Positions 1 through 64,000 of a DNA stretch of 64,000 bases are shown here, in pieces. Source of the stretch: an uncultured bacterium (GTDB lineage: Bacteria; Zixibacteria; MSB-5A5; UBA10806); assembly GCA_965541585.1 (NCBI GenBank), contig CBEUCH010000001.1:192001-256000 (forward strand), read 5' to 3'. Both the position numbers and the translations under genes were made by a program. A model generated the notes under the pieces. That model was not told where the DNA came from. It ran no database searches and saw nothing but the letters and a program-made list of their open reading frames with translations. Every line of letters begins with the position of its first letter. Positions within the stretch are counted from its first letter, which is position 1.

Positions 1-605
1 AAAAAAGCCTATCCATAGTGAAATGTCAAGATTATTTTTAATAAAATCGGTATATATCGATTTTTAGACCCATATAGATCTGCCAATGCTAAAATATTTC
101 CAATAATGTGCTTTTTGGATAATCCTTCGGACCATAATTCTCAAACAGAGGATTCAAAATCCGCAAGTCTCTTTTTTTGAATTTTCTTTCTATACGTCGA
201 CCTTTGAGACCGAGGCGAAACATTTTCCTAATATGTGCGTCGTCTGGATTTAACTGGCCGATAAGAAGCTCGCGCCTCATCCAAAGAAAAAAATGCCATA
301 ATCAATTCCTGAGGTCTCCGGAAAATCCGATCGGGAATCAGACTGCCAGAATAATTTTTTTAAAATTGGATTTGTTTTATGTGAATTAAAACGAGAGACT
401 TCTCATGACCATAATTTTCTTAATGAATATTTTAGTGGCGATACTGGTGTCCGTTGATATGCGAAAGCGAAAACGGTGTGTCGGAAATTAAAATAAGAGT
501 GCATCAGATGAAGGTGATTCATATTTTTTTAAGTGAAAGAATATTCAGAACGATTATGCCTGAAAAATCCGAGTGATAAAAATAAAAACTATTTCATTAT
601 TTAAT

Positions 606-635
606 TTGACATGAGATCAAACTTCATGATAAAAT
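606..635 (+). promoter_or_regulatory. sigma-70-type promoter of the sigma-54 activator gene
   Basis: TTGACA (606-611), 18-nt spacer, extended -10 TGaTAAAAT (TAAAAT at 630-635), 12 nt before ATG 648; no SD. Confidence 0.65.
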
Positions 636-647
636 CTTGACGACAAC

Positions 648-2429
648 ATGAAAGTTGCAATCGGAAAATCGAGCAAGAGATTCGCGGAGAATCTCGAACA
701 GCTGAAGAAAGAGTCGGCCAGACAGATAAAGCAATCGTTTGCTTCTATCGTTACCATAAAAGATTTCCTCTCCGAAACGGAATCGATTGAATCATCGGAG
801 CGGTATACGAAACTCGTATCCAAGCTTGATTCTGTGGAGAGAAGGCTCTCGAGATTTGAAAGTTCATTGAACGACCGCGTTGGCAAGCTCATACGCGAAT
901 ACGACAAGCTCAAGACGGAAGTCGAGAGTCTTGCGAAAGAACGAAGTATTTATAAGGCGCTTTACGATCTTTCCATGGACATTTCGTCTCAAAGGGATAT
1001 CAGTGCAGCGCTCCCCTCGGTCGTTCAGACCACGGCGGAAATTCTTTCATGCGACAATGTGGTCCTTCAAATTATTGATGACGATGGATCGATACGGCTT
1101 CAATATGAATCATCTAAGAAAAACGCATCCGGGGAAAAGTATGAACCGTCCAGACAAATGTCCGATGCCGTTCAGGCCACCGGAGATCCTGTTTATATTC
1201 ACATGAAGGAAAAGTTATCTAAGAGTACCGTCTGCTTGCCACTGAAATCCGGCGATACGGTTGTTGGTCTTCTTCATGTAGTCAGGTTCGATCAGGCATT
1301 CAAACAATTTGATCTTGATTTATTAAGAAGCATTTCGGAGAAGATCGCTGTTACGGTGGAATCCAATCGTCTCTTCACGGATTTGGAGGAATCGCGGGAG
1401 TCGCTGATTGAAGATCTTCGGGAAAAATATCAATTCGATGAAATGGTGGGGAATTCTCCTGAAATGGCGCGGGTGCTGGCAATCGTGGCTGATGTTGCCG
1501 AAACCGAGAGCGCAGTACTTATCGAGGGAGGATCGGGAACGGGTAAAGAGCTTCTGGCCCGGGCGATTCATTATAACTCCCGGCGAAAAGACAGGCCGTT
1601 CGTGGCAATAAACTGCGCTGCTATTCCCGAAACCCTGCTGGAATCAGAACTCTTCGGCTACGAGAAAGGAGCATTCACCGGAGCCGTCGCCAGAAAACCC
1701 GGAAAATTCGAGCTCGCCGATGACGGCACCGTTTTTCTCGATGAGATAGGCGAGCTCTCGCCGATCCTGCAGGTCAAGTTACTGAGGTTTCTGCAATCGG
1801 GCGAATTCGAGCCGCTCGGGGCGACATCGGTCAAACATGCAGATGTACGAATTATATCCGCCACCAAGAGAGATCTGGGAAGGATGATCGAGGCCAGCGA
1901 GTTCCGGGATGACCTGTATTACAGAATAAATGTAATAGCCATCGGACTTCCGCCGTTGGCCAAACGGTCGGGAGATATTGAACACCTGGCGAACCATTTC
2001 CTTAAGATATACGCCGAGAAAAACAGCAAAGATATCGAGTCGATCGATGAGAATGCGATGAGTTTCCTGAAAGGCTACAATTTTCCGGGTAATATACGCG
2101 AACTGGAGAATATCATCGAACGTGCAGTTGTGCTTTGCAAGGGTAATGTTCTCTCAAGTAATTACCTGCCGGAACAGGTCAAACATTTTGGGATGCCGGC
2201 CTCGGCGGAACCCTTAAACATCAAGGAGCTGAATGACCTTAAGAAAAGACTTTGGAGAGACGTGGTAGAACCGGTGGAGAGGAGCTTCGCATTGAGATTA
2301 TTGGATGCGAGCGGCGGTAATATCTCTGCGGCGGCGAGATCAGGCGGCTTGCATCGAAAACAACTTCAGCGGATACTCAGAAGGACTAACGTAACATCAG
2401 CAGAGATTCCAACGGAGAAAGACTCGTGA
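648..2429 (+). CDS. sigma-54-dependent enhancer-binding protein (coiled-coil N-terminus, GAF, AAA+, Fis-type HTH)
   Basis: Walker [24 protein letters not shown], Walker [28 protein letters not shown]-terminal [14 protein letters not shown]-like VCLPLK..VVGLLHV. Confidence 0.95.
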
Positions 2430-2450
2430 ACAGAGGCCTTAAATGCAAAA

Positions 2451-2537
2451 GTTGCGACTCCGAAGTCGCAACAAGCTTCAGAGGGGATATTCTGGTTTTC
2501 GTAACTATCTCAAATAAATTGCGACGTGAATGTCGCA
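2451..2537. promoter_or_regulatory. tandem upstream activator sequences (two TGCGAC-N6-GTCGCA palindromes)
   Basis: GTTGCGACTccgaAGTCGCAAC (2451-2472) and TGCGACgtgaatGTCGCA (2520-2537), 67 bp apart, about 100-180 bp upstream of a -24/-12 element. Confidence 0.75.
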
Positions 2538-2634
2538 CTTTTTATCTTGTTGATAGACAACAGGATTCGTGGTCGAGGCGGTAACGTGTTGAAGTACATG
2601 CCGTTAGGAGCTCAGCCCGGTATTTTCATGAAGT

Positions 2635-2649
2635 TGGCATTGTTTTTGC
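2635..2649 (+). promoter_or_regulatory. sigma-54 (-24/-12) promoter
   Basis: TGGCATTGTTTTTGC: GG 2636-37, exactly 10 nt, GC 2648-49; 25 nt upstream of ATG 2674. Confidence 0.85.
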
Positions 2650-2673
2650 GTTAGGTGAGTTAGAGTAAACTTT

Positions 2674-3069
2674 ATGAAGGATAGTAAGTTAGCAACGAGA
2701 AATCGGAATCAATTCCCCGAGTTGAAAACACAGGTGGTAGATTCTGCTCTGGAGGTTCATAAGAATATCGGGCTTGGGTTTGGCAGGCAGGAGTATAGCA
2801 GGGCGCTGGCTCACGAACTCGGCCTCAGGGATATACCGTTCGAGCGGAAAAAGAGGGTCAAGCTTTCATATAAAGGGTCTGTTGCCGGCGAATATAACCT
2901 GGATTTTGTTATCCAGAATTCGCTGGTCGTGATGATTTCGACGGGCGAGCATTTAACGGATGCCGATGAAGCGAAGCTTAAAAGCATCTTGAAAGCGATT
3001 AAGTTGGAGTCCGGTCTAATAATAAATTTTTCCAAGGACATCTTGGAGATCGATACCATTCAACGATGA
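2674..3069 (+). CDS. GxxExxY-family (PD-(D/E)xK fold) protein with degenerate catalytic motifs
   Basis: Whole-length resemblance: EVHKNIGLGF..EY..AL..EL..RDIPFER...YKG...GEY.LDFVI...LK...L..GLIINF; the motif Glu and the VELK motif are replaced. Confidence 0.8.
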   Translation: MKDSKLATRNRNQFPELKTQVVDSALEVHKNIGLGFGRQEYSRALAHELGLRDIPFERKKRVKLSYKGSVAGEYNLDFVIQNSLVVMISTGEHLTDADEAKLKSILKAIKLESGLIINFSKDILEIDTIQR

Positions 3070-3090
3070 ATCGTGAGAGGAGGTGAAGTC

Positions 3091-3279
3091 ATGCCGGCAA
3101 AGAGAAAGAAAGCCAAGAAGAAAACGGCCAAGAAGAGAACCAAGAAAAGAACGGTGAAGAAAAAGGCCAAGAAGAGAACGGCTAAGAGGAAAACGGCTAA
3201 GAAGAAAGCTAAGAAGAAAGCCAAGAAGAAAGCCAAGAAGAAGGCCAAGAGGAAAACAGCCAAAAGGAGAAAAAGATAA
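3091..3279 (+). CDS. small extremely basic histone H1-/protamine-like protein (62 aa)
   Basis: Strong SD AGGAGGTG before ATG 3091; 42 of 62 residues K/R, no acidic residues, AKKK/TAK repeats with varied third codon positions; terminator follows. Confidence 0.8.
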   Translation: MPAKRKKAKKKTAKKRTKKRTVKKKAKKRTAKRKTAKKKAKKKAKKKAKKKAKRKTAKRRKR

Positions 3280-3319
3280 ATAGCAGCTATATTGATAGCT
3301 GATTTGTTTCGTTCTTACC

Positions 3320-3345
3320 AAGTCCGCCATTCGGCGGACTTTTTT
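3320..3345 (+). terminator. intrinsic terminator
   Basis: AAGTCCGCC-attc-GGCGGACTT followed by a T-run. Confidence 0.85.
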
Positions 3346-3385
3346 ATTGGCATTTTGCTGTAAATTTGCTATAGTTTTCGCTCTT

Positions 3386-3766
3386 ATGCTTAGAAGTAGA
3401 ATAAAATCCTATCTTCCGGCAATCGTCTGGGCGGTTTTAATAATGGCCGTATCATCAATCCCTGATCTTTCTACACCCGGCCTGGGCTTTTCAATGATGG
3501 ATAAAATTGTGCATTTCGCTGAATATTTCATTCTCGGGCTGCTTGCGGCAAAGGCCGTCAGCGCCTTTGATAACAGGCCTCTAAGAGTCTTCTGGATATC
3601 ATCGGCGGTGGCATCCGGGTATGGCATATTAGATGAACTTCATCAACTTCTCATACCCGGAAGAACCACGGAAGGACTCGATATGGTCGCCGACATTCTG
3701 GGATCTATTCTCGCTGCGGCCCTATTCGCAAGAAGACTACAAAGACATCTGCCCCGGGTCGGCTAA
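3386..3766 (+). CDS. VanZ-like family membrane protein
   Basis: DKIVHFAEYFILG and DELHQLLIPGR..DMVAD motifs; ATG 3386 preferred because TTG 3347 is part of a TTGGCA-N17-TATAGT promoter. Confidence 0.85.
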   Translation: MLRSRIKSYLPAIVWAVLIMAVSSIPDLSTPGLGFSMMDKIVHFAEYFILGLLAAKAVSAFDNRPLRVFWISSAVASGYGILDELHQLLIPGRTTEGLDMVADILGSILAAALFARRLQRHLPRVG

Positions 3767-3841
3767 TTGCCAGGTTCTCGAACATGTTGAATAATATTGA
3801 TTTCCCGACGCCGGATATGTTAAATTGGCCTTGATTAATCT

Positions 3842-5137
3842 ATGTCTACTAAGAAAATAAAAGCGATCCACGGCGCGCGAGATATCCTGCCGGATGAGGC
3901 CAATCGCTGGCAGAGGATTATCTCCACCGTTTCACGCATATCGGCAGGATATAACTATGGTTTCATCATGCCGCCGATTTTCGAGGCCACCGAGCTTTTT
4001 GCCCGGGGGATCGGTGAAATCAGCGACATAGTAACCAGGGAAATGTACACATTTGAAGATCAGGGCGGTCGATCGCTCACACTCCGGCCCGAGGCGACCG
4101 CTTCAGTGGTTAGGGCCTATATCGAACATTCCCTTGGAGCAGTCCGGGGGCTGGTCAAGGTCTGGTATGCAGGACCTATGTTTCGACAGGAGCGCCCCCA
4201 GGCCGGAAGGTTTCGTCAATTCTATCAGTTCGGCGCGGAGGCGATCGGTTCCCTCGATCCTGCTCTGGATGCCGAATTGATAAACCTTAATTACGATATC
4301 CTCAGAGATCTGGGTATCGACGATCTGAGGCTGGAGATCAACTCAATTGGCATGCCGGAAGACAGAAAAGCTCACAGGGAAGCTTTCATCCAGTTTGTGG
4401 AACCTGATCTGAAAAGATACTGCCAGGATTGTCAGAGGCGTTTTCGATCCAATCTGTTGAGGATGTTCGATTGCAAGGAGAATTCCTGCCAGAATCTTCT
4501 GTCCGATGCGCCTGTAGTGTTCGATTATCTTCTCGATGAGAACCGGCGGCACTTCGATGAAGTTCTCAAATATCTCGAGATCGCAGATCTGCCGTTTACA
4601 CTTAATAAGAGACTCGTGCGCGGACTCGACTATTACACGAGGACGGCGTGGGAGTTCAAATCGGGAAAGCTCGGCTCGCAGGATTCCATTTCCGGCGGCG
4701 GCAGATATGATCTGTTGGTAGGGCAGCTTGGTGGTTCGCCGACACCCGGTATCGGATTTGCTGCCGGCATAGAACGCATTCTGATGGCGATGCCGTCCAG
4801 GAATGGCTCAAGCCATCGAGAGGAATTCGGGTTTTTTATTGCCATCGGAGACCAGAAATTCAAAGCGGAGGCTTTTAAGCTTTTGAAAGCGATCAGGTCT
4901 ATCGGTCTTCCCGCCGATATAGATTATCTGGGACGATCTCTGAAAGGTCAGATGAAACAGGCTGATAAAAGCGGATTGAGTCACGCTATGATCCTGGCTG
5001 AAAGCGAGGTGGCGAGGGGTAAGGTTGCGGTGAGAAACATGCAAAATTCTAAGCAATTTGAACTGACTTTAATCGATATCTATAATACAAAGGATGCTGA
5101 ACAACTGGGAGATCTTATTGAAACAGGACAGCAATAG
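3842..5137 (+). CDS. hisS: histidine--tRNA ligase
   Basis: [41 protein letters not shown] motifs. Confidence 0.97.
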
Positions 5138-6965
5138 TATATTCAAGACCAATCTCAGAACCCATACCTGTGGCCAGCTCGGCGATTCTGATATTGAGCG
5201 GAAAGTGGCCATCTGCGGCTGGGCTCACGGTCATCGCGATCTGGGGGGATTGATTTTCATAGATATCAGGGATAGATGGGGGATTACCCAGGCAGTGTTC
5301 GATCCCGACATCGTCGGCAAGGAATGCATGGATACGGCACGATCGGTTCGCTATGAATTTTCAATTCGTGTTACAGGGACGGTCAGGAGTCGACCGGAGG
5401 GAATGCAGAACAAGCAAAATCCCACCGGCACGATAGAAGTCCGGGCAGATTCTATCGAGATATTGAATAAATCCCGGACGCCGCCATTCATGGTGGAGGA
5501 CGATACAACTGCTTCGGAGGATCTGAGGTTGAAATACAGGTATCTCGATCTGCGACGTCCGGTTCTCAAGAATAAGATCGAGTTGCGCCACCGCGCCGTT
5601 CTAACGGTGCGCAAGTATCTGGATTCTCAGGGATTCGTGGAGATAGAGACTCCTCTTCTGATGCGGTCCACACCCGAGGGAGCGCGCGACTATATCGTGC
5701 CCTCGAGAGAACAAAAGGGGAAGTTCTACGCACTGCCGCAATCTCCCCAACTTTTCAAGCAGATATTGATGGTATCCGGATTTGACAGGTATTTTCAGAT
5801 GGCACGCTGCTTGCGGGACGAGGACCTCCGGGCCGATCGACAGCCGGAGCATACTCAAATAGATATGGAGATGTCTTACGTCACCGCCGACGATGTCTTT
5901 CGTGTGGTTGAGGGAATGATGAGAGATCTTTTCAGAACTGTGCTCGGCGATGATATCACGGTTCCTTTCCAGCGGTACACCTATCGCGATGTGATGGATA
6001 GATATGGAAGCGATAAACCGGATTTGCGATTTGGCCTGGAGATAGTCGATCTCTCCGATAAGTTCGCTGGCACAGAATTCAATATATTTTCTGATGTTCT
6101 TTCCGGCGGCGGTATCATAAGGGGCATAAATTATAAAGGAGGGGTGTCGATTTCGCGAAAGCAGATAGACAATTTGACCGAAATCGTACGTCACGCAGGA
6201 GGCAAGGGATTATCATACATCGGCCGGACCGATGACGGTCTCAGATCGCCAATTGCGAAAAATATCAGTGAGGCTCAAATTCAAGCAGTCTCGGGGAAAG
6301 CCGGTATCGAGGTGGGTGATATTTTATTCATTGTAGCCGATAAATGGGGAGTGGTCTGCGATGCACTGGGCGCCGTTCGCAAGGAGCTCGGCAAATCGAT
6401 ACCACGCGCAGGCGATGGCAAATGGGCACCTCTCTGGGTTTATGAGTTCCCGTTATTCGAGTATAAACCCGAATCCGGTCGTTTCGACGCCATGCATAAT
6501 ATTGTAACATCGCCGTACAAGGAGGATATGGTCAAACTCGATTCGGGTTTTAAGTCGGATCTTGATTTGCATGATCCCGCTCATCCCTGGGCCAGTATTC
6601 GGGCCAACCAGTATGATCTGGTTCTCAATGGTGTTGAGATAGCCTCCGGAGGTATCCGGATTCACGACCGGGATGTTCAGGAGAAGGTGCTGGCTGTCAT
6701 GGGCATCGATTCTGTCCGGGCCGAGAAGATGTTCGGTTTCTTATTGCGAGCCCTTCAGTATGGCGCCCCGCCTCATGGAGGTATAGCTCCCGGCTTTGAC
6801 AGGATTGTGGCGCTGATGACGGATTCTGAATCTTTGCGCGATGTTATAGCCTTTCCAAAAACGACGGCGGCCCAGTCATTGATGGATGGTTCGCCCGCCG
6901 AGGTAGATCCTCAGCAGCTGGATGAGCTCGGCATTTGTATCAAGAGTCAAAAAGATAAAGATTGA
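5118..6965 (+). CDS. aspS: aspartate--tRNA ligase, probably non-discriminating; atypical active-site motifs
   Basis: [48 protein letters not shown] insert; TTG start at 5118 after GGGAG (ORF open from 5094). Confidence 0.95.
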
Positions 6966-7955
6966 ATGGCTGCTCTTGTTCAAAAGATGGTAGACGTCAG
7001 CGAGGTCGATCCCCGGCTTCTCTATGGTGCGCATCATTCCCACCTGGGCCTGATTGAAGAGGAGCTTGATGTTCAGCTCGTGGCAAGGGGCGATTGGATC
7101 AACATAAGGGGAGATTCCGAGAAGGTCGAAAGGGCCGAGAGAATAATTTATGATATTATCGACCACGTGAAGGCCACCGGCGAACTTAACGATCGCTATA
7201 TTCTATACTCCATTGCGATTATCAGGGATGAAGGCATTGCTCCTTCCCCGGAGGTCGACAGGGATCCGGGCCTGATCATATCCACCTCCACCCGCAAGGC
7301 TATCAAACCAAGAACCGTTGGCCAGAAGAACTATGTTGGTTTGATTGAATCGAAAGACATAGTTTTCGCTATCGGACCGGCAGGGACAGGCAAGACGTAT
7401 CTGGCGGTCGCCAAAGCGGTGCAAGCGTTCCGACAAAAGCAGGTCTCGAAGATTGTCCTGACCAGGCCTGCTGTAGAGGCGGGTGAAAGTCTTGGATTCT
7501 TGCCAGGCGACATTCGCGCCAAGGTCGATCCCTACCTGCGGCCGCTTTATGACGCACTTCATGATATGATGGCTTTTGAAAAAATGAAAAAGCTGATGGA
7601 GATCGGGATAATCGAGATAGCTCCTCTGGCCTTCATGAGGGGCCGGACCCTCAGCAACGCCTTCGTTATACTGGACGAGGCTCAAAACACCACGAATCGT
7701 CAGATGTTCATGTTTCTGACAAGGCTGGGGGAGGGATCGAAAGCAGTGATTACCGGTGACGTCACCCAGATAGATCTCGAGGAGCGAAAGGCCTCCGGAC
7801 TCCTGCCGACCCAGAAAATTCTCGGGCATATCGCCGGCATTGGCTTTATAGAGCTTACTGAAAAGGACGTGGTTCGGCATAGATTGGTACAGGATATCAT
7901 AGGGGCTTACGATAAGCGTTCGGCTGCAAAGAGAAGACAGAAGAGGCGGTCGTGA
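6966..7955 (+). CDS. phoH: PhoH-family ATPase (YbeZ-like)
   Basis: GPAGTGKT, RPAVEAGESLGFLPG, FMRGRTL, ILDEAQN, VVRH. Confidence 0.95.
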   Translation: MAALVQKMVDVSEVDPRLLYGAHHSHLGLIEEELDVQLVARGDWINIRGDSEKVERAERIIYDIIDHVKATGELNDRYILYSIAIIRDEGIAPSPEVDRDPGLIISTSTRKAIKPRTVGQKNYVGLIESKDIVFAIGPAGTGKTYLAVAKAVQAFRQKQVSKIVLTRPAVEAGESLGFLPGDIRAKVDPYLRPLYDALHDMMAFEKMKKLMEIGIIEIAPLAFMRGRTLSNAFVILDEAQNTTNRQMFMFLTRLGEGSKAVITGDVTQIDLEERKASGLLPTQKILGHIAGIGFIELTEKDVVRHRLVQDIIGAYDKRSAAKRRQKRRS

Positions 7956-10189
7956 AAATACCATTTAAGAAGAAAAACAGCTCGGTCATAAGATCGACAG
8001 TGGACACGGGCGAGGCCATAATCGATGATTCGCTGAAGGGGCAAAAACTCATATTCCGCGTGGCCCTGTCCGCTACTCTGGTAATTGGAATCACATTCCT
8101 CTATCCAATAGACAAAATATATCTGCCTATAGAGGTTCCTCGGGTCGGCGAGATTGCGGCAGTGGATCTTGCCGCGCCTTTTGATTTTCCGATATTTAAG
8201 ACGGAAGATGAATTGAAAAGAGACCGGGATCTGGTGATGAGCAATCTCCGGCCGGTGGTGACATATGATACCGTCTTAAGCGGAGCCATAAGAGACGGCA
8301 TACGAAGATTTTTTGAGAATGTCGATTCCATTGCAGCCTTAAAGCCGGATTCGGAATTTTTCTTACAGGCGCTCAGGTACGAGTTTCCCTCCCTGTCGGA
8401 GAGCCTGCTGGTCGTTCTCGGAGGCGCATCGGCCGCGGATTCGTTGAAAAAAATCTGTATCGGTGCTATCGATTCTATCGTTTCGTTGGGAGTGGTATCA
8501 AAACTCGGAAATCTGCCTTTTGAGGAATCGGGTCTTGTAACGCTACGGAAGGGAGAAAAGACGAAGACGGTTGCCAGGGATCTTGTCTTCGATATGGACA
8601 GGGCGTTGGGATTTCTCTCCATGAGGGCGGAGTTGGCTTTCGCAGGCAATCCCGAGATGCGCAGGGCGGCCGTCGGAATCATGAGCCAATTCCTGGAGCC
8701 TAACTTGAGATTTGACAGAGATGCTACCGAACAAAACAAAAGAGTAGAGCTGCAGGCCATTAACCAGGAAAAAGGCCGTGTATATGAGGGCGAGAAGATA
8801 ATCAAGGCCAACGAACGCCTTACCGATTTACACCGGGATAAGCTGATGTCTCTGGCGCGATATAAGAGAACCAAATTGCGTCAGAGTAGCTTCTGGCGGT
8901 TCCTCCTGCCGCCGTTAGGCCGGCTCTTTTTTGTGGCCTTTCCCATATTGTTCTTCGGGTTTTATTTATATAATTTTCGCCGACGAATTTTCGCCTCCAA
9001 CTCGGCGTTGATTCTGTTCTCCATATTTCTTGCCGCATTGGTTATTATTCTTAATGTGATCATGTCTCAGCAGTATCTGTCGCCTTATCTTGTTCCGATT
9101 ACAATTGTTTCGATGCTTGTGACTATCGCCTATGATCTTGAGACAGGTTTATTCCTGACGTTCTCAGCGGCGCTATTGGTTGGCATATTGTCCGGATTCA
9201 AGCTGGACGTAGCTCTTGTAGGGATCGCCGCCGGGACAGTGGCCACTTTCTCGGTCCGCAGAGTTCGACATCGCCACGAGTTTTACCGCTCAATTATCTA
9301 TCTCTCGCTGGTATATTTCGGGATCGTTTATATCATTGAATCGTTGAAACTGGCTCCTGCATCAGATCTCTGGCGGCATACGGGTCTGGCGGCATTGAAT
9401 GGTTTTGTCTCGCCGATCTTGACAATTGGCCTATTACCGCTATTCGAGACAACCTTTAAGCTGACTACCGATATTACACTGCTGGAACTTTCTGATCTGA
9501 ACAGGCCGTTGCTGAAAAGGCTGGCCGTGGAGGCACCGGGCACCTACCATCATTCGATTATGATCGGGACTCTGGCCGAGGAAGCCGCCAAAGCCATCAA
9601 CGCCAATTCTCTGCTGGCCCGGGTTGGATCCTATTATCATGATATAGGCAAGATGCTCAAGCCTGAGTATTTTGTGGAAAATCAGATGGGCGCAAAAAAC
9701 AAGCATGAGAAACTGGCGCCCTCTATGTCCGCTCTCATATTAGAGGCACATGTCAAAGAAGGCAAGGAGTTAGCGGAGGAAAACGGTTTACCCGATTGCA
9801 TTGTAGAGTTTATTACGGGTCATCACGGAACGAGTATTATGACCTATTTTTATGAGAAGGCGAAACAGCAAAAAAGCGAAGACGAGGTCAATATCGAGGA
9901 GTACCGATATCCCGGCCCCAAACCTAAGGCTAAAGAGGTCGCTATTGTCATGCTTGCAGATTCAGTCGAGGCGGCATCGCGCACGCTGGATAGCCCAACT
10001 CCGGCTCGCGTCAGGAATCTCGTGAGGAAGATAAGTTCAGCCAAATTCGATTCCGGGGAACTGGAAGGTTGTGATCTGACCCTGAGGGATCTTCACCTGA
10101 TCGAGGAGAGTTTTGCCAGGGTATTGCTCGGAATATATCACCGTAGAGTAGCCTATCCGGAAGAGGAGGAAGAGAAAATCGAGGTATGA
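7952..10189 (+). CDS. 7TM-HDIG phosphohydrolase (PgpH-like cyclic-dinucleotide phosphodiesterase)
   Basis: Extracellular domain, multiple TM helices, APGTYHHS, YYHDIGK, HHGT, YRYPGPKP, MLADSVEAA; GTGA overlap with phoH. Confidence 0.9.
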   Translation: MKIPFKKKNSSVIRSTVDTGEAIIDDSLKGQKLIFRVALSATLVIGITFLYPIDKIYLPIEVPRVGEIAAVDLAAPFDFPIFKTEDELKRDRDLVMSNLRPVVTYDTVLSGAIRDGIRRFFENVDSIAALKPDSEFFLQALRYEFPSLSESLLVVLGGASAADSLKKICIGAIDSIVSLGVVSKLGNLPFEESGLVTLRKGEKTKTVARDLVFDMDRALGFLSMRAELAFAGNPEMRRAAVGIMSQFLEPNLRFDRDATEQNKRVELQAINQEKGRVYEGEKIIKANERLTDLHRDKLMSLARYKRTKLRQSSFWRFLLPPLGRLFFVAFPILFFGFYLYNFRRRIFASNSALILFSIFLAALVIILNVIMSQQYLSPYLVPITIVSMLVTIAYDLETGLFLTFSAALLVGILSGFKLDVALVGIAAGTVATFSVRRVRHRHEFYRSIIYLSLVYFGIVYIIESLKLAPASDLWRHTGLAALNGFVSPILTIGLLPLFETTFKLTTDITLLELSDLNRPLLKRLAVEAPGTYHHSIMIGTLAEEAAKAINANSLLARVGSYYHDIGKMLKPEYFVENQMGAKNKHEKLAPSMSALILEAHVKEGKELAEENGLPDCIVEFITGHHGTSIMTYFYEKAKQQKSEDEVNIEEYRYPGPKPKAKEVAIVMLADSVEAASRTLDSPTPARVRNLVRKISSAKFDSGELEGCDLTLRDLHLIEESFARVLLGIYHRRVAYPEEEEEKIEV

Positions 10190-10593
10190 GCGTTTCGGTT
10201 ATCCTGGCCGACGGCCGGTTTTCTCTTGATGAAAAGCCCCTGGCGGCGTTGGCGGCAAGGGTATTGAAGTCCGAATCAGCTTCGGGGAAATCTATAAATA
10301 TCATATATTGTTCCGATAAACATATTGAAGAATTAAACAGGCGATTCAAGAGAAAAAATCAAACCACCGATGTACTGGCTTTCGATCTGACAGATTCCGT
10401 AGAGCCTGACTTCATAGGCGAGGTTTACGTGAATTTGCAGCAGGCAAAAAAACAGGCTAATGATCGCAGAATACCGTATAAAGAGGAGGTGAACAGGTTG
10501 ACCATTCATGGCGTCCTGCATCTTCTCGGCTATCGAGACGGGCAGAAATCAGACCGCCTTAGTATGTGGGCGCGTCAGGAGGGTTACCTGTAA
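10186..10593 (+). CDS. ybeY: rRNA maturation endoribonuclease YbeY
   Basis: TDVLAF, IGEVY, HGVLHLLGY motif; ATGA overlap; standard phoH-ybeY context. Confidence 0.93.
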   Translation: MSVSVILADGRFSLDEKPLAALAARVLKSESASGKSINIIYCSDKHIEELNRRFKRKNQTTDVLAFDLTDSVEPDFIGEVYVNLQQAKKQANDRRIPYKEEVNRLTIHGVLHLLGYRDGQKSDRLSMWARQEGYL

Positions 10594-10595
10594 GT

Positions 10596-11486
10596 ATGGA
10601 AATGGCCGATCGTGAATCGGATAAACCGCCGGGAAATTCCGATCCGGGCGATTCTACTTTTCTAAGATGGCTGAAAAAAATCTTCAGCCTTAAGAGGAAA
10701 GCAGATCTAACCTCTGAAGAAAGAGAAAAGCAGATTGAAGAAACTATAGAGCGGTTTGCCTCCCAGGTATCCTCTGAGGATAACGTTCTGGAGAAGGATG
10801 AACGCGAGATGATTCACGGCGTCCTGGAGTTGGGGGGGACCGCCGTGAAGGAGATAATGGTACCGCGCATCAATATGATAGGGATAGCTGCCGGGACGGC
10901 TCTTCATGAGGTTATCGACATCATAAAGCGATCGGGGCATTCGAGGCTCCCACTGTATGATGAGTCGCTTGACGAAATCAAGGGCATACTCTATGCAAAA
11001 GACCTTCTTTCTTACGCTCTGAGCGGAACGGATTTCAATCTGGTTACCGTTGCCCGTAAAGCTTATTTCATCCCCGAGAATCTGAAGATAGATGATCTCT
11101 TGAGGGAATTAAAAAAAAGGAGATTGCATATCGCAATCGTTGTTGACGAGTATGGTGGTACCTCCGGACTCGTAACCATGGAGGATATTATCGAAGAAAT
11201 CGTCGGCGAGATCGAGGATGAATACGATACCGAACCTCCTCCAATAATAGAGCTGTCTGCCGGCTCGTATATGGTCGACGGGCCGGTAACCATATCTGAT
11301 CTCAATGAGCAACTCGATTTAAAAATGCCGGAGGATAAGTTCGAAACTGTGGGAGGTCTGATCTACGATCTGGTCGGATCTCTGCCCGAAAAGGGGCAGG
11401 TTGTTAAATACCACAATATTAAGTTTGTGGTCCACAGGGTTGAGGGACAACGAATAGTCAAGGTCAAACTGACGGTTGAGAAATAA
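10596..11486 (+). CDS. corC: CorC/HlyC-family CBS-domain transporter-associated protein
   Basis: IMVPR, GHSRLP, AIVVDEYGGTSGLVTMEDIIEEIVGEIEDEYD, ETVGG. Confidence 0.88.
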   Translation: MEMADRESDKPPGNSDPGDSTFLRWLKKIFSLKRKADLTSEEREKQIEETIERFASQVSSEDNVLEKDEREMIHGVLELGGTAVKEIMVPRINMIGIAAGTALHEVIDIIKRSGHSRLPLYDESLDEIKGILYAKDLLSYALSGTDFNLVTVARKAYFIPENLKIDDLLRELKKRRLHIAIVVDEYGGTSGLVTMEDIIEEIVGEIEDEYDTEPPPIIELSAGSYMVDGPVTISDLNEQLDLKMPEDKFETVGGLIYDLVGSLPEKGQVVKYHNIKFVVHRVEGQRIVKVKLTVEK

Positions 11487-11540
11487 ACCAATGGAGCGAG
11501 GAGACACACCGAATTGAGTTAGCTCCACGGCATTGCCAGC

Positions 11541-12734
11541 ATGGCTGACCGGAGAGCAATCAGAGACGCCCGGCGAACACCGATATACAACCATGATTCT
11601 TCCGATATTAAGGTGATAAGCTTAGTAAACTCCGTTAAGATAGATTCATACGATTCAGAGGAATTGTCATCGTCTCTGAAGGCTTTGCTTTCGCCGCTTG
11701 GCGGTCTCAAGCAGTTCATCAAGCCGGGGATGACCGTTCTTATAAATCCCAATTTACTATCAGCCAGGACTCCGGATAAGGCTGTCACGACGCAGCCGGA
11801 ACTGGTGGCGGCAGTGGTTTCGGCATGTATTGAAATCGGAGCTAATGTCTTGATAGGAGATTCGCCTGGCGGCGTAGAGAAAGGATTAATAAAGGTCTGG
11901 GACAATACCGGCATGAGCGATGTCTCTTCGACCACCGGGGCCCGGCTTGTAGGATTTGAATCCGGCGACGTGCAGGAAGCGGCGGTGGGAAATCGCCGAT
12001 ATAATCTTTCCAGGTATGCTTTCGATGTTGACTTTATAATATCCATACCCAAGCTGAAGACCCATATTCTCACCAATTACACCGGCGCCATAAAGAATTG
12101 CTATGGTTTTATACCGGGTTTGAGAAAAGCAGATTATCATAAGAGAAATCCGGATGCGAGGTCTTTTTCTGAAGTGGTGGTTGATGTTTTTTCTCTTGTG
12201 AAGCCGGGGCTTTTCATTATGGATGGGGGCATGGTTATGGAGGGCGATGGACCGGCGTCGGGAAAACCAAGGTGGCTCGGATATCTGTTCGCATCAGCCG
12301 ATGGGGTGGCAATGGACAGTTCGGTGGTTTCAATTCTGGGGGTCGGGAAGAGGAAAATCTGGCCCACCGAGATCGCAAGCCTGAGAGGCCTTGGCTGCTC
12401 TGATCTATCATCCATTGATAGAAGAGGACCGGCTTTCGCCGCCGGCGTCATATCCGATTTCAAGATGCCATCGAACGCCTATTTGAATTTTATTCCCTCC
12501 TTTGCGGTGAAGATGCTGGAGCCTTATCTCTGGGTCCGGCCAGCTATTAACCATGCTTCCTGCACAATGTGTAATGTGTGCCTGGATAGCTGTCCGCAGA
12601 ACGTCATTTCCAAAAGGGGCGGCAGGCTGGAGTTCGAATATAATAACTGCATAAAATGCCTGTGCTGCCATGAGCTTTGCCCGAATAAATCGGTGTTTCT
12701 GGAGAAGAGTCGTCTGGCCAAGCTTATAGGTTGA
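11541..12734 (+). CDS. DUF362-domain protein with C-terminal 2x[4Fe-4S] domain (start uncertain)
   Basis: VLINPNLL, IGDSPGG, PKLKTH, TGAIKN, MEGDGP, CTMCNVCLDSCP and CIKCLCCHELCP. Confidence 0.88.
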   Translation: MADRRAIRDARRTPIYNHDSSDIKVISLVNSVKIDSYDSEELSSSLKALLSPLGGLKQFIKPGMTVLINPNLLSARTPDKAVTTQPELVAAVVSACIEIGANVLIGDSPGGVEKGLIKVWDNTGMSDVSSTTGARLVGFESGDVQEAAVGNRRYNLSRYAFDVDFIISIPKLKTHILTNYTGAIKNCYGFIPGLRKADYHKRNPDARSFSEVVVDVFSLVKPGLFIMDGGMVMEGDGPASGKPRWLGYLFASADGVAMDSSVVSILGVGKRKIWPTEIASLRGLGCSDLSSIDRRGPAFAAGVISDFKMPSNAYLNFIPSFAVKMLEPYLWVRPAINHASCTMCNVCLDSCPQNVISKRGGRLEFEYNNCIKCLCCHELCPNKSVFLEKSRLAKLIG

Positions 12735-12769
12735 GTATCCTGTTTCTATAGCCTGATTTCCATTAAATG

Positions 12770-12799
12770 AAAAGCCCCTCTCCGGATGAGGAGGGGCTT
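12770..12799 (-). terminator. intrinsic terminator between convergent genes
   Basis: AAGCCCCTC-N10-GAGGGGCTT with an A-run on the left (T-run on the minus strand). Confidence 0.7.
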
Positions 12800-12827
12800 A
12801 AGACTAAATCGTCGAACCCGAAAAAGG

Positions 12828-13310
12828 CTATGACAGATGTCTGGAAACGAGCTTGGTCATCTCGAACATGTTGACCTTGCTCCTGCCCCCGAATACTACT
12901 CTCAGAGCGGCGTCGGCGTTGATCATTCTCCTGTTGATTCTGTCCTGAAGTTTGTTTCTCTTAATGTAGTGCCAGAGCTTCTTCGTGACCTCGGTTCGTG
13001 GGATCGGCTTGCTACCGACCACTGCTGCCAGAGCTCGACTTACCGTCATCGGCCTCATAAAAGCCGGATTCGGTTTCCTTTTGGCTTTCTTTTTCTTCTT
13101 GGCCTTTTTCTTTACGGTTTTCTTCTTGGCTTTCTTCTTAGCCTTTTTCTTGGCGGTTTTTTTCTTAGCTTTCTTTTTGGTTTTCTTCTTAGTCTTTTTC
13201 TTGGCTGTTCTTTTCTTAGCTTTTTTCTTTACGGGTTTCCTCCTGGCCGTTTTCCTTTTTGCCGTCTTCTTCTTGGCTTTCTTCTTGGCCCTTTTCTTTC
13301 TCGCAGGCAT
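12828..13310 (-). CDS. SWIB/MDM2-domain protein with ~80-aa H1-like Lys/Ala-rich N-terminal tail
   Basis: C-terminal FMRP..VS..LAAVVG..PIPRTEVTKKLWHYIK.N.LQD..NRR.INAD..L..VFG...VNMFEMTKLVSRHL is the SWIB signature; SD AAAGGAGG. Confidence 0.92.
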   Translation of the reverse strand: MPARKKRAKKKAKKKTAKRKTARRKPVKKKAKKRTAKKKTKKKTKKKAKKKTAKKKAKKKAKKKTVKKKAKKKKKAKRKPNPAFMRPMTVSRALAAVVGSKPIPRTEVTKKLWHYIKRNKLQDRINRRMINADAALRVVFGGRSKVNMFEMTKLVSRHLS

Positions 13311-13429
13311 CCAAGCCTCCTTTGGATTCGTTACCGGTGGTAACGGTTTGGTTTATTTATTCAGGAAAATAATGTGCTGTCCGCGCTCTCCCTCCCTTGT
13401 ATTGCTTTTGGCTGTTTTCTCCAGAAGTG

Positions 13430-13459
13430 ATTTTAGGAGATTTTTCTTGAAAATATCAA
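13430..13459 (-). promoter_or_regulatory. sigma-70-type promoter of the SWIB gene
   Basis: Minus strand TTGATA-18 nt-TAAAAT. Confidence 0.55.
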
Positions 13460-13679
13460 CAAAAAATATCACTTTTTTTGGAGAAATGCGATTTTTTTTT
13501 GGGCCAATTTTTGAAGGTTCATCCGGGATTAATGCCGTTTTATCCTCATCTTATGACCCTCTTCCGGGCGGCTTATACGATTTATCCTGTAATATGCACC
13601 CGAGATATTCTTGTTCAGAGATTGACATTTATTTTGAGATCCTTATATTGAGGCACAATCCCCGGAAAGGAAGGTGCCT

Positions 13680-14819
13680 ATGAAGGTGAAGTACTTTACA
13701 GACATCGATAAGATATCCCAGATTCCGGAAAGCCAGAGATCGAAGCTAAGGCAGGAGGTGACGGAGCGTTTTGTATTCCGGGTAAACGATTATTATTTGT
13801 CCCTGATCGATTGGGATAATCCTGACGATCCTATTCGGAAGATCGTCATCCCCGATATGGATGAAATGGTTGCGTGGGGGACTCTCGATGCCAGCGATGA
13901 AGCCTCCAATTATGTCGTATCCGGATGTCAGCATAAGTATGCGACTACGGCTCTGATATTGGTGAACGAAGCCTGCGGGAGCTATTGCCGGTTCTGCTTC
14001 CGCAAGAGACTGTTCATTCAAGATAGCGATGAGGTTTCCAAGGACGTTTCTGCGGCTATAGAATACATCAAATCTAAACCCAATATCAGCAACGTGCTAT
14101 TAACCGGTGGAGATCCTCTGGTTTTATCTTCGAAGAAACTGGAGTCGATCCTGAGGCCCCTAAGGGCAATCAAACATGTCCAGATAATCAGAATAGGCAC
14201 CAAAATTCCGGCGTTCAATCCATTCAGAATCATTGACGATCCTGAATTACCATCGGTAATATCCCGATATAGCACCCGGCAAAAGAGAATATACTTTATG
14301 GTGCATTTCAACCATCCGCGAGAGATTACCGATAAAGCCGCACTGGCTCTCGACATATTGACCAGGTCGGGGGCGATCTTAACCAATCAGACACCTATAT
14401 TGCGAGGCATCAATCACGATCCCGAGACGCTCGCCGAGCTTATGAAGAAGCTTTCTTATATAGGTATACCGCCATACTATTTCTTCCAATGCCGCCCCAC
14501 CGCCGGCAACAAGACCTATGCGGCCCCAATAGTCGAAACCTATACTAATCTGGAACGAGCGAAATCTATGGTCAGCGGGCTTGCCAAGCGTTCCAAATAT
14601 GTCATGTCGCATGCAACCGGCAAGATCGAGATATTCGGCCTGACTGATCGGTATATCTATATGCGTTACCATCGCGCCCGCGAGGGGGAGGATGAATCTC
14701 GCATGTTGATCTGCCATAGAGACAATGACGCCTACTGGCTCGATGATCTGCGCGAGGTCGGTCAGCCGGAAGAGGAGCATGAAATCCCGCATCCCTATCG
14801 TTCTTACGGACCACAATAG
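13680..14819 (+). CDS. KamA-family radical SAM enzyme (lysine 2,3-aminomutase/EpmB-like)
   Basis: HKY, CGSYCRFCFRKR (CxxxCxxC), VLLTGGDPL, HFNHPREIT, NQTPILRGIN, PYY, PLP-lysine GKIE; SD GGAAGG; TTGACA at 13622. Confidence 0.92.
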   Translation: MKVKYFTDIDKISQIPESQRSKLRQEVTERFVFRVNDYYLSLIDWDNPDDPIRKIVIPDMDEMVAWGTLDASDEASNYVVSGCQHKYATTALILVNEACGSYCRFCFRKRLFIQDSDEVSKDVSAAIEYIKSKPNISNVLLTGGDPLVLSSKKLESILRPLRAIKHVQIIRIGTKIPAFNPFRIIDDPELPSVISRYSTRQKRIYFMVHFNHPREITDKAALALDILTRSGAILTNQTPILRGINHDPETLAELMKKLSYIGIPPYYFFQCRPTAGNKTYAAPIVETYTNLERAKSMVSGLAKRSKYVMSHATGKIEIFGLTDRYIYMRYHRAREGEDESRMLICHRDNDAYWLDDLREVGQPEEEHEIPHPYRSYGPQ

Positions 14820-14986
14820 GACACCCAATTATCTCATAATTGCCTGGAAATCCGCTCTTCGCCGGAGGGCTGTAATCTCACAAGAATTCCCTGCCGGATA
14901 GCATCTCCCCGTTTAGCATATCGTCCAGCATCTCCCATAATTCCCTTGAATCAACCTCCCGCTGAAGCTAATATTCAAGGTTGGCT

Positions 14987-15140
14987 ATGGAGACTACAAT
15001 ATCAAAGGTCAAGATCTACGATGGACTTTGCGGTCAATATGGAAGTTGTGTCCCGGTCTGTAGCTCGAAGGCTACGATTAAGAAACCCGAGCTTGCTCGG
15101 ATTAGCGCGCTATATGGTTGCCGGAAGATGTGTTCAGGTA
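14987..15140 (+). pseudogene. possible decayed 4Fe-4S ferredoxin remnant
   Basis: VKIYDGLCGQYGSCVPVCSSKAT resembles CxxCxxCxxxCPxxAI with C>Y and P>S; a second partial GCRKMC follows; the frame runs into antisense rpsT. Confidence 0.3.
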
Positions 15141-15382
15141 CTTACTTTTTTTGCGAGTTTCGATTTGATCCTGGCGGCTTTATTTGCATGGATAACCCCT
15201 TTTCGAGCGGCCCTGTCGAGCGCGCTGACGGCCGCCTTGAGACTGGCCGGCTTCTTCTCGGGATCTTTCTCGGTTTGCACAGCTTTAATAGCGCCGCGAA
15301 AGGCGGCTTTCACCGGTCGATTCCTCTGGCGGGCCTTTTCTGCAGTTTTCATCCGTTTCGCAGCCGATTTGTGTTTGGGCAA
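15134..15382 (-). CDS. rpsT: 30S ribosomal protein S20
   Basis: MPKHKSAAKR...LDRAARKGVIHANKAARIKSKL; TTG start with SD AAAGGAG. Confidence 0.97.
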   Translation of the reverse strand: MPKHKSAAKRMKTAEKARQRNRPVKAAFRGAIKAVQTEKDPEKKPASLKAAVSALDRAARKGVIHANKAARIKSKLAKKVST

Positions 15383-15439
15383 TCAGGTCTCCTTTCCCAT
15401 AAATTCAGGCGGAACCCATATATAAGCAGCTGAGATAGA

Positions 15440-17002
15440 TTGTCAACCGAAAAAAAATCCTTTCTTAAAAAAACGGGACGGTTTTCACTGGCTACCCTCA
15501 TATCCCGTATTCTGGGTCTTTTGCGAGAAGCTTCTTTTGCGTCGGTGTTTGGCGTTACAGGCGGCATGGACGCTTTTGTCGCCAGCTTTCGAATACCGAA
15601 TCTCCTCCGCGATCTTTTTGCCGAAGGTGCGCTTTCCGCCGCATATGTTCCGGTTTTCACGGACAGGCTGAAAAAGGACGGTGTGCAGAGAGCCTTTCTG
15701 ATTACATCCTCGATATTTTCAATTCTCCTGCTTGTTTTGGGGATTATAGTCGTTCTCGGTGTAGCACTGGCGCCATATTATATCCGGTATTATGTCTCGG
15801 GTTTCGATGATCCTGCCAGACTCGAACTCACCATAAAGCTGACTCGCATAATGTTTCCTTTTATCCTGCTGGTGGCGTTCGCCGCGGTGAGCATGGGGAC
15901 ATTGAATGCCCTGGGCAGGTTCGGCATCCCCGCCCTGGCACCGGCCATGTTTAATGTCATCATGATAATATCGGCGCTCTTCATATCGAAATATCTCGAA
16001 CCTCCCATAATTGCTCTGGGAATAGGAGCCGTTTTAGGAGGAGCGGGGCAGTTCGTAATCCAACTCCCGCAGCTTCTGAGATCCGGCTACAGGTTCCGAT
16101 TTCGACTCAAATTCAAAGATGAGCCGGTCAGGAAAATACTAAAGCTCATCCTTCCTGCGGCCATGGGAGTGGCCGCCTGGCAGGTTAACGTGGTGGTCGC
16201 AACCGTGATTGCCTCTTTTCTGGCTGTGGGAAGCATCTCCAGCCTATACTATGCTCTGCGTCTGGTGCATTTCCCTCTGGGCATTTTCGGGGTGGCGCTG
16301 GCAGTTGTATCGTTGCCCGAAATATCCTCACAGGTATCGTCGGGCGACATCAAAGGTGCAGGCGCGACCCAGCGATACTCGTCGAGGATGGTAATCTTCC
16401 TGTTGATGCCGTCGGCGGCGTATCTGATGGGTGCGGCGGAGGCAATCGTATCGCTGGTTTACCAGAGAGGTGGTTTCCATTGGGCGGATACGGTTGATGT
16501 CGCAATGGCTCTTCGGGCTTATGCCATAGGGCTGGTATTCTTTGGGCTGGTGCGGGTCACGGCCCAGGTATTCTATGCCTTTAAGGATACTTCCACACCG
16601 GTTAAGATATCGTTTGCGGCGGTGGGCGTTAATATTATTCTGAGCCTGCTTCTGATGGGGCCGATGAAATTCTCAGGGCTGGCGCTGGCGACATCGATTG
16701 CGGCTTTTGTGAATTTTTCGTTTCTATATTATCATTCCGGGAAAAAAGCGCCACGGCCGGATAAGTTCGGTCTGGCAAATTATTCAATAAAGATAGCTGC
16801 GGCAGCAGCCCTATCCGGTCTGGTTTCATTTGCGATCGTGAAATACTTTCAAGCGCCGGGAGGTTTCGGAGAATTCAAAATCGCACTTGTCGCAGTTTTG
16901 CTTTCGGCCGCCGGAGCCGGGCTTGTTTATCTGACAATATGCCTCGTATTCAGGATCGACGAGTTGAAACAGATAAAAAGATCTTTCTTCGGAGGGGCAT
17001 AG
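15440..17002 (+). CDS. murJ: lipid II flippase MurJ
   Basis: SRILGLLRE, DAF..SFRIPNLLRDLFAEGALSAAYVPVF, FYA.KDT.TP, GLALATS; multiple TM helices. Confidence 0.95.
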   Translation: MSTEKKSFLKKTGRFSLATLISRILGLLREASFASVFGVTGGMDAFVASFRIPNLLRDLFAEGALSAAYVPVFTDRLKKDGVQRAFLITSSIFSILLLVLGIIVVLGVALAPYYIRYYVSGFDDPARLELTIKLTRIMFPFILLVAFAAVSMGTLNALGRFGIPALAPAMFNVIMIISALFISKYLEPPIIALGIGAVLGGAGQFVIQLPQLLRSGYRFRFRLKFKDEPVRKILKLILPAAMGVAAWQVNVVVATVIASFLAVGSISSLYYALRLVHFPLGIFGVALAVVSLPEISSQVSSGDIKGAGATQRYSSRMVIFLLMPSAAYLMGAAEAIVSLVYQRGGFHWADTVDVAMALRAYAIGLVFFGLVRVTAQVFYAFKDTSTPVKISFAAVGVNIILSLLLMGPMKFSGLALATSIAAFVNFSFLYYHSGKKAPRPDKFGLANYSIKIAAAAALSGLVSFAIVKYFQAPGGFGEFKIALVAVLLSAAGAGLVYLTICLVFRIDELKQIKRSFFGGA

Positions 17003-17073
17003 ATCTCTCTCCTCCGGCCTAAGGCAAGATCAACGAGTTTTTTTAAATAGTTGTTTTGCGGGACAATAAATCG

Positions 17074-18078
17074 ATGGCCAGAATTGCGGTAATTCAGACG
17101 GCGTTCCCGGGAGATGTCGTTCTCTCAACGCCCGTGTATGAAGCTTTAAAGGGTGAATCTCCGGGTTGCGAAACCGTCGCTATGGTCAGGCCGGAGTCGA
17201 CGGCTTTGCTGAAGAACAATCCTAATATAGATAGTGTTTTGTCATTTGACAAATACGGGGCCGACAAGGGACTGTCCGGACTGATCAGGACTGCAGCCGG
17301 ATTGAAAGGCTGTGACAGGGCAATCATTATTCAGAGGCATCTACGGTCGGCGGCCCTAGCTTACCTGGCGAGAATTCCAATACGGATTGGATATAGCAGT
17401 TCAAAAGCCCGATTTCTTTATACGGATCGGATAGAATATCGAGGCGATAAACATGAAGTACAAAGATGTCTCGATCTGATCGGGATCGATGATAATGATT
17501 ACCGGTATAAGCCGAGGATCTTCTTAGACGACGGGGCTAAGAGAAAAGCTGAAGATCTCCTCGGATCTGCGGGTGTGGGGCCGGATTTTGTGGTGGTGGC
17601 TCCGGGATCAATATGGCCCACGAAACGGTATCCATATTTTCCGGGATTGATTCATCTGATCAATGAGGAGTTCAGCCTGCCGGTGGTTCTTATCGGGGGG
17701 GCATCCGACGTTCAGTTGTCGAATACGATTGCAGAATCATGCGGGAAAATACCGCACAATCTGACGGGCCAGACGGATCTTCTGGAATCGGCGGCGATAA
17801 TCTCGAGAGCCAGGCTCGCAATTGCCAACGACTCGGCGCCCGCTCATATTGCCGTCGCCGTGGATACGCCGGTCATATCTATTTTTGGCCCGACGGTACA
17901 GGGATTTGGGTTTTCGCCCTATTCGGAAAAATCATCTGTAGTAGAAATAGGCGAACTCTACTGCCGTCCTTGCAATACTCACGGTTCCGCCCGTTGCCCG
18001 CAGAAACATTTCAGGTGTATGCTGGAATTGCAGCCGGCGAAAATAATAGAGGCCGCAAAGTTATTGCTCAGGGGATGA
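17074..18078 (+). CDS. GT9 glycosyltransferase (WaaF-like LPS heptosyltransferase)
   Basis: QTAFPGDVVLSTP, APGSIWPTKR, LTGQTDL, NDSAPAHIA...TPVISIFGPT, CRPC...CP..HFRCM. Confidence 0.88.
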   Translation: MARIAVIQTAFPGDVVLSTPVYEALKGESPGCETVAMVRPESTALLKNNPNIDSVLSFDKYGADKGLSGLIRTAAGLKGCDRAIIIQRHLRSAALAYLARIPIRIGYSSSKARFLYTDRIEYRGDKHEVQRCLDLIGIDDNDYRYKPRIFLDDGAKRKAEDLLGSAGVGPDFVVVAPGSIWPTKRYPYFPGLIHLINEEFSLPVVLIGGASDVQLSNTIAESCGKIPHNLTGQTDLLESAAIISRARLAIANDSAPAHIAVAVDTPVISIFGPTVQGFGFSPYSEKSSVVEIGELYCRPCNTHGSARCPQKHFRCMLELQPAKIIEAAKLLLRG

Positions 18079-20367
18079 TTTCAAAAGGGATCGGGTTAAT
18101 TCTAATTTCTGTTGCGCCTCAGGGAAATCGGGTCGTATTTCAAGAGCCATCCCGAAAGCTTCCAGAGCCTCCTCGAATAGTCCCACTTTGCCGAGAGTCA
18201 ATCCCAGATTATAAAACGCCAGGGCGTTGTCCGGATCAAGATCGATTGATCTCTTAAAAGCAACCAGAGCCTGCGGATATAACCTGTTCAGATCGTATGC
18301 CAGCGCCAGATTGATCCATCCATAGGGATAGTCGGGAAGAAACTCGGTCGTTTTTCTGAAGAACGTAAGCGCCGAATCCATCTGCTCCCGTTTCACTGCC
18401 AGCAATCCCAATTCGTAATGTGCCTGCCCCAACATTCTCTCAGGCCTGTATCCGTGCGGGGTCTGCGAGCTGTATATATTGGAGAGATCGTATTTTTCGA
18501 CGATGCTGTGGGGAGCACCCTCGATAATCAAACGGTACTCGCTTTCAGCCGAGTCCAGATGACCTCGTTCAGCCATCATCTTCCCCATGAAATAATGGCC
18601 GGGAGGATAATCCGGGAAGATTGTGGCCAGGTTATCGGCAACCCTGTGAGCCCCGGCGTTATCGCCGAGCATTCGCAATGCGAGGATCTCGTTGACATGC
18701 GCTTCCAGATACTGGGGAGATTCCGCTATAGCCATTCGAGCATGATCCAGTGCGTTTTCGGTATCGCCCTGCAATCTATCCAGCACCGAGAGGTTGTTAT
18801 GAGCCAATGCTGAGGATCTGCATTTTTCGATTTCCAGAATAAACTCGCGGCGTGCGTTTTCGAGATCTTGTCTGCCAAAGTATATAATGCCGCGATTCAG
18901 ATGCGCCGATGGTACACAGGGCGCAAGCTGGATGGCTTTTTCGTATTCATCCAATGCCCTATCGGGCATCCCTTTTTTGAGATATACGTTGCCGAGCGAA
19001 AAGTGTGACATGGCAAAGCTACTATGTGAAATGCCGAATAGATCGATGTTGGTCAACGGGAATAGAATAAGAAGAGCCAGGCAGATAACAATCAAGGCCC
19101 TAAAATTTTTCAGTTTAATTTTCTCGGCGATTTCGAATAAGGCGGAGGTGGCCAGAATTATCAAAAACGGCAATACCGGCAAGCGGAATCTGCTGGTGAC
19201 GAAAAAGGCGACCACTGTAAACATGTAGGCAATTATGAAGTATCCTATAATATGGTATATCCTCTCCCTGCGGAATATGCCTACAAGTCCGATGATCGAG
19301 AGCGGAGAGATGATAAAAAACAGCGGCGGAAGAATTTTGGTGACAGAGGAAAACTGCCTGAAAAAATAGAGGTTCTGGTTATTCGAAATCTCATAGGAGT
19401 TCCAGAAATAGCTTAATTTCTTCAAGATCAGCCCCAGCCATTTCCCCGGATTCTCATCGATAAATCGCAGAGCTCGCCGGTAGTAGAACGACGATACCTC
19501 CGACGGTTTCATATTCTGACCCAATCTGGCGGTTTCTCGTTTGGCGAGATACTCACAGTCGGCATATTGCCAGGTGGCTCCGAATTCAGGCATTACGGCG
19601 GTGGCCCCGGTGGCATGTTCGTTGTTGCCTATGTAAAAATTGATTCCTCCCTGCGAGGCTATCAACACTATATCGTGTCCCACGACGATGTTCCGGATAG
19701 TCACCGGCAGAATGAAAATCAAACATCCCAGAGTCAACCACGCAAACCTAATTAAGATCCACCTATACTTGTTGCCGAAAACGGCAAACATCCAGATCAG
19801 AATTACGAGCCAGATGCCCAGATAGTTGGGGCGTGTAATCGCCGCCAACCCCAGAGGGATTCCGGCAATAAAAAACCGTTTGATAGAGGTTTTTTCCGCG
19901 GCCCTCATCAACGACCAGATCAAAAGCAGGCTGAATAATACCAGCAGCGAATCCAGAAGCAGTTCGTCCTCGAAATAAATGAAAACCCAGTAAAATGCTG
20001 AGACGAGCCCCGATACAATGGCAACCCTCCGCCCAAAATATTTATAGGCGAACAGGAAAATCAAAGAACATGAGACAGAACCTATGGCATGCTGGATAAT
20101 CTTCGCTATGGCAAGGGACGGCCCGAAGATTGCATATATAAGACCGAGGAAATAAGCATAGAAGGGCGCGCGGAAAAAGGGGCCGACGCCGAGTATATCT
20201 CCGGATGCAATCTGCCTGGCCCACAGGTCATGATATAGCGGGTCTATGGTAGGCGAATCCCATCCCGGAAAGCCCGCCTTAACCTGAAGAAAATAGATGA
20301 TTCTCAGTGCCAGCGCTATGGCGAATACGATCAGTGCCCAGAGATATCGGGACTCTATTTTTTTCAT
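18061..20367 (-). CDS. GT-C (PMT/ArnT-like, family 39) glycosyltransferase fused to C-terminal TPR repeats
   Basis: Multi-TM N-terminus with D..YHD..A..IA.G, PFFRAPFYAYFLG, AAITRPN, NFYIGNN, RFRLP; C-terminal HFSLGNVY/HLNRG/AFYNLG TPRs (ORF open from 20397). Confidence 0.85.
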   Translation of the reverse strand: MKKIESRYLWALIVFAIALALRIIYFLQVKAGFPGWDSPTIDPLYHDLWARQIASGDILGVGPFFRAPFYAYFLGLIYAIFGPSLAIAKIIQHAIGSVSCSLIFLFAYKYFGRRVAIVSGLVSAFYWVFIYFEDELLLDSLLVLFSLLLIWSLMRAAEKTSIKRFFIAGIPLGLAAITRPNYLGIWLVILIWMFAVFGNKYRWILIRFAWLTLGCLIFILPVTIRNIVVGHDIVLIASQGGINFYIGNNEHATGATAVMPEFGATWQYADCEYLAKRETARLGQNMKPSEVSSFYYRRALRFIDENPGKWLGLILKKLSYFWNSYEISNNQNLYFFRQFSSVTKILPPLFFIISPLSIIGLVGIFRRERIYHIIGYFIIAYMFTVVAFFVTSRFRLPVLPFLIILATSALFEIAEKIKLKNFRALIVICLALLILFPLTNIDLFGISHSSFAMSHFSLGNVYLKKGMPDRALDEYEKAIQLAPCVPSAHLNRGIIYFGRQDLENARREFILEIEKCRSSALAHNNLSVLDRLQGDTENALDHARMAIAESPQYLEAHVNEILALRMLGDNAGAHRVADNLATIFPDYPPGHYFMGKMMAERGHLDSAESEYRLIIEGAPHSIVEKYDLSNIYSSQTPHGYRPERMLGQAHYELGLLAVKREQMDSALTFFRKTTEFLPDYPYGWINLALAYDLNRLYPQALVAFKRSIDLDPDNALAFYNLGLTLGKVGLFEEALEAFGMALEIRPDFPEAQQKLELTRSLLKSSPEQ

Positions 20368-20602
20368 CTTGAGTGATGATATAATTATTGTTTTCAAGCG
20401 GCAAGGTCTTTATGCCTGATCCTTTACGGGCTCTGAAATTAGTTGCAGATATCCGGCATGAAGCTTCATCGAGTATCCCGGATTTAAAGGGAATCCGGCC
20501 TTTGAAAAATTGTCAGGGATACGAATGTGCTTATTTTCCAGGCGCTTAACTGCATATGGTGGAACAGAACAGGCCATGGAGCAGGTTAGATCAGTGGAAG
20601 GC

Positions 20603-20617
20603 AGGCATGGTTTTTGT
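20603..20617 (+). promoter_or_regulatory. sigma-54-like -24/-12 element (GT at -12)
   Basis: AGGCATGGTTTTTGT, closely similar to the 2635, 24403 and 26488 motifs; a TTGATT-N18-TATTAT sigma-70-like promoter follows directly. Confidence 0.4.
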
Positions 20618-20702
20618 CTTGATTTTTGCGTGTCGTTTGCTTTATTATGTAGGGAAGCGCGAAATTTGGAGTTCTTCAAATATTGAGATTAGGAGTAATC
20701 TT

Positions 20703-23700
20703 ATGAAAACCTGGATCCTACTATCAACTATTGGCCTGGCTCTGGTTGCCCTCTTTACACCCGGTCTGGCGGCGACACTCTCGCCTGCAAGCGCCGTTCA
20801 TTTTGAGGATGGAGTAGTTTATATGCCCAATGTAGTCATAGTGGCATTCGCTCCTGAAAATGTTCCTCTTGCCCCGGCCCTGCAGAATGGAATAGCCATG
20901 ACCGGGATTCATGAGGTCGATGAATTAAATCTTCATTTTGAAGCGATCGAGATGAGGCAATTATTCCCCCGAGCCGAGAGACATGGTGAGATTGAGATGG
21001 CCGGATATTATTCGCTGAGGTTCGGGCATGGATTCGATCTTATGACCCTCCTGGAAGCTTATGATAAACTCGATGCTGTCGAGCATGTTGAGCCGGACGG
21101 GATTCATCCGATTCTTTATGATCCCAATGATCCCATGCTTGGCCAGCAATGGGCAATTGCGAAAATCGAGGCCAGCGGCGCCTGGGACATTACTCAAGGG
21201 GATGCGAGTATCGTTCTGGGTATCCCGGATACCGGAGTGGATTGGGATCACCCTGACCTGGAGGCGGATGTCTGGTTAAACGAGGCAGAGATCAACGGAG
21301 TAGACAGAGAGGATGACGACGGTAACGGCTATATTGACGATTATCGCGGCTGGGATTGGGTAACCGGCGGATACCTCTGTGATATACCGGGGGGCGAGGA
21401 TTGCAGCACCCCTGATAATGACCCCATGGATTTTGCGGGACATGGGACTCATGTGAGCGGAATAACATCGGCCGTTACAGACAACGGTGTTGGTATTGCC
21501 GGGTTAGGATTCAATTGCAAGGTTATGGCCCTGAGGATGGGATGGCAGGCTACAAACGGCGGCGGCTACGTTGGTATGAGCTTTGCCGCCTCCGCCTTCT
21601 ATTATGCAACAGATAACGGCGCCAGAGGTTTGAATTGCTCCTGGGGGTCCTCGAACTCCGGCGGCCTGGGTGCCGCCACCGATTATGCCACTCGCAACGA
21701 CCTGATAGTCATAACCTCCGCCGGAAACAGTAATAACCAATCGCCCTCATATCTTAGCAGCAGAAGTGACGTTATTTCAGTGGCCGCCACGAATTCCGCC
21801 GATCATAAAGCCTCCTTTTCAAGTTATGGCGCCTGGGTGGACATTTCTGCGCCCGGCGTCAGCATCAGATCGACGGTCTTTAATGATTCATATGCCAATT
21901 ACGACGGTACATCCATGGCGTCACCTCATGTCTTAGGCCTGGTGGGATTGATCTGGTCGGCGGAGCCGTCGCTGCCAGCGGATGATGTAATCTCCAGAAT
22001 CTATGATACGGCCGATGATATCGACGATCTCAATCCTGGCTATGAGGGCCTCCTGGGTGCGGGTAGAATTAACGCTTACGGTGCCCTGGCGTCAACGACT
22101 ATGCCGCGTATTCAGACTGCAGAGTTTGCCATAAATATAACCGACGGTGACGGCGATGGTATTTTGAATCCCGGAGAATCTCTCGAAATGGTTGTCACGC
22201 TGGAGAACATCTGGGCTGATGCCACCGGCGTTACCGGTACGCTTCATAGCAATGATGTTTTCAGCGTCTCCGATTCGGTGGCTTCATTCGGCGATATTCC
22301 CAATGGGGGATCCGGTGACAACACCGATGATCCTTACGTGCTGGTATCCAGCGAGGATGCGATGCCGGAAGCGACGACTCTGGTTTTAAACGTTCAGGCC
22401 GACGACGATTACGAAACCGATCTCGATATAGTTATCGCCCTCTCACTCGACCAGGTCGGTTTCCCCCTGGAGATCTCCGGCAACATAGAAGCGTCCGCTC
22501 TGATATTCGATTTCGACATGGATGGTGAAAACGAGTTGATTGTGGGGGCCAATAATGATAGGGTCTTCGCTATCGAGGCTGATGGAAGCAACAGTCCCGG
22601 TTGGCCGCAAGTGGTTTCCGGAGACGTGGTATCCGGTCCGGCGGTGGGTGACCTGGAGGCGAGCGATTCATTCCAGATAGTCGCAGTAACGAAGACGGGA
22701 AGATTCTATGCATGGAACGCGGACGGTTCTCTCCTGCCTAATTTCCCCGTGGTCAGGAGCGGGATATTCTATTCAGGTCCCATGCTCATCGATCTCGACG
22801 GCAACAATGACCTTGAGATAGTGGCGGGTTCCTTCTCCGATAACAACATTTATGTCCTGAATCATGACGGTTCGGATTTTTCCAACTGGCCGGTTACAGG
22901 AGTGAACAAGTGGTATGGTTCGCCTGCTTCAGGCGACCTGGACGGCGACGGTCTTTCGGAGATTATCTATGCCGGTTTCGATTCCTCGGTTCATGCGTTC
23001 AATGCCGACGGCAGCTACGTGGACGGATTCCCGGCACACCTTAACAATGTTATATGGTCTGCGGTTTCAGTTGGGGACGTTGATGGTGATACTGATCTGG
23101 AAATAGCAGCGGCAACGGGTTCCGGAAGCCTTTACCTTATTAATCATGATGGCTCAATCGCAGACGGTTTTCCTGTGGATGTCGGCGGTGTTGTGCGCTC
23201 GGCCCCGTCTATGGCCGATTTAGATGGTGACGGCGCTCTGGAGATAATTTTTGGCGACAATAACCGTATGCTTCATGTTATCGACGCCGACGGATCAGAG
23301 CTTGCCGGATTCCCGGTGGAAGCCGGGGGTTCCATTTCGGCCAGTGCGGTGGTCGGTGACATCACCGGCGACGGTGAGGCGGATATCGTAGCAACTGCAT
23401 CGGACGGCAACATTTACGGCTACGAAGCAAACGGCAATACTATCCGTAATTTCCCCATACCCGGTTCTGCAAACGGACAGATTACCGCCACCGCGGCTCT
23501 GGGAGATCTCGACGGCGATGGTGACATGGAAATTGCCGTTGGCATCAGGGGCACCGGCATGAACCTAATGGTGATAGACTATAAGGAGGACGCCTCAGCG
23601 GCTGATCTACAATGGCCTAACTTCGGCAAAGACGTCTGGAGAAGCAACGACTTCTCCGAAGTTGTAACTGGTGTGGACGAGACCCCGGTGGCTCCCGCGG

Positions 23701-23975
23701 AATTCGAACTATCGAAGAACTACCCCAATCCTTTCAATGCTCGGACCACGATTCGTTTCTCGTTGACGGCACCCGGAGAGGTAACTCTGTCGGTCTTCGA
23801 TCTGCTCGGCCGGAGAATCATTGTGTTGCAGTCGGGCTTCTTGAGTGCGGGTGCACATAGTATAGTATGGGACGGCGTCAACGAATCAGGCAAAGTTGTG
23901 TCATCCGGCATCTATTTCTATCGCCTGGAAAGCCCCGAGGGCTCCAGGACCATGCGGATGTTGTTATTGAAATAA
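20703..23975 (+). CDS. secreted S8 subtilisin-like protease with FG-GAP/VCBS repeats and C-terminal sorting (T9SS-A/FlgD-Ig-like) domain
   Basis: SD AGGAG and signal peptide MKTWILL; triad DTG, HGTHV, GTSMASP; repeated GDLDGDG..EI; NYPNPFN...SGIYFYRL...MLLLK. Confidence 0.93.
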   Translation: MKTWILLSTIGLALVALFTPGLAATLSPASAVHFEDGVVYMPNVVIVAFAPENVPLAPALQNGIAMTGIHEVDELNLHFEAIEMRQLFPRAERHGEIEMAGYYSLRFGHGFDLMTLLEAYDKLDAVEHVEPDGIHPILYDPNDPMLGQQWAIAKIEASGAWDITQGDASIVLGIPDTGVDWDHPDLEADVWLNEAEINGVDREDDDGNGYIDDYRGWDWVTGGYLCDIPGGEDCSTPDNDPMDFAGHGTHVSGITSAVTDNGVGIAGLGFNCKVMALRMGWQATNGGGYVGMSFAASAFYYATDNGARGLNCSWGSSNSGGLGAATDYATRNDLIVITSAGNSNNQSPSYLSSRSDVISVAATNSADHKASFSSYGAWVDISAPGVSIRSTVFNDSYANYDGTSMASPHVLGLVGLIWSAEPSLPADDVISRIYDTADDIDDLNPGYEGLLGAGRINAYGALASTTMPRIQTAEFAINITDGDGDGILNPGESLEMVVTLENIWADATGVTGTLHSNDVFSVSDSVASFGDIPNGGSGDNTDDPYVLVSSEDAMPEATTLVLNVQADDDYETDLDIVIALSLDQVGFPLEISGNIEASALIFDFDMDGENELIVGANNDRVFAIEADGSNSPGWPQVVSGDVVSGPAVGDLEASDSFQIVAVTKTGRFYAWNADGSLLPNFPVVRSGIFYSGPMLIDLDGNNDLEIVAGSFSDNNIYVLNHDGSDFSNWPVTGVNKWYGSPASGDLDGDGLSEIIYAGFDSSVHAFNADGSYVDGFPAHLNNVIWSAVSVGDVDGDTDLEIAAATGSGSLYLINHDGSIADGFPVDVGGVVRSAPSMADLDGDGALEIIFGDNNRMLHVIDADGSELAGFPVEAGGSISASAVVGDITGDGEADIVATASDGNIYGYEANGNTIRNFPIPGSANGQITATAALGDLDGDGDMEIAVGIRGTGMNLMVIDYKEDASAADLQWPNFGKDVWRSNDFSEVVTGVDETPVAPAEFELSKNYPNPFNARTTIRFSLTAPGEVTLSVFDLLGRRIIVLQSGFLSAGAHSIVWDGVNESGKVVSSGIYFYRLESPEGSRTMRMLLLK

Positions 23976-24002
23976 CTAAGTAGCACAAGATAGCATACCA
24001 TC

Positions 24003-24035
24003 AGAAGCCCCGGGATCTTCCGGGGCTTCTCTTTT
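24003..24035 (+). terminator. intrinsic terminator
   Basis: AGAAGCCCCGG-gatctt-CCGGGGCTTCT followed by CTTTT. Confidence 0.8.
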
Positions 24036-24402
24036 ATATTTCAGGCCAACCTTCTTCTACCTGCAAGTAATAGCTCTTCCAAATCGAGCTTGGAGAGTTC
24101 CATGATTGCATCGAAGGAAAGCAGCAGTGCAGCAAACGGGACTCGCCAAATGATTCCGATTCCTTTGACTTTGGGATTTTGGCGATTATGTTGTTTGCAA
24201 TATATGTAGGGAGAGTGTGAATTATATTGCGCATTTCGGCGGGGTGCCATGTTTTCAACCCTCGTGCCCTTCGACGAAGGCATCGCAGTGGAAAGCGATC
24301 GCAGGGCCGAGTCCTATTATGGCTTAAGACAACAGGTTACGGTAGTCGCCCGGGAATTGTTCGGAGGAGATTGTGTCTGCCCGCTCCAGGGAAATGTATA
24401 TA

Positions 24403-24417
24403 AGGCATGACTTTTGC
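24403..24417 (+). promoter_or_regulatory. sigma-54 (-24/-12) promoter
   Basis: AGGCATGACTTTTGC: GG-N10-GC; IHF-like CAAcaggTTA at 24330-24339; shared upstream element at 24215-24236. Confidence 0.6.
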
Positions 24418-24506
24418 TTTGATAGATTATTCGAAACAATATCATGTTTTTTTGAATTGTTGGAAATTGTTAGAAGCGAGAGATTTAGATTAGAAAAGGA
24501 GTAAAG

Positions 24507-26183
24507 ATGCGAAAAATCTTGATACTTATGTCCGCCGCACTTTTTCTTTTTGCCGGCATGGCAGCGGCCGGCGAGAAGGCCAGGATCTCGATTCTCAACG
24601 CCAATTCTGATGGTGCCGTCCAGGCGCCGATGGATGTCACGGAAGACATGATTTCATACGACGGTGCTCCCACGGTATATTTTCCCGGTTATACCCAGGA
24701 CGGTACTATATTCGCGGTCAAATTCACGCCCGCACAGTCCTGCTCGCTGAGTTATGTTACCATAGTCTCATACCCGGCACCGGGAAGTGCCACGATCCAC
24801 GTTTATGACGACAACGGGGGGGAGCCCGGCAATGACCTGATTTCGTCTTTCACGGCTAACCTCTCAGGAGATATATCCCGACAGAGGGTGGATTTGCCTG
24901 AGATAATCGATATCGGCGAAAACGATTTTCATGTCGGGGTTGAGTATTCACAAGCTCCACCCCCATTTGTCACTTTTGACGATGACGGTGGCACCGGCCG
25001 TTCTGTTCTAAAAATCCCGGGGCAGCGTTGGCAGGTCTTTCCTCAAAACGATCTCAATTACAGGGCCTTTGTAATATATTATGGTAATGACGAAGTTCCT
25101 CCCACGATCTTGAGCCAGGAGAGAATTCTCGGTTTTTCCGGTGAAGGCGATCACTCTATCACGGCCACGATTACAGATGATGCCGGTGTTCTTTCGGCAA
25201 CGTTATACTATTCCATGGATGGAAACGACTATTCAAACATCGCCATGGATAACACCTCCGGAGATACCTGGGTTGGCAATATTCCCGCTCAACCGACCGG
25301 CACCACGGTCTATTACTATATTCAGGCGATCGATACCTCGCCCAACCAGAATGAGGCTATGCAGCCTCCCCTCGGACCTGAAGCCCCGTTTGAGATGCTC
25401 ATCGTCGAGGGATTGGAACTGGCATACGATGATGGCTCTACCGAAAGCTGGTATATTGTTAGCGATGAATGGGATGACAATAAATTTGCGGTTAGATTTA
25501 CACCTTCAGATTATCCTGTAATAGTTACGGGCGCCAGAGCCATGGTCAACGATGCGACACCTTTCGATTTCAGCATAAACGGGAATACGGGCGGCAACCC
25601 GGGTGCGGTTCTCGCCGGCCCGTTTGAGAGTTTTCAAAACACGGGCGAATGGGCCGTTACCTTTTTCCCCGAGGATCGATGGCCGGAAGTGACATCGGGT
25701 TCATTCTGGTTGGTTTTCAACTGGCGTGAGAGTACGCCTGATTCGCCGGGCGTGGGGACGGATACTGATGACCCTGATTCCCGCTCCAAATGGTATAATA
25801 GCTTTTCGGGATGGAACTCCTTCGGTGCCGGCGATTTCATCATGCGCGTGATTATATCTACGCCGACAGGGATAACCGAACTGACACCCGACGGAAACCT
25901 GCCGGCGACATTTGAATTGATCGGCAACTATCCTAATCCATTCAATCCGGTCACGGAGATCACTTTCGCCGCTCCCCGAAGCGGGCAGGTCAAGCTGGAG
26001 ATCTTTAACATCATCGGCCGGAAGGTGACTACCCTTCTTGATGAGGCCGTAACAGCAGGCCTGAAGGCGGTTGTATGGGATGGCACCAGCGATAACGGAA
26101 GCACGGTGGCGTCCGGCGTCTACTACTACAGGCTGTCCACGGCGGATGGGATCGACGTAAAGAAGATGACATTTCTAAAATGA
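24507..26183 (+). CDS. secreted protein with duplicated YD(D)G..FAVxFTP module, Ig-like domain and C-terminal sorting domain
   Basis: SD AAAGGAG, signal peptide, NYPNPFNP...SGVYYYRL...KKMTFLK; no catalytic motif recognised. Confidence 0.85.
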   Translation: MRKILILMSAALFLFAGMAAAGEKARISILNANSDGAVQAPMDVTEDMISYDGAPTVYFPGYTQDGTIFAVKFTPAQSCSLSYVTIVSYPAPGSATIHVYDDNGGEPGNDLISSFTANLSGDISRQRVDLPEIIDIGENDFHVGVEYSQAPPPFVTFDDDGGTGRSVLKIPGQRWQVFPQNDLNYRAFVIYYGNDEVPPTILSQERILGFSGEGDHSITATITDDAGVLSATLYYSMDGNDYSNIAMDNTSGDTWVGNIPAQPTGTTVYYYIQAIDTSPNQNEAMQPPLGPEAPFEMLIVEGLELAYDDGSTESWYIVSDEWDDNKFAVRFTPSDYPVIVTGARAMVNDATPFDFSINGNTGGNPGAVLAGPFESFQNTGEWAVTFFPEDRWPEVTSGSFWLVFNWRESTPDSPGVGTDTDDPDSRSKWYNSFSGWNSFGAGDFIMRVIISTPTGITELTPDGNLPATFELIGNYPNPFNPVTEITFAAPRSGQVKLEIFNIIGRKVTTLLDEAVTAGLKAVVWDGTSDNGSTVASGVYYYRLSTADGIDVKKMTFLK

Positions 26184-26212
26184 TATTTTAAATACTCGCT
26201 TTCGAAGCCACC

Positions 26213-26249
26213 GGGGCCTCTTGCCGTGAAGAGAGGCCCCTTTCTTTTT
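26213..26249 (+). terminator. intrinsic terminator
   Basis: GGGGCCTCT-N10-AGAGGCCCC followed by TTTCTTTTT. Confidence 0.8.
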
Positions 26250-26439
26250 GCTGATTCGCCTCAATCACCAACAGCGATGAGGCAGATCAACGTCGTCCAG
26301 AAATAAGATTTAGGACCATTATCATAGCTGACAAGAGAACGATATTCCCTTCAGCAAATGCGCAAGGTTATGCATACGTATTTCGAGAATCCTGAGCCAG
26401 GGTAAATATATCGCCGGCGATTCGAGCTAACCGATTGTG

Positions 26440-26502
26440 AATCAATATATTACAGCGAGAGCAATAAAGACAAACGTCAAGGTGATTTGGCATGGCTTTT
26501 GA
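26440..26502 (+). promoter_or_regulatory. IHF site plus sigma-54-like -24/-12 element
   Basis: AATCAAtataTTA (26440-26452) is an exact WATCAANNNNTTR match; TGGCATGGCTTTTGA at 26488-26502 (GA at -12). Confidence 0.65.
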
Positions 26503-26531
26503 CCTTATGTAATGATAATGAAAGGGGTGTT

Positions 26532-29384
26532 TTGAGAATCAGGAAGCTAACGTTTATTGCATCGGTCTTGATGATAGGTTCTATATTCGTCTCCGAGGTG
26601 AATTCCAAGACGACCATATTTCATCTCGAATCGCAAGGTCCGCTTCTTCCACAGACGGCGAGAATTGGAGATAAGAAGGCCGGCCATCAGATGGTTATAG
26701 AAAATATTCAGGCCCGGGCGACATTAGCTCAATCGGATTTCATATCGACTTTAGAATCGCTGAAAGCGGAGGGCAAGATAGAATCCTACCGGCGATTCTG
26801 GATAGTCAACGCCGTATCCGTGACCGGCAGCGCCGAGATCCTGGCTATTCTGGAGAAAAGACCTGATATAAAAGCGGTTTTCGATGATATCCCCATAGAT
26901 CTTATTGCACCTGTAGCCACAGGTGATGCGGTTATAATGTCCGCCGGGCCTGAGACGGGAATCAGGATTGTGAAGGCCCCGGAAGTCTGGGAATTGGGGC
27001 TTGACGGTTCAGGTAGCCTGGTCTGCAATTTTGACACAGGAGTATACGGCGATCATTCCGCGCTGATATCGAAATACAGAGGGAATAACGGCAGTGACCA
27101 TAGCGAATGCTGGTTCGATCCTTATTCCAATACAATTTACCCGATGGATAGCCATGGTCATGGCACACACACCATGGGTACTATGGTCGGATCGAGCGAT
27201 GGGGATACCGTCGGCGTCGCTCCCGGAGCACAGTGGATCGCCGCCGCAGTGGTGGATAGAGGCGGTGGTATCGAAAGATCCATATCAGATATCCTGGCGG
27301 CCTTCGAGTGGGCGGCCGATCCCGATGGCGATCCCTCGACCACGGATGACGTTCCCGATGTCATCAACAATTCCTGGGGGATTCCTCTGGGATATTACCC
27401 CGCCTGCGATCAAACCTTCTGGGAGGCGGTTGATAATCTCGAAGCCGCAGGGGTCGTCGTTCTTTTTGCCGCAGGCAACGAGGGTCCTTATCAAGGCACG
27501 ATTCGCACGCCGGCCGATAGAATTGCCACCGATTTCAACTGTTTTTCCGTGGGCGCAATAAATGGAACTCTGGACGATCTTCCCGTGGCAGGCTTCTCCA
27601 GCCGCGGGCCATCAGGATGCGATGATTTGGCTATCAAGCCCGAGGCTACGGCGCCGGGCGTGGCGATCCGCTCTACCAGCAGGACGGGCGGTTACGCAAC
27701 CATGTCGGGAACCTCCATGGCTACGCCGCACGTTGCAGGTGCTGTAGCGATCCTTCGGCAATTCAATCCCAGTGCCACCCCCGCGCAGATAAAACAAGCT
27801 CTGATGAATTCCGCAGCCGATCTCGGCTGGCCGGGTGAGGATAACGACTATGGATGGGGAGTTATCAATATCAGGCAAGCGCTCTATTTCATGCCTCCGC
27901 CGGAAGGCATTTTTCCTGCTCTGGTTTCGCTGGATATCTCAGGCGATGGTATTGCCGATCCGGGTGAGGAATTTCAGCTTGGAATAGAAATCGAAAACCT
28001 GGGCCGCCCCGCTCAGGATATTGTAGTAATTCTGACGGCACTCGATCCCAGAACGACTGTATTATCAGGTGAACTCCCGATAGATTACTTTGATCATCTC
28101 GATACGTTGACCGTGGGCGATTGGCTGGTTTCATTCGGTTCCGATATCACCATTGGCGAAAGACTGCCTTTCAGACTTGATTTTTCCTATTCGGATGGCT
28201 TGAAGGAATTAGACTTTTTTATCACGGCCGGAGGCCAGATCGAGCCTGGAGTAGCCACCCATGACAATGGACTTCTGGCTTTCAGTGTATCGAATATAGG
28301 CCAGTTTGGCCTAGGGCCGGAGTCTCTAAATCCGCTCGGAGGTGAGGGATTCAAGTATCCTGCCGACGGTCTCGATTTTCTAAGAAACGGATCGCTGGTG
28401 CTGGCCACCGATGCCTACCATGTATCCGACGGCGCCATATCATCCGATCCCGATGCCACCGATGATGATTTTGCTCCCGCCATCGGCGGATATCCTCGAA
28501 TCGCGGAACCGGGGCTATATTCCGACCAGGATGGATTTGCCATCTATTCCGACAGCGCCGCCGAGAATCTCATCGGTCTTCTAACAACCCAGAGAAGCTT
28601 CTGCTGGACTGCTCCCGATGCTTACCCATTCGTCACGGTGGAATTCACAATTGAGAATATATCCGGCGTTACAGTAGAATCGCTGTATGTTGGCATATTC
28701 TGCGACTGGGATCTGCCGTTATCCTCCGGAAGCGATGATATCGTGGGCTATATCGATTACGAATCGCTGGGGCATGTTACCGATCTATCGACGGGTGTCT
28801 CCGTGGGCGTGAAGACTATAACATCGCATGCCAGCTCCTATGCGGCCATCGACAACTCCGGACTCCTCGAAGACGGCTTTACGGATCAGGAGAAATTCGA
28901 CATGATGAGATCCGGATTTGATAATATCTCATATTCGATCCCCGGCAATTATTCCCATCTTATCACCGTCGGGCCATATAGAATCGATCCCGGAGAATTC
29001 GAGGTGGTAGCATTTGCCTTTGCGGCCGGCGACGATCTGAATCAACTCATAGCCAACGCCCAAATAGCATTTCTATTATATCCCGGCCTGACAGGAACGG
29101 AATCTGCAGAAGTGCTCCCGAAATCTTTTTCTGTGATCAGCAATTATCCCAACCCGTTTAACGGAAGCACGACTATAGAAGTCTCTGGAGATCTCCCGGA
29201 GAATCAGGTTTTGAATATTTATGATATCGCCGGCAGGCTGGTCAACGATTTGCCCCTGAACGACCGGGGCCGAGTCGTATGGGATGGCACCGACCGAAAC
29301 GGCGCCGAGGTGGCCGCCGGTATATATTTCGCAAAACTTTCCAATAGCGGTTCAGCGGTCAGAAAGATGATCTTTTTGAAATAG
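26532..29384 (+). CDS. secreted S8 protease (bacillopeptidase F-like) with C-terminal sorting domain
   Basis: I9-like FWIVNAV propeptide, DTGV, HGTHTMGTM, GVAPGAQWIAA, INNSWG, SGTSMATPHVAG; NYPNPFN...GIYFAKL...KMIFLK; TTG start after AAAGGGG. Confidence 0.92.
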   Translation: MRIRKLTFIASVLMIGSIFVSEVNSKTTIFHLESQGPLLPQTARIGDKKAGHQMVIENIQARATLAQSDFISTLESLKAEGKIESYRRFWIVNAVSVTGSAEILAILEKRPDIKAVFDDIPIDLIAPVATGDAVIMSAGPETGIRIVKAPEVWELGLDGSGSLVCNFDTGVYGDHSALISKYRGNNGSDHSECWFDPYSNTIYPMDSHGHGTHTMGTMVGSSDGDTVGVAPGAQWIAAAVVDRGGGIERSISDILAAFEWAADPDGDPSTTDDVPDVINNSWGIPLGYYPACDQTFWEAVDNLEAAGVVVLFAAGNEGPYQGTIRTPADRIATDFNCFSVGAINGTLDDLPVAGFSSRGPSGCDDLAIKPEATAPGVAIRSTSRTGGYATMSGTSMATPHVAGAVAILRQFNPSATPAQIKQALMNSAADLGWPGEDNDYGWGVINIRQALYFMPPPEGIFPALVSLDISGDGIADPGEEFQLGIEIENLGRPAQDIVVILTALDPRTTVLSGELPIDYFDHLDTLTVGDWLVSFGSDITIGERLPFRLDFSYSDGLKELDFFITAGGQIEPGVATHDNGLLAFSVSNIGQFGLGPESLNPLGGEGFKYPADGLDFLRNGSLVLATDAYHVSDGAISSDPDATDDDFAPAIGGYPRIAEPGLYSDQDGFAIYSDSAAENLIGLLTTQRSFCWTAPDAYPFVTVEFTIENISGVTVESLYVGIFCDWDLPLSSGSDDIVGYIDYESLGHVTDLSTGVSVGVKTITSHASSYAAIDNSGLLEDGFTDQEKFDMMRSGFDNISYSIPGNYSHLITVGPYRIDPGEFEVVAFAFAAGDDLNQLIANAQIAFLLYPGLTGTESAEVLPKSFSVISNYPNPFNGSTTIEVSGDLPENQVLNIYDIAGRLVNDLPLNDRGRVVWDGTDRNGAEVAAGIYFAKLSNSGSAVRKMIFLK

Positions 29385-29407
29385 AGTTTTCCACCCTCCC
29401 TCCTCTC

Positions 29408-29446
29408 ACAAATCCTCCGGACATGTTTCCGGGGGATTTGTTTTTT
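29408..29446 (+). terminator. intrinsic terminator
   Basis: ACAAATCCTCCGGA-catgtt-TCCGGGGGATTTGT followed by a T-run. Confidence 0.8.
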
Positions 29447-29470
29447 ATGGCGATGTAGTCGGTCAGGCAT

Positions 29471-29501
29471 GTTGCGGAGGGACGAGCGCCCTACCCGCAA
29501 C
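29471..29501. repeat. REP-like hairpin
   Basis: GTTGCGG..AGGG..CCCT.AC.CCGCAAC; the minus strand reads GTAGGGCGCTCGTCCC. Confidence 0.35.
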
Positions 29502-29590
29502 TGGAGATAATTAAATAAGCCTTGATCTTAACAATCTATAATAGTACTATCACTCTATAAATCTAACATCGTAACGAATCCGCAGGTTGT

Positions 29591-31174
29591 ATGAACGACG
29601 AAAAACCGGATAATGGCGAAAAGCCAAAAGCCCCCCAATGGCTGATAGACAATATCGCCGAGGCTTCTAAAAATACCCGTAAGATATATCTATTGTATCT
29701 CGGCTTTCTGGCTTACTGCGCGTTGACTGCGATCAGCACCACCGACCGTACTCTGGTCCTCAACGAACCGGCACACCTGCCGATCGTCAATGTCGGCGTG
29801 CCGCTTGAAGGATTCTTCTTCTTCGCGCCTATTCTGGCAATATTCACTTTCGTATATCTTCAGCTTAATCTCCAGAACCTGAATGGGCTTAAATCTAAAC
29901 TCAGAAAGGATTACCCTCATGTAAAAAAAGAGCGGATCTACCCCTGGTTGATAAACGTCGTGGATAACCGGGAACCGGGAGCGATGGGCGTAATACAACG
30001 GTTCGTCGTCAGTTTTTCGTTATGGTGGTCGCTGATAGTAGTTTTAATTATATTCGCTCTGTATTATGTGAAAAAACATGATATCGTCATGTCGTATATA
30101 TTGGGCTCTTTGCCGGTAATAGGTACATTCATCGTATTCTGGTTCAGGAGCAAATATGAATCGTTAGGATTTCGAAAATTCTTGCGGAAAGGCAAGATGA
30201 GACTAGCGGCCGGCATTATGATAGTAATGCTTGAGATCTTTTTTCTGGCTTTGATTATACCATGGTCCATGGAGGGCGGAAAATACTATTTTTTGGAACC
30301 GTGGCTATGTGTTGATTTGAGCTATCAAAAATTAGTAACAGAGCCGGAGACAGATTATGAGGGACTCTACTGGGCGGATTTCAACGGCGTACATCTGGAG
30401 GGTGCGAACTTAACATCAGCAATTTTGAAACGCGCTGATCTCTCAAATGCCCATTTAGAAATAGCAAATTTAAATAAAACGAATCTATTTAAAGCTGATT
30501 TAGAAAAAGCCAATTTACAAGGCGCTGATGGTCATGAGGCAGTATTGGACAGTGCCGACCTTTCCCGTGCGAATTTGAGACATGCAAGATTTGGTCTTGC
30601 ATTGTTGCGAGGAGCCGTTCTAGATAGGGCCAACCTTCAAGGAGCCTATTTAGCGTCTGCCAATCTTCAAGAAGCGCATTTATTTGACGCCAACCTTAAG
30701 GGAGCGGTTTTAAGTGAAGCCAACTTTAAAGGAGCGGTTTTATATAGTGCCGAACTTCAAGGAGCGAATTTAGAGGCTGCCGAACTTCAAGGAGCGGATT
30801 TACAGTTCGCCAACCTTCAAGATGCGAATTTAGTGAATGCCAACCTTCAAGGAGCATTTTTATTGACTACCCACCTTCAAGAAGCAATTTTACATTCTGC
30901 GAACCTTCAAGATGCGGATTTAACTGGAGCCCACCTTCAAGAAGCAAGATTATGGGATGCCAACCTTCAAGGAGCGGATTTAGAAGATGCCGACCTTCAA
31001 GGAGCGTTTTTAAAGTCGGTCGAGAATTTAACAATTGAGCAACTAGAAGGAGTCAAAACATTATATGAAGCGAGATTAGATTCTGCTCTTTTCGAGCAGG
31101 TCAAAATCGAATACCCCCATCTTCTGGAGCCGCCGGAAGAGGAAGAGGAGGGCGAATTTCCTTTTTACCCTTAG
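29591..31174 (+). CDS. membrane protein with C-terminal pentapeptide-repeat domain
   Basis: About 5 TM segments then a long A(N/D/E/H)LQ(G/E/D)A repeat tract; lower GC than the flanks. Confidence 0.9.
   Translation: MNDEKPDNGEKPKAPQWLIDNIAEASKNTRKIYLLYLGFLAYCALTAISTTDRTLVLNEPAHLPIVNVGVPLEGFFFFAPILAIFTFVYLQLNLQNLNGLKSKLRKDYPHVKKERIYPWLINVVDNREPGAMGVIQRFVVSFSLWWSLIVVLIIFALYYVKKHDIVMSYILGSLPVIGTFIVFWFRSKYESLGFRKFLRKGKMRLAAGIMIVMLEIFFLALIIPWSMEGGKYYFLEPWLCVDLSYQKLVTEPETDYEGLYWADFNGVHLEGANLTSAILKRADLSNAHLEIANLNKTNLFKADLEKANLQGADGHEAVLDSADLSRANLRHARFGLALLRGAVLDRANLQGAYLASANLQEAHLFDANLKGAVLSEANFKGAVLYSAELQGANLEAAELQGADLQFANLQDANLVNANLQGAFLLTTHLQEAILHSANLQDADLTGAHLQEARLWDANLQGADLEDADLQGAFLKSVENLTIEQLEGVKTLYEARLDSALFEQVKIEYPHLLEPPEEEEEGEFPFYP
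30629..31018 (+). repeat. 30-bp tandem DNA repeat encoding pentapeptide pairs
   Basis: About 13 units of GCCAACCTTCAAGGAGCG-N12 recurring at exact 30-nt period. Confidence 0.85.
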
Positions 31175-31228
31175 GATGTTGCTTCGTATCTATACTAAGG
31201 GATAGGTAAGCAGGCCACCCACCCAAAA

Positions 31229-31298
31229 GGACAGAACAATGTTCTGTCCCTACAAAAATATCCAAATGTCCGTAGGGGCGAGGTGACCTCGCCCCTAC
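31229..31298. repeat. GTAG-type REP palindromes
   Basis: GGACAGAACA-a-TGTTCTGTCC-CTAC (31229-31253) and perfect GTAGGGGCGAGGT-g-ACCTCGCCCCTAC (31272-31298). Confidence 0.7.
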
Positions 31299-31404
31299 AA
31301 TCTCATCCCAAAAAGTGAAAAGGAACCTATCCCTGTAAACCATAGTTCTATACTGAAATGAGACTTACAAGGATTTGCGTAAATAGGTTTTAGGGCAGGT
31401 TAAG

Positions 31405-33606
31405 TTGAAAAGATATTCAAGATTAGTATTAGCAGGAACCCTGCTTTCGGCTCTTATTATCCTGCTATTATTCATAAATCGGAAATGGACAAATGCCATG
31501 AATAATGAAACCACGGTGCATAAAAACCATCTGGCAAACGAAAAAAGCCCCTATCTGCTGCAGCATGCGGATAATCCCGTGAACTGGTACCCCTGGGGAG
31601 AAGAGGCGTTTGAAAAGGCCAGATTGGAAGATAAGCCGATATTCCTTTCCATAGGCTATTCCACCTGTCACTGGTGCCACGTGATGGAGCATGAATCGTT
31701 CGAGGATTCAATAGTTGCCGCTTTGATGAACGATGCCTTCATCGCGGTTAAGGTCGACAGGGAGGAGCGGCCGGATATCGATAACGTCTATATGAGCGCA
31801 TGCCGGATGATGACCGGCAGAGGCGGATGGCCTCTGACCATCATAATGACGCCCGATAGAAAACCGTTTTTTGCCGGCACCTATATCCCGAAAGAGAGCC
31901 GTTACGGCCGCATGGGTATGACAGAGCTTATCCCGCGAATAAAGCAGGCCTGGATTTCGCAACGAGGAGACCTGCTAAATTCGGCCGCCCAGGTGATTGA
32001 TCAGCTTGAACGTTCAACGGATTACGCTCCCGGCGGTGAATTGGGCGAATCGACGTTGCATTCCGCATACAGACAATTCCAGCAGAGTTTCGATAAGCGT
32101 AACGCCGGCTTCGGAAACTCCCCCAAATTCCCGACACCTCACAATTTTCTTTTTCTGCTTCGCTACTGGAAGAGAACCGGCAAACCAGAGGCCCTGGAGA
32201 TGGTGGAGAAGACCCTGCAGGCCATGAGAAGAGGCGGCATTTACGATCATGCAGGGTTTGGCTTTCACAGGTATTCCACTGACGCCCGGTGGCTGGTGCC
32301 GCATTTCGAGAAGATGCTGTATGACCAGGCGATGCTGGCCATGGCCTATACAGAAGCCTACCAGGCAACCGGTAAAAAGGAATATGAAAAGACGGCACGG
32401 GAGATTTTCACCTACGTCCTGCGGGATATGACCGACGCGGATGGCGGTTTCTATTCGGCGGAGGATGCCGACAGCGAAGGCGAGGAGGGGAAATTTTATT
32501 TCTGGAGTGTAGACGAGATCGGTGAAATCTTAAATGATGAAGAGGCAGGGCTGATCATAAAGCTTTACAACGTTCAGCAAGGCGGTAATTTCGAAGACCA
32601 GGCGAGCGGCCGGAAAACCGGGGAAAGTATCCTCCATCTTACCGGAACCTGGGCTGAGGAGGCGTCGCACCTTAAAATATCTGAAACGGCTCTTAAAAAT
32701 AAGGCCGAATCCGCTCTGAAGAAGCTTTTCGATGTTCGTGAGAAGAGAATTCATCCCTATAAGGATGATAAGGTATTGACTGACTGGAATGGCCTGATGA
32801 TCGCCGCCTTTGCCAAGGCGGCCCGCGCTTTCGATGAGCCGGAATATGCCCGGGCAGCAGGCCGCTCGGTTGAGTTCATACTGGAAAATCTTCGCCGAGA
32901 AGACGGACGGTTGCTACATCGATACCGCGACGGGCAGGCGGCCATAACCGGCAATCTGGAAGATTATGCCTTTCTAATCTGGGGATTGATCGAACTCTAC
33001 CAGGCAACATTCGATATCGGGTATCTGCAGACGGCCCTGCAATTGAACAATGATCTTACGAACCATTTCTGGGATCACGAAAACGGCGGATTTTATTTTA
33101 CTCCGGATGATGGAGAAGAGCTTTTAGTCAGACAAAAGGAGATTTACGACGGGGCTATACCGTCCGGCAATTCCGTAGCCGCATACAACGGGATCAGGTT
33201 GTCCCGGATGACAGGTAACAGCAGCTACGAGGAAATCGCCTCTCGAATAAATAGCCTGTTTTCAGGCAACGTCGGCAGATCGCCATCGGCGTTCACGTTG
33301 CTGCTGACAGCCCTGGATTTCGGTGTCGGACCTTCATATGAGGTTGTAATCGTGGGCAATGAAAATTCCGCCGAAACAAGGGAAATGATACTGGCTCTGT
33401 TTGGCTCTTTTTTACCCAATAAGGTGGTTATTTTAAGACCGGTTGATGATAGTATGTCGGAAATCACACATATCGCACCCTTCGTCCAGCACCAGACAAC
33501 TATCGATGGCAGAACCACGGTTTACGTCTGCCGGAATTATACGTGCAATCTACCTACCACTGATATCCAGCAGATGTTAGAGCAGTTACAGGCCGGGAAT
33601 CCCTGA
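31405..33606 (+). CDS. thioredoxin-like DUF255 / YyaL (SPATA20-like) protein
   Basis: [68 protein letters not shown]; alternative start ATG 31498. Confidence 0.93.
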
Positions 33607-33667
33607 TCGAAAGGTATCCGGCCTCAGTTTTGATCACCATTTAGAGCTTACCGAAAAGCTGATCGTG

Positions 33668-33741
33668 TGGCAGGCTGTTTGTTGAAGACTTCAGTTTACG
33701 ATGCAAAACGTTCTTGACATATTTTTTTAAGAATATATTTT
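33668..33741 (+). promoter_or_regulatory. sigma-54-like element followed by sigma-70-like promoter
   Basis: TGGCAGGCTGTTTGT (33668-33682; GG-N10-GT) and TTGACA at 33714 with an AT-rich -10 region. Confidence 0.4.
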
Positions 33742-33793
33742 ATAGTGTTGGATATTCTAAATTGGTGAGCCTCACCTTTTCTCTGGAGGAGTA

Positions 33794-36421
33794 ATGAAAT
33801 CGAAGGTTCTTATTATTATGTCGCTTCTTCTGGTGTCCCGTCTCGCAATGGCAGTCAGTCTGTCTCCAGAATCTCTGGAGAAATTAAAGGCCACCGGACA
33901 ACTCGAGCAGATAGTACAGATGATTGACGGGGCTATGGCGAAAGGCGTCTGGAAGCCCAATCCCGATCCCTATCTTTTTGGCGTTACTGCCGATGTAGAT
34001 ACGCTGCACTGCCTGATAATTCTCGTGGATTTTGTTGATAATCCTTACGACGCCCGCCGAGTTTCGGAACCTGAAGAATTCGACACTTTGCTTTTCTCAG
34101 AAGGCATAACCGATCCGGGCAGTATGACAGATTTCTATTTTGAGAATTCATACGGGCAGGCCCTCCTGGTGGGCCAGGTCACCCGCTGGTATAGGATGCC
34201 GGAAACCTATGAATATTATGTCAACCATAATAATGGATTCGGGAGTTATCCTCGCAACGCTCAACGGCTTACCGAGGATGCGGTTCTGGCAGCCGATCCC
34301 GATATCGATTTTTCGATATACGACAACGATGACGACGGTATGGTGGATGCTCTGTTCGTGGTCCACGCCGGGCCCGGAGCTGAGGACAGCGGCGGCAATC
34401 TGGATATGATCTGGTCTCATGCCTGGGTCACCAGCCATTACATTCCGCTGGATGATGTATATGTATATCGCTATACCATGGAGCCTGAGGAGACCAGTGG
34501 GGGCCAGCTGGTTACAATCGGAGTATTTTGCCATGAGTTTGGCCATGCTCTCGGCCTGCCGGATCTATATGATACCGATTATAGCTCAAGTGGAATGGGG
34601 TACTGGTCGGTTATGGCCGGTGGTTCCTGGGGGGGTGGCGGTGCCCGGCCCGTTCATTTCGATGCCTGGTGCAAGTATGATTTGGGATGGGTGAATCCAA
34701 CCGTGGTTGAAGAGCTTCTTGATGATGAGCAGATCGACGCCGTTGAGTTCGAGCCCGACGTTTACCAGTTATACAGCCTGGGGATACCGCATTATGAATA
34801 CTTCCTGGTGGAGAACAGGAGACGGCTGCTATTCGATTTTTCTATGCCGGGGGAGGGTCTAATAGTAATTCATGTAGACGAGAGGATACAGGATAACAGA
34901 AACGAAAATCACTACAAGGTAATTGTTGAACAGGCCGATGGGCAGTACAATCTCGAGAATGGCAGCGGAGCAGACGGAGGTGATCCTTACCCGGGCTATA
35001 CCGATAATCGTACGTTCGACGATTTCTCCAGGCCCGACGCCTGGCTTTATGACGGACAGCCCTCGGAGATAGCGGTGACCGATATCTCTGATTCCGACTC
35101 CACCATGTTCGCCGACCTGTCGGTGGAATATACCACACCCCTGTATCAGCTTCTGGATCTATCGTTTGACGAGACCAGCGGCAATGATAATCAGCGTCCT
35201 GAGCCGGGGGAGACTCTGGAATTGTTTTTCTCCGCACAGAACATAAGAGCGCTTGTGGATGATCTGACAGTTACCGGGAGCTGTTCTGATTCTCGCATCA
35301 TCTTTACGGATTCCATATCCTGGATAGGAAATACGCCGCCGGATGAGCCGTTTGATAACCAGGGCGATCCCATTGCCTTTTCGGTACCGGGAAATTTCCC
35401 TATCAGCTTCGTTGAGTTTATCCTGACATTCACCGCTCAGGACGGCGAGTTCGATCAGGAATTCAGGCAAAGAATTCTCGTAGGAATGCCCGACCTCCTG
35501 CTTGTCGATGACGACGGGGGACGGGATGAGAGCGAATATTTTATTTCAGCCATGGAAAACCTCGAACAAACTTATGATGTCTGGGATGTTTCGACCGAAG
35601 GCTCTCCGGCGTCTGTTCTGGGTGGATATTTGATGGTCATATGGTTTACGGGTGACAGCCGCCCGGAGCCGATGCCGACCGGGGATGTCGAGGCCCTGAC
35701 TGCCTATCTTGACAGTGGCGGGCGGCTACTTATGACGAGCCAGGATTTCGTGCAAAGGCTCTCCGAGAGGGGCGATGCTGCCGATCTGGCCCTTATAGAA
35801 GATTATCTAAAGGTCGACTACGAGACGAGGGAAACAGACGCCATGGTTTTTGGGGATGCGGGTACCGTATTTGACGGTCTCCAGTTTCTAACGGCGGGCA
35901 ACGGTGGCGCCGGGAACCAGGTTTCCCGGGATGCATTGATAATGATGAATGGCGGAATGCGGATGCTATCCTATGGAAGCGACAGGATCGCCGCCGTGGC
36001 TGCCATCAACGGTTATGCCGCAATGACTTTTGGATTCGGTATCGAGGCCATTTACAACGATTATTCCGGCTGGGACAACAGGGAAGATATCCTCGATGCG
36101 GCAATGAACTTCCTCTGGCAGGCCACCTCCGTCTCCGAGTCGGAGGATGTGATCCCGGTTAATATATCCTTAAGCCAGAACTATCCTAACCCGTTTAACC
36201 CGTCGACCGCGATTACATTTGACCTGCCGGTATCAGGGCCGGTCCGGTTGGTGATTTACGATCTCCTCGGACGGATGGTTGATATTCCGGTGGATGGTAA
36301 CCTCGATGCAGGAGGCCACAAAATAAGCTGGGATGGAAAGGATCGCCCGAGCGGTGTTTACTTTTATCGCTTGATTACATCAGATGAGACTGTTACAAGA
36401 CGCATGACGTTGCTAAAATAA
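33794..36421 (+). CDS. secreted M6-family (immune inhibitor A-like) metalloprotease with C-terminal sorting domain
   Basis: SD GGAGGAG; ILVDF.D, ENSYGQ, VHAGPG.E, IWSH, HEFGHALGLPDLYD, EYFLVENR; NYPNPFNP...SGVYFYRL...MTLLK. Confidence 0.93.
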   Translation: MKSKVLIIMSLLLVSRLAMAVSLSPESLEKLKATGQLEQIVQMIDGAMAKGVWKPNPDPYLFGVTADVDTLHCLIILVDFVDNPYDARRVSEPEEFDTLLFSEGITDPGSMTDFYFENSYGQALLVGQVTRWYRMPETYEYYVNHNNGFGSYPRNAQRLTEDAVLAADPDIDFSIYDNDDDGMVDALFVVHAGPGAEDSGGNLDMIWSHAWVTSHYIPLDDVYVYRYTMEPEETSGGQLVTIGVFCHEFGHALGLPDLYDTDYSSSGMGYWSVMAGGSWGGGGARPVHFDAWCKYDLGWVNPTVVEELLDDEQIDAVEFEPDVYQLYSLGIPHYEYFLVENRRRLLFDFSMPGEGLIVIHVDERIQDNRNENHYKVIVEQADGQYNLENGSGADGGDPYPGYTDNRTFDDFSRPDAWLYDGQPSEIAVTDISDSDSTMFADLSVEYTTPLYQLLDLSFDETSGNDNQRPEPGETLELFFSAQNIRALVDDLTVTGSCSDSRIIFTDSISWIGNTPPDEPFDNQGDPIAFSVPGNFPISFVEFILTFTAQDGEFDQEFRQRILVGMPDLLLVDDDGGRDESEYFISAMENLEQTYDVWDVSTEGSPASVLGGYLMVIWFTGDSRPEPMPTGDVEALTAYLDSGGRLLMTSQDFVQRLSERGDAADLALIEDYLKVDYETRETDAMVFGDAGTVFDGLQFLTAGNGGAGNQVSRDALIMMNGGMRMLSYGSDRIAAVAAINGYAAMTFGFGIEAIYNDYSGWDNREDILDAAMNFLWQATSVSESEDVIPVNISLSQNYPNPFNPSTAITFDLPVSGPVRLVIYDLLGRMVDIPVDGNLDAGGHKISWDGKDRPSGVYFYRLITSDETVTRRMTLLK

Positions 36422-36560
36422 TATTTGTAAAGACATCTCGGTCGATCAGTCTTTTAAGAGAGCATCTGGATGATGTCCTCTCGATGAGTTTGCGTGATGA
36501 GGTCTGTTCATCGATTAAAAACAACTTCTCATCATCCGCCGGCTCTGTCAGGAAGATAGT

Positions 36561-37580
36561 ATGACGAGCATAAAGTCGACAATGAACGTAAGTGTTTTAA
36601 TTATTGCTGCTTTGTTGGTGGCGTTCGCGTTTACCGTCAGCGGCCAGGCGCAGATCCCCGGCGATTTCAATTGTAATGGATTTATTGATTCCTCCGATCC
36701 GGTAATACTCGCAAATATGATAAACTTTATCATTCCTCCCATCGAGGATACCAGTGGTTGCACCTGGTATGCCGGCGATGCCAACGACGACAGCTTATAT
36801 CATACGATTTCGGATTGGATGCAGTTCATTTATATGTTCTCGGGCGATGCACCAGGCGATAATCCTCCTCAGCCGGAAGAACTGGATAGCATAATTGTGG
36901 CCGATACCTCAGGCGTTCCGGGAGAATCTCTGGCGCTGCCGCTGTTCGTGAAGACGGTCGATGATCTATCCGGCATTTTTGTTCAGCTTCATATTGATAC
37001 ATCATTTTTTGAAAATCTATCGGTTAGCCCCGGCTCTGACTCTCTTGATATAAATCAATATATTTCTGAAGATAGGATCTTTCTGGATCATATAGTGGAA
37101 TTAAGCGCCGGATATTACCATATCGCTGATATCAATTTCTCCATTCGGGGCGATGCCCCGCCGGATGAGGAAATAACCATAGAAATTATTGCCGGCGATT
37201 ATTACCCGTCGGCGTTTGCAAACATATCTTTTCCGACTTACCTCATCCGACCTGCTTTGATTAGTGGGACCATATATATCGAGAGAACAGGAATAGACGA
37301 TTATGGACTTCCGGATAAGCTGTCGTTCGATCTTTCAAACTTCCCGAATCCTTTTAACTCATCCACGATTATAAGATTTTCGCTGGAAACTGAATCTAAT
37401 GTAGAGCTGGCCGTTTTCGATATTCTCGGTCGTCGAATTGATAGACTCGTGGATGGCCATCTTTCGTCGGGCGATTACCTGATAGAGTGGGATGCCCGCG
37501 GTCGCCCAAGCGGGGTCTATTTCTACAGGCTGGTTACGCAGGAAACGGCGGTTACACGGCGGATGACGCTTTTGAGATAG
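36561..37580 (+). CDS. secreted dockerin-like plus cohesin-like protein with C-terminal sorting domain
   Basis: Signal peptide; GDFNCNGFIDSSD and GDANDD..TISD Ca-loop pair; beta-sandwich-like GVPGESLALPLFV..VDDLSGI; NFPNPFN...MTLLR. Confidence 0.7.
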   Translation: MTSIKSTMNVSVLIIAALLVAFAFTVSGQAQIPGDFNCNGFIDSSDPVILANMINFIIPPIEDTSGCTWYAGDANDDSLYHTISDWMQFIYMFSGDAPGDNPPQPEELDSIIVADTSGVPGESLALPLFVKTVDDLSGIFVQLHIDTSFFENLSVSPGSDSLDINQYISEDRIFLDHIVELSAGYYHIADINFSIRGDAPPDEEITIEIIAGDYYPSAFANISFPTYLIRPALISGTIYIERTGIDDYGLPDKLSFDLSNFPNPFNSSTIIRFSLETESNVELAVFDILGRRIDRLVDGHLSSGDYLIEWDARGRPSGVYFYRLVTQETAVTRRMTLLR

Positions 37581-37615
37581 AAGGTAAATCAGCCGTACCC
37601 ATTCAAGGAGGAACA

Positions 37616-38845
37616 ATGAAAACAATATTTGGTACATGGACTCATTTCTATTGGTTTTTACTATTATTGATTTTGCCCTCTAATTCCGACGGCCAGGTGA
37701 TCTCTGTTGACGAGTTCCTTCAGACGAAGCTGGTCTCCCGGGATGCCACCGAAACATTTTCATATGATTGCCCCGGCAAGTTCTATTCTTCTGTATATAG
37801 CGATAAGCATTTATCAATAACCTATTCACAACCAAGAACAATCAATACCGAAGAAGGCTCAAAAGATATTTATGATCCTCGCAGGGTTGAAATATTTAAC
37901 TCGCAAGGTAAGCTTTTAAATATACTAGCTGAGGGTGAAAAACCTCGCGTAGCCGGTTTCATTGAAGGCGAAACAGATTACTATGTTTTTGTACAAAGGG
38001 TTGGCGGCAACCATGAGATCGGTATATACGACATGGAGGGAAATATTGTAAAGTCGCTAAATCGCGGATTCTATTCTTATAGTTCACCGCAAGGAAAGTT
38101 CTATTATAACCAGGGTGGAGAAAGCGGTTTAACTATTTATAATGAAAACGGTGATAAGTTATTCGGAATACCTATCAAAGGAGACCGATTTACGGCTAAC
38201 GCTGCTTCCGATTCAACTTTATTGGTTGTTGGTAGAACCACTTTAGCTTTTTGGAATATCAATACTCAAGAGATAATATGGGAAAGAAACATTCCGACTA
38301 AACGAAATAATATTGTAGATGAATCCTCTCACATTCAATTTTCAATGCCCGGCAATATAATAGCATTACATAGCAGTAAGGGCTACTATTGCTTCAATTT
38401 CCAGGGTGATTTTTTGTGGGCTGACGAAGATTATGGCTTTGGCGCTAAGTCGTTAAAACACACAGGTGTTTCAAAGAGTAATGGCGATGTAGTTGTAATT
38501 TACTCTAAGTTTAATAACCAACATTCGCGCTTTGTGAAGGTTTTCAATAATAAGGGTATATCATTGGGCGAGCATGAAATTCAGTTGGGAGAAAATGTCA
38601 AATTTGCTAGCACTTACAGTTTTACAGCTGTGGTATATAACGATCATGTTTTGATACGAATCGGGACAAGTACTGCTGATCAGGGTATCGGTTTTGCCAC
38701 TTGCATTTTATATAAAGAAAATCAATCCTGGAGTTCCGCCGTTGTAGGTGGTTTCTGGTATTTTTTAAACAAAGACAGCCAGATGGAAAGATTAATTGGA
38801 TATGATTCAATTTCCCGGCAAGTTAGAGGATTTCAAATTAAATAG
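37616..38845 (+). CDS. hypothetical exported beta-rich (propeller-like) protein, low GC
   Basis: SD AAGGAGG, hydrophobic N-terminus, repeated IY/FN..G.(L/I) turns; visibly AT-rich. Confidence 0.75.
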   Translation: MKTIFGTWTHFYWFLLLLILPSNSDGQVISVDEFLQTKLVSRDATETFSYDCPGKFYSSVYSDKHLSITYSQPRTINTEEGSKDIYDPRRVEIFNSQGKLLNILAEGEKPRVAGFIEGETDYYVFVQRVGGNHEIGIYDMEGNIVKSLNRGFYSYSSPQGKFYYNQGGESGLTIYNENGDKLFGIPIKGDRFTANAASDSTLLVVGRTTLAFWNINTQEIIWERNIPTKRNNIVDESSHIQFSMPGNIIALHSSKGYYCFNFQGDFLWADEDYGFGAKSLKHTGVSKSNGDVVVIYSKFNNQHSRFVKVFNNKGISLGEHEIQLGENVKFASTYSFTAVVYNDHVLIRIGTSTADQGIGFATCILYKENQSWSSAVVGGFWYFLNKDSQMERLIGYDSISRQVRGFQIK

Positions 38846-38875
38846 GCGGTTGATGTATACTGCCCCCCATTTTTC

Positions 38876-38904
38876 TTGACATAGAATATCTAATAACATA
38901 GAAT
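38876..38904 (+). promoter_or_regulatory. sigma-70 promoter upstream of the riboswitch
   Basis: TTGACA-17 nt-TAGAAT. Confidence 0.75.
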
Positions 38905-38909
38905 AATTA

Positions 38910-39060
38910 TTGAAGGGTCAAATGGCCCCGATGGGAAGGCGGTGAGAGGCCGTCGCAGCCCCGCTACTGTAATCGGGTAAGCGCCGCATCAGCCACCCCC
39001 GCAAGGGAGGAAGGCGCGGCCGCCCAGTCCGGGTCCGTAAGTCAGGATACCATCGGAAAT
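38910..39060 (+). ncRNA. cobalamin (B12) riboswitch (boundaries approximate)
   Basis: GGGAA..GGTG, GCAGCCCCCGCTACTGTA, GCCAC..GGAAGG and B12-box AGTCAGGATACC in the expected order, directly upstream of a TonB-dependent receptor. Confidence 0.85.
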
Positions 39061-39093
39061 ATTCCTTGTTAACCTTCGAGGGCGAGGTAGGGA

Positions 39094-41319
39094 ATGCAAC
39101 CAAGCTTATTTCCGGCCGAACGGGAAAAACCGATCGGGACCCTCGGCCGGCTTTTCATTGCCATAATTTTGGGGATAATCCTCTCGTTTTTCCTGTCATC
39201 CCTCGCCAGATCGCAGACTGAAATCAAGATCGTCGGACAGGTTATCGATGCCATTTCGGGCGCTCCGATCCCCGGAGCGGCTGTGCACATCGAAGGTTTG
39301 GGTAAAACCGTGGCCACCGACGGCACCGGCCATTTTCGCTTCACTGACCTGCCGGTAGGTTATTATTCGATAGATGCTCAGAGGATCGGATATAAGCTTA
39401 TCTCCCCGATTCGGACCTATGTGAGTCCGAGCTCAGCATCGCAGATTATTGTAAAAATGTCTCCTGTACCGGTGGCCGTATCGGACCAGCTTGTGAGAGC
39501 AGGTAAAATAGACCGGGTTACTATTCGACGTGAAGGTAATCTATCGATAGTGGAGATACCGCGTGGTGGGCTGGAGAATATCAACGACCTGGTGGATAGA
39601 ATTCCCGAACTCGAGCTTGTGGAATCCGGGGCACAGGAATTTCTGAGAATCCGGGGCGCGGATCTAAATGGTACTGTCGTTATGCTCGATGGCCGGCTTA
39701 TCAATTCGACACTTACCTCAAGAGGCGATATTTCTGTGATTCCGATCGGTTCTGTAACCAGAATAGAAATCGCCAGGGGTGGCAATTATTCAACTCCGGG
39801 TCTGGCCGGTAGCGTCAATTTTCGGACGGACGACCGAGGCCATGATCGTCGAATAGCCGTTTCCGGAGAGCGCGGTAATCATGGTTTTGAATCCTATTCA
39901 TTCCGCACTGGAGGACATAGCCTCGCAGGGCTCAATCCGACTCTGGAGTGGAACAATAGTTTCTATAGAGGCGATTTTTCTTTCATTGATCCGAGGGACT
40001 CGATTCAAACACGGCAAAACAATTTTAGCCGCACTTCGAAAATATTCAGTACTATCGATTACGATTGGAAGCGTGCCGCCCTGAAATTGGGCGGTAGATA
40101 TTTCAAGCGAAAGGCCGGTGTGCCGGGCCCCATTTTCCAGCTAACGCCGGAGGCTAATTCTAATATCGAGGAAAAAGAAATATACACGAGATTCTCACAA
40201 GGATTCGGTTCCGATACAGAGCTGGATCTTACGGCCGGAGTTACGAACAGGCATGCCGAATATGATTCCCCCAGAACTCCCACAAACTTTATCCCTTATA
40301 AAACGGTGTTCGATGAACAATCGCGGGACATCAAAATACAAATCCAGCGGGCGGGGCGGATCGATCTCGACAGTTATCTAGGGATCCGATACGAGTCATT
40401 GGATGGTGAGGATCTTATTCGACCCGCAGCCGGTTTCGGTTTCCATTCCAGGCTGGTCAACGCTCTGGGCATAGCGGCTTCCTACAGGTTCGAGAAACTA
40501 AGCATATTAAATGAATCATCGGCCATAATCATCGGTCTGCGGAAAGAGGGCGGTGACCACGGGGATTTCTGGGCGCCGTCAGTGACCTCGAGAATCAACC
40601 TGGATCTACCTGCCGAACCGGGATTCGATTTCTCCTATTCGAGAGCACGCCGTCTGCCGGATCTGACCGACCTGTACTGGAAAGAGGATGTTTTTGCCAC
40701 GCCGAATGCGGACCTGCAGCCGGAAGAATCCAGAGGCTATGAGATCGGTTTCGATCTCCGGAATGGTATTTTTGGCCCGGTGAATTTGAGAATCTCACGA
40801 TACCTGACCCACTATGACAATCTGATCATCTGGCGAAAATGGGCCGGCGATAAATTCAAACCGGTAAACCTCTCTCGTGCCGAGATCAGCGGATGGGACG
40901 TCTCGCTTGAGGCTAACCCCCTGAATGGCCCGGTGTCGCTCTACTGGATCGCCTCATTTACAAAGCCGCTTAACAAAGAAAGCGAAATGAGCCATCACGA
41001 CAAGTTCCTGACATTCCGACCGATCGGCACCCAGAATGCCGCAATCGAAATTGATTTCGAAAATCTCAAATTAAGAGTGGCCGGACGGCATATCGGGCGA
41101 CGTTACACAACTGAGGAGAACACAAAATCCCTGACGCCGGTGGATCTGATTGATCTTGGAATCAACTATAAGCTGCAACTCAGATCAATCGAGGCGGCTT
41201 TTGGTATAGAACTTACCAATGTCGGCGATATCCAGTATGAGATTCTGGATCGTCAGCCTCAACGGCCCAGAGAATACAGAGCAAGAATAGAGATTCGAAA
41301 AATAGGAGGATATAAATGA
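39094..41319 (+). CDS. TonB-dependent receptor, BtuB-like, with N-terminal carboxypeptidase-regulatory-like domain
   Basis: G.VID..SG.PIPGA.V...TD..G.F; plug RIRGA...VVMLDGR..N, RIEI.RG; NADLQPEESRGYEIG; riboswitch upstream. Confidence 0.88.
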   Translation: MQPSLFPAEREKPIGTLGRLFIAIILGIILSFFLSSLARSQTEIKIVGQVIDAISGAPIPGAAVHIEGLGKTVATDGTGHFRFTDLPVGYYSIDAQRIGYKLISPIRTYVSPSSASQIIVKMSPVPVAVSDQLVRAGKIDRVTIRREGNLSIVEIPRGGLENINDLVDRIPELELVESGAQEFLRIRGADLNGTVVMLDGRLINSTLTSRGDISVIPIGSVTRIEIARGGNYSTPGLAGSVNFRTDDRGHDRRIAVSGERGNHGFESYSFRTGGHSLAGLNPTLEWNNSFYRGDFSFIDPRDSIQTRQNNFSRTSKIFSTIDYDWKRAALKLGGRYFKRKAGVPGPIFQLTPEANSNIEEKEIYTRFSQGFGSDTELDLTAGVTNRHAEYDSPRTPTNFIPYKTVFDEQSRDIKIQIQRAGRIDLDSYLGIRYESLDGEDLIRPAAGFGFHSRLVNALGIAASYRFEKLSILNESSAIIIGLRKEGGDHGDFWAPSVTSRINLDLPAEPGFDFSYSRARRLPDLTDLYWKEDVFATPNADLQPEESRGYEIGFDLRNGIFGPVNLRISRYLTHYDNLIIWRKWAGDKFKPVNLSRAEISGWDVSLEANPLNGPVSLYWIASFTKPLNKESEMSHHDKFLTFRPIGTQNAAIEIDFENLKLRVAGRHIGRRYTTEENTKSLTPVDLIDLGINYKLQLRSIEAAFGIELTNVGDIQYEILDRQPQRPREYRARIEIRKIGGYK

Positions 41320-42638
41320 ACAGGTTAGCGCTATCGTTATTGTTATTCTTTTCTTCGCCCGTGCTTGCCCAGAGACAGGCCTATGTGGTCAATAACCTGG
41401 CCGAGACGCTATCCATGATCGATCTGGAGGAGGAAACGGTCGAAAATCATATTGTCGTTCTGGGCGAAACCCCGAATCAGGTGGTTTATCATGGGGATTA
41501 TCTCTACATAGTCAATTCGATTTCGGCAAACGTGCAGAAAATAGACCAACAGACTCATCAGCAGGTAGCCGATATTTATCTGCCCATCGGATCGAATCCC
41601 TATTTTATTGCCTTTGACCAGGACTACGGGTATGTCACCGGATGGGTCTCGGGGAAGGTATATGAGATTGACCTTTCGACAGACCAGGTGGGCCGGGAGA
41701 TTGAGATTGGCGGTTTCCCGGAGGGAATCCTCCTTGCCGACGGATTATTATATGTTACCCAGACCTATTTCAATCCGGACGATTTCAGCTACGGTCAGGG
41801 AAAAATTGCCATAGTTGATCCGGTAGCCTTCACGCTTGAACGCCAGGTTGATGTCGGCAAGAACCCGCAATGGATCAGCCGGGCGCCCGATGGCCGCCTG
41901 CATATCGTCTGCACCGGTAATTATTTCGATGTCGAGGGCTCGGTATATATTTTCGATCCGGTTTCTGAGACCGTGGCTGATTCTGTCTTGATCGGCGGGC
42001 AGCCGGCCATGCTGGCGATATCATCTCCAGGGATAGGGTATCTGGCGGCAGGAGGCTGGATCGATCATGGACATATATACTCCTATGACATTCAGTCAGG
42101 AGATATTCTGCGGGGCCCGTCGAATCCCATAATAGCCGGGCTCGGTGTGACCTGGGTGGCGGTCGATTCCCTGGGATTTATATATTCCTGCAATTTTGGC
42201 GATGATACGGTCTCGAAGCTTTCGCCATCGGGAGAGATCCTTGGCTCTTTTAACATGGGGGATGGCCCCATTTCGATAACCATTGTCGATGACGTTATTA
42301 TCGGGATCGAACCGGAGGAAAATGTCAACCTTCCCGACAGAACCGGGCTTCTGGACAATTATCCCAATCCTTTTAACTCCGGGACGCTTATAAGATACGA
42401 ATTGCCGCCCGCCGATATGGCGCCGTTGACAATAGAGATATACGATCTGGTGGGCAGGCGGGTGAAATTGTTCCGATTGGAAACCGGAGACCGTAAAGGT
42501 GTAGTTTACTGGGATGGCACCGACGATACTGGTGGAGATTGCGCCAGCGGATCGTATTTCGCACGGCTGGCAGGCTCACGCGGCCCGGATGATGAATTAT
42601 CTTCAGAGGTTGTCGTAAAAATGATGATGATCAGATAG
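41316..42638 (+). CDS. YncE/YVTN-type beta-propeller (BtuG-like) with C-terminal sorting domain
   Basis: AYVVN...LS.IDL, IG.NP, IGGFPEG, VGKNP blades; NYPNPFN...SGSYFARL...KMMMIR; ATGA overlap with the receptor gene. Confidence 0.8.
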   Translation: MNRLALSLLLFFSSPVLAQRQAYVVNNLAETLSMIDLEEETVENHIVVLGETPNQVVYHGDYLYIVNSISANVQKIDQQTHQQVADIYLPIGSNPYFIAFDQDYGYVTGWVSGKVYEIDLSTDQVGREIEIGGFPEGILLADGLLYVTQTYFNPDDFSYGQGKIAIVDPVAFTLERQVDVGKNPQWISRAPDGRLHIVCTGNYFDVEGSVYIFDPVSETVADSVLIGGQPAMLAISSPGIGYLAAGGWIDHGHIYSYDIQSGDILRGPSNPIIAGLGVTWVAVDSLGFIYSCNFGDDTVSKLSPSGEILGSFNMGDGPISITIVDDVIIGIEPEENVNLPDRTGLLDNYPNPFNSGTLIRYELPPADMAPLTIEIYDLVGRRVKLFRLETGDRKGVVYWDGTDDTGGDCASGSYFARLAGSRGPDDELSSEVVVKMMMIR

Positions 42639-42746
42639 GGATCTTCGTCCGAAATTGGCGATATGAGGTTTTGAGAAAATAGAGATTGCCCGGAATGGCA
42701 TATTGGTTATATTACCAAGTTGAGCAAGATATTGAAGGAGGAATGA

Positions 42747-42971
42747 TTGAAAGCTAAGATTCATCCAAAGTATTACGAGACGACAATTAAGTGCGCCTGC
42801 GGGAACGCCATAGAAACGAGATCGACCGTGAAGAATATCACGGTTGAAATCTGTTCCAGCTGTCATCCGTTTTTTACCGGCAAACAGAAACTGGTCGATA
42901 CAGCAGGACGGGTCGAGCGGTTCCGCACCAAGTACGCCAAGCACCTGGATTTGAAAAAGAAGGCAAAGTAA
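42747..42971 (+). CDS. rpmE: 50S ribosomal protein L31 (Zn-binding form)
   Basis: [41 protein letters not shown] start with SD AGGAGG. Confidence 0.97.
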
Positions 42972-43011
42972 GGGGCTTTTTTCTCAGGCTTGCAGGAGGC
43001 CTGCTTTTCGT

Positions 43012-44016
43012 ATGCGTCGCGGAATGTTTGAAAGCGGTTTATTGCCGAGGTTGTCGCTGTTATTGAAGGCGGCTTTCTCAGTGGATAAGAACGTCGGAGG
43101 GCAGGCGGTAATAGAGGGGGTCATGATACGATCTCCGGAGAAGGTCTCGACATCCGTGCGGCTTCCCGATGGTAGAATAATCACCAAAACGGAGCCGTTC
43201 ATATCCCTGACGAAGAGAAAGAAGATTCTTGGCAAAGCGATCATCAGGGGAGTTGTTTCTTTTTTTGAAATGCTGATCCTGGGAATAAAAACTCTAAATT
43301 ATTCAGCCGAGATGGCGGCGTCCGGGGAGGATGGGCCTATTGCGGAGAAGGCAGACTCGCAATCCGGCAATTTTAACCTGGCGATCGCAATTACGGTAAT
43401 TATATCCCTGGCCCTGGCCATGACGTTGTTCTTTTTTCTGCCGATTCTTATTACGCAACTTTTATCGATCAACAGGGAAGCGCTGGAATTCAATATTGCG
43501 GCGGGATGTGTCAGGCTGGCGATATTCCTGGCATACGTCTGGGTCCTCTCCTGGTTCAGCAGCTTCAGACGAATATTCCAGTATCATGGAGCGGAACATA
43601 AATCGATTTTCGCCTTTGAAGCCGACATGCCTCTGAAAGTGGAGTCGACTCATGGTTTCTCGACCCATCATCCCCGGTGCGGCACCAGCTTCATTCTGAT
43701 CGTTGCCATGTTTGCGATTCTTACATATTCGGTTTCCGATACTGTTTTTGCAATTGTTTTTGGACACGCGCCCGGTGTACTCGAGAGATTTTCCACTCAT
43801 TTGCTTTTCCTTCCGATCGTTGCCGGAACATCCTTCGAGCTTCTGAAACTCTCGGGCAAAACCCGCAATAATCCTGTCACCAGAATATTGATCGCGCCCG
43901 GACTCTGGCTGCAGCGAATCACAACCAATGAGCCGTCGGATGATCAAGTGGAGGTCGCCCTTACGGCACTGAGAAGCTCAATTGCCGGTACCTCTCTGGA
44001 TCCCGAACCCGTTTAA
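43012..44016 (+). CDS. DUF1385-family membrane protein (start uncertain)
   Basis: VGGQAVIEGVMIR, FQYHGAEHK, HPRCGTSF, PGLWLQRITT.EP...QVEVA; usual rpmE-prfA neighbour. Confidence 0.9.
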   Translation: MRRGMFESGLLPRLSLLLKAAFSVDKNVGGQAVIEGVMIRSPEKVSTSVRLPDGRIITKTEPFISLTKRKKILGKAIIRGVVSFFEMLILGIKTLNYSAEMAASGEDGPIAEKADSQSGNFNLAIAITVIISLALAMTLFFFLPILITQLLSINREALEFNIAAGCVRLAIFLAYVWVLSWFSSFRRIFQYHGAEHKSIFAFEADMPLKVESTHGFSTHHPRCGTSFILIVAMFAILTYSVSDTVFAIVFGHAPGVLERFSTHLLFLPIVAGTSFELLKLSGKTRNNPVTRILIAPGLWLQRITTNEPSDDQVEVALTALRSSIAGTSLDPEPV

Positions 44017-44041
44017 GTTCTGAACTCGAAACCGGGATAAT

Positions 44042-45124
44042 ATGTCATCGGATTTATTAAAAGTATTGAAACAGGCGGAAGAGCGTTTTTCCGAACTTGT
44101 GGAAATTCTCTCCGATCCCCAGACGATCTCCGATAAGAAACGATTTCGGGAACTGGCCAAGGAGCAGTCGGATCTGGGGGAAACGGTTAAAAAGGGGGAA
44201 GAATATCGCAGAGTTTTAAAGGAGATCGATGAGAACCGCGAGCTGATGGAATCCCCCGCTGATCCGGAACTGGCCGAGATGGCTAAAGCCGAGGCCGACG
44301 AGCTTGGGGAAAAACTGAATAACCTGCGTACCGAGCTGGGGCTTCTCTTAATCCCCAAAAACCCGGGCGATTACAAGAACGCTATAGTGGAAATCCGGGC
44401 TGGAACCGGCGGAGGGGAGGCGGCACTTTTTGCCGCCGATCTCTACAGAATGTACAGCAGATTTATCGAGACAAAAGCCTGGAAAAAAGATGTCATGAAC
44501 ACCAACAGCACCGGTATCGGCGGTTTGAAGGAGATCATTTTTTCCGTAGAGGGCAAGGGAGCTTTTGGAGAGTTGAAACTCGAATCAGGAGTACACCGTG
44601 TACAGAGGGTGCCGCGAACCGAGGCTTCCGGCCGCCTCCACACGTCGGCGGCAAGCGTTGTCGTTTTGCCGGAGGCGGAGGAGGTTGACCTGCATATAGC
44701 ACCTCAGGATCTTAAGATAGATGTCTATCGATCCTCAGGGCCGGGCGGGCAATCCGTCAATACTTCCGATTCGGCGGTGCGAATAACTCACCTGCCGACC
44801 AATACCGTTGTCACCTGCCAGGATGAGAAATCACAATTGAAGAACAAGAATAAAGCCATGAAAATAATGCGCGCTCGCCTGCACGATAAGGCAATGAAGG
44901 AACAGCATGATAATATCGCCCGGCAGCGAAAGAACCAGGTCGGGACGGGGGATCGTTCCGAGAAAATACGAACCTACAATTTTCCGCAAAACAGGGTTAC
45001 CGATCATAGATTCGGGTTGACTCTGTATGATCTCGAAAATATCTTGGACGGCGATATCGGCGAACTGATCGGCGCGGCCAGGAAGGCGGCCTACGAATTG
45101 CAGTTGAAAGGAAATAAAGGATAA
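44042..45124 (+). CDS. prfA: peptide chain release factor 1
   Basis: EIRAGTGG.EAALFA, GVHRVQRVPRTE (PxT), GPGGQ, RSEKIRTYNFPQNR. Confidence 0.97.
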   Translation: MSSDLLKVLKQAEERFSELVEILSDPQTISDKKRFRELAKEQSDLGETVKKGEEYRRVLKEIDENRELMESPADPELAEMAKAEADELGEKLNNLRTELGLLLIPKNPGDYKNAIVEIRAGTGGGEAALFAADLYRMYSRFIETKAWKKDVMNTNSTGIGGLKEIIFSVEGKGAFGELKLESGVHRVQRVPRTEASGRLHTSAASVVVLPEAEEVDLHIAPQDLKIDVYRSSGPGGQSVNTSDSAVRITHLPTNTVVTCQDEKSQLKNKNKAMKIMRARLHDKAMKEQHDNIARQRKNQVGTGDRSEKIRTYNFPQNRVTDHRFGLTLYDLENILDGDIGELIGAARKAAYELQLKGNKG

Positions 45125-45126
45125 CA

Positions 45127-45930
45127 GTGGTGCGTTATGTGGCGGCTCTGGCGCTGACTATCTTGATGCTGGGAATAGCCAGGCGGATCTCGACTCGACA
45201 TCCCACCGATCATTCCGCCGAAGCCGGAGGCATTACACTAAGCCATCGAACGGTCACGGAAGACTTTGGTGACGGCCCAAGAATCGATATGAAGGCGACC
45301 TCTACCGAGGGACTGGTGGCTATAGTGTTTTATTCGCAGGTTGATGGCGGACCATACACGGCTGACAGCCTGAGCCGCATGCCTGATGGATTCTCGGCGA
45401 TCCTACCCGTGCTTGAGAAGGGAAAGAGATGGTATTATCATATCAAAGCCTATCAATCCGAAAAGGAAAGAGCGAAATTTCCTCCCGGACCCGACCAGTT
45501 TATTAAATTTAAAGGACATGTTCCCGCCTATATTTTAGTTCCTCATATTTTTTGTATGTTCGCCACCATATTTTTCGGTTTGCTGACAGTTATTTCATCA
45601 ATAAACGCTGTTAAGGGGAAAGCGGATATCAAGCAATCCGTTCGCTACCTGCTATGGACTGTAATCTTTGCTTTTATCGGGAGCTTCCCGCTGGGGTATA
45701 TTGTGGCCTATCTTGCATTCGGCCAGGGATGGAGCGGGATCCCGATCGGCTGGGACATTACCGATAATAAGACCGTAATTTTATTTCTCTTCTGGCTGGT
45801 GACATTTATCCTCGCCCGGAAAGGACTTAAAGGCGAACGTATGGTGATATCGAAAAAGGCTTATATGTCTCTGGTGTTAACGAGCTTGATAGTAACCTTT
45901 ATAGCTTTCGTAATTCCCCACTCGATCTGA
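45127..45930 (+). CDS. hypothetical membrane protein (N-terminal anchor, Ig-like domain, ~4 TM)
   Basis: Tightly packed ORF; hydrophobic C-terminal half with HI..MF, WSGIPIGWDITDNKT, IPHS. Confidence 0.8.
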   Translation: MVRYVAALALTILMLGIARRISTRHPTDHSAEAGGITLSHRTVTEDFGDGPRIDMKATSTEGLVAIVFYSQVDGGPYTADSLSRMPDGFSAILPVLEKGKRWYYHIKAYQSEKERAKFPPGPDQFIKFKGHVPAYILVPHIFCMFATIFFGLLTVISSINAVKGKADIKQSVRYLLWTVIFAFIGSFPLGYIVAYLAFGQGWSGIPIGWDITDNKTVILFLFWLVTFILARKGLKGERMVISKKAYMSLVLTSLIVTFIAFVIPHSI

Positions 45931-45931
45931 T

Positions 45932-47377
45932 ATGGCTGATATCGAGAAAATAGTTGCTGCAGCCGTTGAGAAAGCGGAATCCCTCGGTTCCAGTTACGCC
46001 GATTGCCGGTATATAGAGATCGATGATGAATCTTTGTCGTTTTCGGACGGCTCGCCGGAATCGGTCAATAGATCGATCGATAAGGGATTCGGGATCAGGG
46101 TAATTGCCGACGGCGCTTGGGGTTTTTTTGGATCGTCCATATTATCGGAGAGTGAAGCTTCAAGGGCGGCGAAAAAGGCGGTGGAGATCGCCAAGGCATC
46201 CGCCCGCTTAAATGATGCCCCCGTGGAACTGACGACGGTCAGTTCATATACCGGCAGTTATGTATCTAACTTCAAAACCGATCCGTTCACAATAAGTCTG
46301 CCTGAGAAGATCGATTATCTGGAAAATATCGATCGGCTGATGGCGAAAAACGATCAGATAAATAGCCGCAGTTCGCATGTAGATTTCAGGAAGATCACCT
46401 CATATCTTATGTCAACGATCGGAACAAGAATCCACCAGACAATCATACAGACCGGTGCAGGGATTGAATTTGGTATCATGAAGTCGAGAAGGGAGCGTGC
46501 CTCCAGAAGCTACCCGCAAAACGGCGGTCAGTATGAATGCAAGGGATATGAACTTTTAGCTGAAATAGATTTCGAGAATAATATTCCTAAACTAACAGAT
46601 GAGGTCATCGCTCTTTTGGGCGCGCCGGACTGTCCTTCCACGACGACCTCGCTGATTCTGGAAGGGTCGGTTGTGGGGCTTGTTATTCACGAACTGATAG
46701 GGCATCCGTTGGAGCTGGACAGGGTATTCGGTTCGGAGCGGAATTTTTCGGGGACAAGTTTTGCCACGACAGATAAACTCGGGAATCTTCGATATGGCTC
46801 TTCTCTGATCAACGTGGTATCCGATCCGACTCACGCTTACGGGCTGGGATCATTCGGCTATGACGATGAAGGGGCAAAATCCCATAGGGTTAGCCTGATA
46901 AAGGACGGTACTCTGATGGGCTACCTGTCGTCGAGGGAGACGGCGGCAAGAATCGGGAGACAATCATCGGGAGCCATGCGCGCCGACGGATGGGGAAATA
47001 TCCCGTTAGTGAGAATGACAAACATTAATCTCGAGGCGGGTGATAAGTCTTTCGATGATCTATTATCGATGGTGGACGACGGTATTTACATGTCAACCAT
47101 CTCCTCCTGGTCGCCGTCGGACGACCGTTCCAGCTTCGAGTTCGGCAGCGAAATCGCCCGGGAGATCAAAGGCGGAAAACTCGGCCAGATACTGAAAAAT
47201 CCGACGTTCTCCGGGCGAACTGTGGATTTTTGGAATTCGGTCGAGGCAATCGGGGACGAATCGCTCTGGAAGGTCTGGGGAACCCCGAACTGCGGCAAGG
47301 GTCAGCCGGGGCAGAATGCCCGGACGGGTCAGGGAGCATCGCCCATTCTGGTTTCAAAAGTTAAGGTGGGTGCCTGA
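45932..47377 (+). CDS. tldD: TldD metalloprotease subunit
   Basis: GFGIRVI..GAWGF, HELIGH.LELDR (HExxxH), YDDEG, RMTN, CGKGQP. Confidence 0.9.
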   Translation: MADIEKIVAAAVEKAESLGSSYADCRYIEIDDESLSFSDGSPESVNRSIDKGFGIRVIADGAWGFFGSSILSESEASRAAKKAVEIAKASARLNDAPVELTTVSSYTGSYVSNFKTDPFTISLPEKIDYLENIDRLMAKNDQINSRSSHVDFRKITSYLMSTIGTRIHQTIIQTGAGIEFGIMKSRRERASRSYPQNGGQYECKGYELLAEIDFENNIPKLTDEVIALLGAPDCPSTTTSLILEGSVVGLVIHELIGHPLELDRVFGSERNFSGTSFATTDKLGNLRYGSSLINVVSDPTHAYGLGSFGYDDEGAKSHRVSLIKDGTLMGYLSSRETAARIGRQSSGAMRADGWGNIPLVRMTNINLEAGDKSFDDLLSMVDDGIYMSTISSWSPSDDRSSFEFGSEIAREIKGGKLGQILKNPTFSGRTVDFWNSVEAIGDESLWKVWGTPNCGKGQPGQNARTGQGASPILVSKVKVGA

Positions 47378-48705
47378 TGATGGACGAGAAGATCATCGAG
47401 ACCTTTAAAGGCGCCATTAAGAGTTCTGCTGCAGATCAAACCGAACTGGTATGCGAATCGGAGGAATTCTACCTTACCCGGTTCGCGGAGAATCTGATTC
47501 ATCAGAATATGGGGCGCTCTGATTCTACTATATGGTGCCGTGCCATATTCGGGAAAAGAATCGGAGTTGCCCGCTCCAACGATCCCGGCCGGGAGAGTGT
47601 TTCACAGCTGATCAAAGTTGCTTCCGATATCGCTTTAAATCAAAATGAGGATCCCAAATTCGAAACGCTTGTCGGATCGCCCGATAGCGTGAGTTCATTC
47701 GGTTTTTATGCCAATACCGGGGAATTCCCTGCTGTCCGCAGGGCGGAGGCTGTCGCCGAGATTGTGGGTCGTGCAAAATCGAACAACCTCACCTGCGCCG
47801 GCACCTACCAGACGTCAGCCACGTCACTGGCGGTTGTGAATTCCCTGGGCACTGAGAAATTTGCCCGGAATACCGAATACAGGTTCACCCTGACTGCCGC
47901 GGCCCCCAATGGCAAATCCGGATGGGCTCAGGCGGCGGGGCGTGACGTCGATCGGTTTGACTTCAGGTCGGTTTCACAGCGCGCTCTCGATAAGGCCGCC
48001 TTCGAGGGTGACCCGGTTGAGTTGGAGTCGGGGCAATATACCGTGATACTCGAGCCCGACGCGGTGGCGAATTTTCTTCTGTTTCTGGCCTTCCTTGGTT
48101 TCGGCGGGAAGACGCTTTTTCAGCATCGCAGTTTCATGAGCGGCAGGATCGGGGAGAAGATTACGGGAGATAACATAACCATCAGCGAGGATCCCTTTCA
48201 TCCGGCAATTGAATACATGCCTTTCGATTATGAAGGTGTCCCCAAAAGAAAAATCGGCATAATCGAAAATGGCGTGGCAAAGGCGGGCGTGTATAACAGC
48301 TACTACGCGCAGCTTGCGGGAACCGAATCTACGGGCCATGCGCTGCCGCCGGATAACAGCTACGGGCCCTATCCCAAGGCAATGGTTCTGGGGGCCGGCG
48401 ATAAAAGCGTCGATGAGATGATCGCATCGACACAATCAGGCATATATATAACCCGCTTCTGGTATTTGAATTTTCTCAATCCCATGGAAACTTTAGTAAC
48501 CGGCTATACCCGCGATGGGACGTTCCTGATAGAAAACGGCAGGATTACAAAGCCTGTGGTCGATATGCGGATTCAGCAATCCATGCTGGAGGCATTCTCC
48601 AATGCGGAGATGATCTCGACCGAACAGAGGTTGATTCCGCAGTATGGCGCATTGATGCTGATTCCGTTTATGAAGATAAACAATTTCAATCTGAGCGTGA
48701 CCTGA
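47377..48705 (+). CDS. TldE/PmbA-family subunit
   Basis: TRFA.N.IHQN, G.YTVILEP.AV, PFD.EG.P, STGHA, TG.TRDG.FLIENG.I; lacks HExxxH; coupled to tldD. Confidence 0.88.
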   Translation: MMDEKIIETFKGAIKSSAADQTELVCESEEFYLTRFAENLIHQNMGRSDSTIWCRAIFGKRIGVARSNDPGRESVSQLIKVASDIALNQNEDPKFETLVGSPDSVSSFGFYANTGEFPAVRRAEAVAEIVGRAKSNNLTCAGTYQTSATSLAVVNSLGTEKFARNTEYRFTLTAAAPNGKSGWAQAAGRDVDRFDFRSVSQRALDKAAFEGDPVELESGQYTVILEPDAVANFLLFLAFLGFGGKTLFQHRSFMSGRIGEKITGDNITISEDPFHPAIEYMPFDYEGVPKRKIGIIENGVAKAGVYNSYYAQLAGTESTGHALPPDNSYGPYPKAMVLGAGDKSVDEMIASTQSGIYITRFWYLNFLNPMETLVTGYTRDGTFLIENGRITKPVVDMRIQQSMLEAFSNAEMISTEQRLIPQYGALMLIPFMKINNFNLSVT

Positions 48706-48708
48706 ATC

Positions 48709-49332
48709 ATGAAGACAACTCTCATTCTGGCCAATGTGGTAATTCTCTGCAGTTACCCGGCAGTCCAGTCGTTCAGCGGCGTATCGGCGGGAATGGCTAT
48801 AGAGTATAATCCTATAGCGAAATTGAGTTACCCCAACAGTGGTGGCGCCGAGTATGAGATCGTGGACAATGTAGCATGGGAACCGGGTGTTTATTACGAT
48901 TTTGCCACAGGATTTAGAACGGGCACGTTTTTGAATATTTACGGCAAAACTTACGATCCTGGCGGTACGGTTACGAAATCCAGGCTGTCGTCCTGGGGAA
49001 TCGGCCTGCTGGGAGACTACGCTCATGAATTGACGGAATCGGGCAGAACGCTTCTGATAAGCGGCATGGAGATTGGCTACGGTGAGTTTACTGATGACAA
49101 TATAAATTCTAAACGTTCAAGCGGTTCGATATGGATAGCCGGCATCGGTGGCCTGAGGTATTATTTCACTCCCGGTCTGTCAATGGAAGTTGATTACCGA
49201 GTTAAATGGCACCAGTACGACCTGACGGGTACGCCGGCCAAAACCTATGATTTTTCCGGTTCGACTATAAGAATATCAGTGGGCTATGGCTTCTACTCCT
49301 CGGAGGGGAAAGGGGATAATTCGAAACCATGA
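48709..49332 (+). CDS. small outer-membrane beta-barrel protein
   Basis: Signal peptide, alternating beta-strands (GGLRYYF, LSMEVDYRV, IRISVGYGF). Confidence 0.7.
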   Translation: MKTTLILANVVILCSYPAVQSFSGVSAGMAIEYNPIAKLSYPNSGGAEYEIVDNVAWEPGVYYDFATGFRTGTFLNIYGKTYDPGGTVTKSRLSSWGIGLLGDYAHELTESGRTLLISGMEIGYGEFTDDNINSKRSSGSIWIAGIGGLRYYFTPGLSMEVDYRVKWHQYDLTGTPAKTYDFSGSTIRISVGYGFYSSEGKGDNSKP

Positions 49333-49556
49333 GGAGACGTCAATTTTTAGAGACTACGGCTCTGATGACAGCCGCATTCTGGGCGGGAGGATTTGTAGAT
49401 CCGGTCAACTCGCAGAATTCATTCGGGAATCTCGATGGCAACCATGATGGTCATAGGTATATCAGGCCTCGCATGTCCGGCGGAAGATGCCATGACCATC
49501 GACTCATGAGCGATGGTTTCCCGGCTCCATCCGAGAGGGAAATATTTGGCCTCTGA
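49329..49556 (+). CDS. 75-aa peptide with twin-arginine (Tat)-like signal
   Basis: MRRRQFLETTALMTAAFWAGG; ATGA overlap with the upstream gene and overlap with the prmC start. Confidence 0.5.
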   Translation: MRRRQFLETTALMTAAFWAGGFVDPVNSQNSFGNLDGNHDGHRYIRPRMSGGRCHDHRLMSDGFPAPSEREIFGL

Positions 49557-50430
49557 GGATGATCTGGATCTCGACGCGCTTCTACGATGGGGTAAGGATC
49601 GCCTTAAAACCGCCGGGATCGATGACTATGAAGTTTCTGCAGAAATAATATTAAGAGATATTATAAATCTCAGCCGCTCGGAATTAATCTTACAGTCGAA
49701 TAGAAGAATCACATCCGATCAGATTGACAGATATAAAAGCCTTATTGAGAAGCGGTCGAAACGCGTTCCGCTGCAATATCTGATTGAATTTGTCGAATTT
49801 TATAATGTCAGGATCAAATGCGATCGGAGAGCATTGATACCCCGACCGGAGACAGAAATCTTAGTCGAGAATGTGATTAAGCAGCTGAAAGATATAGAAT
49901 CACCATCTGTTCTCGATATCGGCACCGGCTCGGGGAATATCGCCATTTCGCTGGCTAAGAATATCGGAGATTCAAGGGTGACCGGGATAGATATTAGTGA
50001 GGAAGCATTAGAACTTGCCAGATCCAATGCCGGGTTAAATGATATACGGGGCAGGCTGAATTTGTTGGCAGGTGATATTAGAGATAAGAACTTTGTAGAA
50101 TCTCTGGGCCGATTCGATTGCGTGGTCTCTAATCCACCGTATATATCGGAGGATGAAATCGACAGGCTTCAACCGGAGGTAGTTGAGTTCGAACCGAGAA
50201 GGGCTCTGGTAAGCCCGGGAGACCCATCAGGATTCTTCAAAGTGATATTAGAGTTTATACCTGATATTCTCCGGCCGGGAGGGCTCCTGGCCTTTGAGGT
50301 TGGCCTGGGGCAGGCCGATGAAGTCGGAGATCTGATGTCAGGAGAGTTTGATGGGATCGAGCTTTTCAGGGATCTGGCGGGCATAAATCGGGTGGTCACA
50401 GGAAAATATGTCGAGCGCCAAAAGGCTTAG
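49546..50430 (+). CDS. prmC: release factor glutamine methyltransferase
   Basis: PLQYL, LIPRPETE.LV, LDIGTGSGNIAI, VSNPPYI, EP..AL, FEVG..QA, DLAG..RV; TTG start after GAGGG. Confidence 0.95.
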   Translation: MASEDDLDLDALLRWGKDRLKTAGIDDYEVSAEIILRDIINLSRSELILQSNRRITSDQIDRYKSLIEKRSKRVPLQYLIEFVEFYNVRIKCDRRALIPRPETEILVENVIKQLKDIESPSVLDIGTGSGNIAISLAKNIGDSRVTGIDISEEALELARSNAGLNDIRGRLNLLAGDIRDKNFVESLGRFDCVVSNPPYISEDEIDRLQPEVVEFEPRRALVSPGDPSGFFKVILEFIPDILRPGGLLAFEVGLGQADEVGDLMSGEFDGIELFRDLAGINRVVTGKYVERQKA

Positions 50431-50601
50431 GTGCTAAGTGTTCATTCAGGCCTTTTCCGGAGATCTGAATAGGTTGAATCCCGGGGGTGAGGATCGCTCA
50501 ATCTCTAATGTTTATGAAGCCCTGGCTGCAGCGAGAATCTTTTATAATCGACTCGTTTTTTTGAAGTTCTTGGAATACAAAGATCGAGAAGAGGCACGGC
50601 A

Positions 50602-52740
50602 GTGAAGAAAAACAAGCCCACAAAAGAAATCCTCTTTCTGATATCAATTCTGATAGTTGGAGCGATATCTGCCAGGACGTTTCTCTATACCGGACTCCCT
50701 GTTGTGGCTGACGCCCTGGCTCATCAAGGCCGTTCGATCATAGCTTACCAGGAATTATTCAACCAGATGAGATTTCCCACCTGGTCTTTCTTTTACTATT
50801 GTGGCTACCCGTTCCTGAGATTTTATGCACCGCTTTATTATTTACTGACATCGCTACTCGCTTTCTTTGCAGGAGGAAACGTATACCTGGGAAACAAGAT
50901 CTGCCTTTTTACGCTCCATATTGCCTCGGGTTTTTCAATGTATTATCTGGGGAAAGAGCTTTTCTCTTCTCGCAAGGCGGCATTCATCGGGGCTGTATCC
51001 TATCTGTTTATTTTCTGGCATCTATTTCAGGTCGTCGCTATGGCCAGATATCCGGCCGCTCTGTTTTTTACAGAGTTTCCCCTTCTGATGCTGTTCACAA
51101 TCAGGCTTTTCCGGTATGAACGCAGCAGGGATTTGATATTGCTGGCCATTACATGGGGCTTGTTGCTTATTTCGCATCATGGTTATGCACATTTTTCGAT
51201 ATATTTTTTTGTGTTGCTCGCCGGATTTCATTTTTCAGTCAAAAGGTGGCGGAGACATCTTATTGTAGCAGGTATAGCCTTTTTGGGCGGGGTCGGGATT
51301 GCCGCATTTTCCGTAATTCCACTGGTTTTTGAATGGTCTGCATACAAGATGACAGCCGGCTCTTTATACACGACATATAGTCCAATGGTAAAGACTCTGG
51401 TCGAGAGAAAGATCGGCATGCCCCGGTACTGGGGCAGCGGTTCCTATCTTGGCATTTCGATTCTGGGCCTGGCCATTTTCGGCGGCATTTCGGGGATAAT
51501 CCGGAAAAATAAGGTCGTGATCTTCTGCCTGGTCTATCTGGGGATCTCGACATTAATGACCTTCAATTTTAAACCTCTAACGGGGATAATACCATTCTAT
51601 GCCGAGTTCAGCGGGCTTCGGCATCTCTCTTTTATGATTCTGCCGATCTGTCTATTGGCAGCATCCGGCTTTCTTGCCATAAGCGAGTTGGTAAAGAAAA
51701 GCCGGGTGATTTTTCTGATCTGTATCGTAGCGATTCTGGCAGACACTATTCCCTTTACTTTTCATAACTATTACAAGCCTGTAAAAGAGGTCTTATTTGG
51801 TAGATATCAGACTTATATGAATATAAGAAAGCGACCAGGCGGCAATCGTATTTTAGACGTGGGGAATCCGGTTGACGCCCCGTATGATCCCGGGCGGACA
51901 TATCGTTATCCCCTGGCAGGCATGATTTACAGCGGGCGAGCCGGCGTGTTCGGCCCATTTCCTCAATTCGCGCCAAGATCAAGTATGTATACATACAACT
52001 GGGTTAACGACCTTGTTCTGGACATCGTTGACCCGGGACGCGATTCTCTTTTAGAAAGCTCGAAGAAAGTTATAAAACTCTTGGATATAGATTATATCAT
52101 AAGGGCCCCCGGTCGAAATGAATCGAGGCCTGGAAAATACAGGCCGAGTTTTAAGAAAGATATCTCCTGGACGGGGACTTCATCAAGAAAGGGTGTGTTA
52201 CCGGTATTTCTGGGGTCCACCAATCAGAAGAACAGAGTGATTTTTTCAAGCGTTGCCAGGAAATGGCCCTTTTCCGATGAGAGGAAAGAAGGTGTATATA
52301 AGGTGGCGGATGACTACCAGCAGCTTCTGGACCGGTATAACATAGGGGGAGACTACAAGGCGGACACGCTATGGGTGAGAACAGAAACAGACAATACGTT
52401 TCCTGCTGCAAATCTGGAGGTTACGACTCTAGGATTCAAACTGGAAAACCAAAAAGTGGAGGTAAAACTTTCATCTACAGGGGATTGTTACATACGGCTT
52501 CCATTTAGCTACTATGATGATCTTCAGGCTACGATAAACGGTACAGAATCTCGAATATTCCCCACGGCCGACTACTTTGTTGGAATGAGGATTCCCAGAG
52601 GGACAAGCCGGATAGTTTTAACCCCGCAAATCTCTATTTTGCGGAAGGCCTGCAACCTTATTAGCATTGCGTCGCTTGTGCTGTTGACAACCTTGCTGGT
52701 GCTGCCGCGTAAACGAGTCCGGTGGCTGAAGCTGATTTAG
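50602..52740 (+). CDS. multi-pass GT-C-like membrane protein (PTPS-related/YfhO-like)
   Basis: D...H, PTW...YYCGYPFLRFYAPLYY, SYLG, many TM helices, C-terminal SYY..L.A.ING...G..IP.G...I.L plus terminal TM. Confidence 0.7.
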   Translation: MKKNKPTKEILFLISILIVGAISARTFLYTGLPVVADALAHQGRSIIAYQELFNQMRFPTWSFFYYCGYPFLRFYAPLYYLLTSLLAFFAGGNVYLGNKICLFTLHIASGFSMYYLGKELFSSRKAAFIGAVSYLFIFWHLFQVVAMARYPAALFFTEFPLLMLFTIRLFRYERSRDLILLAITWGLLLISHHGYAHFSIYFFVLLAGFHFSVKRWRRHLIVAGIAFLGGVGIAAFSVIPLVFEWSAYKMTAGSLYTTYSPMVKTLVERKIGMPRYWGSGSYLGISILGLAIFGGISGIIRKNKVVIFCLVYLGISTLMTFNFKPLTGIIPFYAEFSGLRHLSFMILPICLLAASGFLAISELVKKSRVIFLICIVAILADTIPFTFHNYYKPVKEVLFGRYQTYMNIRKRPGGNRILDVGNPVDAPYDPGRTYRYPLAGMIYSGRAGVFGPFPQFAPRSSMYTYNWVNDLVLDIVDPGRDSLLESSKKVIKLLDIDYIIRAPGRNESRPGKYRPSFKKDISWTGTSSRKGVLPVFLGSTNQKNRVIFSSVARKWPFSDERKEGVYKVADDYQQLLDRYNIGGDYKADTLWVRTETDNTFPAANLEVTTLGFKLENQKVEVKLSSTGDCYIRLPFSYYDDLQATINGTESRIFPTADYFVGMRIPRGTSRIVLTPQISILRKACNLISIASLVLLTTLLVLPRKRVRWLKLI

Positions 52741-52815
52741 AGAATTACACTTAAAGCAGATATACGTTCATCTGAATTTTTTCCAGGGTTCTTCGAAGTC
52801 GTTTGATCCTGAGCG

Positions 52816-53253
52816 TCAGGATCGTTCGGTGAGTCTTCTGATAGCCTTTACAACCTGATCCTCGGGCGAGAGGAAAATACAGCTTTGATCGCCCGTGTAT
52901 TCCCGGATGTCTTTCAGACCTTCGAGATTGAAAGGATCAGCGACAGCTAAATGTGTCGTATCCTTAACCTTGAAAGCCGGGACTATCCGATGGGTCATGG
53001 CCAGATCCGTCGGGACCAGACTGGCCACCTTGGGATTAATAACGATATCATCGAGGTTGACTGCTGAAAGTCCGAAGTGTTCATGGAAAAACGACTGGGC
53101 CTGGACGGATGACATGCCGGTATAATTGGCCAGCACCTTTAGAATATCTATCTTGCGTGCCCGGCACGTTATGATGACCTGGGAGAGAATCGGTCGGGAG
53201 ATTACCCCGGTCTCTAGCATTTTTTTGATTATATGGACTCTATCGAATAACAT
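52816..53253 (-). CDS. stand-alone GspE/PilB N-terminal (T2SSE_N/MshEN-like) domain protein
   Basis: FGL..VNL.D..I.P.V..LVP..LA..H..VP......HLAVADPFN...L.DI...TG; no ATPase domain. Confidence 0.75.
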   Translation of the reverse strand: MLFDRVHIIKKMLETGVISRPILSQVIITCRARKIDILKVLANYTGMSSVQAQSFFHEHFGLSAVNLDDIVINPKVASLVPTDLAMTHRIVPAFKVKDTTHLAVADPFNLEGLKDIREYTGDQSCIFLSPEDQVVKAIRRLTERS

Positions 53254-53579
53254 ATCATTAAACCTCTGAATTACTTATCGAATATCGCCCCATTCTATAT
53301 TTGCCGGAACACGCAAAATACCCCGATAATTCCGGAGGGCGTTTAATAGCGCAACGGGTTTGGTCTCAATTTGAGCGAACGAACACGTCCGTATATTGGC
53401 GAAAAGGGCTTACACATTAAGAACGAGATCCATAGCTTAAAAAACTTAAGATTTGTTGAAAATAGTGGATCTTTTCCGATTTTTTATGTATTTTGCGAAC
53501 TTTGAAAATTGACGGCAGTATAAATCCGTCTGAATGTTGAATTTGAGTTGGAAAATAAATAGAAGATGAGGGATTTTGC

Positions 53580-54548
53580 ATGGTTGACGCCAGTGAATTA
53601 TGTATGAATTATGGGCCTGTGGTTGCCGTATTGAACGCTTCATTTGGGGCTGTTAAAGGAGAAGTGCTGGGGCTTCTGGGTCCTAACGGCGCCGGGAAAA
53701 CCACTATCATGAAGATCCTGACAACGCAGATCGTGCCGACATCGGGGAAGGCGAAGGTCGCCGGATTCGACATATTGATAGATGCTGTCGAGGTTCGCCG
53801 GCGAGTCGGTTATCTTCCCGAAATCCCGCCGCTTTATCCTGAAATGGAGGTTGCAGAGTATCTCGATTTCGTCGGGAAAGCCCGCGGGCTGACATCGACT
53901 GCACTTAAAAGAAGAGTTGATTATGTGACTAATGTTTGCGGCTTGAGGGAGGTATACAGGACCACCGTGGGGACTCTCTCCAGAGGCTACGCCCAGCGGA
54001 CCGGCCTGGCGCAGGCTTTGATCCACGACCCGGAGATCCTGATACTCGATGAGCCGACATCGGGATTGGATCCAATCCAGATCGTGGAGATCAGGAATCT
54101 CGTGAAATCATTAGCCCATGAGAAAACCGTCATCTTCTCGACTCATATATTGCAGGAGGTGGAGGCTATTTCCGACCGGGTCGTGATTATCACCGAGGGG
54201 GTTATCGTAGCTGACGGCACTATCGCGGAACTTCAATCGAAGGTGCTTCAGAAACAGAGATTTATACTTATAATTGGGGCATCGCAGACGGATCTCAAGG
54301 GCGCCCTGGATAGATTGTCGGGAGAACTGGCTCTGGATTACAGCGTCACCGAAGAGGACGGTTATTCGAAAGCCACTATCGAGACCGATGGTGGGATAAA
54401 TGCCTGGCAGGCACTGACAAACATGGTTCACAAAAATGGCTGGCCGGTCAGGCAGTTTACCTCTGAAAAGACCTCCCTGGAAGAGGCATTCCGCTATTAC
54501 GTGAAAAAGGGCTCTGTCAAAAGTACGGCTGAAGGAAAAGCCGCTTAG
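53580..54548 (+). CDS. ABC transporter ATP-binding protein (GldA-like)
   Basis: GLLGPNGAGKTT, VGYLPE.PPLYPEM.V.EYL, LSRGY.QR.GLAQALIHDP, LDEPTSGLDP.Q, STHIL.EVE. Confidence 0.92.
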   Translation: MVDASELCMNYGPVVAVLNASFGAVKGEVLGLLGPNGAGKTTIMKILTTQIVPTSGKAKVAGFDILIDAVEVRRRVGYLPEIPPLYPEMEVAEYLDFVGKARGLTSTALKRRVDYVTNVCGLREVYRTTVGTLSRGYAQRTGLAQALIHDPEILILDEPTSGLDPIQIVEIRNLVKSLAHEKTVIFSTHILQEVEAISDRVVIITEGVIVADGTIAELQSKVLQKQRFILIIGASQTDLKGALDRLSGELALDYSVTEEDGYSKATIETDGGINAWQALTNMVHKNGWPVRQFTSEKTSLEEAFRYYVKKGSVKSTAEGKAA

Positions 54549-54562
54549 GAGGGTTGCTGCAG

Positions 54563-57055
54563 ATGAGAAATATTGCCATTATATTCAGAAGGGAGTTTTC
54601 GTCATACTTCAATTCTCCCATAGCCTACATATTCATAGTCGCCATCCTGGCGATTTGCTCGGGTTTTTACATGTTTTTCCTTTTCTTCCAGGTCGGGCTG
54701 GCCGAGATGCGAGATTTCTTCTCCATCAACTCCTGGTTAATGCTCTTTTTCCTGCCGGCAATTTCGATGAGGCTATGGGCCGAGGAGCAGAAGACCAGTT
54801 CGATAGCCCTGCTGCAATCTCTGCCGATGAGATCATATGAGTTGGTCTTGGGGAAATTTCTGGCAGGACTGGGATTCTATACGCTATATCTTCTGGGCAC
54901 TCTGCCCATTCCTATTGCCATATCATTCCTGGGGAATCCGGATACTGGTCCCGTTATAGGCGGATATCTGGGGCTCTTCTTCCTGGGGGGTCTGTATTTA
55001 TCGATCGGCCTGTTCTTCTCCGGGCTTTTCAAAGACCAGATAACAGCCTGGGTATTGGCGGTCATCGGATGTCTGGCATTGCATTTTCTGGGCTGGCTGC
55101 CGGTGGCAGCCCAACTGGATTCCTGGCTGGGAGGAGCGGGGACGTTTTTACAGAGGTCGGTTGGCTCTGTAGGGCATTTCGAAAATATGTATAAGGGCAT
55201 CGTCAGCGTCAACGATATCGTCTATTTTCTGTCATACGTGGCTGCCTTTCTATTCTTGAATGCGCTGACGGTTGAGCAGAGAATGAGACGGCAGGCCGAC
55301 CTGACCTTCACAGGTGTCGCCATCGCCACGATCGCGGTTGCGGCTGTACTCAACCTGGTGGTCTTCCGGCTTCCACTTGGAAGGGTGGATACAACTGAAG
55401 GCAAACTCTACACGGTAAGTGAATCGGCCAGAAATATCCTCACGAATCTCAAGACCACCGCAACGGTTCGCTATTATGTTACTCCCGAGGAAAAAATGCC
55501 TCCCGGGATGAAGGATATTCAGCGTAATGTAACCGATAAATTGTCCGAGTTCGCGCAGATCTCCGGAAATCTCAAATACGAGGTGATCGATCCCACCGGT
55601 GATGAAGAGCTGGCACAATCGCTGTCGGAGAGGGGGATTTCCCCGTTCACTTTAAGGACGACGGAAAGAGACGCCATAGGGATCAAGAAAGTCTACTCAT
55701 CTCTGGTCATATCGTATCTGGACAAGCCGGATGAGATAATTCCTCAGGTTTTACCCGGCAGCCTGCCGACGCTGGAATACGATATCTGTTCCCGGGTATT
55801 CAGGCTCGACCAGGGCGAACCGCCTGGCGTGGCGGTGATTGCACCGTATGAGCCTGTCGATCCTCGCTATAATGATCCCCGGATGAGACAGATCATGATG
55901 CAGATGGGTCAGGATATCCCCGATAAGCAGGATCGATTCACCAATTTGACCAACAATCTCCGGCAGCTTGGCTATAACGTCTCCAGGATCGTATTGTCGT
56001 CTGAAGAAACCCTGCCTGATGATGTAAAAACCTTGATTGTCCTCGATCCCAAAGGTCTTTCGGAAAGGCAGAAATACGAGATTGCCAAGGCGCTCTACTC
56101 CGGTAAGGATGTTATCATGGGCGCTCAGATGTATAAATACAACTACAACCCCGGTCGCGGCGGCAACGTTATGGTGATGCCCGCCAAGGTCGATCCCGGG
56201 GTCAACGGTTTATTGACCAACTACGGGATCTCGCTCGATGATAAGATGTTGATGGACGAGCAAAGTCAAATCGTCAGCATTCAAACCCAGGGCCCCGTAC
56301 TCGGTGGCTTTTTATCTATGCCCGTCTCGCTCGATGTCCAGTCTCCGGTGCAGGTCAGGATCTCCCCCGATAATATGAATCAGGATTTAGCCTTCACAGC
56401 CAATCTTGGCCCCATGGTCTACCTCTGGGGATCGCGTCTGGTGGTCGATTCATCGAGGATTGAAGAGTTGGGGCTTGATTTGACCACGCTGTTTACTTCA
56501 AGTTCCAATACTTGGGAGATGGAATACACGGGTGCGCCATTAACTGCTGAAAACACCAGGCCGATGAAAGAGAATATGATCGGGCGTCAATCCCTCGGGG
56601 TGCTATTGTCAGGGCAATTTCCGAATCCCTATGAGAACCAAACACCTCCGGGATGGCAGGATGTCTCGGATACCGCTCAGGTTTCGGAGGATGTCGAGAT
56701 CCTGTCCGCCGCTCCGGCCAGGCTGATGTTCATTGGATCCAGCGAAATCTTCGCCGATCAGTTTATTCCGGAACCGAGATCTCGTCGTCAAAGACCATCG
56801 CATGCGGAACTTATCTTCAAGGCGGTGGAAGGATTTACCTTGAGCGAGGATCTGCTGCATATCAGAAGCAAAGCGATTCAGGTGCGTTTTCTGGAGGAGA
56901 CATCGTCGATAGCCAAAGATATGTGGAGAGTATTTACAATATTAATGGTTCCCGTCATCATAATAGCGTTTGGAATCATCAGGATGAAGACGAGGCGAGA
57001 CAGGCGTAAGGCGTATATCAGACTGTTAGAGCAAACCGGCGGAGGGATTGCATGA
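54563..57055 (+). CDS. GldF-like ABC-2 permease fused to GldG-like periplasmic subunit
   Basis: RE.SSYFNSPIAY, PAISMRLWAEE, LVLGKFL; then D.T..K.YT.S..AR.IL..L, LEYDI, LRQLGY.V, C-terminal TM; SD AGGAGG. Confidence 0.85.
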   Translation: MRNIAIIFRREFSSYFNSPIAYIFIVAILAICSGFYMFFLFFQVGLAEMRDFFSINSWLMLFFLPAISMRLWAEEQKTSSIALLQSLPMRSYELVLGKFLAGLGFYTLYLLGTLPIPIAISFLGNPDTGPVIGGYLGLFFLGGLYLSIGLFFSGLFKDQITAWVLAVIGCLALHFLGWLPVAAQLDSWLGGAGTFLQRSVGSVGHFENMYKGIVSVNDIVYFLSYVAAFLFLNALTVEQRMRRQADLTFTGVAIATIAVAAVLNLVVFRLPLGRVDTTEGKLYTVSESARNILTNLKTTATVRYYVTPEEKMPPGMKDIQRNVTDKLSEFAQISGNLKYEVIDPTGDEELAQSLSERGISPFTLRTTERDAIGIKKVYSSLVISYLDKPDEIIPQVLPGSLPTLEYDICSRVFRLDQGEPPGVAVIAPYEPVDPRYNDPRMRQIMMQMGQDIPDKQDRFTNLTNNLRQLGYNVSRIVLSSEETLPDDVKTLIVLDPKGLSERQKYEIAKALYSGKDVIMGAQMYKYNYNPGRGGNVMVMPAKVDPGVNGLLTNYGISLDDKMLMDEQSQIVSIQTQGPVLGGFLSMPVSLDVQSPVQVRISPDNMNQDLAFTANLGPMVYLWGSRLVVDSSRIEELGLDLTTLFTSSSNTWEMEYTGAPLTAENTRPMKENMIGRQSLGVLLSGQFPNPYENQTPPGWQDVSDTAQVSEDVEILSAAPARLMFIGSSEIFADQFIPEPRSRRQRPSHAELIFKAVEGFTLSEDLLHIRSKAIQVRFLEETSSIAKDMWRVFTILMVPVIIIAFGIIRMKTRRDRRKAYIRLLEQTGGGIA

Positions 57056-58047
57056 ATAAGAAAATGATCTATACTCTATTCGTTGTCCTGGTGGCTTTGA
57101 TAGTCATCTCTTATGCTCTGAAGGGCCTGGACCAGGCCACTCGGTCGCCTGAGAGTTTCAATGAACTTCAAATAGATTTTAGTCCGGACGAGGTGGCGAG
57201 GATCGATGTCTTCAAGCAGGATTATCCTGACTCGGGTCTTCATTTTGCCAAACATGAATCGGGATGGGTTGTGGTCAACGCCTACAATTCGCCCGCCAAA
57301 GAAAAGGATATCGAGAAACTATTTACCGATCTTACAGAGGTGAGGGGCTCGGTCAGGGGAGAATCTGCGGATCTATACGAGGAATTTGAAATTACAGACG
57401 ATAAAGCTCTGCAGATCGAGCTTTTCGATTCCGACGATTCCAGGCTCGCGCATCTGTATGTTGGTAAAGGCTCCGGGGGCCGGGATTGTTTCATGCGGCT
57501 GGCAGAGCTGCCTGTCGTCTACCTGGCGGATGAAAACTTTATTTCACGTTTTGCGGCCTGGAACGCAGAGCCGGAGAAAAAGCTGCCGACGGATCGCTGG
57601 CTGCAATTGACATTGTGCGATATCGATCGCAACGCCATGACATCGTTTACGATCAGTAAGAAAAAGACGGAATATGAGTTTTCACTTGTCGAGGAGCCGT
57701 CCGAGGATACGCTAACGCCCCCAATAAAAGCCTGGAAACAGATCTCACCCAAGAAGGGAATAAAGCTGGAGGACAGCAAGATCAAAAGCCTCTCTTCCGG
57801 CCTGGCCGGTCTCAGGGCTTCGGATGTTGTCGATCCCTCCGAAAAAAGCAAATATGGCCTTGATAAGCCTGCTTTCATCCTCCGGGCCGGCGATGATCAG
57901 GGGAGTTCCGTTCAAGTTGATTTCGGCAGCCAGATTGATGATAGCGAAGATCGTTACGCCGCTGTGACGGGGCGGGAATCGGTATACAAGGTCAGCAAAT
58001 CGACATTCGAACGGTTTTTTGTACAGCCGTTTGAGAAAGGGGAGTAG
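57052..58047 (+). CDS. DUF4340-domain protein
   Basis: N-terminal anchor, W.V.....PA....I..L...L, YGLDKP, V.FG...Y.....VYKV; ATGA overlap; usual position after gldAFG-like genes. Confidence 0.8.
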   Translation: MNKKMIYTLFVVLVALIVISYALKGLDQATRSPESFNELQIDFSPDEVARIDVFKQDYPDSGLHFAKHESGWVVVNAYNSPAKEKDIEKLFTDLTEVRGSVRGESADLYEEFEITDDKALQIELFDSDDSRLAHLYVGKGSGGRDCFMRLAELPVVYLADENFISRFAAWNAEPEKKLPTDRWLQLTLCDIDRNAMTSFTISKKKTEYEFSLVEEPSEDTLTPPIKAWKQISPKKGIKLEDSKIKSLSSGLAGLRASDVVDPSEKSKYGLDKPAFILRAGDDQGSSVQVDFGSQIDDSEDRYAAVTGRESVYKVSKSTFERFFVQPFEKGE

Positions 58048-58338
58048 TCTTTTAGGCAATATATTCCTTATATCGCCGGATTCTTGCGCCAGTTAGAAGA
58101 TCCAGGCAACTGAAGATAACAGACACTAACCTGCATTAGTACCAAAACCTACGAGGAATCCAGTGTCTGTTGCCAAGGCTAATCTGTTAGAATTACATAA
58201 GAAAGCCTGAATATTTCGTTGGATATCCCGATCAAAGACAAAAGCTTACGACATTTTCTCAATCTATAGATTTTGGGACACCTGTAACCAATTCATTGTT
58301 AATAACTTAAGCCGGACGATCTATTTACGATCAAAGGC

Positions 58339-58368
58339 TTGACTCTATTTGATCTTTCTGCATATATT
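58339..58368 (+). promoter_or_regulatory. sigma-70-type promoter
   Basis: TTGACT-18 nt-TATATT upstream of SD AAGGGAG and ATG 58406. Confidence 0.5.
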
Positions 58369-58405
58369 ACTGTTGAAATAGTTAAATTTATTTAAGGGAG
58401 ACAGA

Positions 58406-59857
58406 ATGAGGAAGATATCCTTAGAGCAGATTATCGAGAGGTTAAAACAAGAGAATCCCTGGTGGAAAGCGCCCTATTCTCTTCCAGCCGCATACAAGAG
58501 ATGGGCGCCCAGACCTTATTTAGACCTATTGGCCCCACTGGTAGAGCAAACTAGTATACAGCGTGCTATTGTCTTGATGGGGCCCAGAAGAGTTGGCAAA
58601 ACGGTAATGATTCACCATCTTATCGACCGCCTATTAGAAGCTGGAGTTCAGTCAAAGAACATTTGCTACCTCTCAGTGGACCATCCTATTTACAATGGAT
58701 TATCATTAGAAGAATTTGTCAGGTTTTATGAAAAGGCGGCATCTATCGATATTGAGCGAGATTCATGCTACGTTTTTTTCGACGAGATACAATACCTTAA
58801 GGAGTGGGAAAAGCATCTCAAATCTCTTACGGATTCGTACCCAAACTTGAAGTTTCTCGCGTCAGGATCGGCCGCGGCGGCTCTTAAGCTACAGAGTGTC
58901 GAATCCGGAGCAGGGCGTTTCACCGATTTTCTGTTGCCGCCATTGACATTTCATGAGTACTTATTCTTATTAGAAAAAGATGATCTCATTCGAATCGATG
59001 ATCTCATTCAAGTTGAAGAAAGAGACCGCCATTTAGAATTCAAAGCCAATGACATTTCCTCCTTGAATGCCCACTTTATCGATTACCTTAATTTCGGAGG
59101 GTATCCTGAGGTGGTTTTCAGTGAGGAAATCAGGTCTGATCCGGGACGATTTATAAAGAACGACATTATAGATAAGGTTCTTCTACGGGATCTCCCGCAA
59201 CTCTATGGGATTCACGATATACAAGAATTGAATTCCTTATTTACGAGTCTCGCGTTTAATACGGCAGGAGAAATTTCGCTTGAGGAGCTCTCGCAAAACT
59301 CGGGAGTTGTCAAGAATACGATCAAAAAGTATATAGAGTATTTCGAGGCGGCTTTCCTGGTTAAAATCGTGCATAGAATAGACCGGTCGGCAAAGCGATT
59401 CAGAAGAGCTAATTTCTTCAAAATATATCTCACTAATCCTTCTATGCGAGCAGCGCTCTTCAGTCCCGTCTCCAGTGATGATTCGGCAATGGGGTCTCTT
59501 GTTGAAACGGGGGTCTTTTCACAATGGTTCCACTCAGATACACTTTTATTCTACGCACGATGGAAAGGGGGCGAAGTAGATATTGTATCGCTCGACAAGA
59601 AAATGAAGCCTGGGTGGGCAATCGAGGTAAAATGGTCGGATAGGTATTATGAACACGCGGGAGAACTCAAATCTATGGGGCATTTCTGTCGTACTCATAA
59701 TCTACCGATAGTATTTGTTACTACCAAAACAATAAGAAACTACAGGATAATTGGAAATACGACTTTTGAGTATTACCCGGCGAGTCTTTATTGCTACCTG
59801 CTCGGTTACAATATTATCAAAGGTAAAAGAACGACGATGCGTTCTAATGATCTGTGA
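58406..59857 (+). CDS. AAA_14-family ATPase with DUF4143-like C-terminal PD-(D/E)xK-like domain
   Basis: NPWW, GPRRVGKT, FFDEIQY..W...LK, SGS, ESGAGR, FGGYPE, G.LVET, GEVDIV...IEVKW; lower GC. Confidence 0.88.
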   Translation: MRKISLEQIIERLKQENPWWKAPYSLPAAYKRWAPRPYLDLLAPLVEQTSIQRAIVLMGPRRVGKTVMIHHLIDRLLEAGVQSKNICYLSVDHPIYNGLSLEEFVRFYEKAASIDIERDSCYVFFDEIQYLKEWEKHLKSLTDSYPNLKFLASGSAAAALKLQSVESGAGRFTDFLLPPLTFHEYLFLLEKDDLIRIDDLIQVEERDRHLEFKANDISSLNAHFIDYLNFGGYPEVVFSEEIRSDPGRFIKNDIIDKVLLRDLPQLYGIHDIQELNSLFTSLAFNTAGEISLEELSQNSGVVKNTIKKYIEYFEAAFLVKIVHRIDRSAKRFRRANFFKIYLTNPSMRAALFSPVSSDDSAMGSLVETGVFSQWFHSDTLLFYARWKGGEVDIVSLDKKMKPGWAIEVKWSDRYYEHAGELKSMGHFCRTHNLPIVFVTTKTIRNYRIIGNTTFEYYPASLYCYLLGYNIIKGKRTTMRSNDL

Positions 59858-60010
59858 TCTCATTTCCGATGTCGAAGGTAGCGGAGTTGCTAAAAGTAGG
59901 AAAGGGATATGAACCGTTTAGTCCGCGGCTGAAGTTACGAGCCCGGCGGTTTTCCACTTTCGCGTTGATTAAATTGCATGCGCTAAATATCAAAATTGAG
60001 AAAATGATCT

Positions 60011-61012
60011 ATGAGAATTAACGATCTCGGCGAGTTCGGATTTATCGACCGGATCAGGGAGGGTTGCCTTGTCAGGTCGGAGGGGATCATCAAGGCCATC
60101 GGCGATGATTGCGCGGTTATAAAATCACCTGACGGATCGGCAATTCTTCTTACGACGGATATGTTAGTGGAGGGCGTTCATTTCCAGCGTCAATATATGT
60201 CTCCGTTTTTGTTAGGGCGAAAATCTCTGGCTGTGAATATATCCGATATAGCTGCCATGGGGGGAATTCCGAAAGAGGCTCTAATCGCAATAGCCATACC
60301 TGAGGAAACTGAAATTGAGTTTCTCGACGGGCTTTATGACGGTATTAAATCGATAGCCGCAGAATACGATATCAACCTGTTGGGAGGCGATACAGTATCC
60401 TCGCCGAAGAACCTGGTGATCAGCATAACGCTAATAGGAGAAGCGCCGGAGGATGAGGTCTTATACAGATCCGGCGCAGCTATTGGCGATGTGATATTTT
60501 TAACAGGGGCCGTCGGTTCTTCCGCTGCTGGGCTGGATATCGCAGTCGAGAAGAGGCCGTTCGATAAAAAAGATCTATTGCCGGCCGCCCATTTTGATCC
60601 TGTTCCTCATATCAAAGCAGGACGGATTATAGCCGCCTCGAAGATCGCAAATTCCCTGATCGATGTTTCCGACGGGGTGTCTTCGGATCTGAGACATATA
60701 TGTGAAGAATCAGGCGTAGGCGCGATCATAGAATTCGATAAGGTGCCGTTGACCGGGCCGTTTCGCGAGTATTGTGAAAAATACGGTCTCGCTCTGGAGG
60801 AGCTTGCCCTTCATGGCGGGGAGGATTACGTTCTTCTGGGAACAGTGCCTGAGAAATCGGTCGGGACTCTCGAAGAAACGTTAAAATCTCAAGACTGCAG
60901 TTTTTCCCCCATCGGCAGGATTACTGAAGAAAAGGGGATAAGGGTGCAGTATGATGACGGTCGTATTCAAGAGATCGATGATTCCGGTTTCGATCATTTT
61001 CCAAACTGCTGA
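60011..61012 (+). CDS. thiL: thiamine-monophosphate kinase
   Basis: GEFGFI, IGDDCAV, TTDMLVEGVHF, NISDIAAMGG.P, GGDT, IDVSDG..SDL.HI...S, GGEDY.L. Confidence 0.95.
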   Translation: MRINDLGEFGFIDRIREGCLVRSEGIIKAIGDDCAVIKSPDGSAILLTTDMLVEGVHFQRQYMSPFLLGRKSLAVNISDIAAMGGIPKEALIAIAIPEETEIEFLDGLYDGIKSIAAEYDINLLGGDTVSSPKNLVISITLIGEAPEDEVLYRSGAAIGDVIFLTGAVGSSAAGLDIAVEKRPFDKKDLLPAAHFDPVPHIKAGRIIAASKIANSLIDVSDGVSSDLRHICEESGVGAIIEFDKVPLTGPFREYCEKYGLALEELALHGGEDYVLLGTVPEKSVGTLEETLKSQDCSFSPIGRITEEKGIRVQYDDGRIQEIDDSGFDHFPNC

Positions 61013-61106
61013 TCGCAGATATCGGAAACCACTAATAATTACATAAGTTTTCATATTTTATATTAGTTCTTGACTGAAGCACAAAATTTCTCATAGAGAT
61101 AGAGTT

Positions 61107-62342
61107 ATGCGCAGTCTATTGCTGGCGATTGCCGTTCTTATTTCCTGTCCTGCCTTGGCGGCGGTGATTCATGTAGATGATTTCGGCGATGGAGTTCAAG
61201 GTTCCGGAAGCTCGATAAACCCTTACCGCGATCTTCAAAGAGCAATCGATTCCGCTGCCAGCGGCGATACAGTGATCATAGCCCCCGGACGATACATCTC
61301 AAAACCTTATGCATTCCCCGAAACCCTATGCGGCAATTGCCAGGAGCATAAAACGGATGTGGATGCCAGTCGAGGATTCCTTATCGAGGGGAAAGGGTTG
61401 ACCATAACCGGCGCCGGAGCGGATTCCACCATACTTGTGACCAATGCGGGATACGGGGTATTGTTTTTGCATAGCTATGACTCGGAAATCAGCAATCTAC
61501 AGATAACCGGCGGCGTGCGTGATCTCGACGGTGCCGCCACCGATGCCGCGGTGGTTGTTAAATGGGGACGTGTAACGGTTCGGAATTGTCTTATCGCCGA
61601 TAACACCAATCGCCCCGATTCGGTGGTAGTAGGTATTGGCGGTGTCATGGGCAGGGAGGGGGCGGAGCTTTTTATCCTGAATAACAGGATAGAAAACAAT
61701 ACCTGGGATGGGGTGGCTTTGTATCGCGGAGCCACCGCTTATATCGCAGATAATATAATAAACGGCGGCCGGGGAGCCGGGATCGGGATAACGTGGGACG
61801 CCACTGCCACAGTAATCCGGAATCGTATCTCGAATTATTGGAAAGGGATCGGCTCGTTCGGTGATACGAGGGTAATATGCGCGAACAACGCCGTCTTCGA
61901 CAATCTCGGCTGGGGTATTATCGTTACCGGGACGTCCTATATGGACGCCACCAACAACGTGGTTTATCATAACGGCAACTGCGGCATGGCGATCTGGTCT
62001 GACGAATGCAGCGGGCGATTTTCCAACAATATAGTTGTCGAAAACGGATGGAGGGAGGAGTGGGTATGCCCCTGCGTAGGTATCTGGAACTACGGCAGCC
62101 TGTTCAATTTTGATGTTTCATACAACGACGTCTGGGACAACGCAGCTGGAGAATACGGCGATATGCCCGACTATACTGAAAGAAATGGAAACTCAAGCGT
62201 TGATCCTGTGTTTATAGATACTGATGATTTTATTCTCTCGCCGGATTCGCCGTTGATAGATAAAGGAAACCCGCTTTTAACCGATCCGAATGGCTCGCCA
62301 TCGGATATGGGATTATACGGCGGGCCGAAGGCAAAGTGGTAA
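61107..62342 (+). CDS. secreted right-handed parallel beta-helix protein
   Basis: Signal peptide, GS..NPY..LQ.AID.A..GDTVI.APG.Y, repeated NN.I..N..GI, DP.F.....L...SP.ID.G.P, SDMG.YGGP. Confidence 0.85.
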   Translation: MRSLLLAIAVLISCPALAAVIHVDDFGDGVQGSGSSINPYRDLQRAIDSAASGDTVIIAPGRYISKPYAFPETLCGNCQEHKTDVDASRGFLIEGKGLTITGAGADSTILVTNAGYGVLFLHSYDSEISNLQITGGVRDLDGAATDAAVVVKWGRVTVRNCLIADNTNRPDSVVVGIGGVMGREGAELFILNNRIENNTWDGVALYRGATAYIADNIINGGRGAGIGITWDATATVIRNRISNYWKGIGSFGDTRVICANNAVFDNLGWGIIVTGTSYMDATNNVVYHNGNCGMAIWSDECSGRFSNNIVVENGWREEWVCPCVGIWNYGSLFNFDVSYNDVWDNAAGEYGDMPDYTERNGNSSVDPVFIDTDDFILSPDSPLIDKGNPLLTDPNGSPSDMGLYGGPKAKW

Positions 62343-62396
62343 TCTTCCGGCGGGGAAACCAATGACCAGGATAAGTTCTATCTACCCGGAGGTATA

Positions 62397-63191
62397 ATGG
62401 AAACAAGTTGGCTTGAGAGAGTATTTCTATCGATTGCCGGCTCCAATCCGATCTGGCAGGGACTTGTCGGCGGACTCATAATTACCCTGTTCAATACGGT
62501 AGGCGCTCTTGCCGTGCTTGTCTGGCGAAAGCCGTCGGAGAAGTTTCTGGACGCCGCTTTAGGTTTCGCTGCCGGCATTATGTTAACCGCCAGCTTCACC
62601 AGCCTGATTCTACCGGGTATCGATTACGGTGGGGTCTGGCCGGTGATAATCGGCATGGCCCTGGGGGTCATTTTCCTGGATCTCGCGGATCATATCATTC
62701 CTCACCTGCACGCTGTCAAGGGGCATGAGGGGCCGACGTCGAAAAGGATCAGGGGGGTCTGGCTTTTCATAATCGCTATCACTCTTCACAACGCCCCCGA
62801 GGGATTGGCGGTGGGAGTCGGCTTCGGTTCCGGCGATATATCTAACGCGTTAAAGCTGATGCTCGCCATCGGCATTCAAAATATTCCGGAAGGATTGGCG
62901 GTGGCAATCGCGTCTTTGAGTATTGGAATGGGTACCTATTTTTACGCGAGCCTCGTAGGGATAAGGGCCGGATTGGTGGAGATACCGTTGGCTTTATTCG
63001 GCGCCTGGGCTGTCTCCATGGCCGCACCGATTTTACCCTACGCCATGGGATTCGCGGCCGGCGCCATGCTGTATGTCATCAGCGACGAGATTGTGCCCGA
63101 AACGCACCGCAAGGGGCATGAACGGCTGGCCACCATCGGTACAATGATCGGCGTGGTGGTGATGCTTTATCTGGATGTGACGCTGGGGTAG
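62397..63191 (+). CDS. ZIP-family (ZupT/GufA-like) metal transporter
   Basis: LGFAAGIML.AS, AITLHNAPEGLAVGV, IGIQNIPEGLAV, FAAGAMLYV..DEI.PE. Confidence 0.92.
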   Translation: METSWLERVFLSIAGSNPIWQGLVGGLIITLFNTVGALAVLVWRKPSEKFLDAALGFAAGIMLTASFTSLILPGIDYGGVWPVIIGMALGVIFLDLADHIIPHLHAVKGHEGPTSKRIRGVWLFIIAITLHNAPEGLAVGVGFGSGDISNALKLMLAIGIQNIPEGLAVAIASLSIGMGTYFYASLVGIRAGLVEIPLALFGAWAVSMAAPILPYAMGFAAGAMLYVISDEIVPETHRKGHERLATIGTMIGVVVMLYLDVTLG

Positions 63192-63203
63192 GATAATCTT
63201 GGA

Positions 63204-63261
63204 GTAGGTCAAAACCCCTGTGGTTTTGAAGGAATAACAATTGGTCATGGCAAGCCATGAC
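63204..63261. repeat. GTAG-type REP-like doublet
   Basis: GTAGG-TCAAAACC-cctgt-GGTTTTGA (63204-63229) followed by GTCATGGC-aa-GCCATGAC (63244-63261). Confidence 0.5.
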
Positions 63262-63356
63262 TCGCGGAATAAAATGCTTGAAATTGAATATCGTCAAATG
63301 ATACTATTGCTTGAATGCAGATCTTAGAACTTGACGGCGATGATTGATTTATCTTG

Positions 63357-63953
63357 ATGGAGATAATCTTGTTCTTTAAGAAATCTGAAAAAAACATAGG
63401 GGCTTTTTCCAAAGAGCTTTTTCGATCTGCCGAACACGCGACAAAACTTTATTTTACTCCTATTATCGACCATATTCCGAAAAAATCTGAAGAAATCAAA
63501 GTAGACCGTTCGGTGTTTGTTGGTGTTCTATTTGAATTCATTTGCTTTCTGGTATATACTGCCAACGTCGCTCTATTGGGCAGACTAGAAAAAGAACGAT
63601 CCGACCAAATTATAAAGGAAATCTTGGGCAATTGTATAAGCTTTATAGATAAAGAGATTATTTCCGACTGGCCCCCAAATAAAAGAAAAGAGTTCCCCAA
63701 AATTTTGTTGCTCAATTATGGGAAGAGAGCATCTGAATATACAGAATCTGATAGAAAATATTTTGAAGAGAAAGATAACAGCGTTACTGCTAATTACATA
63801 TATCTTTTCGCGAAAGAGGTAGCGAGAATATCTGGTCGTGGCGATAATCTCAAAGCTATCTTAGAGGCGAGTGCGTTAGCTAATAGCATATCGCAATCAG
63901 AATATCCTTTCAAGAAGTTCCGCATTCCGTCTTTTGTAAAATCTATCAAATAA
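63357..63953 (+). CDS. hypothetical protein, low GC
   Basis: 198-codon ORF in AT-rich sequence; no motif recognised. Confidence 0.65.
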   Translation: MEIILFFKKSEKNIGAFSKELFRSAEHATKLYFTPIIDHIPKKSEEIKVDRSVFVGVLFEFICFLVYTANVALLGRLEKERSDQIIKEILGNCISFIDKEIISDWPPNKRKEFPKILLLNYGKRASEYTESDRKYFEEKDNSVTANYIYLFAKEVARISGRGDNLKAILEASALANSISQSEYPFKKFRIPSFVKSIK

Positions 63954-64000
63954 TTAATTTCCTTATCGCAAAGCTGCATAGCTATACGTCCTGCGCCAAA

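Follow-up and report, generated by a model that had tools for sequence, protein, structure and literature searches.

Several sigma-54 activators work under a partner protein, as in the PspF-PspA, NifA-NifL and FleQ-FleN pairs, and NifL is itself a catalytically inactive enzyme homologue according to the accessible part of PMC12998190. The locus analysed here likewise joins a sigma-54 activator to a candidate partner. However, this partner is a 131-aa pseudo-nuclease of the PD-(D/E)XK fold, unrelated to PspA, NifL or FleN, and its predicted site is the GAF domain of the activator, unlike the site of FleN and NifL, which lie between AAA+ domains (PMC12998190, same excerpt). In E. coli, DhaR, a GAF-containing EBP-like regulator, is switched by DhaK and DhaL of its own target operon (PMC10084136, available sections); the present activator differs in retaining an intact GAFTGA and in having a dead nuclease as its candidate partner. 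The second product of the locus is a Lys-rich peptide. Hc2 (HctB) carries Lys-rich pentamer-type repeats in variable number, as far as the available text of PMC2848022 goes, and the peptide is like it in composition only, differing from Hc2 and AlgP by its length (13-146 aa among orthologues), its own activator and the absence of a Pfam match. In Chlamydia, knockdown of hctA/hctB did not stop condensation (PMC13317200, in the portion accessible), and a chlamydial precedent for a sigma-54-driven histone-like gene is ruled out, since hctB is sigma-28-driven in the source as available. No description of the module was found in the literature searched, which was partly available as excerpts and whose coverage leaves out most subscription journals.

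All the elements of the original prediction were recovered in place in the window, that is, the whole 64,000-nt stretch analysed. The activator gene (648..2429, + strand, 593 aa) follows a sigma-70-type promoter match, TTGACA-18-TAAAAT (606..635, + strand, 11 of 12 consensus positions). Its product has an N-terminal helical region (residues 1 to about 100) that may form a coiled coil, a GAF domain (117-238), an AAA+ domain with GAFTGA, and a helix-turn-helix (HTH). The profile match to Sigma54_activat (PF00158) reached 233 bits, GAF (PF01590) was above its cut-off and the AAA lid was matched; GTGKE and DE motifs accompany GAFTGA, giving the Walker A/B and GAFTGA signature of a bacterial enhancer-binding protein. 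The predicted GAF-AAA+-HTH architecture is borne out, with HTH_8 a weak hit below its cut-off (17.4 bits against 22). The activator forms a distinct orthologous group in 46 of the 257 genomes of the phylum; diverged copies are additionally present in G019, G022 and G014. An orthologue was found in 44 of 48 genomes that carry the cassette, including unlinked cases.

Downstream lie two TGCGAC-N6-GTCGCA palindromes, distal (2453..2470) and proximal (2520..2537), 182 and 115 nt before the sigma-54 -24/-12 motif TGGCATTGTTTTTGC (2635..2649, + strand; GG at 2636-37, GC at 2648-49). With a predicted start around 2661, the leader would be some 13 nt long. The TGGCA-N6-TTGC motif is by itself not rare, with 36 sites genome-wide. 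The palindrome occurs as exactly two perfect copies in the 3.52-Mb genome, both at this locus, and among 146 strand-sites within 2 mismatches the locus pair was the only one to have a sigma-54 motif 60-230 nt downstream; no wider regulon of the activator was found among these sites. Of 50 genome loci, 49 carry the sigma-54 motif and the remaining one has G in place of the initial pyrimidine; among metagenome loci the motif is found in 75 of 76. The palindrome pair, at 67-71 nt spacing, was found in 45 of 54 loci and never in shuffled sequences, in a frame fixed after the data had been viewed.

Both palindrome half-sites co-change with the activator HTH across families. The inner dinucleotide is CG in families f1, f2 and f3, where the HTH mostly reads HR[K/R]Q[L/F]QR, CA or TA in f8 and f12 (mostly HRVELQR), and TA in f18 (HRVELHR); it is symmetric in 61 of 98 palindrome sites, versus 28 on permutation. 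Because the spacing is kept and the half-sites co-change with the HTH, the regulatory reading is well supported: judged from sequence, the activator likely binds the paired palindromes, as its cognate sites, and drives the sigma-54 promoter, and rpoN is present in the genome together with the conserved -24/-12 element. Two IHF-like sites lie in between (2543..2555, - strand, 1 mismatch; 2582-2594, 2 mismatches). Scored against what we take to be the IHF consensus, such sites numbered 56 in the 54 loci versus 22 in shuffles (maximum 36). The genome contains an IHF/HU-family gene pair.

A conserved module of sigma-54 site, degenerate GxxExxY gene, Lys-rich ORF behind a strong Shine-Dalgarno site, and terminator occurs in 48 of the 257 Zixibacteria genomes; in about 205, neither activator nor cassette was detected with the queries used. 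In all 50 loci the order of the two genes is unchanged, and they would be transcribed together. Conservation of synteny and of the palindromes in relatives, on which the original prediction had staked its case, was therefore found, as was the dedicated sigma-54 unit that it described. The operon ends at an intrinsic terminator (3320..3347, + strand; stem 3320-3341, then a T run), and a script search found a hairpin of this type with a T run in 29 of 49 scored loci. A lysine-attenuator leader for the following vanZ-hisS-aspS genes was ruled out, since a sigma-70-type promoter match of their own lies past the terminator, ahead of vanZ-hisS (3347-3375), and the downstream genes vary among families.

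The first gene of the operon (2674..3069, + strand) encodes the pseudo-nuclease. It belongs to the GxxExxY family (TIGR04256, 91.4 bits against a cut-off of 35; also PF13366, PDDEXK_3). The nearest solved folds are Cas4 and lambda exonuclease, and a sequence search returned no solved GxxExxY relative. The protein had been predicted to be devoid of catalytic residues. E38, E87, K89 and Q101 are indeed lost, but D77 is retained, so that the window protein reads R38, D77, M87, S89, which is not the set of an active PD-(D/E)XK nuclease. The ExK glutamate, E87, is missing from 49 of 49 orthologues and present in 13 of 13 canonical paralogues; the corresponding figures for presence of Q101 are 1/49 and 13/13. 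The orthologues form a separate single-copy clade (at least 165 bits, versus at most 102 for paralogues) under purifying selection (dN/dS 0.02-0.09 in 16 pairs), and the 13 canonical paralogues all lack a neighbouring sigma-54 site or basic peptide; these facts rule out a chance or mobile GxxExxY insertion. A heterodimer with an active paralogue is unlikely, as the window's genome has a single PF13366 match. The protein is not acidic (median net charge -1), and its gene has a weak ribosome-binding site.

The second gene (3091..3279, + strand) is preceded by a 9-nt Shine-Dalgarno site (3078..3086, + strand), which is matched over 9 nt in 45 of 49 loci. It encodes 62 residues, among which, as predicted, are 33 Lys and 9 Arg and no Asp or Glu. 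The ORF follows the pseudo-nuclease gene in all 50 loci, once with a 2-nt insertion at its start; in the scan that took in the metagenome loci, L212 and L236 were frame errors of the script and were scored as misses. Orthologues have a median length of 29 aa, many being just 15-30 aa. ATG, GTG and TTG start codons alternate at the same position and codons vary synonymously; like the pseudo-nuclease ORF, this one behaves as a genuine gene. AAA-AAA pairs made up 47 of 560 lysine pairs in the peptides versus 742 of 2948 in the long ORFs of G000, a comparison that mixes genomes; such avoidance fits translation of the peptides. Protamines are arginine-rich, and the label "protamine-like" is loose, as the 48 peptides contain 52% Lys and 8% Arg and resemble H1 tails. 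The peptide does not match Hc1/Hc2 by homology or profile and shares with them variable Lys-rich repeats, by composition. No Pfam or NCBIfam family matched it at E up to 0.1, and it has no folded DNA-binding domain. Similar Lys-rich genes that lack this regulator occur in other Zixibacteria. By arithmetic, neutralising a 3.5-Mb chromosome would take roughly 1.6e5 copies of the 62-mer.

A complex model placed the pseudo-nuclease on the GAF domain of the activator with a score, expressing model confidence, of 0.66, versus 0.35 for the best control. The input was activator residues 1-261 as a dimer plus the partner, with own alignments, which is outside the calibrated mode; the floor is 0.32, so the replaced-activator control, at 0.35, is already above it. 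Of solved pairs, 116 of 157 attain the score mark, and of mismatched pairs 2 of 215. Three runs shared at least 89% of contacts, partner pLDDT was at least 84, and unrelated partners scored 0.00. In the model, activator strand 181-185 would run alongside partner strand 123-127 and GAF helix 168-178 would pack against partner helix 22-34, the interface being largely beta-edge addition. On the DNA, the predicted contact region, also marked by conservation (residues 168-188, including D173 and T178), covers 1149..1211 (+ strand). Partner N31 is diagnostic (19 of 20 pseudo-nucleases versus 6 of 106 canonical single-domain relatives); K30 was rejected as such, with K/R in 80 of the 106.

We propose, giving the whole an even chance, that the activator and its operon form a feedback unit with the peptide as payload. 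The activator would bind the paired palindromes, with IHF looping the DNA between them and the promoter, and fire the sigma-54 promoter of the adjacent two-gene operon. Going by the ribosome-binding sites, output of the first gene would be low and that of the second high. The peptide, likely the payload, would coat DNA by charge, presumably as its target; by analogy a late or stress role is plausible. The pseudo-nuclease would dock on the GAF domain and damp the activator, and is probably a negative feedback regulator, the sign being taken from one observation, that the module survives loss of the pseudo-nuclease gene. GAF-docking feedback would apparently be an undescribed job for a dead nuclease.

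There is perhaps one chance in five that regulation proceeds as proposed, with either feedback sign, and that the peptide targets another polyanion such as RNA or ribosomes, polyphosphate, acidic lipids or proteins. The absence of a folded DNA-binding domain and of family matches is compatible with this, a chromatin protein of 13-30 aa would be a short one, and H1-like AlgP localises to polyphosphate granules (PMC9239181, in the part available). Against polyphosphate, neither PPK1 nor PPK2 was found in the 98%-complete genome. Also against this reading, the same KKKTAKKK-type tail recurs in the window's genome as a fusion to a SWIB domain and to Lon, both of which associate with chromatin or DNA, and in G185 a 23-aa peptide lies beside a SWIB-type gene.

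The sign of the feedback is the next point. With a co-activating pseudo-nuclease, the operon would amplify itself and switch the cell, in a bistable, all-or-none fashion, to a compacted or dormant condition. The predicted docking is silent on sign, activator and pseudo-nuclease gene are co-inherited in 44 of 48 genomes, and DhaL, which the target operon of DhaR encodes, activates DhaR (PMC10084136, as excerpted). However, G019, G022 and G014 have no pseudo-nuclease gene, yet the activator, the palindrome pair, the promoter and the peptide are all retained; a search for a pseudogene remnant in the three leaders gave only a 34-nt position-matched hit in L135 (E 0.2, not significant). The AAA-HTH part of their activators remains normally constrained (branches 0.24-0.36 versus 0.25-0.30 in sisters). 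Had the pseudo-nuclease been an obligatory co-activator, its loss would have required an activator that no longer depended on it, so gene loss counts against this reading, which we hold to be improbable, slightly more so than another target for the peptide.

Since the activators of these three genomes had been excluded from the alignment behind the complex model, they offer an independent check of the predicted docking. Their N-terminal branches measure 0.86-1.78 versus 0.35-0.58 in sisters, a sensor region evolving 2-4 times faster, and they have lost 8 of 70 conserved N-terminal columns versus 4 of 184 in AAA-HTH. GAF residue 173 is Asp or Glu in 40 of 42 activators of gene-bearing lineages, two unlabelled partial ones included, and in 0 of 3 without the gene (R, R, Q). 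Across the interface, all 6 partners with Q29 are paired with S178, and 29 of 31 with H29 are paired with T178; kin are not independent, and this co-change represents at most two or three events and the gene loss one or two. The partner residue at the f18 locus L046 is H29.

It could be, in the less favoured case, that the complex score is a false pass due to edge-strand stickiness, the pseudo-nuclease being an independent nucleic-acid-binding accessory and the GAF speed-up a general decay of sensing. The beta-edge interface, the replaced-activator control and the use outside the calibrated mode leave room for it, and conserved columns beyond the interface were lost too (19, 28, 74, 203, 222, 231 and 246). 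Yet the three runs agree, unrelated partners scored nothing, mismatched pairs hardly ever reached the mark, and the sole conserved acidic interface residue loses or flips its charge exactly where the gene is missing. We consider this explanation doubtful. An extension of the proposed docking, more doubtful still, is a chromatin homeostat in which the dead nuclease shuttles between exposed or damaged DNA and the GAF domain and so sets peptide output. The PD-(D/E)XK fold would still recognise DNA, and naked DNA would pull the pseudo-nuclease off the GAF domain; the activator would then fire sigma-54, and the peptide would coat the DNA and free the pseudo-nuclease to turn the activator off.

The original prediction took the dead nuclease for a DNA-binding compaction partner or chaperone of the basic protein and the GAF domain for a small-ligand sensor, a reading now given the least chance of all: constant gene order with presumed co-transcription, a nuclease-like fold and the small-molecule-binding GAF domains of NifA and NorR (PMC12998190, accessible part) speak for it, but three genomes retain the peptide and lack the gene, the protein carries almost no net charge, is predicted to target the GAF domain and scores as a GAF binder, its ribosome-binding site is weak where that of the peptide is strong, and peptide length varies about tenfold while the protein itself hardly changes.

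Negative feedback by docking on the GAF domain, as we propose, would give the GxxExxY family, very large and uncharacterised, a first testable job for one of its inactive members. It would also make the pseudo-nuclease a new kind of sigma-54 activator partner, for which interface residues can be named and nature supplies a loss-of-partner control. The payload would be a sigma-54-dedicated, H1-tail-like micropeptide, down to 13-17 aa, that gene callers would miss. Though Zixibacteria are uncultured, the small parts of the module lend themselves to reconstruction in E. coli. The homeostat, if true, would add a new class to the regulators of enhancer-binding proteins and would be a control of nucleoid packing that takes its own measurements.

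Re-examination of the window bore out the position of every element of the original prediction: a gene for a 593-aa sigma-54 enhancer-binding activator (648-2429), two palindromes (2453-2470 and 2520-2537), a sigma-54 motif (2635-2649), a gene for a 131-aa degenerate GxxExxY protein, here called pseudo-nuclease (2674-3069), and a gene for a Lys-rich peptide (3091-3279). The palindrome TGCGAC-N6-GTCGCA has exactly two copies in the 3.52-Mb genome, both at the module. This genome encodes RpoN, has two HU/IHF-family genes, and gave 17 PF00158 matches in a profile search; in the homologue search, homologues with names were Zixibacteria. Upstream of window base 1 the minus strand carries what by eye is a nuo (NADH dehydrogenase) operon; it runs divergently from the activator gene, with roughly 700 nt of AT-rich sequence between the two.

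Conserved synteny and palindromes had been expected in relatives, and both were found. The cassette (promoter and both genes), with a clear pseudo-nuclease orthologue (at least 165 bits in a profile search, remaining matches at most 102), occurs in 48 of 257 phylum genomes and 8 of 19 families. Fifty loci, each drawn from a different genome, were compared: 49 have the sigma-54 motif upstream, and in the last it is off by one base. All have a Lys-rich ORF downstream, which in one locus carries a 2-nt insertion at the start, and 30 have the activator gene next to them. Eighty metagenome loci, partly from the same organisms, give the same picture (promoter 75/76, peptide 71/73, palindrome pair 60/72, adjacent activator 27/51). 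Of the 48 genomes with the cassette, 44 gave an orthologue in a profile search with the activator N-terminus; family f18 encodes its activator apart from the cassette, and the four genomes lacking a match are f18 drafts. With these profile queries, two genomes showed the activator but no cassette, and about 205 of the 257 showed neither. The module is almost certainly a real regulatory unit, conserved and apparently undescribed, no description having been found in literature surveyed at the level of listings.

In 45 of 54 loci, and in none of the shuffles, the promoter has two 18-bp palindromes upstream of it, spaced 67-71 nt apart. Their inner dinucleotide co-changes on both arms (61 of 98 sites symmetric, against a permutation mean of 28 and maximum of 43), with a frame picked after the data were viewed and related, non-independent loci among those counted. 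CG is found mostly together with the HTH helix HR[K/R]Q[L/F]QR, and TA with HRVELHR; for CA/TA the usual helix is HRVELQR. IHF-like sites, scored by match to an IHF consensus, are enriched at the loci (56 versus 22 in shuffles). By comparative criteria the enhancer is real. Since a scan of the host genome found the palindrome-plus-promoter combination only at the module, the regulon probably comprises this operon alone.

The pseudo-nuclease was modelled with a PD-(D/E)XK fold (pLDDT 82.7). All 13 canonical GxxExxY paralogues have E38, D77, E87, K89 and Q101. Among the 49 orthologues these residues are present in 29, 16, 0, 32 and 1, respectively, and dN/dS is 0.02-0.09. Tandem two-domain GxxExxY proteins are widespread (P0183-P0193 and others), with an intact first domain (E87 in 36/41) and a dead second one (2/41). 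In a quick tree the pseudo-nuclease nests among these second domains with support 0.82, a placement possibly due to long-branch attraction.

Three genomes 92-98% complete (G019, G022 and G014) gave no pseudo-nuclease match. Everything else of the module is still in place in them (activator, palindrome pair, promoter, peptide and terminator), and where the gene would lie, between promoter and peptide, there is instead a leader of 170-250 nt with no long ORF. Their activator N-terminal branches measure 0.86-1.78 versus 0.35-0.58 in sister genomes, in what amounts to one or two loss events only, and AAA-HTH branches do not differ. This faster N-terminus led us to put binding between the two proteins to a model test.

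Two copies of activator residues 1-261 with the pseudo-nuclease scored 0.66 in model confidence, against 0.35 for the best control; 116 of 157 solved pairs attained the score mark, as did 2 of 215 mismatched ones, rates that apply roughly here. Runs agreed on at least 89% of contacts, with partner pLDDT of at least 84. A sequence search found no GxxExxY relative among solved structures, which makes recall of a like complex less likely. The predicted interface joins GAF residues 168-188 to partner residues 22-34 and 122-130. Within it, position 173 of the activator carries D or E in 40 of the 42 activators from lineages that have the gene, and R, R and Q in the three gene-less genomes, whose activators were left out of the modelling alignment; conserved columns outside the interface are lost there too. 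Partner Q29 occurs with activator S178 in 6/6, and H29 with T178 in 29/31. K30 was also considered and proved not diagnostic. We regard binding of the partner to the GAF domain, as modelled, as quite likely. In the GAF domain, the predicted interface strand is followed by a loop that is strongly acidic in activators of f3, f8, f12 and f18 and could there sense the basic peptide; f1 has only a short loop at this place, and f2 a basic one.

Peptides measure 15-146 aa (median 29), with one of 13 aa in G061; they consist of 52% Lys, 17% Ala, 13% Thr and 8% Arg, and ATG, GTG and TTG interchange at one start position. A 9-nt Shine-Dalgarno match precedes the peptide gene in 45 of 49 loci, the pseudo-nuclease gene has one of at most 6 nt, and its leader in f1 and f2 is presumably about 13 nt; these features suggest high peptide and low pseudo-nuclease output. 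Two f6 loci (L024 and L025) have the Lys/Arg-rich gene in two copies, one of them situated between activator and pseudo-nuclease; in L024 this copy has its own sigma-54 motif.

Similar tails occur elsewhere. A SWIB/MDM2-domain protein (12828-13310, minus strand), also found in relatives, has an N-terminal tail, H1-like and rich in Lys, that is some 80 aa long and begins like the module peptide; divergent from its gene runs a radical SAM gene (13674-14819, plus strand), which we take to be KamA-like. A protein identified by eye as a Lon-type protease has a C-terminal Lys-rich KKKVAKKKTAKKK-type tail (host genome contig C13, near 17100-17280). In other Zixibacteria, H1-like genes encoding 23-163 aa stand alone, with neither activator nor sigma-54 site, at L265, L267 and L268 (G017, G185 and G205); in G185 the gene for a 23-aa peptide lies ahead of a SWIB-type gene whose product has a Lys-rich tail. 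Five related basic mini-proteins of 35-41 aa in the host genome (C2:48429, C10:124198, C14:49661, C15:62885, C18:5234), with three Cys, one His, a Shine-Dalgarno site ahead and relatives in L179 and L182, are possibly small zinc-binding nucleic-acid binders. Because the tail type recurs on SWIB and Lon proteins and in stand-alone versions, and no polyphosphate kinase was found in the host genome, DNA coating seems the likeliest use of the peptide, and DNA is somewhat favoured as its main target.

In the style of its repeats the peptide is similar to Hc2 (PMC2848022), and it also resembles the AlgP tail (PMC9239181), without a family match; hctB is driven by sigma-28 (PMC7482065, PMC12282069). 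As a point against peptide-driven compaction, chlamydial nucleoids still condense even upon histone knockdown (PMC13317200). The module would work like PspF-PspA, NifA-NifL and FleQ-FleN (PMC12998190), or DhaR with products of its own operon (PMC10084136), yet it belongs to none of these.

Because the module survives loss of the pseudo-nuclease gene, this protein would limit activation, and negative feedback is favoured over positive. As rival readings overlap, their confidences and that of the main picture do not sum to 1. An activator-driven operon with a peptide payload and a GAF-binding limiter has about an even chance of being the right overall picture, and every detail being right at once has less. 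Probably produced from a sigma-70-type promoter of its own, the activator would occupy both palindromes and loop to sigma-54 polymerase, yielding a two-gene message; the pseudo-nuclease would bind the GAF domain and restrain activation, while the peptide would build up and neutralise DNA.
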